Assembly: GCA_944332715.1 (NCBI GenBank) | Contig: CALVKN010000001.1 | Location: 13,415 to 77,414, forward strand | Reading direction: 5' to 3' | DNA: 64,000 bases | Origin: an uncultured Bacilli bacterium | Lineage (GTDB): Bacteria > Bacillota_I > Bacilli_A > RF39 > UBA660 | Part shown: positions 1 to 64,000 of the stretch, in pieces | How positions within the stretch are numbered: position 1 is the stretch's first letter | Layout of the letters: each line of letters starts with the position of its first letter | Made by a program: the position numbers and the translations under genes | Notes under the pieces: model-generated | The model's database searches: none | Told to the model about the DNA's origin: nothing | The model's input: only the letters and a program-made list of their open reading frames with translations

Positions 1-214
1 CAGAACCACTATTAATACTAATTCTACCATCAGTACCAATCCAAACTTCACCATTAAAAGTTATTTCTTCACCAGCATTAATTGTATAACCAGCATCAGA
101 CATTACATCACCCATGATACTGCTAAATTCTGTTGCAGATACATTAGTGACACTAACCAATAATGTTACAACCAAGGTCATCATAATAATTAGTCCTTTT
201 TTCAAATTTCCCAT
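1..214 (-). CDS. secreted protein, N-terminal part only (gene continues beyond left edge)
   Basis: Hand-translated on the minus strand. GGAGG (221-225) lies 6 nt before ATG (212-214). MGNLKKGLIIMMTLVVTLLVSVTNVSA... looks like a signal peptide. The frame stays open to position 1. Confidence 0.5.
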   Translation of the reverse strand, partial: MGNLKKGLIIMMTLVVTLLVSVTNVSATEFSSIMGDVMSDAGYTINAGEEITFNGEVWIGTDGRISINSGS

Positions 215-367
215 CGTTAACCTCCTTTCTATTATAATATTACCATATTTACCGATTTCTATCAAAGAAAAAAGCATTACTTTTGAAGTGATATAATAAA
301 TGTAGACAGTGTAAAAAAGACACAGTCTACATTTTTTTGTTATTATAAATAAAAAGGAGGATATTTT

Positions 368-730
368 ATGAAAAAAAATAATATGAAAACACCAGAAGAA
401 AAGGAAATAATTGTAAAACGATATATAAATGGTGAATCAGCCACAAAATTGGCAAATGAATTTAATGTTGCTAGAAGACAAATTTATCATTGGATAAAAA
501 AATATGAAGAAAAAGGATTAGATGGTTTAATATCAAATACTGGTAAAGCATCTACTAGCCATAAAAATATGGGATTGTATTTAAGAAAACCACAATCAAG
601 AGAGGAAGAATTAGAAATAGAATTAATGAAGAAAGATATTGAGATAGCTCGATTAAAAAAAGGCTACGAAGTGAAAGGAGTTGGTCCAAAAAAGGAATTC
701 GTTACTACATTCGAGAAGAATACAAAATAA
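368..730 (+). CDS. IS3-family transposase OrfA (HTH DNA-binding part)
   Basis: KRYINGESATKLANEFNVARRQIYHWIKKY is an HTH. A coiled-coil/leucine-zipper-like tail follows. RBS AGGAGG is upstream. Confidence 0.85.
   Translation: MKKNNMKTPEEKEIIVKRYINGESATKLANEFNVARRQIYHWIKKYEEKGLDGLISNTGKASTSHKNMGLYLRKPQSREEELEIELMKKDIEIARLKKGYEVKGVGPKKEFVTTFEKNTK
688..694 (+). promoter_or_regulatory. programmed -1 ribosomal frameshift heptamer A_AAA_AAG
   Basis: In the orfA frame the codons are cc(A) AAA AAG. The orfB frame (-1) is open from 688 and reads KKGIRYYIREEYKIIDEYKNKYSVKLLCEYMSVSRSGYYKW, joining the track ORF at 778. Confidence 0.7.
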
Positions 731-777
731 TAGATGAATATAAAAATAAGTATTCTGTAAAGTTATTATGTGAATAT

Positions 778-1587
778 ATGTCTGTGAGTAGATCTGGTTA
801 TTATAAATGGAAATATAGACAAAATAATCCAACATTAAAAATGATATCAAGACAATCAGATATAGATTTAATAAAAGAAATACATAAGAAACATCCTTCT
901 CATGGCTATAGGTGGATAAATGCCTATGCTAGAAATAAATATGGTGTAGTATGGTCTGATAATCATGTTCATTTGTGTTGTAAATATGAAAATATTAAAT
1001 CACAAGGTAAACATTATCAATGGAAAAAACCTGATGAAGAACATGAAAAATTTAATAATCTTGTATGGAATGGTTGGAAATATTTAAGTAGACCATATGA
1101 AGTAATTGTGTCTGATATGACTGCTTTTAAAGTTAAAGGGGTTTATTATGAACTTACTTTATATTTTGATGCTTGGAATAAAGAAATAATTGGGTATGGA
1201 TTAGTTTCTCGTAAAGGTAATACTAAATCGTATTATGATGGCTTAAATCAAGTTTTAAGCAAAATAAAAGAAGAACAAATTGAAGAACCTATAATCTTAC
1301 ATACAGATCAAGGAGCTGTTTATTCTTCTGCTAGTTATAACAATCTTCTAAATGAATTTAATATTCAAAGATCCATGTCTAGAGCTGGAACTCCTACAGA
1401 CAACCCCGTTAATGAATCATTAAACGGATGGATTAAAGAAGAATTGTTTATTGACTTTGATTTAAAGCATTCTAATGATGTTTCAAATCTGATAAAATTA
1501 TACATTAATTATTATAATTATGAAAGACCTAGTTATGCATTAAATTATAAAACCCCAATCCAATATAAAATTGAATCAGGGTTTTAA
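778..1587 (+). CDS. IS3-family transposase OrfB (DDE integrase core). Probably made as an OrfAB fusion from 688.
   Basis: D in VSDMTAF, D in LHTDQG, and E in PVNES 35 residues after the second D (DD35E spacing counted by hand). Confidence 0.85.
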   Translation: MSVSRSGYYKWKYRQNNPTLKMISRQSDIDLIKEIHKKHPSHGYRWINAYARNKYGVVWSDNHVHLCCKYENIKSQGKHYQWKKPDEEHEKFNNLVWNGWKYLSRPYEVIVSDMTAFKVKGVYYELTLYFDAWNKEIIGYGLVSRKGNTKSYYDGLNQVLSKIKEEQIEEPIILHTDQGAVYSSASYNNLLNEFNIQRSMSRAGTPTDNPVNESLNGWIKEELFIDFDLKHSNDVSNLIKLYINYYNYERPSYALNYKTPIQYKIESGF

Positions 1588-1638
1588 GTGTATTTTTTAC
1601 TGTCTACTTTTTCTTGACTAGTGCACTTTCGTAACACT

Positions 1639-1884
1639 TTAATATGCATCAATATTTATTTTTACTTTATTTAATCCTTTAGCTAAAGCAAATGCTTGAA
1701 TAACTGTTCTTAAACTACTTGCGTTCTTACCATTTCTTCCAATAATATTTTTCATTTCTGATTCTGGAACAATTATTTCAATTATTTGGGTATCTTCATC
1801 CGAATCAAAAGCTTCAACTTTTACTAAATCTGGTTCTTTAACTAAAGATTTAACTAAAAAATCTGTAAATTCAACTATATTCAT
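1639..1884 (-). CDS. khpA: KH-domain RNA-binding protein (KhpA/YlqC family)
   Basis: 81 aa with the GxxG motif IGRNGKNASSLRTVI. Lies immediately downstream of rpsP, as in Bacillus. Confidence 0.75.
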   Translation of the reverse strand: MNIVEFTDFLVKSLVKEPDLVKVEAFDSDEDTQIIEIIVPESEMKNIIGRNGKNASSLRTVIQAFALAKGLNKVKINIDAY

Positions 1885-1886
1885 AT

Positions 1887-2159
1887 TTATTTACCCTTTT
1901 TTGATTCATTGAATTCTTTTAAAATTCCTTCATTTTTAAGAAGGGTTCTAACAGTATCAGTAGGTTCTGCACCATTATTTAACCATTTTAATGCTATTTC
2001 TTTATCAATCTTTACTTCTGCTGGATTTAAAACAGGATTATAAGTCCCAACAGTTTCAATAAAGCGTCCATCTCTTGGGCTTCTTGAATCAGCAGCAACT
2101 ATTCTATAAAATGGTTTTTGTTTAGCTCCCATTCTTTTTAATCTTAGTTTAACAGCCAT
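1887..2159 (-). CDS. rpsP: 30S ribosomal protein S16
   Basis: [35 protein letters not shown]. The start is moved to the internal ATG preceded by AAGGAGGAG (the track ORF begins 18 nt upstream). Confidence 0.95.
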
Positions 2160-2240
2160 ATTCCACTCCTCCTTCATTTAAACTATTAATAATTTATCAT
2201 AATTAATAATGTGTGTCAATAATAAATGGTTGACACATGA

Positions 2241-2798
2241 CTATTTTGTCATATTTTTTAGTTTTTCTACATCAATCCAATATCTTTTATAACGAGTTCC
2301 TTTTTTCTCAGTTGTATTTTCATATTCACCCATGCATTTTTTTATTGTTTTTGCACTTATTATGTTATCTTCAACGCATGTTAATAATACATGATTTATA
2401 TTCATTTGCGAGCATTTTTCTAATGCTTTCAGCAACTGAATTGTTCCGTATCCTTTACCTCTTTGGCTAGGCCTAATTGATTGTCCAATATGTCCACCAT
2501 AATTTAATAAAAATTCTGTTAATTCATGGCGAATATTACATATACCAATAACTTTATTATCAGCAACTCTTACACATAAATAAGTTGATGATGGCACATA
2601 TCCATCAGGTAAATTAATTCCTTTTTCTTCATCCTCTTTTTCTTGTAACCATTCTTCATAAGTATTACTTTTTTCTAAACGAGACATCCCCGCATATTGC
2701 CAGTGCATCCCTTCATCAGCAACTCTTACTTCTTCTAGAAAAGACATAACATCATCTTTATATTCTAAAGATGGTTCTACTAATACAACTTCATCCAT
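2241..2798 (-). CDS. GNAT-family N-acetyltransferase
   Basis: 185 aa with an acetyl-CoA-binding-like motif (SIRPSQRGKGYGTIQL). Confidence 0.7.
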   Translation of the reverse strand: MDEVVLVEPSLEYKDDVMSFLEEVRVADEGMHWQYAGMSRLEKSNTYEEWLQEKEDEEKGINLPDGYVPSSTYLCVRVADNKVIGICNIRHELTEFLLNYGGHIGQSIRPSQRGKGYGTIQLLKALEKCSQMNINHVLLTCVEDNIISAKTIKKCMGEYENTTEKKGTRYKRYWIDVEKLKNMTK

Positions 2799-3011
2799 AA
2801 CGCATCTCCTTTAAAATAACTTACCATAATTAACATCATCTGTCAACGTAGTTTGATTGACATTTAATATATTAATAAAATCGGTTAAAAAACCGATTTT
2901 AATTCATACATTCAAAATATTAACTAGATACTTAGCTAAGCAATATCTTCATCCATATACATGATTTACCTCCACAATAAATATATCACAAATTTTGTTT
3001 TTTTAAAATAA

Positions 3012-3548
3012 TTAATTTGCTGTTTCATTTAAATAATTTTCATCAATTTCATTTAATACATCATCATCAACTTCATCATATATTTCATCGTAATCATCAA
3101 AAGTATCTTCCACACTTATTTTTACCTTGGTATCTCCAACAATTTCTACACCCATTTCTTTTTCGATTTCCAAATTCACATTAGCACCATCGACACTAAC
3201 ATTAGCAACTGTTGGCTGACGAAGACATCTAACAATTATTTCTGAGGTATCAGTTATATCATGATCATCCTTTAAAGGAATATTCATAGTATCGCTATAA
3301 GAAAAATTCTTTGTAGTAACTGCTGTAGATTTATCGTTATTATATGAATACCAAACATTAACATCAAAAGAGCCTGTAACTAAAACACTACCATTTGCAT
3401 TATTTGTTCCACTAAATTTATGGTTAATTACCCAACAACCCAATACTGTATTTGGCATTTCTTCTGGAGTTAATGAAAAACTATTACTGCTACTTTTCTT
3501 TGCTTTACCAATTACTGCCTTAGTTACTATTTCTTTAAAACTAGACAT
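3012..3548 (-). CDS. cotE: outer spore coat morphogenetic protein CotE
   Basis: The N-terminus FKEIVTKAVIGKAKK...VLGCWVINHKF...DVNVWYSY and the acidic C-terminal tail follow the B. subtilis CotE pattern (from memory). Confidence 0.8.
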   Translation of the reverse strand: MSSFKEIVTKAVIGKAKKSSSNSFSLTPEEMPNTVLGCWVINHKFSGTNNANGSVLVTGSFDVNVWYSYNNDKSTAVTTKNFSYSDTMNIPLKDDHDITDTSEIIVRCLRQPTVANVSVDGANVNLEIEKEMGVEIVGDTKVKISVEDTFDDYDEIYDEVDDDVLNEIDENYLNETAN

Positions 3549-3652
3549 TAAATCACCTTCCTAATTAAATATATGCAACAACTAGACAATTGTACACACA
3601 AAGATTGTTGCTATTAACTAACTTAAATGTTAAAATTAAGTTGGTGATATAA

Positions 3653-4027
3653 ATGAAAGAAGATTGTTTATTTTGTAAAATTGCAGCTCACAAGGAAGAG
3701 TCTAAAATACTTTACGAAGATGATGAAGTGATGGTCATAATGGATGCATACCCAGATACTGATGGACATACATTAGTAATTCCTAAAAAACACTTCGAAG
3801 ATATATATAGTATTGATCCTGATTTACTGTTAAAAATTATTGATACTGGTAAGAAATATGCTACAAAGTTAATGACTACCTTAGATAAAAATGCCCTAAC
3901 TTTTGTAGTAAATTATGGAGATGCCCAAGTAATTAAACATTTTCACCTCCATTTGCTACCAGATTTTATGCATAAAACTCATGAACTAAGTAGTGAAGAA
4001 ATATATAATAAAATAATGAAGGATTAA
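3653..4027 (+). CDS. HIT-family (histidine triad) nucleotide hydrolase
   Basis: HFHLHLLP histidine-triad motif, 124 aa. Confidence 0.85.
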   Translation: MKEDCLFCKIAAHKEESKILYEDDEVMVIMDAYPDTDGHTLVIPKKHFEDIYSIDPDLLLKIIDTGKKYATKLMTTLDKNALTFVVNYGDAQVIKHFHLHLLPDFMHKTHELSSEEIYNKIMKD

Positions 4028-4029
4028 TT

Positions 4030-5262
4030 ATGGCTAGAAGTAGAAAAAAAAGATTAAAGAAAAAAGCCCTATTTACTTTAATTTTAGTTTTAGTAATAGG
4101 TATCGGAGCATATTTTGGTATCAGACAAATATTTAACAATGATACCCAAAATAACAATACTAATAATAATAATAATAATAATGGTAGCAATGTAAGTAAA
4201 GAAGAACCTCAAGATGAAGTATATGAATTAAGTATGATTGCAACTGGTGATGCCCTAATTCATAATGCCGTTTTTTTCTCATATGAACAAGGTTACCGTG
4301 GCAGTGGCATTTATAACTTCGATGGTGCCTTAGATTACGTAAGAGATATAGTAAAAAAATATGATATTGCATATTATAATCAAGAAACTCCTTTTGCGGG
4401 TGGAGAAGCTGATGGCTATCCAATGTTTTCCACTCCATCAGAATTTGGAGATGCAATGATTAAAGCAGGATTTAATATGATTTCTACTGCTACCAATCAT
4501 ACAATTGATAAAGGTGAAAACGGTATACTTAATTTCTACAATTATTTAAAAGAACAAAATGGCATTGTTTTTAATGGGATTTCTGATAGTGAAGAACATA
4601 GAACCTCCTATAGTATAGGAGAAAAAAATAACATTACTTATGCGATGCTTTCCTATACTACTTCCACAAATGGCTTATCAGTTCCATCTGGCAAAAGTTA
4701 TTTAGTCAATGTCTATGATGAAGAACAAGTAAAAGAAGATATTGAAGCTATTCGTGATAAAGTTGATGTCTTAATTGTAGCGATGCACTGGGGTGTTGAA
4801 TATGCATCAACTCCTAATGATAGCCAAGAAGAAATTGCTGAATATCTAGCAAGTCTTGATGTCGACATTATTTTAGGAGCTCATCCCCATATTTTACAAC
4901 CAATAACTTGGATTGATGATACCCTAGTAATGTATTCTTTAGGTAATTTTATATCTAATCAATATGGAACAGATGACTATAATAAACTTGTAGGATTTAT
5001 GGCTACCCTTGATATAACAAAAACTGTTACACCTGATGGAGAAGTAACAATTGATATCGATAATCTTGGTGGTGAATTAATATTTACTAAATATAATGGT
5101 AATCCAATTACTACCGCTAATCACGATGGCCATGTAGTAATACCATTTAGTATCATGACTGATGATACTTACCTTAGTGATTATGAGAGAATATACGGAA
5201 AATACACTGGTATTCTAGAAAGTATGGGAACCGATTTAAATATTACTCCCCTACCGGCATAA
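4030..5262 (+). CDS. CapA-family (PGA_cap metallophosphatase-like) membrane-anchored protein
   Basis: N-terminal TM segment, MHWGVEY and LGAHPHILQP motifs. Contains an Asn run encoded by (AAT)n at about 4160-4185. Confidence 0.8.
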   Translation: MARSRKKRLKKKALFTLILVLVIGIGAYFGIRQIFNNDTQNNNTNNNNNNNGSNVSKEEPQDEVYELSMIATGDALIHNAVFFSYEQGYRGSGIYNFDGALDYVRDIVKKYDIAYYNQETPFAGGEADGYPMFSTPSEFGDAMIKAGFNMISTATNHTIDKGENGILNFYNYLKEQNGIVFNGISDSEEHRTSYSIGEKNNITYAMLSYTTSTNGLSVPSGKSYLVNVYDEEQVKEDIEAIRDKVDVLIVAMHWGVEYASTPNDSQEEIAEYLASLDVDIILGAHPHILQPITWIDDTLVMYSLGNFISNQYGTDDYNKLVGFMATLDITKTVTPDGEVTIDIDNLGGELIFTKYNGNPITTANHDGHVVIPFSIMTDDTYLSDYERIYGKYTGILESMGTDLNITPLPA

Positions 5263-5285
5263 AGTGCAAATTTTGCACTTTTTTT
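5261..5285 (+). terminator. Rho-independent terminator after the capA-like gene
   Basis: AAAGTGCAAA-TTTTGCACTT hairpin followed by a T-run. Confidence 0.6.
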
Positions 5286-5289
5286 AATG

Positions 5290-5760
5290 TGAAAAATTAT
5301 AATTTTCGCTGTTGTATTCATAAGTTAATCCTCCTAATAATTCACCTGCTTTATTTAAGGAAATAATATTTTTTCTATCTAATTGATATACTAATTTTTT
5401 AAATTGATTAGAATATTCTGGTGTAATAGGTTCTGGATTATTTTTAGTAATAATCGTATTAAACTTAACATCTTATATACATATTCTGAAATTATATTTA
5501 AATCTTTTAATCTATATATTATTGCATTATAACTTACTTCATATTCTTCCTTATAAGTAATCTCTTACTTTATTTAAAATTATATTTTTTTAAATATCTA
5601 ATCTTTTCCCAATTAACTTTTTTTCTTTCGGAATGAATTAAAACTCATTTTAGGAAGTTTCTTAAATTGTAATAAATCTTTAACATTAACTTGATATAAT
5701 TTGGCAAACTCGATTAATCTTTTCGAATCCTCTTTCGGTTTACATCATAAAAATTCCTAT
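5290..5760 (-). pseudogene. remnant of an XRE-HTH / ImmA(IrrE)-like gene, with multiple stops
   Basis: Minus-strand fragments in different frames: DSKRLIEFAKLYQVNVKDLLQF (end of an HTH_XRE domain) and EEYEVSYNAIIYRLKDLNIISEYVYKML (ImmA-like C-terminus). No intact ORF. Confidence 0.4.
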
Positions 5761-5904
5761 TTTTAGATTGCGTTATATAAAAAGACCAGCAGTGCTTATA
5801 CGACTGAGTTAAAAATAACTCTTATATTCAAAATTGAATAAGTCATATAAGGCTAATATACCGGTCTTTATATAAGTTGTATTAACATTTTTCACAATAT
5901 TAGT

Positions 5905-6388
5905 CAATAAAACTTTTCATATTTTTTATATAATGAATTTGCTACTATATCTGCCCATTGAATTAAGTAACAACTTTCTGATTCTAAATAATTTACATTA
6001 AATTCAATTCTTTTTATTGTAGATTTTGTTTCTATATAAATATGGTTTTAACGATAGTCTATTACCGATTTTTACAGAGCGGTTATCCAAAAACAAATTT
6101 ATTTTTTCAACTTCTGGATATTTATCTACAATTTATTTTATCAATAATTGTACTAAATAATTAAAACAAGCATTTTTATCATCTGCCTTGGTTAACAACA
6201 TTGTTGTTTGCTTTAAATCTAATACAATATATCTTACTTTCTATTTAGATTAGAACCTTTTAATTCAACGTTTTTGGGGATATTATTTTTTTCTTTAAAT
6301 CTATTAATAACTCTCCCCGAACGTTTTGTAAGTGATTTTTAATATTTGAATCTACTTCTAAAGCACATACAAGAAAATATCTTCCCAT
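5905..6388 (-). pseudogene. decayed DUF3800-like gene (several frameshifts and stops)
   Basis: Minus-strand fragments: GRYFLVCALEVDSNIKNHLQNVRGELL, VELKGSNLNRK, ADDKNACFNYLVQLLI, DKYPEVEKINLFLDNRSVKIGN, and IEFNVNYLESESCYLIQWADIVANSLYKKYE (DUF3800-type C-terminal motif). Confidence 0.45.
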
Positions 6389-6521
6389 ACCATATTAGCA
6401 TCACTCTCTTTTTTAATAAATAATGCTTTCTATTACACTAGGAAAATAGTATAGTAACAAGCAAAATTAATAAAAAATGAAGTTTTTATAAGACTTTATT
6501 TATCTATTTAAATGGTTTTCA

Positions 6522-7808
6522 TTAACGTTCCCTAATTGCTTTAAATAGTTTACTCCACACCTTGCCACTTGAGTAATTTAGTATTCCTGCTTTATATACT
6601 TTTAAACCAAATTTTAACATTACATAAATAAATAATATAAGAACTACTAAAGATATTATCATATCAATTACAGTTACTTGCCCAAGTATAAATAATGTTG
6701 GTGAAATAAATACCGATAAGAATGGTAAATAAGAAATTATTCTAATAAATATTGATCCATCAAACATTGCTGCCATAATTGCTAAATAATATCCCGCTAA
6801 AGAAATAAGCATTATTGGTGTTTGCAACTGATTAAAGTCTTCAATATTTACAGTCATTGATGCAAGTATTCCAGCAACTAAAGCATATGCAACAAATGAT
6901 AAAATAATCATTACTATAGCAATTGGAATAACTATTATTAAAGATGAACCAATGCTAGATAAGTTAAGCATATCAAGTATACTTCCTACATCTACCATAC
7001 TACCTATCGATGCCCCACCTAATGCTAGACTAACTAAATACGCAATAACACAATATAAAATTAATAATATACCTTGTAAAATTACAAATAAATTACTTGC
7101 TAAAACTTTTGACATTAAATGCATCTTCGGAGAAACATTACCAATAATTATTTCCATACTTCTTGTAGTTTTTTCTTCACATATTTCTCCTCCAACCATT
7201 TGTACTAAAAATATGATTAACATAAAAAATGGCAAAATAAGTGTTGGGAATACCGTGCTCATAACCATATCCATATTTTCATCAGTATTATTTTCTTCAT
7301 TTAATATGGTTCTCTCAATTGTAATGTTACTTGAAATATTTGCTAAAACATTTGCATCAATTCCTTCACTCATCATACCTACTACACTTTTAGTAGAATT
7401 AAGTGCCTGTAAAATAATTTGATAAGTTAAAGAATCTATCTTTTCATTACTAATTAACTCACTAGTTAAATATTCTTCATTATCCCCATTTATAACTACT
7501 ATTAATTCATCATTACTTAAATTTTCCTTTATATCTTCAACATTTTCATTACCTAAAGTTATTTCAAAATCATCATCTTCATTTAGTGTTTCTAAATTTG
7601 CATCAAAAATATCATAAACAGATGCATTATCCACAACTATTAATTTTGTCTTAGAATCAAAATCTCCTCCGAAAAATTCAATAATAGTAGAAATATTAAA
7701 TAAAGCAACAATAAATATCAATAAAATGATATTAGTAATAATAAACCATTTAGATTTAGCTTTTTTATTAAAACTCATTTTTGTTAAATACCAAAACTTC
7801 TTATTCAT
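6522..7808 (-). CDS. ABC-2-type transporter permease (NatB/YhaP-like)
   Basis: N-terminal TM segment, a large extracytoplasmic loop and 5 C-terminal TM segments. The start is set to ATG 7808 (MNKKFWYL), which overlaps the upstream stop (ATGAATAA) and has a GGAGG RBS. Confidence 0.75.
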   Translation of the reverse strand: MNKKFWYLTKMSFNKKAKSKWFIITNIILLIFIVALFNISTIIEFFGGDFDSKTKLIVVDNASVYDIFDANLETLNEDDDFEITLGNENVEDIKENLSNDELIVVINGDNEEYLTSELISNEKIDSLTYQIILQALNSTKSVVGMMSEGIDANVLANISSNITIERTILNEENNTDENMDMVMSTVFPTLILPFFMLIIFLVQMVGGEICEEKTTRSMEIIIGNVSPKMHLMSKVLASNLFVILQGILLILYCVIAYLVSLALGGASIGSMVDVGSILDMLNLSSIGSSLIIVIPIAIVMIILSFVAYALVAGILASMTVNIEDFNQLQTPIMLISLAGYYLAIMAAMFDGSIFIRIISYLPFLSVFISPTLFILGQVTVIDMIISLVVLILFIYVMLKFGLKVYKAGILNYSSGKVWSKLFKAIRER

Positions 7809-8697
7809 GAATACCTCCGACTGCTTCAATAAATATCTCATTTAGTGATGCATCAGCAACATCATATTTTGTTACATCACCTTTTTTTACAATATTAAAT
7901 ATCTTCGGAGCAATACTTTTATCTTCCACTTTAATACAATATTCTCCTTGATTTTCAGTAACACTTATGACTCCTTTTATTTTCTTTATAGCATCAATTT
8001 CAATATTACTACCTTTAACCATTATATTTTTCTTTGCATAATTACTTTTTATATCACTAAGTTTTCCCTCAAGTATAGCATGCCCTTTAACTAGTAATAC
8101 CAACTTTTCACAAAAATCTTCAATATATTCCATTTGATGAGATGAAAATATAATTGAAGTTCCTTTCTTTTTCAAGTCATATATAGCATCTTTAATTAAT
8201 TTAACATTAATTGGATCAAGTCCTGTAAATGGCTCATCTAAAATAAGTAATTTTGGTTCATTAATAATCGCCGAAATAAATTGAATCTTTTGTTGATTAC
8301 CTTTAGATAATTCTTTAATCTTTCGCGTTTTATAAGAAGATATTTCAAATCTATCTAACCAATAATCAAGTCTTTTATCTATTTCTTCTTTCTCTAATCC
8401 TTTTAGTGTTCCATAAAATTCAATTTGTTCTTGGACACTTAATTTAGTAAGCAAACTTCTCTCTTCCGTAACAAAACCAATATGATCAGTTTCATTATAA
8501 TCGATTTTTTTTCCATCTAAAGTTACTTCTCCAGCGTTTGCCTCAAGTAATCCCATAATAATTCGAAATGTTGTTGTCTTACCAGCCCCATTTTCTCCAA
8601 GAAGGCCAAAAATCTCGCCATCAGCAACAGCAAATGACAAATTATCAACAGCAACATTTTTGCCATATTTTTTAGTTATATTTTTTACAATTAACAT
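7801..8697 (-). CDS. ABC transporter ATP-binding protein (NatA/YhaQ-like)
   Basis: Walker A GENGAGKTT, signature LSKGNQQK, Walker B LLILDEP. The start is at MLIVKNITKKYG, preceded by GGAGG. Confidence 0.9.
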   Translation of the reverse strand: MLIVKNITKKYGKNVAVDNLSFAVADGEIFGLLGENGAGKTTTFRIIMGLLEANAGEVTLDGKKIDYNETDHIGFVTEERSLLTKLSVQEQIEFYGTLKGLEKEEIDKRLDYWLDRFEISSYKTRKIKELSKGNQQKIQFISAIINEPKLLILDEPFTGLDPINVKLIKDAIYDLKKKGTSIIFSSHQMEYIEDFCEKLVLLVKGHAILEGKLSDIKSNYAKKNIMVKGSNIEIDAIKKIKGVISVTENQGEYCIKVEDKSIAPKIFNIVKKGDVTKYDVADASLNEIFIEAVGGIHE

Positions 8698-8758
8698 ATA
8701 ATACCTCCACAAAAATATTATATCTTAAAAAAACTTTAAAAAAAAGAGGTAACCCTCT

Positions 8759-8884
8759 TTAATAAAATGCTCCGCCCCAAATGATAGCAAGTAGAATAAA
8801 TAATATTAATACAACAAAAGCATAGTTTGCTGTAAATCCACTATTGCCACCACATGGATCGCAGTTATTTTTTGGACAACTCAT
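8759..8884 (-). CDS. tiny TM protein, YjcZ-family (sporulation) like, 41 aa
   Basis: Not in the ORF track. GGGAGG RBS. MSCPKNNCDPCGGNSGFTANYAFVVLILFILLAIIWGGAFY. A terminator (AAAGAGGGTTACCTCTTTTTTTT on the minus strand) follows. Confidence 0.6.
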   Translation of the reverse strand: MSCPKNNCDPCGGNSGFTANYAFVVLILFILLAIIWGGAFY

Positions 8885-8906
8885 TTTTAAACCTCCCTTA
8901 ATCTAT

Positions 8907-8993
8907 TTAAATAAAGGCCCCTACTATAATTATTAAAAGAATAAATAATACTAAAATTATAGCAGCTCCTAGGCCATTTCCACAATGATTCAT
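8907..8993 (-). CDS. tiny TM protein, YjcZ-family like, 28 aa
   Basis: Not in the ORF track. GGAGGAAAG RBS. MNHCGNGLGAAIILVLFILLIIIVGAFI shares the VLFILLxI(I/V)xGA core with its neighbour. Confidence 0.6.
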   Translation of the reverse strand: MNHCGNGLGAAIILVLFILLIIIVGAFI

Positions 8994-9138
8994 AAAACTT
9001 TCCTCCTTTTATTTGTCTTTTCATTAGTATCTTATGGGAAGTTTAAATAAATGTGCGTGCTTTTTTCCGTGAAACTAATATGAATTTCTTGTATTTAAAT
9101 ATAATTCTTGCTATAATATTTCTGGAAAAGGAGATATT

Positions 9139-17336: not shown

Positions 17337-18464
17337 TTACCTTACTGTACTTAATTTTTCATATTCTTCTTTAAAAACATCTAAAAATTTATTTATTTCT
17401 TCAGTAGTTGTTACATAAGATAAACTAAGTCTAATTGTATGCTTACTTCGCTTTACATCATTATAAATCGCCATTACGCTGTGTGATGCTTCCCCACTTG
17501 CACATGCTGTATTAGTACTTAAATAAATTTCATATTTATCTAAAGCATGAATTAAAGTCTCTGGCATTACATTCATTACACTAAAATTCAATATATGAGG
17601 TATAGAATACTTAGTTTTATTTATTTTGATATTTGGATATTTTTCTAAAAAATTAACTACTTTTTCATTTAGTAAACTTACAAATCTTTCTCTTTTTTCC
17701 AAATCCGTTGTAGCAAGTCTTATAGCTTTAGATAAAGCAGCAATCAAAGGAAGTGGTGGAGTCCCTGGCTTAAGTTCATTACTTTTGCCAGATCCATAAA
17801 TAAGTGGTGTAATTTTAATCATACTACTTTTATATAAAAAACCAATTCCTTTAGGTCCAAATATTTTATGTCCTGACATACTTGCCAAATCAACATCGTG
17901 AAAATTAACAGAAACTTTTCCTATTGCTTGAGTCATATCAGAATGAAATAATGTTGCAATATTTTCCTTTTTTATTATTTGTCTTATCATCTTTAAAGGT
18001 TGTCTTACCCCTGTTTCACTATTTACAGCACAAATACTAACTAATATTGTATCATCTCTAACCTTTGCTTTTAAATCATCAAAATCAATTAATCCTTCTG
18101 CATCATTATTAACATAATCAATTGAAAAACCAATACTTTTTAAATAATCACATATAGCATAAACTGAAGGATGTTCAAGTTTTGAAACAATTATATGTTT
18201 TCCCTTACGATGATGAGCCATAGCAACCCCAATTATTGCCATATTATTTGCTTCAGTTGCCCCGCTGGTATAAACTATTTCACTGGCATTTACCCCAAAT
18301 ATATCAGCAATTTGCTTAGTGGCACTTTCAAGTAATTTTGCTGACTTCTCTCCTAAAGCATGAATAGAATTGGCATTTCCTATAAATTCTTTCGTAACTT
18401 TAGATATCGTATCTAATACTTCATATGATACTGGTGTCGTTGCACTATAATCTAAGTAAATCAA
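17337..18464 (-). CDS. cysteine desulfurase (class V aminotransferase, NifZ/IscS-like)
   Basis: PLP-lysine motif SMSGHKIFGPKG and active-site region TNTACASGE. Adjacent to thiI, as for B. subtilis nifZ. Confidence 0.85.
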   Translation of the reverse strand: MIYLDYSATTPVSYEVLDTISKVTKEFIGNANSIHALGEKSAKLLESATKQIADIFGVNASEIVYTSGATEANNMAIIGVAMAHHRKGKHIIVSKLEHPSVYAICDYLKSIGFSIDYVNNDAEGLIDFDDLKAKVRDDTILVSICAVNSETGVRQPLKMIRQIIKKENIATLFHSDMTQAIGKVSVNFHDVDLASMSGHKIFGPKGIGFLYKSSMIKITPLIYGSGKSNELKPGTPPLPLIAALSKAIRLATTDLEKRERFVSLLNEKVVNFLEKYPNIKINKTKYSIPHILNFSVMNVMPETLIHALDKYEIYLSTNTACASGEASHSVMAIYNDVKRSKHTIRLSLSYVTTTEEINKFLDVFKEEYEKLSTVR

Positions 18465-18478
18465 ATGTAAAACCTCCT

Positions 18479-18880
18479 TTAATTATTATTGTCTCTTAGA
18501 TCCTCTGCTTCTTCAATATAGTCATCACAAGTTGTACTCGTTGGATCTAATAAACATTCCTCACATTCTGTAATACCATCTAAATCTGCTACATTATCAA
18601 TTAAGTCAAAAACAACTTTTACAATGGTAGGAATAAAAAATATACAAACACCAACAATTAACCTTCTAAAAAGTGACATTGAAGCACTTTTAATAGCCTT
18701 ATCATCACTACTAGCTATAGCCTTAGCAAAATCAACAATTCCAAATATAATAATAATTAAAGGAACTAATATTTTAAGAGCAAAAAGCCCATATCCCACA
18801 AATTGCCATATTGCTGATGTTCTAAGACAAAAATCATTTTCTATTGCTATAACTTTTGGCATAAAATTCAATATATTCAT
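18479..18880 (-). CDS. stand-alone two-TM/4-Cys anchor module protein, 133 aa (family member 3)
   Basis: AGGTGA RBS. ...DFCLRTSAIWQFVGYGLFALKILVPLIIIIFGIVDFAKAIASSDDKAIK...LIVGVCIFFIPTIVKVVFDLI...CEECLLDPTSTTC. Confidence 0.65.
   Translation of the reverse strand: MNILNFMPKVIAIENDFCLRTSAIWQFVGYGLFALKILVPLIIIIFGIVDFAKAIASSDDKAIKSASMSLFRRLIVGVCIFFIPTIVKVVFDLIDNVADLDGITECEECLLDPTSTTCDDYIEEAEDLRDNNN
18588..18836. repeat. direct repeat, copy 2 (partner at 17041-17290)
   Basis: See copy 1. Together the two copies bracket the cysteine desulfurase gene. Confidence 0.9.
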
Positions 18881-18887
18881 AACTCAC

Positions 18888-20603
18888 CTACTTGTATTCT
18901 TCTAATAATCTTTTATATATCCCTGGTTCAACAATATTTATGGCATTAATAGCATTTTCTAAACTATTTTTAAAATTACCTTTACTAAATAAATTTTCTG
19001 CTTTAGTTAAACCAAAATCAACTTCTTTATTAGTAACTCGATATCTATTACCATAAACAATTGCCGCCTCAGCCATTCTAGCTGTCTTAACAGTTTCATT
19101 AATAGTATTATAAACTTTTAAAACTAAATCCCTAGCAGTATCAACTCTTAAATTCAAAACTTTTATAGATATAGGTCTTTTATCTAATGCCTTAATAAGT
19201 TCATCTATTGCTTCCATAGCCTCACTCATCTCAACATAATAATTCTTAGGTATTGCAGGAAGTTTAAACGATCTAACCTTATCTTTAGTTTGTTTTAAAA
19301 TCTTCTTTATTTCTTCTAGTTGTTCTCGAGCACGTAACTCATCTTCTTTCAAACTTCCTAAAGTCTTTAAAGCACCATTAAGTTTTTCTTCACTTTTAAC
19401 TAACTTAGAATTAATAATTTCCATTTCTCTAGCAAGTTTCGAATATGGCAATATATGACTTCTGCCAACATCCACTATTTTATCATAACTTGCCCGAATA
19501 TTCATTATTTCATCTTTAATTTCCGTAATTACTGCTACTTCATCATCTGTTAAATCATAACTATATTTAATATCATCAATCTTTTTATAAAGTTCATTAT
19601 TAATTTTTTCTAATTTAGTTGCTTTAAGTAACACACTTCTACTATAATCTTCATATATTTTTTTACTAATCTTTTCCTTATCAAAATCATTATATAAAGA
19701 GTCAAAATAATCATGCATCGTTTTAAGTTCAAATAAAGAATCTTCGATATTTAAAACATTCAATCTTTGAAATATATCTTGTATCTTTTTACTCGCTTCT
19801 TCAATATTATAATCGATATTTAAATACTCTAAATTGTATCCTTCCCTAGTCATCTTATCGACAATATTTTTAATATCTTCAATTCTTTTAGGTATTAAAT
19901 TTTTACCCAAATTTACTATTGGTCTAGTTTCTTCAACTACAACTTTCAAATTATCTATTATATCTGCAATTGCTTTAACAATTTTTCCTACTTCTGTATA
20001 AGCATTTTGTTCCATAGCAACTTCAAATGTTTGAAATAATTTATCAACTGTTTCAAATTGCAACTCTAAAGGTACCTTTATTATGGCATATTCATCTTCA
20101 TAATCTTTATATGTTGCCATAATTTCCCTATACTGAGCTTTAAGTTTTGTAATACTTTCTCTATTTCTCTCTTCACTTAACGTTACATCTTTTATTTCAT
20201 CAAGTAAAAAATCAGCCTTAGTTTTTAAATTATTTAAATCAAAATCAGCTTTTAAAATAAGACCTTTTAATTCTTTAAAATCATGGTCTTCGAATAATTC
20301 TTCAATATCATTGATAGTATCTGTAATTTTTGGTAATTCTACATCTTTAATATTGTTAAATCTCTTTTTCCAATCTTCTAATTTTGCCTTCATTTCATCA
20401 TTATTAACTAATGCTTCGACCTTATTTAGTTCTGAAAGCATACTTGCTGAAATAATCAAATTTTTTTCTTTTTCTAATTCATCTATTTGTGCTTTTAATT
20501 TATTTTTCTCACGGTGATTTATTAAATTCAAAATAACTATTATTATAATAATAGTAACTACATAATAAAGAACCGCAAGTAATAAAAAAGTTGTTCTGCC
20601 CAT
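18888..20603 (-). CDS. ezrA: septation ring formation regulator EzrA
   Basis: N-terminal TM segment, long coiled coils, and a C-terminal GNRYR motif (IVYGNRYRVTNKEV). The start is set to the second ATG, 5 nt after AAGGTGA. Confidence 0.85.
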   Translation of the reverse strand: MGRTTFLLLAVLYYVVTIIIIIVILNLINHREKNKLKAQIDELEKEKNLIISASMLSELNKVEALVNNDEMKAKLEDWKKRFNNIKDVELPKITDTINDIEELFEDHDFKELKGLILKADFDLNNLKTKADFLLDEIKDVTLSEERNRESITKLKAQYREIMATYKDYEDEYAIIKVPLELQFETVDKLFQTFEVAMEQNAYTEVGKIVKAIADIIDNLKVVVEETRPIVNLGKNLIPKRIEDIKNIVDKMTREGYNLEYLNIDYNIEEASKKIQDIFQRLNVLNIEDSLFELKTMHDYFDSLYNDFDKEKISKKIYEDYSRSVLLKATKLEKINNELYKKIDDIKYSYDLTDDEVAVITEIKDEIMNIRASYDKIVDVGRSHILPYSKLAREMEIINSKLVKSEEKLNGALKTLGSLKEDELRAREQLEEIKKILKQTKDKVRSFKLPAIPKNYYVEMSEAMEAIDELIKALDKRPISIKVLNLRVDTARDLVLKVYNTINETVKTARMAEAAIVYGNRYRVTNKEVDFGLTKAENLFSKGNFKNSLENAINAINIVEPGIYKRLLEEYK

Positions 20604-20708
20604 TACATTCACCTTACTATCAATAGTTTATCATAAATATAAGATTTTTTAAAGTAATAATGCATATAAAAGTGTCTTGGACATATTATTTAATAACGGA
20701 GGGTGTAT

Positions 20709-21194
20709 ATGATAAACAAACAAAATCTATGGTTTATAACATTATTTTCATTAATTTTAGTATTAGGAATTTATTATGTCAGCATGGGAGATGAAACAAT
20801 TAGTGTTCTAGCAGGAGAATCTGATGTAAGTGAAGTTGTTGAGGTTAACAAATCTGATGTCATTGTGGCACTACAAGTTGAAGATGATGAATCGGTCTTA
20901 GAACAAATGACTGAATACCAAAATATTTTACTAGATACTGAAGCAACAATCGAAGAAAAAAATGACGCCTACAATGCCTTACAAGCCTTAAGTAACTCCC
21001 AAAGTGAATGTGAAAAAATAGAAAAGCTTATATCAGATGAATATAAATATGATAATTTTGTTAAAATTGATGGAGATACTATAAGCATAGTCATAGCAAG
21101 CACTGACCACAACAAAGAAATTGCTAATAAAATAATTAGATCTGTCCAAAGCCTTTATAATACTCAAAAATATATAACAGTTAAATTCGAATAA
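20709..21194 (+). CDS. SpoIIIAH-like family protein
   Basis: The N-terminus INKQNLWFITLFSLILVLGIYYV resembles SpoIIIAH (KKQTVWLLTMLSL..VLSVYY). GGAGGG RBS. Confidence 0.5.
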   Translation: MINKQNLWFITLFSLILVLGIYYVSMGDETISVLAGESDVSEVVEVNKSDVIVALQVEDDESVLEQMTEYQNILLDTEATIEEKNDAYNALQALSNSQSECEKIEKLISDEYKYDNFVKIDGDTISIVIASTDHNKEIANKIIRSVQSLYNTQKYITVKFE

Positions 21195-21261
21195 TACGCC
21201 GGTACTAAATTTTAAATGCTTCATAAAATATTATGAAGTTATTTTATTTTGTGAGGTGACT

Positions 21262-21468
21262 ATGAACAAAAAAATATTAACTGATAGAGAACGCGAAGTT
21301 TTTGAATTATTAGTGCTTAATAAAACAACTAGTGAAATAGCTAAGTTTCTAGGAATAAGTGAAAAAACAGTCCGCAATCACATATCAAACACCATCCAAA
21401 AATTGGGAGTAAAGGGCCGTGCTGGAGCAGTTGTTGAACTAATAAAACTAGGAGAACTAACAATTTAA
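21262..21468 (+). CDS. gerE: spore-coat gene regulator GerE (LuxR-type HTH)
   Basis: LTDREREVFELLVLNKTTSEIAKFLGISEKTVRNHISNTIQKLGVKGRAGAVVELIKLGEL closely follows B. subtilis GerE. Confidence 0.85.
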   Translation: MNKKILTDREREVFELLVLNKTTSEIAKFLGISEKTVRNHISNTIQKLGVKGRAGAVVELIKLGELTI

Positions 21469-21469
21469 T

Positions 21470-21491
21470 AAAGACTTCGGTCTTTTTTTTA
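21470..21491 (+). terminator. Rho-independent terminator of gerE
   Basis: AAAGAC-TTCG-GTCTTT plus a T-run. Confidence 0.7.
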
Positions 21492-21523
21492 TTCTTTAAA
21501 ATATAATTAAACAGGTGAATATT

Positions 21524-22456
21524 ATGCTAAAAAAATCATCTCTAAGAAGAATAATGGTAGCAACACTTGCTCTATTTATTTTACTTATAATCTATTTTTT
21601 CCCTACTACAAGCGAGTTTAAAGAAACACTATCCTATATCGAAAAAGAAGAAATACCTATATTTTTAGTTGATAGCATGGAATATATTGCTAGAACAAGC
21701 ATTGTAAAAGAAAGCGAAACTACCGAAGAATTAATTGAGGAAGTAATTGACTCCTTAACTATTGGCAGCGAAAAATCTAACTATATCCGTGATGGTTTTA
21801 AAGGTATAATTCCTAAAAATACTAAAGTTTTAGACACTACTCTTGAAGGAAACATTTTAACAATTAATTTTAGTAAAGAATTTTTAAATGTATCAGAAAG
21901 TGATGAAGAAAAGATGTTTGAAGCACTAACTTATTCTTTACTTGAAATACCTGAAATAAAAAAAATAAGTATCTTAGTTGAAGGAGAAAAACTAAAAAAC
22001 TTACCTAATTCTAAAAAAAAATTACCAGAATTTTTAGATCGTAATTTTGGTATTAATAAAATCTATAACTTAGATTCCATTAAAGATACTAGTAAAACAA
22101 CTATATATTACTTGAGTAAATATAATGATTATTATTACTATGTTCCAGTTACAAAAATTAGCAATGATGCAACTGAAAAAGTTGAAATAATAATAAATGA
22201 ATTGAAATCAACTCCTATTTATCACACTAATTTAATTAGTTATTTAGCAGCATCAACTAACATAACTAATTATGAATTACTTGAAAATAGTATTACTCTG
22301 TCTTTCAACAATCACCTACTTGCTAATTTGAAAGATGAAGAAATGCTTGAAGAAGTCAAATACTCTATTGCCCTATCTATGCGTGATAGTTATGGCGTTG
22401 AAGAAGTACTATTTAATTTTCCAGATAGCGAAACTGAAGTTATGGCTTTATCATAA
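21524..22456 (+). CDS. gerM: GerM-like sporulation/germination protein (two GerMN-type domains)
   Basis: N-terminal membrane anchor and a repeated ~130-aa domain architecture. Located next to gerE. AGGTGA RBS before ATG 21524. Confidence 0.65.
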   Translation: MLKKSSLRRIMVATLALFILLIIYFFPTTSEFKETLSYIEKEEIPIFLVDSMEYIARTSIVKESETTEELIEEVIDSLTIGSEKSNYIRDGFKGIIPKNTKVLDTTLEGNILTINFSKEFLNVSESDEEKMFEALTYSLLEIPEIKKISILVEGEKLKNLPNSKKKLPEFLDRNFGINKIYNLDSIKDTSKTTIYYLSKYNDYYYYVPVTKISNDATEKVEIIINELKSTPIYHTNLISYLAASTNITNYELLENSITLSFNNHLLANLKDEEMLEEVKYSIALSMRDSYGVEEVLFNFPDSETEVMALS

Positions 22457-22495
22457 AGTATTGATAAATTATCAAAAATTTGGTATATTATATAT

Positions 22496-22562
22496 GTAAG
22501 TGTTACCCATAGTGGTGGGTAGCATCTACTATGTTTCGACGCTATTTTAGCGTCTTTTTTCC
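22496..22562 (+). ncRNA. predicted antisense sRNA, copy B; ends are approximate
   Basis: Promoter at 22461-22489. Terminator GACGCT-ATTTT-AGCGTC (22538-22554) plus TTTTTT. Confidence 0.5.
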
Positions 22563-22627
22563 TTTATATCAGCTATTAAACCGAGTGTAATTACTATCAT
22601 TACTAAATAAAATTCATTATCGTTCAT
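22547..22627 (-). CDS. 26-aa hydrophobic peptide (putative type I toxin), copy B
   Basis: MNDNEFYLVMIVITLGLIADIKEKRR, with SD GGGGAGTGAGG. It differs from copy A at 5 of 81 nt. Confidence 0.55.
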   Translation of the reverse strand: MNDNEFYLVMIVITLGLIADIKEKRR

Positions 22628-22857
22628 GACCTCACTCCCCTTTCACCCTGATCTCCCAAGGTACCCCCTGAGAAAAAGAATTACTCAAAAAGCAAAGTAG
22701 ACGCTCCCACTATGGGTAACGGTTAATTATTCTAAAGTTAAAATATTAAAAATACAAGAAAAATCGTACGGCAAAATTCGACATTAGAGTGAAAAATTGT
22801 AGGATACCTTACTTTATACTTGCCAAAATTAATATTTTATACTATAATTTACTTGAT

Positions 22858-22934
22858 GTCCTCGTAGCTCAGCTGGATAGAGCATACGCCTTCTAAGCGT
22901 ACGGTCGAGCGTTCGAATCGCTCCGAGGACACCA
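22858..22934 (+). tRNA. tRNA-Arg (anticodon UCU)
   Basis: Cloverleaf folded by hand: acceptor GTCCTCG/CGAGGAC, anticodon loop CTTCTAA, T-loop GAGCGTTCGAATCGCTC, encoded CCA. Promoter TTGCCA-17-TATAAT is at 22821-22849. Confidence 0.9.
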
Positions 22935-22946
22935 ATTAAGTATCTT

Positions 22947-22975
22947 AAGTCTCTGTAAAGAGACTTTTATTTTTT
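22947..22975 (+). terminator. terminator after tRNA-Arg
   Basis: AAGTCTCT-GTAA-AGAGACTT plus a T-rich run. Confidence 0.7.
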
Positions 22976-23049
22976 GATTCAATTAGTTAATTTCTCTTGT
23001 AATTATTTTTAACATTTGTTAATATAATTCTAGAAAGGAGTTTGAGTTT

Positions 23050-23502
23050 ATGTACGGATATGGTATTGAAGAAGCAGTAGAATCAGTTGCTTATACAGCA
23101 ATGTGGACTGTAGTATCTCTTATTTTAGCAATCATCGGAGGCATTTTAGTTTATTTTCTATTCATTAAAGGTAAAGATTTAAAACTATCAGCTGGTCTAC
23201 AAAAATTAAGAGATTTACTTGATTTCAAAATAATGTTAATTGAACCTATTCTAAAGATTTTATATTTAGTTATTACCCTATTTATCATGCTATCATCATT
23301 TAGTTTAATAACTGTAAACTTCTTAGGTTTCTTATTAATGTTTATTTTAGGTCCAATAGTAGTAAGAATAATTTATGAAGCATCAATAATGTTTTTAATG
23401 ATTTGGAAAAATACTAAAATAATTGCTGATAATACAGCTAAAGAAAATATTGAAAAAAATAATAAAAAAGAAACCAAATCAAAAGAAGATAAAGAAAACT
23501 AG
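23050..23502 (+). CDS. small multi-pass membrane protein (possibly DUF4282-like)
   Basis: AAGGAG RBS, 3-4 hydrophobic helices, Lys/Glu-rich tail. Confidence 0.45.
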   Translation: MYGYGIEEAVESVAYTAMWTVVSLILAIIGGILVYFLFIKGKDLKLSAGLQKLRDLLDFKIMLIEPILKILYLVITLFIMLSSFSLITVNFLGFLLMFILGPIVVRIIYEASIMFLMIWKNTKIIADNTAKENIEKNNKKETKSKEDKEN

Positions 23503-23556
23503 AAATAGTTTTTTTTATTTGGAAAATATGATAAAATAATCAATCGAGGAATACAT

Positions 23557-24435
23557 ATGGAAAATATTAGTAATTACTATCAAATTATTTTCAAAAGATT
23601 ATTTAATATTTCTGCTAATATTTTAGAAGAATATCGCTTTCTTTTAGCTTTAGAAAAAAATGGCAATAAAGCATGTGAAGAATATAATCAACACTATAAA
23701 ATTCTTAAAGAACATATATCAGCAGAAAAACAAGTTTATGAATCTTTAAGGAAAAACAATGATATCATCCATGGTCTTTTAAAAAAAATTGCTTATTTTA
23801 ACAAAAGAGCCACTGATTTTACTATACCTAAAAATGATAATTCTCTAATATATACCCGTATGTCTTTAAAACTAAATAACTCTCTATCTGATATAACTAA
23901 ATATAAATCTCCAGAAGTTTTTGCTTTATTTAATAAATTTGATTTATTTAGTCTTATTCATTTTGAAAATGTTTTGTTTGCTTTAATTCTTTTTAAAAAA
24001 TTTATTCGTACCAACCCTGATCTAGTTTTAGAAGATATCCTAACTACCGATTTATACAGTTATTCATTTATGTTTCCTTATATTGAAGATTTTCTTTTAA
24101 AAGAAGATTTTACGCTGCCAGATCACTTCTATTCAATCACTGAATGGTTAAATGAACAAACAGTTGTAGATATTAGTATAAATACTTTTAAACAAAAAAA
24201 GTTTGATCAAATAACTAATTACATGAAAAAAAATAATCTAAGTACTATAAATTACATATTCTTACTTTTCTATTTAAAAGCTCTATCACTAGATTTAGAT
24301 GAAGAAAAAACAAAAGAACTTGAAGAATTAATTAAAAAAAGTGGATTAAAAAAGGATGCATCGACATCCTTAACAGCATTTATATTTGGAGAAGATCCAA
24401 CTTCTTTAATAAGAAAAGTTTCTTTTAACATTTAA
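23557..24435 (+). CDS. hypothetical protein, 292 aa
   Basis: Long ORF with a GAGGAA RBS. No family recognised. Confidence 0.45.
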   Translation: MENISNYYQIIFKRLFNISANILEEYRFLLALEKNGNKACEEYNQHYKILKEHISAEKQVYESLRKNNDIIHGLLKKIAYFNKRATDFTIPKNDNSLIYTRMSLKLNNSLSDITKYKSPEVFALFNKFDLFSLIHFENVLFALILFKKFIRTNPDLVLEDILTTDLYSYSFMFPYIEDFLLKEDFTLPDHFYSITEWLNEQTVVDISINTFKQKKFDQITNYMKKNNLSTINYIFLLFYLKALSLDLDEEKTKELEELIKKSGLKKDASTSLTAFIFGEDPTSLIRKVSFNI

Positions 24436-24443
24436 AAAAGAGC

Positions 24444-25004
24444 TTATGCTCTTCCTGAATATTTACCATCCTTAGTAGATATAATGATTGTTTCTCCTTC
24501 ATTAATAAATAATGGCACTTTAACTACATATCCAGTTTCAATTTTTGCATCTTTAGTAGCATTAGTTGCTGTATTTCCTTTTACTGCAGGTTCTGTTTCT
24601 ACTACTGTATATTCAATCTTTTCTGGTAAAGTAATACCAATTATTTCTCCTTCATAAAAATCAATATCTATTTCTAAACCTTCTTTTATGAAATCTACAT
24701 TATCCCCTAAAACAGATTCTGGTATTTCAATTTGTTCATAAGTATCATTATTCATAAATACATATGAATCTCCCATTTTGTATAAGTATTGTGTTTTTAC
24801 TTTTTCAATATGAGCTTTAGTTATTTTAATATTGGTATTAAATGTATCTTCTGTAACTGATCCTGTTCTTAAATTTTTTCTTTTGATACGCACGAATGCT
24901 GGACCTTTACCTGGCTTTACATGTTGAAATTCTACAATTGTATATAAATTACCATCCATGATAACAGTCATACCATTCTTAATATCATTAATATTTATTT
25001 CCAT
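24444..25004 (-). CDS. efp: elongation factor P
   Basis: VKPGKGPAFVRIKRKNLRTG and overall EF-P length. Confidence 0.95.
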   Translation of the reverse strand: MEININDIKNGMTVIMDGNLYTIVEFQHVKPGKGPAFVRIKRKNLRTGSVTEDTFNTNIKITKAHIEKVKTQYLYKMGDSYVFMNNDTYEQIEIPESVLGDNVDFIKEGLEIDIDFYEGEIIGITLPEKIEYTVVETEPAVKGNTATNATKDAKIETGYVVKVPLFINEGETIIISTKDGKYSGRA

Positions 25005-25024
25005 ATAAACTCACCACCCTATTA

Positions 25025-25189
25025 TTATTTCTTTTCTTTAGCAATAACTGTCTTTCTACATTTAGGACAATATCTGTTTAATTCTAAACGATCCGGAGTA
25101 TTCTTTTTATTTTTACTAACAGGGCGTAATTCAAAACCACATACAGAACATCTCATAGTAACTTCACTACGATTTTCTTTTTTTGCCAT
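25025..25189 (-). CDS. rpmG: 50S ribosomal protein L33
   Basis: Not in the ORF track. GGAGGG RBS. MAKKENRSEVTMRCSVCGFELRPVSKNKKNTPDRLELNRYCPKCRKTVIAKEKK (CxxC...CxxC). Promoter TTGAAA-17-TATAAT is upstream. Confidence 0.9.
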   Translation of the reverse strand: MAKKENRSEVTMRCSVCGFELRPVSKNKKNTPDRLELNRYCPKCRKTVIAKEKK

Positions 25190-25294
25190 AAAATTCCCTC
25201 CTCACTAATAATATCTATACCATTATACCCAAAAAAGCCAATATTTTCAAGGACTTTTAGTAAGTTTTTGTTACAATTCACAGCCTAAATAGTA

Positions 25295-25498
25295 TTAAAC
25301 ACTCAAAAAGGAAGCCATAAAAATGACAATGAAATGATAAGTTATCAGTTGTTGCAGTATTGGCATTAACATAATATTTCCTGTTCCCCCACCTTGTGCT
25401 TGAAAATAGGCATATGTTGCTCCCACTACTACTGCTATTAGAGTTACTACTCCAAGAAATGATAACACCAATACTTTTTTCTCATTTTTAATTTCCAT
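25295..25498 (-). pseudogene. truncated gene with a TasA/camelysin-type (SipW-dependent) signal peptide
   Basis: MEIKNEKKVLVLSFLGVVTLIAVVVGATYAYFQAQGGG, then nonsense. A +1 frame continues VNANTATTDNLSF, which suggests a frameshift plus truncation. Confidence 0.4.
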
Positions 25499-25617
25499 AT
25501 AAATTCTACACTCCTATTTATTGATTATACTAAATAAAGCCTAAAATTACTGTTGAACTATGTTATGTAATACTATTTTTATGACGCTACTAGGCTATAT
25601 TTAAATTATAGTTAAAA

Positions 25618-27567
25618 TTAATTTACACCACTAGCCAAGTAGTTTGTTATATCCTTAGTTATCTTGCTTGCTCCATAATACATAGTATCATTACTTCCGT
25701 TATTGTGTGATATATTTGGTGTTATCACAACTACACTATATCTAGGATCATCTGCTGGAAAATAACCTGCAAAAGTTGAAGAAATAGTAGCAACATCAAC
25801 TAATCCATCAGAGTTACTATCATAAAATGATTCACTAGTACCAGTTTTTCCTGCAGCATTAAGTGAAGCATCAACATATATCTTACCAGTTCCTTCGCTT
25901 AAAACCATTTTTAAGCCTTCCCTAATTCTGTTTAAATATTCTAAACTTAAATCTACCTTATTTAAAACATTTACTTCATTGCTCAATATTACTTCTCCTT
26001 CATTATTTCTTATCTCTTTCATTAAACTTAAAGCCGCTCTTTCCCCGGTTGCCATTGTATTTATATATTGTAATACTTCAACTGGTGTATATGTATCATA
26101 CTGCCCTATAGCTAAATTAAGAAGTAAGTCATCTGCAACTGTTGAACCAATTATACCAATTTGTTCTCCTGGTAAATCGATGCCAGTTTTAACACCAAGG
26201 CCGAAACTTGCAAGCATATTACGGTATAACGCAAAGTGTTCACTCGTTGCATTTAACTGCATATTTCTCGTATAAGTATTACCCGTAATACCAATAGCAA
26301 TTAAATACTGAAAATAATTTGATGAATAAGCTAGGGCACTTAGATCATTAATGCGGCCTAAACTTTTGAAACTACATTTCTCCGGTACCAAATATAATTT
26401 AACACAAGAATCTGTTATATACTTACCCATTTCAATTAAACCATATTTATAACCAACAGCAATAGTTGCACCCTTTACTGCTGAACCAATTGTAAAAGAT
26501 TTATTTATCGTATTAAGGGATATATCACTCCATGTATCATCATCATTTCGCCTTACCCCAGAAATAGCAAGAATGCTTCCCGTATTAGGATCACTCACTA
26601 AAGCATAAGAATCTTTATAATAATCTGTATTAGGATATTTATCCCCCAAAACTATTTTTTCTTTTATTATTTCTTCTACCTTCAATTGTAAATTAATATC
26701 AATTGATAATACTAAATCATTACCTCTTAGTTCTTCTGAAACTTTAGTTAATGTATTATCACTATTTACTTTGTATACAGCCTTTGTTCCTTTTAAATAT
26801 TCTTCATATTCCCGCTCTAAATAACTTATACCCACAATATCTGTAAGTTCATACCCATTACTTAAATAATCACTACTTTCTTCTTCTGGAATACTTCCAA
26901 TACTACCTAAAATATTTTTTAAAGTATCTCCATAAGGATAAGTTCTCTCCCATGATAATTCACCTGTAACACCTGGTAATCCCAACTCAATCACTTTAGC
27001 ATATTCACTTTCACTAACATCTTTTAAAATAACCTTTTTCGTATAACTATATCCATTATTCATTAAACTATATATGTGTGCTGCCTGTCTTTCTAATTCA
27101 CTAAATTTATTTAACTCTTCATCTGTAATTCTTTCTAGTTTTAACGCATTAATATCTTTACTAGTTAACTTTCTTTCTTCAAATAACTCATATTCTTCAT
27201 CAGTAATTAAATACTTACCATTATTATTTATCGCTAACCAATAAGCTTTAAGTTCATTTATATCTCCTCCATCCATAGTAAGTATACTTGCAAGTCTGTT
27301 AGCAATATCTACCTCATTACTAGTTGTAATACCTTCTAATTTTTGATAATAAATTGTCTTTACTCCGATATTATCCACTAAAACATTGCCATTAGTATCA
27401 AGTATTCTACCTCTCGGGGCACTACTACCTAAAACCGTAATTTCCGTTTTTTCCATTAACTTTTCTTGATATTCTTCATAATTACTTCTAATAATTAATA
27501 ATCTAACTAGTAATATACTAAATAAAAAAATAAATAATATATAATAAAAATATTTTCTTTTTTTCAT
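25618..27567 (-). CDS. class B penicillin-binding protein (PBP2B/SpoVD-type transpeptidase)
   Basis: Start at MKKRKYFYYILF (TM anchor). Motifs SxxK (SAVK), SxN (SSN) and KTG (KTGTS). Confidence 0.85.
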   Translation of the reverse strand: MKKRKYFYYILFIFLFSILLVRLLIIRSNYEEYQEKLMEKTEITVLGSSAPRGRILDTNGNVLVDNIGVKTIYYQKLEGITTSNEVDIANRLASILTMDGGDINELKAYWLAINNNGKYLITDEEYELFEERKLTSKDINALKLERITDEELNKFSELERQAAHIYSLMNNGYSYTKKVILKDVSESEYAKVIELGLPGVTGELSWERTYPYGDTLKNILGSIGSIPEEESSDYLSNGYELTDIVGISYLEREYEEYLKGTKAVYKVNSDNTLTKVSEELRGNDLVLSIDINLQLKVEEIIKEKIVLGDKYPNTDYYKDSYALVSDPNTGSILAISGVRRNDDDTWSDISLNTINKSFTIGSAVKGATIAVGYKYGLIEMGKYITDSCVKLYLVPEKCSFKSLGRINDLSALAYSSNYFQYLIAIGITGNTYTRNMQLNATSEHFALYRNMLASFGLGVKTGIDLPGEQIGIIGSTVADDLLLNLAIGQYDTYTPVEVLQYINTMATGERAALSLMKEIRNNEGEVILSNEVNVLNKVDLSLEYLNRIREGLKMVLSEGTGKIYVDASLNAAGKTGTSESFYDSNSDGLVDVATISSTFAGYFPADDPRYSVVVITPNISHNNGSNDTMYYGASKITKDITNYLASGVN

Positions 27568-27619
27568 ACTATTAGTATTTCTTTTTAAAGTGTTTTCATA
27601 CAATATACTAGGTGATTTC

Positions 27620-27880
27620 ATGTATAATATAATAGAATTATATATAAATAAGTTAAGGAAGGAAGATGTTGCTAACTTTGCCATTAGTAAAGGAGTTTAT
27701 TTAAGTAATGAGGAATTAAACTTTACATATGACTTTATTAAAAAAAATTGGAAAGATATTGTAAAAAACCCTAGTCTTTTTGAAATTGATCGCTATAAAA
27801 ATAAATATACTCCCGAAAACTTTATCAAGATTAAAAAAGTCTTCCAGGAGTATTTTCAAAAATTTAGAAACTACTTATAA
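27620..27880 (+). CDS. DUF2624 (YqfT-like) protein
   Basis: 86 aa starting from MYNIIELYINKL. Adjacent to nfo, as for B. subtilis yqfT-yqfS. Confidence 0.5.
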   Translation: MYNIIELYINKLRKEDVANFAISKGVYLSNEELNFTYDFIKKNWKDIVKNPSLFEIDRYKNKYTPENFIKIKKVFQEYFQKFRNYL

Positions 27881-28761
27881 AGTTCTTTTAAGTCGGCTTC
27901 TAAATTAGGATTAAATTTTTTAGATTTTATCATATCAATCTCTAATTTATATGGCGGATAGTCTCCCACCCAAGGTGTTTCTAATATTTTAGGAACATCT
28001 TTTAATTTAGGATTATATAAAACATTAATTAAATTATCAAACCCAATTGTTCCATAACCAATATTAGCATGTCTATCTTTGTGTGATCCAATTACATTTT
28101 TTGAATCATTTACATGCACACATTTTATTTTATCAATACCAATACATTCATCAAATTCTTTTAAATAATCATCAAATGCCGCAATATCTACACCTGAATC
28201 ATTCAAATGACAAGTATCTAGACAAATACCCACGTGTTCCTTTTTTTCTACACCATTTAATATTTCTTTTAATTCATATAAATTAATTCCGCATTCTGTT
28301 CCTTTACCTGCCATTGTTTCTAATAAAATCATTGGAGAGTCATCCTCTAAAATTAAGTTTAAGGCTTCTGCTATATTAGCTAAAGCTGTCATTCTATCAA
28401 GTTTTAAAGAATTTCCTGGATGAAGTACCATATATGAAACATTCATCTTTTTTATCCTAGTCAATTCATTTTTCACAAAGCTTATTGAAAAATTCCAAGA
28501 CTCTTCCTTTTCCTTATTAGCAAGATTTATTATATATGGTGCATGACATATGACATTTTTTATATCTATTCCATTTTCTTTCATATATGTAAATGCTTCC
28601 TCAGTTAAATTAACATCAATATCTTTTCTTATTGTATTTTGCGGAGCCCCAGTATAAAACATAAATGTATTTGCTCCATAACTAACTGCAGACTTAGCAG
28701 AACCTAACAATTGTTCTGAATTAAAATTTACATGAGAACCTATAATCACTTCAATCACCAT
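27871..28761 (-). CDS. nfo: endonuclease IV
   Basis: HAPYIINLA, VLHPG, CLDTCH and HVNDS metal-ligand motifs. Confidence 0.9.
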   Translation of the reverse strand: MVIEVIIGSHVNFNSEQLLGSAKSAVSYGANTFMFYTGAPQNTIRKDIDVNLTEEAFTYMKENGIDIKNVICHAPYIINLANKEKEESWNFSISFVKNELTRIKKMNVSYMVLHPGNSLKLDRMTALANIAEALNLILEDDSPMILLETMAGKGTECGINLYELKEILNGVEKKEHVGICLDTCHLNDSGVDIAAFDDYLKEFDECIGIDKIKCVHVNDSKNVIGSHKDRHANIGYGTIGFDNLINVLYNPKLKDVPKILETPWVGDYPPYKLEIDMIKSKKFNPNLEADLKELYK

Positions 28762-28809
28762 TTTAAGTATACCATTTTTTGAAAAGAAAAAACAGAACTT
28801 TTTGTTCTG

Positions 28810-29298
28810 TTAACCAGTACTACATGTACCATTAAATGCTTCCTTGTCCCAATCGACAACATCAGCTTCAGTTATATCTTCATTATATGTACCATCATTA
28901 CCAGCACCATTAACCATCATTGTTTCATCTTTTTGAATATAAACGGTATATAAATATATATTTCCCTTTTTCTTTACTACAACTTGTCCCGAGTAATTTT
29001 CAGGGCTAAGTTCCGTATAACCAGCATTATATAAAGCCTCAATACTTATACAAACTTCTTCATTTCCTATTGGAAGTGATACACTACCAGCATCAGACAC
29101 CCACATTGAACTCATGAAATATGTATTAGCTGCATCAATTGCTCCGTTTGCTTCAATTGCAAATGTTTGTCTTCTTGCACTATCCATCGCAGGTAATACA
29201 GCTTGTAAAGCAATTAACATAACAATTGCTAAAACAACTATAACTGCTAACAATTCAACTAATGTAAAACCTCTTCTACTATTAATTTTTTTATTCAT
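28810..29298 (-). CDS. type IV pilin/pseudopilin-like protein (prepilin N-terminal methylation motif)
   Basis: RRG|FTLVELLAVIVVLAIVMLIAL. A terminator (AACAGAAC-AAAAA-GTTCTGTT + T-run, minus strand) follows. Confidence 0.75.
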   Translation of the reverse strand: MNKKINSRRGFTLVELLAVIVVLAIVMLIALQAVLPAMDSARRQTFAIEANGAIDAANTYFMSSMWVSDAGSVSLPIGNEEVCISIEALYNAGYTELSPENYSGQVVVKKKGNIYLYTVYIQKDETMMVNGAGNDGTYNEDITEADVVDWDKEAFNGTCSTG

Positions 29299-29363
29299 GG
29301 TTTTTGTACACCTCTCTATGATTAAATATACTATAAATATGCAAATTAGTCAATATTATATTT

Positions 29364-29585
29364 TTATTTTAATACATTAAGTACTGAACTAATTAAGTCA
29401 ATATTTTCTACTACATTACTTATTTTATCCGTTACTCTTTCTTTATATACAGCCTTCATTTTATCTTGAAAACTTTTAAAATCTATTACCCCCCGATTAA
29501 AATCTTTTATATAATAAGAATTCTCTTTTAAATGTAAATAATCCTTAGGACTATTTTTAAAAGACATTTGTATATATAGTTGCAT
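29364..29585 (-). CDS. YlbE-like protein
   Basis: 73 aa, immediately downstream of the ylbD-like gene. Pattern similar to B. subtilis YlbE (from memory). Confidence 0.4.
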   Translation of the reverse strand: MQLYIQMSFKNSPKDYLHLKENSYYIKDFNRGVIDFKSFQDKMKAVYKERVTDKISNVVENIDLISSVLNVLK

Positions 29586-29947
29586 TAATCCTCAAAAAAC
29601 TTATTTAATGGCCTTGGGGCAACTGGTCCTTTATTTAAATTATTTGGTATATTTTGTGGTGCTTTTTTAGTTAAATCTTGAACAAAGTCAATTGCTTTTT
29701 GGGCGGTATTGATATGACTTTTAATCGAATTAACATCAACATTTTTAACCATATTAGTTATCTTACTAATACTATCAGTTACATTGCCTCGATCATTATT
29801 TAAAATGTATTTATTCCACACATTTTCATCTTCTCCATAAAGATCATACAATTCATAAAATTTCTGCCAAGTCATTTCACCACTTTGTACATATTTAATT
29901 AGTTCTGGTTTAGTTTTAACAAAATTTCTAAATGCTTCATTTTTCAC
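29585..29947 (-). CDS. YlbD-like putative coat protein
   Basis: FRNFVKTKPELIKYVQSGEMTWQKFYELYDLYGEDENVWNKY parallels YlbD FKQFVKKHP..V..G...WQ..YE.W.L.GED..W..Y. Confidence 0.55.
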   Translation of the reverse strand: MKNEAFRNFVKTKPELIKYVQSGEMTWQKFYELYDLYGEDENVWNKYILNNDRGNVTDSISKITNMVKNVDVNSIKSHINTAQKAIDFVQDLTKKAPQNIPNNLNKGPVAPRPLNKFFED

Positions 29948-29992
29948 AAAAAATCACCCACTAAATTTTATGTATTTAGTGAGTGTTTTATC

Positions 29993-32485
29993 CTAAATTT
30001 TAAAATCTTCAACAAAAGATGCAAAGGATAATTGTTCATTTTCGCGTTTTACAACATTTTCTTCCTTAGGCTCTTTTTTATCATCTCTAATTAGATTAAT
30101 ATCTTCTGCTTTTAAAGCCCATAAATCGACATTATCTTTACTTATAACACTACCTGTACTAGATATATCCATTATAGGTATTTCACTATTTTTAATTTCT
30201 TTAAAATCTGTATCCATTTTACCTAAATTTATATCTTTACTAGTTGTTAAATAAGCAAAATCCACTTTATAATCTTTTGTCTTAGCCTTCTTAAATAACA
30301 TATTACCTTTTTTAGCTCTCGTTATTAAAGCAAGTTCACTTAATTTTAATCTTTTAGCAGTTTTTTGGTTAGTAAATACATTTAAATATTCTACTTCTTC
30401 AGGTATAGTAAATGCATAAATTACATAATCATCTTTTAAGTTAATTCCTTTTACACCACTTGCTTTAACACCCACAATTGGTATTTCGCTTGTCTTAAAT
30501 CTTAAATACAAACCATTATGAGTAACAAATAATGTATCGTCTTTATATATACTTACATTTACTAATTCATCCCCTTCTTTTAACTTTATAGCAGTAAGAG
30601 GTTTAGAATATCTAGTTACTTCAAAATCTTTAAGTAACACTTGTTTAGTTAAACCATTTTTAGTAAATAACACTACACTCTTATCTTTATCCTTTAAAAT
30701 CATACTAGCAACTACTTTTTCATCTTCTTTAATTACTATTGTATTACTAATATGTTTACCTAAATCTTTCCACTTACATTCCGGCAATTTGTGAATTGGC
30801 AAATACAAATAATTTCCTAAGTTAGTAAATAAAAGTAATGTATCTTGCGTACTAACAAAATATTTACTTCTAACAAAATCTCCTGGTTTTAAAGTAGTTT
30901 CCTCATCACTAGAATTATGACTTTTTAAACTTACTCTTTTTACATAACCATCGTTTGTTACTACAACTACAACTTTCTCATTAGGTATCATTTCTTTGAC
31001 ATCTACTTTTATTTCAGTTACAGTATCCCTTATTTCAGTTTTTCGCGGGATAGCATAGTTTTTCTTTACTTCCCTAAGTTCTGTCTTCATAACATTTTTA
31101 AGTTTACTTTCATCATTTAATATTTCTTCACATTCTTTTATTAATGCTTGATACCGTTCACACTCTTCTTCTAAAGAAACTATATCCGTATTAGTTAAAC
31201 GATATAATTGAAGTGTTACAATTGCTTCTGCTTGTTCTTCGGTAAACCCAAACTTTTCTACCAAATTATTTTTAGCATCACCCTTATTTTTACTTGCTCT
31301 AATTACTTTAATTACTTCATCAAGTATTGATATTGCTTTAATTAAACCAGTTACAATATGATAATTTTTTTGGTAATATGCTAAATCAAATTCCGTTCTT
31401 TTAGTTATTACTTCCCTTTGATGAGCAATGTAAGCATCTAGTATTTCAAGTATTCCTAAAGTTTTAGGAGTCCTATTTACAATGGCAACCATATTATAAT
31501 TATATGATATTTGTAAATCCGTATTTTTAAGTAAATACATCATTATTAAATCTTTATTAGCACCGGTCTTTAAATCGATTACTATTCTTAAGCCTTCCCT
31601 GTCGGTTTCATCTCTAACTTCTGCAATACCATCAATTTTTTTATCAATTCTAATACCTTCAAGTTTAGTAACTAAATTAAGTTTATTTACATCAAAAGGT
31701 ATTTCACTAATTATTATTTGTTCTTTACCTTTTTCTTTTTTAAATTCATATTTACTTTGAACTACTACTCTTCCTCTACCAGTTTTAAAAGCATCAATTA
31801 TCCCTTGTTTACCCTCTGCTATTCCTCCGGTTGGAAAATCTGGTCCTTTAACTATATCTAAAATAGTATCTAAATAGCAATTTGGTGAATCGATTCTTTT
31901 TATTGTTGCATCGATTATTTCTCCTAAATTGTGGGGCGGTATATTTGTTGCATATCCTGCCGAAATACCATTCGTCCCATTTACTAGTAAATTAGGAAAT
32001 CTTGCTGGAAGTACAGTGGGTTCTAATAATCTATCATCAAAATTTGGTGCCCAAGAAATTGTATTTTTATCTAAATCTTTTAAGAGTTCACCACTAATCT
32101 TAGCAAGCCTTGCTTCTGTATAACGATATGCAGCCGGAGGATCCCCATCCATTGAACCATTATTTCCATGGATATCAATTAAAATATGATTTTGTTTCCA
32201 CCACTGACTCATTCTAACCATTGCATCATATACAGAAGAATCTCCATGTGGATGATACTTACCTAAAACATCTCCAACAGTTGTGGCACATTTTAAATAC
32301 CCCTTATCCCAAGTATTGCCATTTTTAAACATCGCATATAAAATTCTTCTTTGTACTGGTTTAAGTCCATCCCTAACATCAGGAATTGCTCTATCTTGAA
32401 TTATTTCTTTAGCATACTTAGCAAATCTATCACCCATTATTTCTTCTAAAGAATAATCTTCAATTCTTTTTATTACATTTTCCAT
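29993..32485 (-). CDS. parC: DNA topoisomerase IV subunit A
   Basis: The GDRFAKYAKEIIQDRAIPDVRDGLKPVQRRILYAM N-terminus is ParC-type rather than GyrA-type. Follows parE. Confidence 0.85.
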   Translation of the reverse strand: MENVIKRIEDYSLEEIMGDRFAKYAKEIIQDRAIPDVRDGLKPVQRRILYAMFKNGNTWDKGYLKCATTVGDVLGKYHPHGDSSVYDAMVRMSQWWKQNHILIDIHGNNGSMDGDPPAAYRYTEARLAKISGELLKDLDKNTISWAPNFDDRLLEPTVLPARFPNLLVNGTNGISAGYATNIPPHNLGEIIDATIKRIDSPNCYLDTILDIVKGPDFPTGGIAEGKQGIIDAFKTGRGRVVVQSKYEFKKEKGKEQIIISEIPFDVNKLNLVTKLEGIRIDKKIDGIAEVRDETDREGLRIVIDLKTGANKDLIMMYLLKNTDLQISYNYNMVAIVNRTPKTLGILEILDAYIAHQREVITKRTEFDLAYYQKNYHIVTGLIKAISILDEVIKVIRASKNKGDAKNNLVEKFGFTEEQAEAIVTLQLYRLTNTDIVSLEEECERYQALIKECEEILNDESKLKNVMKTELREVKKNYAIPRKTEIRDTVTEIKVDVKEMIPNEKVVVVVTNDGYVKRVSLKSHNSSDEETTLKPGDFVRSKYFVSTQDTLLLFTNLGNYLYLPIHKLPECKWKDLGKHISNTIVIKEDEKVVASMILKDKDKSVVLFTKNGLTKQVLLKDFEVTRYSKPLTAIKLKEGDELVNVSIYKDDTLFVTHNGLYLRFKTSEIPIVGVKASGVKGINLKDDYVIYAFTIPEEVEYLNVFTNQKTAKRLKLSELALITRAKKGNMLFKKAKTKDYKVDFAYLTTSKDINLGKMDTDFKEIKNSEIPIMDISSTGSVISKDNVDLWALKAEDINLIRDDKKEPKEENVVKRENEQLSFASFVEDFKI

Positions 32486-32488
32486 TTA

Positions 32489-34393
32489 TTACACCGCCCT
32501 GTAATTATCTTCCATTGTAAATACAACATTTTCATTAATCCATTCTTTACGTGGTTCTACTTTATCTCCCATTAGCACATTTATCCTTTTTTCAGCTAAA
32601 GCTGCATCATTAATATTTACTCTAATTAAACTACGTGTATCTGGATTCATTGTTGTATCCCAAAGTTGATCAGGATTCATTTCCCCTAACCCTTTATATC
32701 TTTGAATCGAATACTTACCGGTATTTTCCCTTTTTATTTCATCTAATTCCTCATCACTGTACGCATAAAATCTTTTCTTACCATAATCAAGTTTATATAA
32801 AGGAGGCATAGCGATATAAAGCTTTCCAGCTTCAATTAACCCCCGCATATAGCGATAGAAAAATGTCAAAAGAAGTGTTTGAATATGTGCTCCATCGACA
32901 TCGGCATCGGTCATAATAATTACTTTATCATAATTAGAATCAGCAACATCAAAATCTTGACCTACTCCAGCACCAATAGTATAAATTAATGTATTTATTT
33001 CTTCATTTTTCATGAGTTCTTCAACATTAGTTTTCTCACTATTAATAACTTTACCACGTAAAGGCAGTATTGCTTGAAATTTTCTATCTCTTCCCCCTTT
33101 AGCAGAACCACCTGCTGAATCTCCTTCGACAATAAATAATTCATTTATTTTAGGATTTTTACTCCCCGCTGGAGCTAGTTTACTAGATAAATTTCTTTCT
33201 TGTTTTTTCGATTTACCATTTCTTGCTTCTTCTCTTGCCTTACGGGCTGCTTCTCTAGCAACTTTACTTTTCATTGCCTTATCAAGTATGGATGTTGCTA
33301 CTTCTTTATTTTCTTCTAAATAAAATTTGAGTGCCTCATAAGTAATACTTTCAGTTACACTTCTGGCCTCAGGTGTCCCAAGCTTACCCTTAGTTTGTCC
33401 TTCAAATTGTAATAATTCTTCTGGAATACGCAAACTAATAACAGCAGATAAACCTTCTCTTACATCACTACCATCAAGAGTACCATCTTTTGCTTTAAAA
33501 ATATTATTACTCTTTGCATAATCATTAAATGCTTTAGTAATACCTGTTTTAAAACCAACTTCGTGAGTTCCACCATCAACAGTTTTAACATTATTTACAA
33601 AAGATAAAATATTTTCATTATAAGTATCGGTATATTGCATGGCAACATCTACTTCAATTTTACTCTTAGTATTACTAAAATTAATTACTTTATGTAAAGT
33701 ATTTTTACCTTCATTCATATATTCAACAAAACTAATAAGCCCATTATCATAATGAAATTTAGCTTGTTTTTTATCTTCTTCATCGATTACTTCAATCGTA
33801 AGTCCACTTAACAAAAAAGCACTTTCTTGCATTCTTTCATAAATTGTTGTATAAGAAAATTGTGTCGTTTTAAATATTTCTGGATCGGGCAAAAATTTAA
33901 CAATAGTTCCCGTTTTATTAGTTTTACCAACTGTTTTAAGTGGAGTCTTAACATGCCCACCATTTTCAAATTCAATCATGGAAATTAAGCCATCACGATA
34001 AATTACCACTTGCATGCTCTTACTTAAAGCATTAACAACACTAGCACCAACACCGTGAAGCCCTCCACTTACTTTATATCCAGCTTCACTAAATTTACCA
34101 CCAGCATGTAAAACGGTATAAATTACCTCAGGTGTACTCTTGCCAGTTTCATGCATTCCAATGGGAACTCCACGCCCATTATCTGCAACTGTAATACTAC
34201 CATCTTTATTAATAATAACTTTAATATAATTACCATAACCATTAATAACTTCATCGATGGAATTATCAACAATTTCCCAAACCAAATGATGAAGTCCTCG
34301 TTTATCTGTTGACCCAATATACATACCAGGTCTTTTACGGACTGCTTCTAATCCTTCTAAAACTTTTATCGATGTTTCATCATATTTTGCCAT
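32489..34393 (-). CDS. parE: DNA topoisomerase IV subunit B
   Basis: IKVLEGLEAVRKRPGMYIGSTDKRGLHHLVWEIVDNSIDE, plus Toprim EGDSAGG. Confidence 0.85.
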   Translation of the reverse strand: MAKYDETSIKVLEGLEAVRKRPGMYIGSTDKRGLHHLVWEIVDNSIDEVINGYGNYIKVIINKDGSITVADNGRGVPIGMHETGKSTPEVIYTVLHAGGKFSEAGYKVSGGLHGVGASVVNALSKSMQVVIYRDGLISMIEFENGGHVKTPLKTVGKTNKTGTIVKFLPDPEIFKTTQFSYTTIYERMQESAFLLSGLTIEVIDEEDKKQAKFHYDNGLISFVEYMNEGKNTLHKVINFSNTKSKIEVDVAMQYTDTYNENILSFVNNVKTVDGGTHEVGFKTGITKAFNDYAKSNNIFKAKDGTLDGSDVREGLSAVISLRIPEELLQFEGQTKGKLGTPEARSVTESITYEALKFYLEENKEVATSILDKAMKSKVAREAARKAREEARNGKSKKQERNLSSKLAPAGSKNPKINELFIVEGDSAGGSAKGGRDRKFQAILPLRGKVINSEKTNVEELMKNEEINTLIYTIGAGVGQDFDVADSNYDKVIIMTDADVDGAHIQTLLLTFFYRYMRGLIEAGKLYIAMPPLYKLDYGKKRFYAYSDEELDEIKRENTGKYSIQRYKGLGEMNPDQLWDTTMNPDTRSLIRVNINDAALAEKRINVLMGDKVEPRKEWINENVVFTMEDNYRAV

Positions 34394-34589
34394 ATCTTAT
34401 TCACCTAACCCATTATAACAAGAAAAACGCGATAAAATCAACATTTATCGCAAATTTACATCAAAAATTGTTTAATTCTTAACTGTTGCATATCACAACT
34501 ATATTTTTTCTTTTTTTCTTTATTAATATCAGGTATTTCCCTTAATAAAACCCGTAAAAAAATTACCGTTTCAACATCTTCATTTTCAG

Positions 34590-35198
34590 TTAAAATATTT
34601 GACAGTTCAAAAAAACGCTACGAATTTCTTCTTTACTAAAAGCTCTCCTAATTGCCTTTTTAGCGGCACTTTTAACCCTATGTTTATTATTAACTGCTAT
34701 AACTAAATCATTTAAAGTATCATTTGAAATGTCTCCAAATAAACTAATTTGTTCATCATCTACTGAGACAATGCCAAGTAAGAACTCATCTGTAAAAGGA
34801 ACCCTTTTTACATCTTCCCAAATCTCTTCTGGAATAATTTTTCCCTCAAATAATCTTGGAAACCATTTTACAATCTTCGCATAAACCACTGGAGTATAAT
34901 AATCTAAAATACGATCATATAAAAGTTTAGCACCAATAGATAATAAAGTAGCATTACTACAAGGCTCAATTTCATCTAATGTTTGTTGCAACGCTAATAT
35001 TTTCTTTAGTGCTCCAACAATTCCAAAAGTTAATACCAAATCATTAATTTGTTCTTTTAATCTTTTTTCAATTACCAAAATTGAATCATCTTTACTTATT
35101 TTACTATTATCAACAATATCTAAATTAATTAATTCATCAACGGAAATATTATTATTTAATATTTCTATAATTCTATCAATTACTAAACTTTCTACCAT
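34590..35198 (-). CDS. hypothetical protein, probably truncated by a 1-nt homopolymer frameshift (see findings)
   Basis: ORF MVESLVIDRII..., with the start 9 nt after GTGAGG. The reading frame continues for 50 more codons in another frame after the A7 run at 34609-34615. Confidence 0.45.
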   Translation of the reverse strand: MVESLVIDRIIEILNNNISVDELINLDIVDNSKISKDDSILVIEKRLKEQINDLVLTFGIVGALKKILALQQTLDEIEPCSNATLLSIGAKLLYDRILDYYTPVVYAKIVKWFPRLFEGKIIPEEIWEDVKRVPFTDEFLLGIVSVDDEQISLFGDISNDTLNDLVIAVNNKHRVKSAAKKAIRRAFSKEEIRSVFLNCQIF

Positions 35199-35264
35199 AT
35201 TATTCATCCTCACTTGGATATCTATTATATAATAAAGCAAAGAAAAAGCCAACATAATTGTTGA

Positions 35265-36203
35265 CTATTTAATGTTATAAGTTTCACCAGATATATCATC
35301 AAAATTAAACGCTTTTGCCTCTTCCTTATTTTCTTCTTTCTTCTTTGGCATCTTAAGTGGTGGAAGTTCTATTGCCTCTTCATCATCATCTTGAATAGAA
35401 AATAAACTAGTTTTAGAAACTTCTTCCTTTTTTTCTTCAGGCTTTATTTCTTCTTTTGTTCCTTCTATAACAGGTTCTTCTTTTTTAACAAATACCGAAC
35501 TAAATACTTGTGGTCCTGGTTTAAAAGGCTTAGTTTCATTTCTTTCTATTACTTTTTCTTTCTTAGTTTCCGTATTTATTTCTTTTACATCAGGTATCTT
35601 TATACTATCAAATTCATTTTTAATATTTTCAAGTTCTCCAAGATCTTTTTCAATAGTTAAATCATCAAAATTAATTTCATCTAACTTAATTGGTTTATCT
35701 TCTTCTTCCATGTCACTAAGTAAAGGTTTAACTGTAGTATTTTCGTGTTTTTCTTCTTTGTCTAGAGTTACATCTTCCTTATTTTCTTCAACACTAATAG
35801 GTTCAAAAGTAGTAACATTTACTTCTTCACTATCTTCTTTTGTTTCCTTTGTAGCAATTGGTAACACTTGCGTATCATCAAATATAGACTTTGGAGTTTT
35901 TACTTCTTCAGTTACTTTTTCTTCTGTAACTTCCGTTTTTACTTCTTCTTTATTTTCTGCACTTTCCAAAGTTACATTTTCTTGTTTTTCTTCTTTAACC
36001 TCAACCTTTGCCACTTCATCATTTTTTTCTTCTTTAAAAGCATCTACATCAATTTTTTGTAATCTTTTAGTTTCTTCTAGTTTTTGATCTCTTTTACCAA
36101 ATATAAGAACTAAAACAAATAAAACAATTAGTATTACTAAGGCAATTGTAAGGTACAAAACAAAATTATCATTTTGATATAGTTCATATATGAAATCCAT
36201 CAT
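35265..36203 (-). CDS. membrane-anchored Glu/Lys-rich low-complexity protein
   Basis: N-terminal TM segment (FVLYLTIALVILIVLFVLVLIF), then about 270 aa of E/K/V/T-rich sequence. Confidence 0.55.
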   Translation of the reverse strand: MMDFIYELYQNDNFVLYLTIALVILIVLFVLVLIFGKRDQKLEETKRLQKIDVDAFKEEKNDEVAKVEVKEEKQENVTLESAENKEEVKTEVTEEKVTEEVKTPKSIFDDTQVLPIATKETKEDSEEVNVTTFEPISVEENKEDVTLDKEEKHENTTVKPLLSDMEEEDKPIKLDEINFDDLTIEKDLGELENIKNEFDSIKIPDVKEINTETKKEKVIERNETKPFKPGPQVFSSVFVKKEEPVIEGTKEEIKPEEKKEEVSKTSLFSIQDDDEEAIELPPLKMPKKKEENKEEAKAFNFDDISGETYNIK

Positions 36204-46199: not shown

Positions 46200-46529
46200 A
46201 TGCTTTTCTTTCTATTTTACATTTTGTCTATCACAATTTTACTAATTCCCATATTAAAAATAATCAACTACAATATTTTAGATGAAAGTATTCTTTTTTT
46301 TCTTATAACTAATTACATATTAAATATAAGTGTTGCTTTATTCTTTGGTTATTTTTCTAACTTTTTTTTAAGTTTAATTGCTATATCATTTCTTCTAATA
46401 TTTAGTATTTTACTTATTAAAGACTTTAAAAGAATATTTGGTGCATATCAATTATCTAGTGTACCCTATTTATTAATGGTATCTTTTTCATTTGTATATA
46501 TCTTAATTACTTTTCTCCAAAGCATCTAA
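46200..46529 (+). CDS. hypothetical membrane protein
   Basis: GAGGTGA RBS, 3-4 hydrophobic helices. Its end overlaps the convergent rluD 3' end. Confidence 0.35.
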   Translation: MLFFLFYILSITILLIPILKIINYNILDESILFFLITNYILNISVALFFGYFSNFFLSLIAISFLLIFSILLIKDFKRIFGAYQLSSVPYLLMVSFSFVYILITFLQSI

Positions 46530-47396
46530 AAATTCTTGAAATTCTCTAGGAAAATCCACTCTAAATTCTAGTTCCTTTTTAGTAATTGGATGAATAAATT
46601 TTAAATACTCTGAATGCAAGAATTGCCCAAATTCATCACTTTTCTTCTTATTATAAACTGGATCATTATGAACTGGATAGCCAATATATGCCATATGTAC
46701 TCTTATTTGATGTGTTCTTCCTGTTTCTAAAGTGAGTCTAACTAAGGTATATTCCTTATATTTTTTTATTACTTCTAAATGGGTTACTGCTCTCTTGCCC
46801 CCAGCCTTAACGGCCATTTTTTGATAATTTTCACTACTTCTAGCAAGTGGTGCATCAATTATTGCAGAGTTTTCTGGAACTACTCCATCAAGCAACGCTA
46901 CATATTCACGATGTATTCGTTTATTTTTAAAATCATCAGCCAGTAATTCATGTGTTTTATTATCTTTTGCCACTAACATTAAACCACTAGTATCTTTATC
47001 AAGTCGATGAACTATACCAGGACGCATTTCTTCTTTAGCAACATCACTTAAATTATTAGTATAATACATAAGCCCATTTACTAAAGTATTATCATAATTT
47101 CCATTCCCTGGATGCACTACTAATCCACTAGGTTTATTGATAACCATTAAATAATCATCTTCATAAACTATATCTAAGTTCATCTTTTTAGCACTTACAT
47201 TCATCTCTTTTACATAGCCATCTTTAATAGTTATTACATCACCAACACTTACTTTATAACTTCCCTTAACCGCATTTCCATTTACTAATATATAGTTATC
47301 AGCAATCATTTTACTAATTAATTCTCTACTATAATTTGTAATACCTGCTAAGTATTTATCTATTCTACCATCATTTGTCTTTACTACTAAATCCAT
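46503..47396 (-). CDS. rluD: 23S rRNA pseudouridine synthase RluD (RluA family)
   Basis: S4 domain plus the HRLDKDTSG catalytic motif. The start is set to MDLVVKTNDGRIDKYL. Confidence 0.9.
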   Translation of the reverse strand: MDLVVKTNDGRIDKYLAGITNYSRELISKMIADNYILVNGNAVKGSYKVSVGDVITIKDGYVKEMNVSAKKMNLDIVYEDDYLMVINKPSGLVVHPGNGNYDNTLVNGLMYYTNNLSDVAKEEMRPGIVHRLDKDTSGLMLVAKDNKTHELLADDFKNKRIHREYVALLDGVVPENSAIIDAPLARSSENYQKMAVKAGGKRAVTHLEVIKKYKEYTLVRLTLETGRTHQIRVHMAYIGYPVHNDPVYNKKKSDEFGQFLHSEYLKFIHPITKKELEFRVDFPREFQEFLDALEKSN

Positions 47397-47847
47397 TTTT
47401 ATCTTCACCTCGTAATACTGCATATATAAGAAGAATAAAACCACTTACTATTGCCATATCTGCTAAATTAAACACTGGAAAACTAAAATTTCCAAATAAT
47501 AATTTTATATAATCAATTACATATCCATATACTATTCTATCTACTAAATTACCAAGTAATCCTCCATAAATTAAAGCAAATGCTACTATATTTCGAAAAT
47601 TTTTTTGAAATATTTTTTGGTAACTTACCAAAAATATCAAAGCAACAATTGCAACTATTATTAAAAATGCTACAGAACCATCAAAAATACTCCATGCAGC
47701 TCCATCATTATAAACTTTGGTAATATAAAAAAAATTAGGAATAACTGTAATTAATTCACTTATACGCAAAAAACTGTCAATTGAAATCTTGACAATTTGA
47801 TCGATTATTAAAATAAATATTGCAATTATTAAACTTCTCGTTCTCAT
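47371..47847 (-). CDS. lspA: lipoprotein signal peptidase II
   Basis: NDGAAWS and FNLADMAI motifs. Confidence 0.9.
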   Translation of the reverse strand: MRTRSLIIAIFILIIDQIVKISIDSFLRISELITVIPNFFYITKVYNDGAAWSIFDGSVAFLIIVAIVALIFLVSYQKIFQKNFRNIVAFALIYGGLLGNLVDRIVYGYVIDYIKLLFGNFSFPVFNLADMAIVSGFILLIYAVLRGEDKNGFSSKDK

Positions 47848-47868
47848 ACACTTACTATAACATATTTT

Positions 47869-48090
47869 TTATTTATTTACCAGTATTACATCCGTTCCAA
47901 TCTTAGCAATATCATTAAAAGTAAAATTTACTTCTCCAGTTTTTAATACTTTTCTAAAAAACTTTTTTTCTTCCGCAATAAAAGATATTATTTTTCCTTC
48001 ACTATTTACTTCCACATCTACTATCCTTCCTAAATTAATTCCCGTTTTTACACTAATAATATCTTTATTTTGTAATTCACTTAAATACAT
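47869..48090 (-). CDS. YlmC/YmxH-family sporulation protein (PRC barrel)
   Basis: LSELQNKDIISVKTGINLGRIVDVEV. Downstream of sigG, as in Bacillus. Confidence 0.8.
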   Translation of the reverse strand: MYLSELQNKDIISVKTGINLGRIVDVEVNSEGKIISFIAEEKKFFRKVLKTGEVNFTFNDIAKIGTDVILVNK

Positions 48091-48116
48091 CTAACCACCC
48101 TTATAAAAATATATGT

Positions 48117-48893
48117 TTATTTAATTAATTTACGTACATTTTCAATGGCACTTTTTTCTAGTCTTGATACCTGTGCTTGACTAATCCCTAACTCGGAAGC
48201 AATTTCCATCTGCGTTTTACCAATAATAAATCTCTCTAACAAGATAGATTTTTCTCTTTCTTTAATTTTAAGCAAAGCTTTTCTTAAAGATATAAGCATA
48301 TCCTTATCACTATTTTTATCTTTGACATCAGCAATTTGATCAAATAAATAAATCGTATCCCCACCATCATTATAGATAGGTTCAAAAATACTTGCAGGAT
48401 CTTTTAAAGCATCAAGCGCAAATGCAATTTTATACTCTTCAATCCCTAAAGCATCTGCAATAACACTACTATTTGCCTCAACCCCATGCTCTGCCATATA
48501 TTCATCTTTAAATTTAATAATTTGGTATGCTAAATCTTTTATACTTCTACTAACACGCATTGCTGTATTATCCCTGATATATCTTTTAATCTCTCCAATA
48601 ATTAAAGGGACTGCATATGTACTAAGTTTAAGGCCATAAGATAAATCAAAATTATCAATTGCTTTGATTAAACCTATGACCCCAACTTGAAATAAATCAT
48701 CTAAATTTACATCTCCCCTATTAAAAGATCGAAGTATACTTAAAACTAATTTTAAATTGCCATTTATAAGTTCTTCTTTAGCGGTAATATCTCCCTCTCT
48801 ATATCTAACAAATAAATGTATCATTTCTTCATTGGTTAATACTTTAATATCACTTGTATTTATTCCTGTTATATCTACTTTATATTTTGACAT
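48117..48893 (-). CDS. sigG: sporulation sigma factor SigG
   Basis: DDLFQVGVIGLIKAIDNFD, YAVPLIIGEIKRYIRDN, FEPIYNDGGDTIYLFDQI and GISQAQVSRLEK closely parallel B. subtilis SigG. Confidence 0.9.
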   Translation of the reverse strand: MSKYKVDITGINTSDIKVLTNEEMIHLFVRYREGDITAKEELINGNLKLVLSILRSFNRGDVNLDDLFQVGVIGLIKAIDNFDLSYGLKLSTYAVPLIIGEIKRYIRDNTAMRVSRSIKDLAYQIIKFKDEYMAEHGVEANSSVIADALGIEEYKIAFALDALKDPASIFEPIYNDGGDTIYLFDQIADVKDKNSDKDMLISLRKALLKIKEREKSILLERFIIGKTQMEIASELGISQAQVSRLEKSAIENVRKLIK

Positions 48894-48954
48894 TAAAAAC
48901 TCCTTTCAAACAATATTTTGTCTAAAAGGAGTCTTTTTTATACAATAAATACAT

Positions 48955-49635
48955 TTAGTGCATTACTTGACTTAATTTTCTAACTACCTTTTTTTCTATT
49001 CTTGATATATAACTTTGACTAATACCAAGCATCTCTGCCACCTCTTTTTGGGTATATTCAATAGTATTATTAAGGCCATATCTCAAAGTCATAATTTCTT
49101 TATCTCTAGGACTAAGCATTTCAATTTCTTTACTAAGAATCTCTTTATCAACTCTTTTTTCATACTCCTTTGGTACTAATTCGGCATCAGTACCAAGTAT
49201 ATCTTCTAAATGTAGTTCATTACCTTCACTATCATAGTTTAATGCCTCTTCTAAAGATACTTCACTTCTCTTTCTCTTATTCTTACGAAGAAACATAAGT
49301 ATTTCATTACTAATACACCTTGATGCATAAGTTGCTAACTTAATATTTTTATCTATCTTATATGTATTAATTCCTTTAATTAACCCAATTGATCCAATAC
49401 TTACTAAGTCTTCTATATCATATGTTGTATTTTCATATCTTTTAGCTAAGAATACCACTAATCTTAAATTATGTTCAATTAATTTATTTCTTGCTTCTTC
49501 ATCACCTTGCTGCGCTTTAATCAAATACGCAAGTTCCTCTTCCTTACTAAGTGGTGATGGCAGTTTATCAGTTGCCCCAACAAAGAAGACTTCATTATAC
49601 TTACTTTTTAATAGTTCAATTAATTTTCTAAACAT
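48955..49635 (-). CDS. sigE: sporulation sigma factor SigE (pro-sigma-E)
   Basis: Pro-sequence followed by LPSPLSKEEELAYL...ARNKLIEHNLRLVVFLAKRYENT. Confidence 0.9.
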   Translation of the reverse strand: MFRKLIELLKSKYNEVFFVGATDKLPSPLSKEEELAYLIKAQQGDEEARNKLIEHNLRLVVFLAKRYENTTYDIEDLVSIGSIGLIKGINTYKIDKNIKLATYASRCISNEILMFLRKNKRKRSEVSLEEALNYDSEGNELHLEDILGTDAELVPKEYEKRVDKEILSKEIEMLSPRDKEIMTLRYGLNNTIEYTQKEVAEMLGISQSYISRIEKKVVRKLSQVMH

Positions 49636-50423
49636 ATATCCTCCATTAATTTATAATTAAGTAAACAATCACTACCATTTAAATTTATTTTCTCTGGCAC
49701 TAATCCTACCAAATAATTATTAAACACTTGATTATTTACTTTAATATATCTAATACTAAAACACTCAATTAACCCTTGATACCCAACAGTTTTATAAGTT
49801 ACATACATAGGACTTCTTATATTTATATATGGCTCTAATACTTTTTTATTAACAAGTATTACATACTTTTTAGTTATGGGATCTCTTAACTTATTACCTG
49901 TATCTAAAAAACCATTACACTCCAAACACTTACCATTTTTAAATACAATACTAACTTTATAATTATAATTATATGTACTCTTAAACTTTTTATGTTCTCT
50001 TACATACAAAAATAATATAATCGGAGCAACAATCAAAAGAAGTATATAATTAACATTTAACCCTTCAAAATAAAAGACCATCCCTTCCCTTTTATAACTA
50101 AATTCAACATTTAAAAAATATAAAAATCCTCCGAGTATTACACTCGTCATATATAAATAAATCATATTAGCACAAAAATATTTAATGTTTTTATATCCAA
50201 AAGCAATTAATATCATAAGAGCACTAGTAACCACCTTAAGAATAAATAACATTATTTCACCACATGGAAGAAATAATATGGCTAGTGATAATGCTCCAAG
50301 AATAGCACTAAATATTAATCTTCTAAATTTAGTATGCCTTTTTAAAGTTATATCAACAGTCATCATTAAAAGTAAATCATATATAAAATTAAGCATAAAT
50401 ACTAGATCTAAATATATTTTCAT
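49620..50423 (-). CDS. spoIIGA: sigma-E processing peptidase SpoIIGA
   Basis: Five N-terminal TM segments and the aspartic protease motif GFLDTGNKLRDP. The start is set to MKIYLDLVFMLNF. Confidence 0.85.
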   Translation of the reverse strand: MKIYLDLVFMLNFIYDLLLMMTVDITLKRHTKFRRLIFSAILGALSLAILFLPCGEIMLFILKVVTSALMILIAFGYKNIKYFCANMIYLYMTSVILGGFLYFLNVEFSYKREGMVFYFEGLNVNYILLLIVAPIILFLYVREHKKFKSTYNYNYKVSIVFKNGKCLECNGFLDTGNKLRDPITKKYVILVNKKVLEPYINIRSPMYVTYKTVGYQGLIECFSIRYIKVNNQVFNNYLVGLVPEKINLNGSDCLLNYKLMEDICLEN

Positions 50424-50465
50424 ACCAATCACGAAATGATTATACAAAAAAAAGAGCGACTAATT

Positions 50466-50482
50466 TGTCGCTTTATGTCGAA
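50466..50482. promoter_or_regulatory. tandem Spo0A-box-like motifs TGTCGCT-tta-TGTCGAA upstream of spoIIGA
   Basis: 10-bp phased boxes about 25-40 nt upstream of the TATAAT (reverse complement of 50439-50444). Reading in the gene direction gives TTCGACAtaaAGCGACA. Confidence 0.45.
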
Positions 50483-50598
50483 GATATTAATTTTTTTATT
50501 TATCTACCTTTGTGATAATATCAATTAACACATCTTTAAATAACTTTAATATAAATTAAATGACAGCCTTACAAATAAATATAAGGATACAAGTTTAT

Positions 50599-51984
50599 TT
50601 ATGTCGTATAATAACCTTCTATTATTTTTTCTCCACCAAAAACATCTTCAAGCGTTTCTGAATCATAGACACGCTCTCCATTACCAAATAAAACATTTGA
50701 ATTAGAGATACCAGGTTCTTTATTATATTCAAAATCAATATAAAAATTATCTACATTGTAATCGCTGACAATCCAATCATACCATGTCATTCCCGCTTCA
50801 GCAGTATATTCTTTATCATCTATAAAAAAGTTAAAAGTGTCTTGTTTTTCTAAAGATATTCTGTATGGATTATTAACTGAACCCTTTCCATCAGAATAAA
50901 TAACAGAATAATTCAAGTAAAAAGCAGGAAATATCACTTGACCAGAAAATAGTATAGGAAAATTTCGAATATTATTTTCGGCATCGATTACATATACTTG
51001 ATTTTCATCCATTGAAACAATAGTCCAACTATTTATCATTTTCGATAACCAATTAGAAGAAATAGAGTCTGCATATTGACTCATATGTGTATTCCAATAT
51101 TCTGGACTTGCCGCATACCCATAATCGCTTAAATATATTAAACCAATTTTAGCACTATATAAAATATTATCAAAGTCGTAAGGTTCTTCAACAATATTAA
51201 TATTTTTAAGATTTCCAACACTACTTTGATATGTAACATTCCAAGTAGTGTTTGCAATAAAATTTTCCCAATTTCCAAGACTTTCTAGATAAGTACCATT
51301 AAGTAAATCCATATTTATTGAATTATTTTTCCAATCACCACTACTAGCATAAGCAGCACCTAATCTACTATTTTTTATTAATTTTACTTGGTTACCAAAG
51401 ACCCCTATTATTCGATATAGGTTATCTTCTGGACATGTTGCTGCATCACTTCCAAAACATACATAATTATTGGGATTTGCTCCGCTATATCTATATGAAT
51501 TATAATATGCTTCTAAATCTCCGTATTCTCCCTGACCATCATGATAGTAAAGTCCATCTTCTCCTTCACCAAAAGTATTATAAAAGTTTTTTATACATTG
51601 TGCCAATTTTTCTCCACCTGAACAAACATCAGCAAGCGTATTAACATCAACATCAAAATATACATAACACCTATCACTAGTATTAGATTGCATTATTACT
51701 TTGTTAGTTTCATTATTCCAAAATAATGTTCCACCATTCTCACATTTAGATAATGTTTCATTAAAAATATATCCATCCTGCGGCCATGTTGTATCCGTTG
51801 ATACTTGATATTCCCCACTACCAGCCTCTGTTTCATACATCATTGTTAATGCATTGGTATTTATTATATTTTTCTTTGTTTTCGTATTTTCTATTACTAT
51901 ATGTTGATTTTGTCCGTATATAATAAAAAATAACAATAAACAAACTACACTAATGCTTAACATAATAAATATAATTTTTTTCAT
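50599..51984 (-). CDS. secreted/anchored protein of unknown function, 461 aa
   Basis: N-terminal signal/anchor MKKIIFIMLSISVVCLLLFFII, Asn/Tyr/Ser-rich, several Cys. The terminator AAAGCGACAAATTAGTCGCTCTTTTTTTT (minus strand) follows. Confidence 0.55.
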   Translation of the reverse strand: MKKIIFIMLSISVVCLLLFFIIYGQNQHIVIENTKTKKNIINTNALTMMYETEAGSGEYQVSTDTTWPQDGYIFNETLSKCENGGTLFWNNETNKVIMQSNTSDRCYVYFDVDVNTLADVCSGGEKLAQCIKNFYNTFGEGEDGLYYHDGQGEYGDLEAYYNSYRYSGANPNNYVCFGSDAATCPEDNLYRIIGVFGNQVKLIKNSRLGAAYASSGDWKNNSINMDLLNGTYLESLGNWENFIANTTWNVTYQSSVGNLKNINIVEEPYDFDNILYSAKIGLIYLSDYGYAASPEYWNTHMSQYADSISSNWLSKMINSWTIVSMDENQVYVIDAENNIRNFPILFSGQVIFPAFYLNYSVIYSDGKGSVNNPYRISLEKQDTFNFFIDDKEYTAEAGMTWYDWIVSDYNVDNFYIDFEYNKEPGISNSNVLFGNGERVYDSETLEDVFGGEKIIEGYYTT

Positions 51985-52100
51985 AAATCACTTACTCCTA
52001 TCTTGTTATAAATAGTATATCACAAAATTCACCGAATGAGTGATTTTTTTTCACTGAATAAATGAGACAATTTGTGTAGGAGAATTTGTGTGAAGAAAAT

Positions 52101-52349
52101 ATGAATAAAAATGATAAAAATTATATTTACTATCTTGTTGGAAAAAATATTAAAAAGTACCGTAAATTAAGAAAAATGAGTATAGAAAAATTAGCAATGG
52201 AATGCCATTACAGCGAAGGTTTTATCAAAAACATAGAAAGTCCTAATTATAAACAAACTTTCAGTTTAGGAACTTTATGGACTATATCTCGAGCACTTAA
52301 TATTGATATAAAATTACTTTTTGATTCTATTAGTAATGAAAACCCGTAA
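52101..52349 (+). CDS. XRE-family HTH regulator, paralog 1
   Basis: YIYYLVGKNIKKYRKLRKMSIEKLAMECHYSEGFIKNIES is an HTH_XRE domain. The start codon choice is uncertain. Confidence 0.7.
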   Translation: MNKNDKNYIYYLVGKNIKKYRKLRKMSIEKLAMECHYSEGFIKNIESPNYKQTFSLGTLWTISRALNIDIKLLFDSISNENP

Positions 52350-52424
52350 AATACCTCACTTAATCAGTGAAATTTTATCAATTAATTAATGAGACAATTT
52401 TTATAGAAAGTTGAGGTAATTATC

Positions 52425-52673
52425 TTGGATAAAAATAGTGAGGAATACATATACTATCTTGTTGGACAAAATTTAAAGAAACAACGCAAATTAAAGAACT
52501 TAACAATAACTAAATTTGCTATGATGTGTAATTATAGTGAAGGATTTATTATGAATATAGAAAGTCCTAACTACAAGCAAACATTTAGCCTTGGTACTAT
52601 ATGGACATTTGCTAAAGTACTTGGAATAGATATAAGAGTTTTGTTTGAACCACTTGATGAAGAAGATAAATAA
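52425..52673 (+). CDS. XRE-family HTH regulator, paralog 2 (TTG start)
   Basis: GAGGT lies 7 nt before the TTG. YIYYLVGQNLKKQRKLKNLTITKFAMMCNYSEGFIMNIES. Confidence 0.7.
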   Translation: MDKNSEEYIYYLVGQNLKKQRKLKNLTITKFAMMCNYSEGFIMNIESPNYKQTFSLGTIWTFAKVLGIDIRVLFEPLDEEDK

Positions 52674-52734
52674 CCAACTAAGTTTTCCAACATTGTTTGG
52701 GAAATTTTTTTATTAGCAAGAACAAAATTCAAAA

Positions 52735-52975
52735 CGTCGTAAGAAAACGTCGTAAGAAAGTTCGCAAGAAAGTTCGTAGAAAAGTTCGTAAGAAAGTTCG
52801 TAGAAAAGTTTGTAAGAAAGTTCGTAAGAAAGTTCGTAAGAAAGTTCGTAAGAAAGTTCGTAGAAAAGTTCGTAGAAAAGTTCGTAGAAAAGTTCGTAGA
52901 AAAGTTCGTAGAAAAGTTCGTAGAAAAGTTCGTAAGAAAGTTCGTAAGAAAGTTCGTAAGAAAGTTCGTGGAAAA
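52735..52975. repeat. 12-bp tandem repeat, 20 units (GTTCGTAAGAAA / GTTCGTAGAAAA variants)
   Basis: Units counted individually. The array ends at the base before the stop codon (52976-52978) of the minus-strand AlbA_2 gene. Confidence 0.95.
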
Positions 52976-54304
52976 TCAATTCAAAGTGTTAGAATTGATT
53001 TTCCATTCTCCCTTTTTAGTAGCCCCACATCTTTGAATTACACCTAAATCAATAAGGGACTTTATATTTTTTTGTATTGCTCTAACTGTAATATCTAAAA
53101 GTCTAGCTAACTCTTTTTGAGTAATTCTAGGATTATCACTCATTAATTTAACAATTGCTTGCTGCGTAATAGATAAATTAACTTTATCTTTAAACTCCAT
53201 TTTCTTTGATTCATCAAATTTGTTTTTCTTAAAGGGAAAACTGACTCTTATAAAATTTGGGAAAAATTCAAAAGATTGTTTAGAATAACTTTTAAGAATT
53301 CTAATAATTCCAGTACCCATTTGTTCTACTAATTCCAAATCTCTAAATACTTTCATTAACTCAGGATTTTTAGGTAAAGAAAATCCCTTTAAAAAATCTT
53401 CCTCAGTTATATTATCTTGAATACCACCATTTGATGATACTGCTAACTTATCACTAAACATTTCTACTTTTGGAGCATAACCATTCGCCCAATCATTATG
53501 AACAATAGCATTAATGACCGCTTCTCTAACTGCATCAAAATCAAACATTTCAATTTCTTTCCTCTGTGGATACCCTACTTTAGTATATATTTTATTTTCT
53601 ATCTTTAGTTTCTCTAACATACTTTTAGTTGCCTTAACAATAGAACAACAACCGAAATCTTCATTTTCTATCAAATCAATTGCTTGTGTCCCACTATATT
53701 TTCCAAATCTAATGGGAATATTGTTATTATCAGAAAGCAAAAATGCATTCATATTATATAAACCATCATCTGTGAAAAAACCTAACTGCCTCAAAAAATT
53801 ATCATTAACAATAATTTTTTTCTCTTCATAATATATTTTCAATTGCGTAAAAGATAAATCCTGCTCTGGAGATTCTATTTTCTTTAATGAATTTCTAACC
53901 CTTTTTACAAAAGTATTATTTATAATATCATATGGCATACTTTGAACTGCACTACCAACACGCATAAAACAACTTTCTGGAGTCATCCCCATCCCTTTTA
54001 AATAATATGGTCTTTCTACTCCCCTAGCAACAATTATTTTAATATATTTTTTATCTTCATAATCTAATACTGCAACATCATATAAACCTATTGTTGATGG
54101 CATAATATTATCTTTAATACGATCCTTTATTGTTCTTTGTAACAAATCTACATCTAAATTAAGCCCAACAACATTACCAGTATCATCAACTCCAATAAAT
54201 ATATTGCCTCCTTGAGTATTTAAAAAAGCAATTACTTCTTTTTCTAAATCATCAGTTAATTTTATTTTAAATTCATTTCTTATATCTTCAATAACATCTA
54301 ACAT
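52976..54304 (-). CDS. AlbA_2 (Schlafen-like) + HATPase_c_4 + winged-HTH protein (the class often annotated RecG-like / putative DNA-binding protein)
   Basis: N-terminus EFKIKLTDDLEKEVIAFLNTQGGNIFIGVDDTGNVVGL; mid region REAVINAIVHNDW; C-terminus ITQKELARLLDITVRAIQKNIKSLIDLGVI. The start lies 7 nt after GGAGG. Confidence 0.7.
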   Translation of the reverse strand: MLDVIEDIRNEFKIKLTDDLEKEVIAFLNTQGGNIFIGVDDTGNVVGLNLDVDLLQRTIKDRIKDNIMPSTIGLYDVAVLDYEDKKYIKIIVARGVERPYYLKGMGMTPESCFMRVGSAVQSMPYDIINNTFVKRVRNSLKKIESPEQDLSFTQLKIYYEEKKIIVNDNFLRQLGFFTDDGLYNMNAFLLSDNNNIPIRFGKYSGTQAIDLIENEDFGCCSIVKATKSMLEKLKIENKIYTKVGYPQRKEIEMFDFDAVREAVINAIVHNDWANGYAPKVEMFSDKLAVSSNGGIQDNITEEDFLKGFSLPKNPELMKVFRDLELVEQMGTGIIRILKSYSKQSFEFFPNFIRVSFPFKKNKFDESKKMEFKDKVNLSITQQAIVKLMSDNPRITQKELARLLDITVRAIQKNIKSLIDLGVIQRCGATKKGEWKINSNTLN

Positions 54305-54336
54305 TAAATTACCTCCATTCATTTAATCTGTTTTTT

Positions 54337-55221
54337 CTATACAAATTTATATTCTTTACTTAATATTCTTTTATCACTACAATATTCCATAATAAATTTA
54401 TTATCTTTCTTACATATGATAATTCCAATTGTTTTATCTTGATTTATTTCTCTTAAGTTCTTATCTATGTAATTCATGTATACTTCTATTTGGCCAATAT
54501 GTTCTTTTTTTAACTCTGTTACTTTTAGTTCTACTACTACGTAACAATTAAACTTAATATTATAAAGAAGCAAATCAATGTAATTATAAGTATTGCCTAT
54601 TTTTATTTTGTATTCATTTTCGACAAATGTAAAACCATCACCTAGTTCTTTTAAAAAAGACGGAATATCTTCTAATATTAATTGTTGTAATACTTTTTCA
54701 GAGATTATTTCTCTATTATTGCTATTTTTTATAACAATAGGATTTTTGATTAAATCAGCTAATGTGGTTTCTTCTTTGGCAATTAATTTTTCTCTAGTAA
54801 TATCATCTAATCTTTCATATTCTTTATTTTTTATTCGTTCACGAAGCTGCCTTACTGATAAATTTTTTTGTTCAGCTACCATAATATAATAATTTATCTC
54901 ATCCAAATTATCTTTTGATAATAGTTCAACATAATGACTATATGATAATTTTGGCGACAGTGTCGCCAATTTTAGATTTAATAAATAAAACTTCTTCATT
55001 TTATTTAACGACGAAACATCATATTTAATACCTATGTCTTGTGTTAATCTTCTAGAATATTCCTTAATAATACCTTCACCATAATGTTTACCTGCTTCAC
55101 TTAAGAGTTTACCAACATTGTAATAGGTAGTTAAATCACTTCTATTCTTACTATAATCTTTTACTCTTTTAGTTATTTCATTATTTATTAATTCATTTTT
55201 GATTTCCTTATAATAGTTCAT
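54337..55221 (-). CDS. DUF1016 / YhcG-type PD-(D/E)xK nuclease-family protein
   Basis: N-terminal helical domain. C-terminal YIDLLLYN...YVVVELKVTELKKEHIGQ provides D...E-x-K. Confidence 0.7.
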   Translation of the reverse strand: MNYYKEIKNELINNEITKRVKDYSKNRSDLTTYYNVGKLLSEAGKHYGEGIIKEYSRRLTQDIGIKYDVSSLNKMKKFYLLNLKLATLSPKLSYSHYVELLSKDNLDEINYYIMVAEQKNLSVRQLRERIKNKEYERLDDITREKLIAKEETTLADLIKNPIVIKNSNNREIISEKVLQQLILEDIPSFLKELGDGFTFVENEYKIKIGNTYNYIDLLLYNIKFNCYVVVELKVTELKKEHIGQIEVYMNYIDKNLREINQDKTIGIIICKKDNKFIMEYCSDKRILSKEYKFV

Positions 55222-55422
55222 TTTTTCTCCTTTAATTTTTCATAAAGTTAATTCATAATATCATAATCAAATAGGTAATACAAATCACCAATTCTAAAAA
55301 TTATCTATTATATTTAAGAAAAAAATCTCAAAAATTAAAAAAAATTACAAAAACTACTATCAATTTTTAAAATTAGTAAAATTTAAAAAAAAGAAATAAA
55401 AAAAGAAACATTCAGTTTCTCA

Positions 55423-64000: not shown

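Follow-up and report, generated by a model that had tools for sequence, protein, structure and literature searches.

Three open reading frames (ORFs) on the minus strand of the window, the 64,000-nt stretch of DNA analysed here, share a module of ~105 amino acids (Table 1). The 133-aa protein consists, in order, of a short N-tail, an FC pair (C18), helix 1, a basic SSDDKA loop and helix 2 (FFIPT), which is followed by the pattern C106-x2-C109-LLDP-x4-C118 and an acidic tail; it has no signal peptide. The AF2 model of this protein (mean pLDDT, 82.9) contains a hairpin of helices 22-56 and 60-98, with further helices at 103-111 and 116-131 downstream of the hairpin. For the gene at 10209, a TTG start at 11492 gives a product of 427 aa and an ATG start at 11468 one of 419 aa; the database twin of the protein (P0194) has 419 aa.

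Table 1. Positions of the module genes and associated features in the window.
Feature	Position	Strand	Basis and remarks
Module-only paralog, 133 aa	18479..18880	-	ORF list, alignment A1, six-frame search
355-aa paralog: N-terminal module, acidic/Pro/Asn linker, C-terminal Peptidase_C39_2-like domain	16267..17334	-	ORF list, Pfam, alignments
Peptidase_C39_2-like domain, residues 197-322 of the 355-aa protein	16369..16746	-	PF13529 match
419-aa paralog: lipoprotein signal, two beta-rich Cys-rich ectodomains, C-terminal module	10209..11468	-	ORFs, alignments, AF2
Module part of the 419/427-aa protein (FC ... CTDCLFDPFGDC)	10212..10550	-	PF18895 match (below cut-off), alignment A1
Terminator-like hairpin after thiI	14957..14975	-	Terminator search; ends the predicted unit ezrA/133-aa gene/cysteine desulfurase/355-aa gene/thiI
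Terminator-like hairpin directly after the 419/427-aa gene	10166..10201	-	Terminator search; ends the predicted unit ackA/DHH/recX/module gene

The other two window members were 78% and 49% identical to the 133-aa protein in alignment A1, and 50 columns were invariant among the three paralogs, including F17-C18, K36, P40, the SSDDKA loop, FFIPT, C106, C109, L110, D112-P113 and C118. All the motifs listed in a first-pass annotation of this DNA (FC, helix, loop, second transmembrane segment and Cys tail) were present in this alignment. In a six-frame search of the whole assembly, the other two window copies were recovered with E values of 4.3e-62 and 6.2e-25, indicating that the kinship of the three modules is not due to chance. 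Over 355 nt, the 133-aa gene is 85.4% identical at the nucleotide level to the 5' part of the 355-aa gene, which points to a recent duplication.

The count of three paralogs given by the first-pass annotation is correct for the window, but the assembly carries six copies. Two further copies lie in tandem on contig C31 (E values of 2e-28 and 2e-27 in the six-frame search), and a distant one lies on contig C6 (E value of 1.8e-7 in the same search and 6.7e-27 with the family profile). Between 4 and 6 copies per genome were found in all 18 genus genomes searched. The family profile matched 9,978 representatives of 50%-identity clusters at an E value of ≤0.001, with 188 of them close (≤1e-30), and the gene family is widespread in gut metagenomes. 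No tblastn match for the 133-aa protein or the C6 paralog was found among 72,556 plasmid records.

By profile kinship with members of sister genera, the module can be placed next to Pfam PF18895 (T4SS_pilin, VirB2-like), of which it forms a divergent branch that bears cysteines, so the earlier statement that it could not be placed in a named family does not hold, and the resemblance to TrbC/VirB2-type pilins seen then in outline is a real kinship by way of PF18895. The gathering cut-off of PF18895 is 26.6 bits. The 427-aa protein scored below it (13.7 bits; E value of 0.07; residues 325-394 on profile positions 5-71 of 71), as did the C31 paralogs (E values of 1.7e-4 and 0.04); the best score of any paralog in the genome was 22.1 bits. 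The matches ran end to end, over profile positions 5-71 and 14-71 of 71. The 133- and 355-aa proteins had no PF18895 match at an E value of ≤1, and no PF18895 site at ≤1e-5 was found in the genome. Among 48 family members, 14 matched PF18895 at an E value of ≤0.01 (best, 2.8e-6); one family match (P0043) bears a precomputed PF18895 label, and two of the 30 neighbour clusters in the Atlas carry the name T4SS pilin (score, 0.93). Of 13 further genomes from this taxonomic family, 8 encode proteins that pass the cut-off, and the window-family (A2) profile recovered all 11 cut-off-passing ORFs of sister genera, with E values of 4e-20 to 2e-4 (Z = 1e6). The same profile recovered none of 9 PF18895-passing ORFs from outside the taxonomic family, and an hhalign comparison with 8 PF18895 proteins from outside it was weak (probability, 27%; E value of 6.6e-4).

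None of the three window proteins matched PF04956 (TrbC/VirB2) at an E value of ≤1, and none matched NF045849; a C31 paralog gave a weak end-to-end match to the latter (E value of 0.0034; 17 bits versus a cut-off of 40). A Foldseek search of the module model against the PDB returned nothing at an E value of ≤0.001. A wide VIA structure search gave a best Z score of 7.9, for the HtrII transmembrane hairpin, and all its matches were generic helical hairpins. The only matches of the family profile among PDB sequences were TM5-TM6 segments of rhodopsin (E value of ≥0.23), an artefact. The GPCR families in the Pfam scans are the same artefact, because the module is a transmembrane hairpin. An uncontrolled complex prediction for four copies of the 133-aa protein (score, 0.00) bears neither way on assembly.

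The C6 paralog is the first gene of an operon in which it is followed by a VirB6-like gene (TrbL; MMCAP2_0566/Mbov_0396), a VirB3-like gene (TcpE/PrgI), genes for a 184-aa protein and VirB4, an M23+lysozyme hydrolase gene, and genes for a 299-aa protein and VirD4. By its predicted gene products, this operon is a complete monoderm T4SS headed by the sixth module paralog. The absence of VirB4 and VirD4 reported in the first-pass annotation therefore applies to the window but not to the genome. The C6 VirB4 is Mbov_0397-like (E value of 2e-102; 343 bits versus a cut-off of 590), and what the Mbov_0397 model treats as a single ATPase is encoded here by three genes (106, 184 and 595 aa). In 16 of 18 genus genomes, a T4SS-type paralog was found no more than 3.5 kb upstream of VirB4 and in the same orientation, and in genomes G070, G109 and G055 the same operon is headed by PF18895 proteins that pass the cut-off. 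VirB4 was present in 55 of 56 genus genomes (84-97% identity), in 112 of 121 family genomes (64-82% identity) and in 142 of 151 order-level genomes. The only relaxase found occurred in 5 of the 56 genus genomes, and there was neither a DDE transposase nor a relaxase beside the C6 operon. As predicted from these genes, the T4SS is a core trait of the lineage and not an integrative and conjugative element (ICE).

The tandem pair on contig C31 has a different context. In this genome and in G011, the pair is located at the end of a conserved Tad-like pilus operon, directly after a ParA-like gene; the operon contains two RcpC-like genes, a T2SSE ATPase gene, genes for two membrane proteins, and small pilin genes. 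The same adjacency was found in 5 of 5 further genus genomes and hence in all 7 examined, a constancy that speaks against a T4SS role. The family may accordingly serve a Tad/Flp-type pilus, with the window copies as spare subunits. This explanation is improbable: the named relatives of the family are T4SS pilins, the most diverged paralog heads the T4SS operon and not the Tad operon, and to our knowledge no Tad system includes a VirB2-like protein.

Both ends of the module are inferred to lie outside the membrane, as the first-pass annotation had proposed; evidence for this topology comes from signal peptides, from a lipobox and from the charge bias of the loop and flanks. The lipobox of the 10209 member (L-[CS]-G-C) was kept in 9 of 9 aligned homologs. 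A signal peptide precedes the FC cysteine in many homologs (43 of 116 module-first proteins by a crude rule). Among 177 relatives, the loop carried on average 4.7 K+R and 2.4 D+E, and the C-flank 2.5 K+R and 4.5 D+E. The positive loop, the acidic flanks and the signal peptides before FC together indicate that all four Cys residues are most likely extracellular.

C18 was invariant among 48 sequences, and C106, C109 and C118 were each present in at least 90% of them. Sister genera have one Cys before the hairpin and one after it, and throughout the taxonomic family a Cys ahead of helix 1 is conserved together with one behind helix 2. A disulfide clasp between the N- and C-flanks is therefore plausible. 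The four Cys could instead hold a metal, with C18 and C-x2-C...C forming a tetrahedral Zn site that joins the outer flanks. The pattern of C-x2-C plus two further Cys, one before and three after the hairpin, occurs in 158 of 177 anchored relatives. DsbB, VKOR, DsbA-like Thioredoxin_4 and Redoxin were not found in the assembly, which is 90.5% complete, and the habitat suggested by the metagenome runs and related records is the animal gut, which is largely anoxic; both observations also weigh against a disulfide. A Zn clasp is nevertheless unlikely. A single disulfide suits the sister genera better than a Zn site, because they keep only one Cys on each side; other exported proteins of the genome are also Cys-rich; and there is one candidate oxidase, a thioredoxin-fold protein that is anchored in the membrane and has a CSHC motif.

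The three window genes are neighbored by genes for RecX, a DHH/DHHA1 protein, acetate kinase, ThiI, a class-V aminotransferase (cysteine desulfurase type) and EzrA, so that the interleaving with recX, thiI, the cysteine desulfurase gene and ezrA described earlier was confirmed by identification of the neighbors. The 133-aa gene begins 7 nt past the ezrA stop and ends 14 nt ahead of the cysteine desulfurase start. The terminator search yielded 5 terminator-like sites, compared with 2.2 expected, and none of the 5 separates a module gene from its housekeeping neighbors. The slot that window-type copies occupy in housekeeping operons varies across species, and the 355-aa gene is precisely absent from one metagenome contig, in which position 16249 is joined to 17337 and 1087 nt are skipped. 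No T4SS genes were found near the window copies, and only the C6 paralog lies beside a T4SS. This placement in housekeeping operons, in species-dependent slots and with no T4SS genes nearby, speaks against a T4SS role. Six small contig pieces were obtained from the sole library recorded as metatranscriptomic (X5), none of them reaching more than 35 nt into any module gene; the other three sequencing runs compared are probably DNA.

A scan of 57 long relatives for domains fused to the module found Amidase_3, C39_2, M23, M15_4 and Big_2 in one each, GDSL in five and other esterase-type domains in two. The fusion partners named by Pfam are thus mostly cell-wall hydrolases and esterases. The PF13529 match of the 355-aa protein passed the cut-off (E value of 3e-6; 28.3 bits versus 24). 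All 5 C39-like fusions in alignment A5 retain the Cys in 'GCMI' and the His in 'QHYMALLD', which would be the catalytic pair of this domain; the domain is predicted to be extracellular. The only PDB sequences matched by the domain, WD40 designs, were rejected as a spurious repeat match. In the AF2 model of the 419-aa protein (mean pLDDT, 73), beta-rich parts at ~23-145 and 170-290 precede a helical hairpin at 315-396. Its ectodomain had no recognized fold, since Foldseek returned nothing better than an E value of 0.03 with an rmsd of ~20, and no usable Atlas match; only 9 homologs of this protein were found.

The fused peptidoglycan hydrolases (Amidase_3, M23, M15_4 and C39-like), together with the two transmembrane helices and the charged tail, could also suggest a holin-like or release-anchor module whose helices control the export or activation of the hydrolase, comparable to phage holins and signal-anchor-release domains. 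This is highly improbable, as none of the six paralogs matched a holin PHROG at an E value of ≤0.01 (the only match was to a tape-measure segment, E value of 0.0024), phage context is absent, most relatives are module-only or carry nonlytic ectodomains, and the predicted topology would keep the hydrolase permanently outside.

A more serious alternative, although still rather unlikely, is that a hairpin descended from a T4SS pilin merely holds exoenzymes and surface domains at the membrane as a plain two-helix anchor, with no pilus or secretion machine involved. It would agree with the location of the window copies inside housekeeping operons with no terminator-like site in between, with their movement from slot to slot among species, with the variety of enzymes fused at either end of the module, and with the combination of lipobox and hairpin in the 419-aa protein. 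With lipid at one end and the hairpin at the other, this protein suits a fixed anchor more than a subunit extracted into a pilus. However, the conservation of the module, with its 50 invariant columns, fixed loop motif and Cys pattern, goes far beyond what an anchor needs; module-only forms, which have no cargo, make up 110 of the 177 relatives; and the T4SS operon is headed by a module paralog.

Given the observed homology, paralog number, gene contexts, conservation and fused domains, the reading somewhat favored here is that the modules are VirB2-like pilin hairpins and that the dispersed paralogs are surface-display accessory subunits or anchors working with the T4SS. We infer this link to the T4SS, as opposed to the Tad-like pilus or no machine at all, from the near-universal chromosomal, mycoplasma-ICE-like T4SS, whose operon begins with a paralog and has no adjacent relaxase. 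In such a system, the inserted module would expose both of its ends at the outer face of the membrane and keep the basic SSDDKA loop cytoplasmic, entering via Sec where a signal peptide or lipobox is present and as a short N-tail hairpin where only 3-17 residues lie ahead of the first Cys. A link between the Cys preceding helix 1 and the one following helix 2, most likely a disulfide, would hold the outer flanks together, and a second bond could form within the C-x2-C...C tail. The hairpin would then display on the cell surface any domain fused to either end, the cargo here being a cysteine peptidase of the C39-like type and a beta-rich ectodomain with a lipid anchor, and in relatives amidases, peptidases of the M23 and M15 types, and GDSL esterases. 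As accessory pilin-like subunits or anchors, the dispersed paralogs would deliver enzymes that cut the wall, and adhesin-like domains, to the site of contact.

The fusions to enzymes suggest a use of pilin-like hairpins as a scaffold for surface display. Because a pilin-related module and a near-universal T4SS occur in the same lineage, some Gram-positive bacteria may display enzymes or adhesin-like domains on pilin-like proteins. A bolder possibility, to be held only tentatively, is that in this family of small-genome gut Bacilli the chromosomal T4SS, which has no relaxase beside it, builds a VirB2-type pilus-like structure through the Gram-positive wall, with Cys-bridged subunits, some of which carry wall hydrolases, esterases or adhesin-like domains, for cell-to-cell contact and not for self-transfer of a mobile element. 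The T-pilin and the TrbC of RP4 are head-to-tail cyclic peptides; if the proposal is true, a Cys bridge would replace this peptide-bond cyclization. Contact would then mean uptake, attack or dependence on neighbors, as proposed for Patescibacteria. With the Bacilli lineage there is a second group, independent of the first, for asking whether a single-membrane bacterium can build a VirB2-based structure and what role a core T4SS with no adjacent relaxase plays in a reduced genome. The Cys signature provides a simple biochemical handle for this through disulfide mapping.

According to a 2025 review (PMC12857230) and likewise to PMC12102498, VirB2 is absent from Gram-positive T4SSs except in Patescibacteria. 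The PF18895 proteins, including the VirB2-like arrays of Patescibacteria, share with the module two hydrophobic helices and a short polar loop. Several sequence-divergent paralogs per genome and a chromosomal monoderm T4SS with no nearby relaxase in a reduced genome are common to Patescibacteria and the present lineage. Unlike the PF18895 proteins, those of the window stay short of the Pfam cut-off, and this branch has a conserved Cys before the hairpin and one to three after it, whereas the PF18895 proteins examined from outside the taxonomic family have none. Compared with the Patescibacteria, the host belongs to a Bacilli lineage, its copies are scattered over housekeeping operons and the Tad-like operon instead of forming one array, and many of them are fused to enzymes, which also sets them apart from PF18895 proteins. 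In the literature searched, no account of the Cys-bearing branch or of a core T4SS in these Bacilli was found.

The C6 operon resembles the ICE of Mycoplasma (NF045849 Mbov_0395, Mbov_0396, Mbov_0397) in the order of a pilin-like gene, an Mbov_0396/MMCAP2_0566-like gene and an Mbov_0397-like VirB4 gene. The present system differs in that the scores are far under the curated cut-offs (17 versus 40 bits for the C31 paralog and 343 versus 590 bits for the C6 VirB4), the ATPase is encoded by three genes, the T4SS is a core trait of a bacterial family, and neither a DDE transposase nor a relaxase is adjacent.

The likeness to TrbC/VirB2 (PF04956) lies in the signal peptide, the two helices, both ends outside and a basic cytoplasmic loop, features that are predicted on the side of the module, and in the C6 paralog being the first gene of a T4SS operon. 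If the N- and C-flanks were linked covalently, that link would play the part of cyclization. The module differs in having no PF04956 match, in a tie that would run via Cys rather than a peptide bond, and in the Gram-positive envelope.

The three module proteins of the window are homologous. Their alignment contains 50 invariant columns, and every part of the motif set described in the first-pass annotation was recovered, including FC, the KI(L/V)VPL helix, SSDDKA, FFIPT and C-x2-C-L-(L/F)-D-P-x(3-4)-C. The 133-aa gene shares 85.4% identity over 355 nt with the 5' part of the 355-aa gene, indicating that the two are a recent duplicate pair. When the entire assembly (1.53 Mb, 75 contigs, 90.5% complete; about 28% G+C in the window) was searched in all six frames, the two other window copies were found with E values of 4.3e-62 and 6.2e-25, along with three further copies. 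The earlier count of three members in 9 kb therefore describes the window but not the genome, which has six, spread over three kinds of setting.

Locations of the module genes and other features discussed (L numbers are stretches of other contigs of the same assembly)
Feature	Location	Strand	Description
Module-only gene	window 18479-18880	-	133 aa
Module-first gene	window 16267-17334	-	355 aa
Module-last gene	window 10209-11492	-	427 aa from TTG; 419 aa from ATG at 11468; database twin P0194, 419 aa
Terminator-like hairpin	window 14957-14975	-	3' of thiI
Terminator-like hairpin	window 10166-10201	-	3' of 419-aa gene
Promoter-like match	window 11492-11520	-	TTGATA, 17 nt spacer, TATAAT; 11/12
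Small ORF	window 14467-14664	-	65 aa; between thiI and ackA
T4SS operon, contig C6	L008 9769-20000 and L049 1-1795		eight genes, monoderm type; the seven after the module gene follow in order
VirB6-like (TrbL)	L008 10223-12331		MMCAP2_0566 and Mbov_0396 families
TcpE/PrgI protein			VirB3-like
184-aa protein
VirB4			595 aa; Mbov_0397 family, E 2e-102
M23 + lysozyme hydrolase
299-aa protein
VirD4			CD1115 family, E 8e-86
Mob_Pre relaxase, contig C15	L050 565-2025	-	486 aa
Tad-like operon, contig C31	L007 1-5844		ends in two module genes
Divergently encoded protein, contig C31	L007 6013-7563	-	516 aa
Thioredoxin-fold protein, contig C43	L076 1228-2365		194 aa

The module of the window proteins scored below every Pfam and NCBIfam cut-off, and the sole consistent family signal was PF18895 (T4SS_pilin). 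This family was matched end to end by the 427-aa protein (E 0.07) and by a pair of module genes on contig C31 (E 1.7e-4 and 0.04), and at E <= 0.01 by 14 of 48 aligned family members (best 2.8e-6). One database relative bears a precomputed PF18895 label, and two 'T4SS pilin' clusters were among 30 neighbors in a protein-language-model Atlas (score 0.93). When 151 genomes of the class were scanned with PF18895, places above the cut-off were detected in 16; of the 13 other genomes belonging to the window's taxonomic family, 8 were among them. All 11 ORFs at these same-family places were recovered by a profile of the module family (E 4e-20 to 2e-4, Z = one million). The link to PF18895 that we regard as decisive is thus transitive, through same-family proteins above the cut-off. 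The profile recovered none of nine cut-off-passing ORFs from other taxonomic families, and profile-profile comparison with eight such ORFs gave a probability of just 27%. Together with the scores below the cut-off, this leads us to place the module on a divergent branch beside PF18895 rather than inside the family by the Pfam threshold. The first-pass annotation could not place the module in a named family; it can be placed beside this one. Among representatives of 50%-identity clusters, the profile matched 9,978 at E <= 0.001, 5,503 at E <= 1e-10 and 188 at E <= 1e-30. The source MAGs of related contigs were labeled uncultured Bacilli, Tenericutes or Erysipelotrichaceae, and 72,556 plasmid records yielded no match to the 133-aa protein or to a paralog on contig C6.

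The absence of VirB4 and VirD4 genes, noted before, is correct for the window but not for the organism. Both are present on contig C6, in an eight-gene operon whose first gene encodes a distant 147-aa copy of the module that has a signal peptide. On either side lie ordinary genes (CmpB-like, Hydrolase_2 wall hydrolase, rhodanese, DedA-type protein, MscS and DapF), with no relaxase among them. Genes of 106, 184 and 595 aa (L008 12351-14992) map to positions 2-96, 96-276 and 294-891 of the 894-position Mbov_0397 VirB4 model; judged from these positions, the VirB3-VirB4 unit is split into three consecutive genes. Residues 41-103 of the VirB6-like protein matched PF18895 weakly (E 0.0041), and this protein may start with a pilin-like hairpin.

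VirB4 was present in 55 of 56 genomes of the genus, including all 34 of high quality (84-97% identity), in 112 of 121 genomes of the taxonomic family taken one per genus (64-82% identity, about 600 aa) and in 142 of 151 genomes of an order-level draw. Longer VirB4 types of 25-35% identity were sporadic and are taken to be ordinary mobile elements. In 16 of 18 genus genomes, VirB4 is preceded on its own strand, at a distance of at most 3.5 kb, by a T4SS-type paralog of the module; in the remaining two, the paralog and VirB4 matches fall on different contigs. In three sister-genus genomes (G070, G109 and G055), the VirB4 ortholog has a protein passing the PF18895 cut-off encoded 2.9-3.7 kb upstream of it, again on the same strand. 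A search of the organism's own genome for four Pfam relaxase families found only Mob_Pre, on another contig. Because this protein was matched in just 5 of 56 genus genomes, chiefly as fragments, it probably belongs to a sporadic mobilizable element. All 18 genus genomes searched carry four to six module copies. Thus the T4SS, rather than being a mobile element, behaves as a system conserved in the core of these reduced genomes (0.5-1.7 Mb).

On C31, a tandem pair of module-only genes (116 and 117 aa) lies directly 3' of a Tad-like pilus operon encoding RcpC/SAF-like proteins, a T2SSE ATPase, two membrane proteins, two small Cys-rich pilin-like proteins, two TadE-like proteins and a 331-aa protein, called ParA-like from its sequence only, as it matched no family. 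The pair follows the 331-aa gene in all seven genomes examined, and service to a Tad-like pilus is one of the two main rival explanations for the module. The locus is also a Tad-like operon in a Gram-positive genome that ends in two VirB2-like genes. Its two small pilin-like proteins (89 and 80 aa) are very Cys-rich and both begin MKEATGELN. The divergently encoded 516-aa protein adjoining the pair has a membrane helix, about 30 consecutive Asn and a region rich in Ser, Thr and Asn; it had no Pfam match and shares just 39% identity with its counterpart in the related genome G011.

The proposal that both ends of the module lie outside the membrane was supported by three kinds of feature. In many homologs, a signal peptide stops immediately ahead of FC. 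By a crude rule, 43 of 116 module-first proteins have a signal peptide; the other 73 start 3-17 residues before the Cys or failed that rule. All 9 homologs of the 419-aa protein keep its lipobox, L-[CS]-G-C. The mean number of Lys+Arg in the loop, taken over 177 relatives, is 4.7 versus 2.4 for Asp+Glu; in the C-flank, the respective means are 2.5 and 4.5. A cytoplasmic loop with external N- and C-ends is thus well supported and would place all four Cys outside. In 48 sequences, C18 is invariant and C106, C109 and C118 are each kept in at least 90%; a pattern of one Cys ahead of the hairpin and three behind it occurs in 158 of 177 relatives, the anchor motif being unplaceable in 16 of 193. Proteins of sister genera have one Cys before the hairpin and one after; outside the taxonomic family, PF18895 proteins lack Cys at those positions. 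An AF2 model (mean pLDDT 82.9) placed C18 four residues before helix 1 and C106/C109 8-11 residues after helix 2; the distance between them is inferred. No DsbB, VKOR, Thioredoxin_4 or Redoxin was found, which counts against an enzymatic disulfide, and a metal site formed by the four Cys is possible. A candidate exported thiol oxidoreductase is encoded on C43: a 194-aa protein in which a cytoplasmic zinc ribbon and a single membrane helix are joined by an Asn/Thr-rich linker to a thioredoxin fold bearing CSHC. The adjacent gene encodes 177 aa, beginning with the same zinc ribbon and continuing as a multi-helix membrane protein.

As first described, the window genes are interleaved with housekeeping genes. 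Their neighbors, at spacings of 2-20 nt, encode RecX, ThiI, EzrA, acetate kinase, a DHH/DHHA1 protein and a class-V aminotransferase of the cysteine desulfurase type. Given these short gaps and the positions of the sole two terminator-like hairpins of that strand, the module genes look embedded in two housekeeping transcription units. Promoter-like matches were not more common than in shuffled sequences (71 versus 80). The best of the region falls inside the recX end, shortly before the ATG at which the 419-aa gene starts; this gene may also have its own promoter there, promoter-like matches overall being not above chance. The 65-aa ORF matched no family but is kept in place in G004 and G005 (68-70% identity) and may thus be a genuine small gene.

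In three related genomes (G011, G015 and G009), recX is followed by a module gene whose product has a variable ectodomain. A module-only gene lies between ezrA and the desulfurase gene in seven species, upstream of the latter in an eighth, and between thiI and ackA in two; G011 has none in the ezrA/desulfurase/thiI run. The module-plus-C39 gene between the desulfurase gene and thiI was found only in the organism's own genome and in G002. One gut metagenome contig joins window position 16249 to 17337 with nine other letters between, lacking exactly the 355-aa gene, which indicates that close relatives differ in whether they have this gene.

The 355-aa protein has a Peptidase_C39_2 domain above the cut-off, whose Cys and His are kept in five of five related fusions. 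The top hit, P0048, is as long as this protein, but an amidase stands where the C39 domain would be. The 419-aa protein has two beta-rich, Cys-rich domains without a recognizable fold. The 177 anchored proteins among the best 193 relatives comprised 110 with the module only and 43, 23 and 1 with it last, first and in the middle, respectively. Twelve of 57 long relatives scanned had a named partner (GDSL, 5; other esterase-type, 2; Amidase_3, C39_2, M23, M15_4 and Big_2, 1 each), mostly enzymes acting on the cell wall or esters; one matched PF18895 only and 44 matched nothing. Such fusions would also suit the other main rival, a plain anchor without any machine; the T4SS-type paralogs beside VirB4 point toward a machine. 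A holin-like role found no support in a comparison with holin families. Our preferred reading is that the module is a VirB2-like pilin hairpin with external N- and C-ends, its outer face tied through Cys, and that such hairpins would serve as surface scaffolds, most likely working with the family-core T4SS. Within this reading, homology and gene contexts are shown by the data and the topology is well supported, while the Cys bond and the tie to the T4SS are inferred.

The closest known counterparts are PF18895 with the VirB2-like arrays of Patescibacteria, the classical TrbC/VirB2 pilins, and the NCBIfam 'Mbov_0395 pilin-like' protein of Mycoplasma ICEs; the C6 operon has the same three-gene order as the last. 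A 2025 review (PMC12857230) describes VirB2 as absent from Gram-positive T4SSs, Patescibacteria excepted. For Patescibacteria, a core T4SS in reduced genomes is reported (PMC12102498), and the situation here would be the same.

What the first reader, a model, noticed from the sequence alone, without database searches (positions are those of the whole stretch)
22461..22783. Copy B of the module lies inverted beside tRNA-Arg(UCU); its conservation pattern is functional rather than transposon-like
Copy B sits on the opposite strand between gerM and a tRNA gene.
- Its peptide, MNDNEFYLVMIVITLGLIADIKEKRR, differs from copy A at only 5 of 81 nt.
- The 5' UTR between the repeat and the SD is much more diverged: tttgctttttgagtaattctttttctcaggggg... 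against tttgctttgctggattccagctatcaggggg...
- Outside the inverted repeats, conservation continues exactly over both promoter regions. ACTTACATATATAATATACCAAA is shared by all three copies, and a -35 hexamer is kept 17 bp away even where the spacer sequence has diverged.
- A MITE would be conserved only up to its terminal repeats.

All three copies occupy core-gene intergenic regions: ackA/thiI, gerM/tRNA, and the E/K-rich gene/yneF.
Basis: seen in the sequence. Interest (0 to 1): 0.7.

Follow-up and report, generated by a model that had tools for sequence, protein, structure and literature searches.

The report
Spo0A-boxed small toxin–antisense RNA module
The repeat beside tRNA-Arg is not a transposon relic but one copy of an undescribed family of tiny membrane-peptide genes, each paired with its own antisense RNA (a type I toxin–antitoxin-like module), whose promoters carry binding-site arrays for the sporulation master regulator Spo0A.

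Summary
Window 22461-22783 (minus strand) is one of three ~325-nt modules, with copy A at 14731-15051 and copy C at 36311-36641.

Each module holds:
- a weak sigma-A-type promoter;
- a ~225-nt mRNA whose ends form a 25-30 bp helix;
- a Shine-Dalgarno sequence and a 26-27 aa hydrophobic ORF;
- on the other strand, a near-consensus extended -10 promoter driving a 63-66 nt antisense RNA. It ends at an intrinsic terminator that sits in the ORF's last codons.

I found about 30 further copies, in five peptide types. All come from uncultured low-GC spore-forming gut Bacilli (Onthocola-like genome bins and gut metagenomes). None were in plasmid, phage or viral collections.

The helix arms and the terminator covary. 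The wobble pairs are legal only on the mRNA strand, so the inverted repeats are RNA structure, not transposon ends.

Conserved phased TGTCGAA boxes (2-4 boxes, 10-bp period) lie upstream of the peptide promoter. The same motif precedes spoIIGA in this window, which suggests Spo0A control.

Copy A's site is orthologous in a sister species. Copy B's site is empty there, with no target duplication.

Best reading: a new type I toxin–antitoxin family. Toxicity, RNA ends and Spo0A binding are untested.

The parts
22777..22783 (-). Copy B, distal 0A-like box TGTCGAA (perfect Spo0A-box core)
   Evidence: The box sits at a fixed position (-63 from GTTACC) in 18 of 24 upstream regions listed. G2, C4 and G5 are invariant in alignment A2.
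22767..22773 (-). Copy B, proximal 0A-like box TGCCGTA, 3 bp after the first box (10-bp phasing)
   Evidence: The tandem pattern TGNCGAANNNTGNCGNA with up to 1 mismatch hits only the three modules in the window; 0.13 hits are expected by chance.
22729..22757 (-). Copy B, peptide-mRNA promoter: weak -35 TTGTAT (22757-22752), 17-bp spacer, -10 TAGAAT (22734-22729). The start site is inferred at about 22723-22721.
   Evidence: Sequence reading. TTGnnT-17-TAGAAT is conserved in types 1-4; class 2 has TTGCAA-16-TATAAT. The start site is not mapped.
22697..22720 (-). Copy B, 5' arm of the mRNA (GTTACCCATAGTGGGAGCGTCTAC), which pairs with the 3' arm
22635..22640 (-). Copy B, Shine-Dalgarno GGGGAG, 7 nt before the ATG
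   Evidence: An SD lies 6-8 nt upstream of the start codon in all peptide types.
22547..22627 (-). Copy B, 26-aa ORF MNDNEFYLVMIVITLGLIADIKEKRR plus stop. The putative toxin: a short polar N-terminus, a hydrophobic core and a basic tail.
   Evidence: No Pfam, NCBIfam or PADLOC family matches.
22538..22554 (.). Copy B, hairpin GACGC-TAAAATA-GCGTC. On the + strand it is followed by T6 (22555-22560) and is the intrinsic terminator of the antisense RNA. On the - strand it holds the last codon and the stop codon of the ORF.
   Evidence: terminator scan. Two of 6 stem pairs show compensatory changes, in 5 of 18 sequences each.
22502..22529 (-). Copy B, 3' arm of the mRNA (GTAGATGCTACCCACCACTATGGGTAAC)
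22461..22489 (+). Copy B, antisense-RNA promoter: TTGATA, 17 bp, TGgTATATT (extended -10)
   Evidence: 10 of 12 matches, with TG. (conserved in 24 of 25 copies).
22496..22560 (+). Copy B, predicted antisense (antitoxin) RNA of about 65 nt: a 5' hairpin, a single-stranded linker, a terminator hairpin and a U-tail. It is fully complementary to the last ~65 nt of the mRNA.
   Evidence: The ends are inferred from the promoter and terminator and are not mapped.
14731..15051 (+). Copy A (ackA/thiI spacer). Boxes 14731-37 and 14741-47; -35 14757-62; -10 14780-85; 5' arm 14794-14817; ORF 14885-14965; hairpin 14957-75; 3' arm 14983-15010. Antisense RNA on the minus strand, about 15016-14954, with its -10 at 15023-28 and -35 at 15046-51.
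   Evidence: An orthologous but pseudogenised copy is in L011.
36311..36641 (+). Copy C (spacer between the E/K-rich gene and yneF), peptide type 2 MNDKIFCQVIIILVLVLFSNRGQAKRR. Boxes 36311-17 and 36321-27; -35 36337-42; -10 36360-65; 5' arm 36374-97; ORF 36471-36554; hairpin 36546-64; 3' arm 36573-36600. Antisense RNA on the minus strand, about 36606-36542.

Best explanation
Copy B is one member of an undescribed family of chromosomal type I toxin-antitoxin-like modules.

How it is proposed to work:
1. A weak sigma-A-type promoter, preceded by two phased Spo0A boxes (2-4 in the family), makes a ~225-nt mRNA.
2. The first ~25 nt of the mRNA pair with its last ~28 nt. This seals both ends, and I infer that it stabilises the mRNA against exonucleases.
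3. The mRNA encodes a 26-aa hydrophobic peptide with a basic tail, presumed to be membrane-active and toxic.
4. From the opposite strand, a strong, probably constitutive, extended -10 promoter makes a ~65-nt antisense RNA. It is perfectly complementary to the mRNA's last ~65 nt: the final codons, the stop, a linker and the whole 3' arm.
5. The 5' part of the antisense RNA is nearly the same sequence as the mRNA's own 5' arm, so the two compete for the 3' arm.
6. Binding probably starts at the complementary terminator loops or the linker. I infer that it displaces the 5' arm, creates a long duplex for RNase III, and exposes both mRNA ends to decay. This would keep peptide synthesis off, as in txpA/RatA and bsrG/SR4 of Bacillus subtilis.
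7. The Spo0A boxes suggest that peptide-mRNA transcription is tied to entry into stationary phase or sporulation.

What is shown from sequence and comparison: the anatomy, the promoter and terminator motifs, the RNA helices with covariation, ORF conservation, lineage restriction and copy-number dynamics.

What is inferred: peptide toxicity, the RNase pathway, the exact RNA ends, and Spo0A binding and its direction.
For: Anatomy of the three window copies.

RNA structure
- The copy B mRNA folds at -81.7 kcal/mol, z = -8.3, with a ~25-bp closing helix between its 5' and 3' ends.
- The same closing helix appears in all 12 mRNAs folded, at -71 to -86 kcal/mol.
- The outer helix is paired in 97.5% of cells. 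Four of its 14 pairs carry double compensatory changes. No shuffle out of 500 reaches the observed pairing or covariation score, and slid controls pair in only 31-52% of cells.
- The inner helix exists in at least 5 different sequence versions. Each pairs with its own class (for example type 3 at -16.4) and poorly with other classes (-5.9 to -8.8).
- The arm duplex is more stable on the mRNA strand than on the opposite strand in 24 of the 26 distinct entries. The two exceptions are the pseudogene L011 and a spurious internal match in L031. The clearest case is -39.4 against -14.2. The pairing therefore works as RNA on that strand.

Antisense RNA
- Its promoter is TTGnnn-17-TGnTATATT in 24 of 25 copies.
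- It has an intrinsic terminator with a U-tract, and the terminator stem covaries.
- In all 18 distinct sequences for which a terminator could be delimited, it is 63-76 nt long with the same two-hairpin layout. In type 4 the terminator could not be delimited automatically.

Peptide
- There are five types of 25-29 aa. All have an SD 6-8 nt upstream, a hydrophobic core, and a stop codon in or next to the terminator hairpin.
- Copies with a broken ORF or a deletion keep the antisense side (L011, L021, L035b).

Other hallmarks of type I toxin-antitoxin loci
- Tandem arrays (L008 x3; L003, L006, L022 x2) and at least 6 copies in one genome bin.
- 3'-overlapping antisense RNAs are the rule in Gram-positive families (PMC8594479). 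RNase III cleavage and terminator-loop initiation are documented for the B. subtilis systems (PMC6562991).

Spo0A link
- TGTCGAA-like boxes sit at fixed, 10-bp-phased positions in 22 of the 23 genuine distinct upstream regions. Class 2 has up to three perfect boxes.
- The base-contact positions G2, C4 and G5 are invariant in box 1 (contacts from PMC3485338).
- Two boxes 3 bp apart are a known Spo0A site (PMC2731898).
- Of 6 perfect boxes in the window, 3 are in the modules and 1 is at the spoIIGA promoter, where it is again tandem with a 3-bp spacer.
- The window encodes SpoIIGA, sigma-E, sigma-G, CotE, GerM, a SpoIIIAH-like protein and YlbD.
Against: - No transcript data exist. Both start sites, both RNA ends and the existence of the antisense RNA itself are predictions.
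- No terminator is visible for the peptide mRNA (note 6).
- Toxicity is not tested. The hydrophobic core of about 14-17 residues is short.
- Codon-position bias within types is weak: 13, 7 and 16 variable sites at positions 1, 2 and 3.
- In-silico SD accessibility changes little when the antisense target is blocked, so no translational switch is demonstrated.
- spo0A itself was not found in the sequence held, which covers only fragments of these genomes.
- The boxes point forward in the modules but are reversed at spoIIGA, so activation and repression cannot be told apart.
- The peptides were too short for the large protein-database searches, so 'no known relatives' rests only on Pfam, NCBIfam, PADLOC and Rfam.
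Confidence: 0.75

Rival explanations
1. A miniature inverted-repeat transposable element (MITE) or other non-autonomous mobile element. The 14-bp perfect inverted repeats would be transposase-binding ends, and the small ORF would be incidental.
For: - The inverted repeats GTTACCCATAGTGG / CCACTATGGGTAAC are perfect.
- There are several copies per genome.
- Copy B's site is empty in the sister genome L011.
- An IS3-like transposase lies elsewhere in the window, at 368-1587.
Against: - Conservation extends about 75 bp beyond the 5' repeat and about 50 bp beyond the 3' repeat, over two promoters.
- The repeats are the outer part of a 25-30 bp helix whose inner part is not conserved in sequence but covaries.
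- The mismatches are G.U on one strand only, which DNA-level terminal repeats would not require.
- There is no target-site duplication at the copy B junction.
- The ORF, SD and terminator are kept in most copies.
- Most sites are orthologous between species.
- No copies were found in plasmid, phage or viral collections.
Confidence: 0.03
2. A family of small membrane peptides that are not toxic. They would have a physiological role at the onset of sporulation, for example as a regulator or accessory subunit of a membrane protein. They would be induced through Spo0A and fine-tuned by a cis-antisense RNA. The architecture is the same, but it is not a toxin-antitoxin pair.
For: - Spo0A-box arrays are present, in a spore-former.
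- Many small membrane proteins of Gram-positives are regulators rather than toxins (the review PMC10730256 is listed).
- One weak hit to the small regulatory protein MgtU for the type 2 peptide (E = 0.022, below cutoff).
- The modules sit in the core chromosome, not in prophages.
Against: - Multiple divergent paralogues and tandem arrays.
- Repeated pseudogenisation of the ORF while the antisense gene is kept (L011, L021, L035b).
- An extremely structured, end-sealed mRNA.
- An antisense promoter stronger than the sense promoter.

These are the classic signature of type I toxin loci rather than of housekeeping small proteins.
Confidence: 0.17
3. The functional product is RNA only: a structured sense/antisense non-coding RNA pair, or a sponge. 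On this reading the ORF would be a by-product of AT-rich sequence.
For: - RNA-level constraints dominate. The arms and the terminator are the most conserved parts.
- The peptide C-terminus is read in different frames over the same terminator sequence (KRR* against KDANK*).
- Codon-position bias is weak.
Against: - An SD 6-8 nt before an ATG or TTG, followed by an open frame of 25-29 codons, is kept in five highly diverged types. This is in a 28% G+C background where stop codons are frequent.
- The hydrophobic core and the N-terminal M-N/S-D/E/N motif are kept while the nucleotide sequence diverges.
- Second codon positions vary least.
Confidence: 0.05

Closest known systems
Bacillus subtilis type I systems with 3'-overlapping antitoxins (txpA/RatA, bsrG/SR4, bsrE/SR5, yonT/SR6)
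   Same: - Gram-positive host.
- Convergent genes, with the antisense RNA overlapping the 3' end of the toxin mRNA, including the end of the ORF.
- A small hydrophobic peptide.
- The terminator loop of the antisense RNA is available for loop-loop initiation.
- The expected mode of action is RNase III cleavage of the duplex (PMC6562991; PMC8594479).
   Different: - The peptides are half the size (25-29 aa against 38-59 aa in the B. subtilis systems, from my own knowledge) and match no family.
- The antisense RNA is much shorter (about 65 nt against about 180-220 nt, from my own knowledge) and matches no Rfam family.
- The modules lie in core-gene spacers, not in prophage or skin elements.
- The antisense target is the 3' arm of a helix that closes the mRNA ends.
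- Spo0A-box arrays lie upstream of the toxin promoter.
hok/Sok (plasmid R1, enterobacteria) and aapA/IsoA (Helicobacter pylori)
   Same: The toxin mRNA is locked by a long-distance interaction between its 5' and 3' ends. Multi-copy chromosomal loci exist. (References are listed in PMC8594479, and PMC6733600; the mechanism itself is from established knowledge.)
   Different: - In those systems the antisense RNA binds the 5' part of the mRNA, and only after 3' trimming has opened the lock. Here the antisense RNA is complementary to the locking 3' arm itself and mimics the 5' arm.
- No leader ORF of the mok type is evident.
- The host is Gram-positive.
- The peptides show no similarity.
fst/RNAII (par of pAD1, Enterococcus) and its chromosomal relatives
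   Same: - Convergent transcription.
- A terminator hairpin shared by both RNAs.
- A repeated sequence at the two ends of the locus creates RNA-RNA relationships.
- An intramolecular 5'-to-downstream helix stabilises the toxin mRNA (established knowledge).
- A small hydrophobic peptide of about 30 aa.
   Different: - par uses direct repeats, so the 5' end of the antisense RNA is complementary to the mRNA's translation-initiation region. Here the repeats are inverted, so the 5' end of the antisense RNA is identical to the mRNA's 5' arm and complementary to its 3' arm.
- No peptide matches any Pfam family, which would include the Fst family.
- The terminator has a U-tract on the antisense side only.
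SOS-controlled type I toxins of E. coli (tisB, symE, dinQ with LexA boxes)
   Same: A type I toxin promoter is placed under a global stress or developmental regulator through conserved operator boxes (PMC6562991).
   Different: - The regulator suggested here is Spo0A, with phased TGTCGAA boxes upstream of the -35. This is not LexA overlapping the promoter.
- No type I toxin with Spo0A boxes turned up in the literature searches and reviews consulted.

Membership tests
Type I toxin-antitoxin system (generic) | Small (<60 aa) hydrophobic peptide ORF with its own SD on a short, highly structured mRNA | tested here: met
   ORFs of 25-29 aa with an SD 6-8 nt upstream. mRNA fold z = -8.3.
Type I toxin-antitoxin system (generic) | Cis-encoded antisense RNA with its own promoter and terminator, complementary to the toxin mRNA | tested here: met
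   In silico only: promoter, terminator, a conserved 63-76 nt two-hairpin RNA. Transcription itself was not observed.
Type I toxin-antitoxin system (generic) | The peptide is toxic when over-expressed, and the antisense RNA neutralises it | not testable with these tools
   Needs expression experiments.
Type I toxin-antitoxin system (generic) | Paralogous or tandem copies; toxin decay while the antitoxin is retained | tested here: met
   Three copies in the window. At least 6 in genome bin BRZ_DE__bin3. Tandem arrays in L008, L003, L006 and L022. L011, L021 and L035b have lost the ORF but keep the antisense side.
txpA/RatA - bsrG/SR4 group (Bacillus) | Antisense RNA overlaps the 3' end of the toxin mRNA | tested here: met
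   The overlap covers the last ~65 nt, including the last 4-6 codons.
txpA/RatA - bsrG/SR4 group (Bacillus) | Sequence homology of the toxin (Pfam, NCBIfam) or the antitoxin (Rfam) | tested here: not met
   No Pfam, NCBIfam or PADLOC hit for any of 17 peptides. No Rfam hit at the gathering threshold, or at E up to 10 apart from noise.
txpA/RatA - bsrG/SR4 group (Bacillus) | Location on a prophage or prophage-like element | tested here: not met
   The modules lie in core-gene spacers. No match in phage, plasmid or viral collections.
fst/RNAII (par) | Direct repeats at the two 5' ends that make the antisense RNA complementary to the toxin translation-initiation region; an Fst-family peptide | tested here: not met
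   The repeats are inverted, not direct. No peptide matches any Pfam family.
hok/Sok and aapA/IsoA | Long-distance pairing between the 5' and 3' ends of the full-length toxin mRNA | tested here: met
hok/Sok and aapA/IsoA | Antisense RNA targets the 5' part of the mRNA; Hok or AapA peptide homology | tested here: not met
   The antisense RNA lies at the 3' end. No family hit.
MITE / non-autonomous transposon | Terminal inverted repeats | tested here: met
   14-bp perfect inverted repeats. However, they continue into a covarying RNA helix.
MITE / non-autonomous transposon | Target-site duplication, and conservation ending at the repeats | tested here: not met
   No duplication at the filled-versus-empty site comparison. 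Conservation extends over both promoters and the 0A boxes.
Spo0A-controlled promoter | One or more 0A boxes (TGTCGAA core; contacts at G2, C4, G5), often in tandem with a 3-bp spacer, near the promoter | tested here: met
   Definitions from PMC3485338 and PMC2731898. Internal control at the spoIIGA promoter.
Spo0A-controlled promoter | The host encodes Spo0A | tested here: inconclusive
   spo0A is not in the ~314 kb held. Sporulation genes are in the window: SpoIIGA, sigma-E, sigma-G, CotE, GerM, SpoIIIAH-like, YlbD. Spo0A is universal in endospore formers (established knowledge).
Spo0A-controlled promoter | Spo0A~P binds and changes transcription | not testable with these tools
   Needs gel-shift or footprinting assays and reporter assays.

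The most novel reading that the evidence does not exclude
This would be a developmentally wired type I toxin family. On this reading, Spo0A~P switches on several paralogous membrane-toxin mRNAs at the entry into sporulation in gut spore-formers. The antitoxin RNA works by strand exchange: it out-competes the mRNA's own 5' end for the 3' arm, which unseals the message for decay. Such a circuit could set a threshold or a point of no return for sporulation. It could also drive mother-cell or sibling killing, analogous to Spo0A-controlled cannibalism. Orphan antisense genes and shared arm sequences would allow cross-protection between paralogues.
Probability: 0.3. Interest if true: 0.75.

Novelty: new variant of a known kind. 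Interest (0 to 1): 0.58.

Why it matters
Type I toxin-antitoxin loci are badly under-annotated. Their peptides fall below gene-caller limits and their RNAs are lineage-specific. In this window, three copies sit unannotated in 64 kb of core chromosome.

This family adds a fully specified architecture (two promoters, SD, ORF, terminator, end-sealing helix) for a large uncultured branch of gut Bacilli.

It combines two features normally seen in separate families. One is a hok/aapA-like lock between the mRNA's 5' and 3' ends. The other is a Bacillus-like 3'-overlapping antitoxin. Here the antitoxin targets the lock itself.

If the phased Spo0A boxes are real operators, this would be a type I toxin family tied directly to the master regulator of sporulation. 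That would give a testable link between toxin-antitoxin biology and developmental decisions in gut spore-formers.

The conserved 20-25 nt signatures also give a simple probe for finding and counting these loci in metagenomes.

Tried and rejected
- **Rfam.** Nothing at the modules at the gathering threshold. Only snoRNA-type noise at E up to 10.
- **Protein families.** Pfam, NCBIfam and PADLOC found no family for any peptide type. The only sub-threshold hits were MgtU (E = 0.022) and one Pfam hit at E = 0.12.
- **Plasmid and phage BLAST.** The module gave no match.
- **Viral contig scan.** One chance hit inside a coding region.
- **Genome scan false positives.** The 18-mer scan gave 9 chance hits in unrelated taxa with 35-51% G+C. 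I set these aside.
- **Consensus folding.** RNAalifold on MAFFT alignments of whole mRNAs, and of the antisense RNA, recovered only part of the structure. The inner arm and the 5' hairpin are in different registers in different types. I therefore used per-sequence duplex energies, an arms-only alignment and a cognate/non-cognate matrix.
- **A translational switch.** I looked for one driven by antisense binding. Predicted SD accessibility hardly changes, so none is claimed.
- **A terminator for the peptide mRNA.** A weak ACACTT...AAGTGT stem followed by a T-run, seen in copy A, is not conserved. The T-run is better read as the A-rich upstream element of the antisense promoter.
- **Sigma-H promoter reading.** Rejected, because there is no AGGA -35 element.
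- **spo0A.** A search of the held sequence with a recalled B. subtilis Spo0A sequence found only an unrelated receiver domain.
- **Codon-position test within types.** Only weakly informative.
Full report

Yes. The 23-mer ACTTACATATATAATATACCAAA occurs exactly three times in the window: 15011 (+), 22479-22501 (-) and 36601 (+). Shuffles give none.

Aligning the three regions shows a module of about 325 nt. It runs from a TGTCGAA box to a TTGAAT/TTGATA hexamer on the far side. The most conserved parts are:
- the two arms, GTTACCCATAGTGGGAGCGTCT(A/G)C and GTAGATGCT(A/C)CCCACCACTATGGGTAAC;
- a GC-rich hairpin;
- both flanking promoter regions.

Copy B (22461-22783) is on the minus strand. It lies between GerM (21515-22456, two Germane domains) and tRNA-Arg(UCU) (22858-22934). 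Its ORF (22627-22547) encodes MNDNEFYLVMIVITLGLIADIKEKRR and differs from copy A's ORF at 5 of 81 nt. The UTR between the arm and the SD is far more diverged. Copy A lies between ackA and thiI. Copy C lies between an E/K-rich gene and a 69-aa YneF.

**2. Anatomy on both strands**

Minus strand of copy B, in order:
- two TGTCGAA-type boxes (22783-22777 and 22773-22767), 3 bp apart;
- a weak -35 TTGTAT, a 17-bp spacer, and -10 TAGAAT (22757-22729);
- the 5' arm (22720-22697);
- a variable UTR with an invariant G-run;
- the SD GGGGAG, 7 nt before the ATG;
- the 26-codon ORF, whose stop lies in the loop of the hairpin GACGC-TAAAATA-GCGTC (22554-22538);
- an 8-nt linker;
- the 3' arm (22529-22502).

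Plus strand. A near-consensus promoter, TTGATA-17-TGgTATATT (22461-22489), points into the module. The same hairpin, followed here by T6, scores as an intrinsic terminator. This predicts an antisense RNA of about 65 nt (22496-22560). It folds into a 5' hairpin, a linker and a terminator (-27.3 kcal/mol, z = -6.1).

The sense RNA folds at -81.7 kcal/mol (z = -8.3), and its first ~25 nt pair with its last ~28 nt.

**3. Relatives elsewhere**

- *Genome scan.* An 18-mer scan of 185,579 species genomes found true modules only in four 'uncultured Bacilli' genome bins and in Candidatus Onthocola stercoravium (Bacilli incertae sedis). All have 25-31% G+C. The other hits were chance matches in unrelated taxa.
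- *Metagenome scan.* A degenerate 20-base pattern added 15 loci, several from human gut assemblies.
- *Mobile-element collections.* Plasmid, phage and viral collections contain none.
- *Tally.* A profile search found 16 copies in the window plus the genome loci, and 16 more in the metagenome loci. That is about 25 distinct full-length sequences. They include tandem arrays of two or three, and at least 6 copies in a single bin.

Peptides fall into five types of 25-29 aa:
1. MN[DN]NE[FL]YLVMI..IK[ED]KRR
2. MNDKxFCQV[IV]IILVL..RGQAKRR
3. MSNN[IL]FYQLVIILL..EKRHRK
4. MNKEEN[KI]STLLVIIILLIVVILRLI
5. A looser class, such as MNEDIFLQVIIILVIIIYGNQKKDANK

None matches Pfam, NCBIfam or PADLOC. Neither RNA matches Rfam. 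The peptides are too short for the large protein searches.

**4. RNA structure or transposon ends?**

Every mRNA folded has the closing helix between its 5' and 3' ends.

*Outer helix.* On an arms-only alignment of 20 distinct copies, the outer 14-bp helix is paired in 97.5% of cells. Four pairs carry double compensatory changes, for example G-C to U-A in four sequences. No shuffle out of 500 reaches the observed pairing or covariation score. Slid controls pair in only 31-52% of cells.

*Inner helix.* It exists in at least five unrelated sequence versions:
- GAGCGUCUAC / GUAGAUGCU
- AGUGCCUGUUUA / UAAACAGGUGCU
- UAGUGCCUGC / GCAGGCAUUA
- GCAGCGCCGA / UCGGCGUU
- GAUAGCGUCUGCUAG / UUUGGUAGGCGUUUCC

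These pair within their own class and poorly across classes. Type 3 scores -16.4 with its own arm against -5.9 to -8.8 with type 1/2 arms.

*Strand asymmetry.* The duplex is more stable on the peptide-mRNA strand than on the opposite strand in 24 of the 26 distinct entries. The two exceptions are the pseudogene L011 and a spurious internal match in L031. The extreme case is -39.4 against -14.2 kcal/mol. The reason is that the imperfections are G.U pairs there and would be C.A mismatches on the other strand.

*Terminator.* Its stem covaries too: A-U to G-C and G-C to A-U, in 5 of 18 sequences each.

*Beyond the repeats.* Conservation runs well past the repeats. The antisense promoter is TTGnnn-17-TGnTATATT in 24 of 25 copies, with divergent spacers. 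The sense promoter and its upstream boxes are conserved in all types.

*Empty-site comparison.* L011 is syntenic with window 13-22.5 kb at 57-94% protein identity (most genes 75-94%). It carries a pseudogenised module (frameshifted ORF, weakened helix) at the ackA/thiI site. Its gerM-tRNA-Arg spacer, however, is only about 60 nt. Comparing the filled and empty sites shows a ~350-nt unit that includes both promoters, with no target-site duplication.

*Other sites.* Several are shared between species. One lies between an HD phosphohydrolase and a reverse transcriptase in three species. Others lie next to a ClpB/C-like ATPase and next to an FAD oxidoreductase.

These results reject a MITE. They fit chromosomal type I toxin-antitoxin loci that duplicate, decay and are occasionally gained or lost.

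**5. The upstream boxes**

In types 1-4, TGTCGAA-like heptamers sit at -63 and -53 from GTTACC. In class 2 they sit at -77, -67, -57 and -47, with up to three perfect TGTCGAA. The period is always 10 bp (7 + 3). The surrounding sequence differs between the classes.

In box 1 the positions G2, C4 and G5 are invariant across 16 copies. These are the bases that Spo0A contacts, according to PMC3485338. Two boxes 3 bp apart form a footprinted Spo0A site in phages phi29 and Nf (PMC2731898).

The window belongs to a spore-former. It encodes the following:
- SpoIIGA, sigma-E and sigma-G in the classical order;
- CotE;
- GerM;
- a SpoIIIAH-like protein;
- YlbD.

The spoIIGA promoter reads TTCGACA-TAA-AGCGACA ... 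TG-TATAAT. That is a tandem box pair with a 3-bp spacer. It serves as an internal positive control, because spoIIG is the textbook Spo0A-activated sigma-A operon.

Of the six perfect TGTCGAA in 64 kb, three are in the modules, one is at spoIIGA, and two are inside genes. The tandem pattern with up to 1 mismatch hits only the modules, against 0.13 expected by chance.

I therefore infer Spo0A~P binding. The weak -35 (TTGnnT) and the position of the boxes upstream of it favour activation. But the boxes point the other way at spoIIGA, and spo0A itself is not in the sequence held. The direction is open, and the claim is an inference.

**6. How it most likely works**

*Shown.* There are two convergent transcription units. 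The antisense RNA is perfectly complementary to the last ~65 nt of the mRNA: the last 4-6 codons, the stop, the linker and the whole 3' arm. The first ~30 nt of the antisense RNA are almost the same sequence as the mRNA's 5' arm.

*Inferred.*
- The closing helix protects both mRNA ends and gives a stable, poorly translated message. Predicted SD accessibility is 0-0.5. Class-2 UTRs carry a CCUCCUCC anti-SD sequence.
- The abundant antisense RNA nucleates at the complementary terminator loops or the linker. It displaces the imperfect 5' arm by forming a perfect duplex. It then triggers RNase III cleavage and exonucleolytic decay, as documented for txpA/RatA, bsrG/SR4, bsrE/SR5 and yonT/SR6 (PMC6562991).
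- No translational switch is predicted in silico.
- Copies A, B and C share the first 34 nt of the antisense RNA, with one mismatch in C. Cross-neutralisation between paralogues is therefore plausible. This would also explain why this block is identical between paralogues whose ORFs have diverged.
- The basic C-terminal tail of the peptide is encoded by the complement of the antisense terminator's U-tract and stem, and it is read in different frames in different types.

**7. Comparison with known systems**

The organisation is that of Gram-positive type I systems with 3'-overlapping antitoxins (PMC8594479). No sequence-based membership criterion is met for any of them.

The 5'/3' lock resembles hok and aapA mRNAs. 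There, however, the antisense RNA binds the 5' region.

The par/fst locus uses direct repeats, which make the antisense RNA complementary to the mRNA's 5' end. This family is the mirror image, with inverted repeats.

Regulator boxes on type I toxin promoters are known for LexA (tisB, symE, dinQ). I found no report of Spo0A boxes on a type I toxin.

**8. Verdict**

The best explanation is a new, lineage-restricted type I toxin-antitoxin-like family with an end-sealed mRNA, an antitoxin that targets the seal, and probable Spo0A control. Confidence is about 0.75 for the sense/antisense peptide module. It is lower, about 0.55, for toxicity and for Spo0A control taken individually.

Open points are the 3' end of the mRNA, the role of the invariant G-run, the direction of Spo0A control, and how the unit moved (note 6).

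Noticed in passing
window 50448-50500 (minus strand), upstream of spoIIGA (49620-50447), sigE (48955-49635), sigG (48117-48893): The classical spoIIGA-sigE-sigG operon is present. Its promoter reads TTCGACA-TAA-AGCGACA-(22 nt)-TATAAT with a TG extension. That is a tandem pair of reverse-oriented Spo0A boxes with a 3-bp spacer.
   Followed up: partly
L011:6639-6967 and L021:4025-4356 (ackA/thiI site in sister genomes); L035:5526-5659: At the site orthologous to window copy A, the sister lineage carries the same module with a frameshifted ORF and a weakened arm helix, but an intact antisense promoter and terminator. L035 has a deletion derivative that keeps only the 0A boxes fused to the antisense gene. 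These may be orphan antitoxins.
   Followed up: partly
L004:2717-3829, L010:2891-4003, L018:3962-5074: In three species, the same type 1 module sits between an HD-domain phosphohydrolase and a 371-aa reverse transcriptase (RVT_1). The reverse transcriptase could belong to a retron, group II intron or defence system.
   Followed up: no
window 52976-55221 (minus strand): A Schlafen AlbA_2 / HATPase_c_4 / wHTH protein (448 aa) lies next to a YhcG-type PDDEXK nuclease (294 aa). The pair is inserted between the spoIIG operon region and ftsA-ftsZ, and looks like a small defence or mobile islet.
   Followed up: no
window 368-1587 (+): An IS3-family transposase pair (HTH_28 ORF, then an rve integrase-core ORF) lies at the left edge of the window. 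It has no relation to the modules.
   Followed up: no
window 61074-61220 (+): A glmS ribozyme (Rfam RF00234, 69 bits) lies directly upstream of a 610-aa ORF at 61217-63049. From its position this is presumably glmS; I did not scan it.
   Followed up: no
window 22661-22665 and the equivalent positions in copies A and C; class-2 loci L024, L025, L031, L019: An invariant GGGG(G) run lies in the 5' UTR of peptide types 1-4. Class 2 has a CCTCCTCC anti-SD-like tract instead. The partner and role of these elements are unresolved. They may form a metastable co-transcriptional structure.
   Followed up: partly
window 3012-3548 (-), 20703-21194 (+), 29585-29947 (-): CotE, a SpoIIIAH-like protein next to gerM, and a YlbD-like coat protein are present. 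This 28% G+C uncultured Bacilli lineage therefore keeps an endospore programme.
   Followed up: partly
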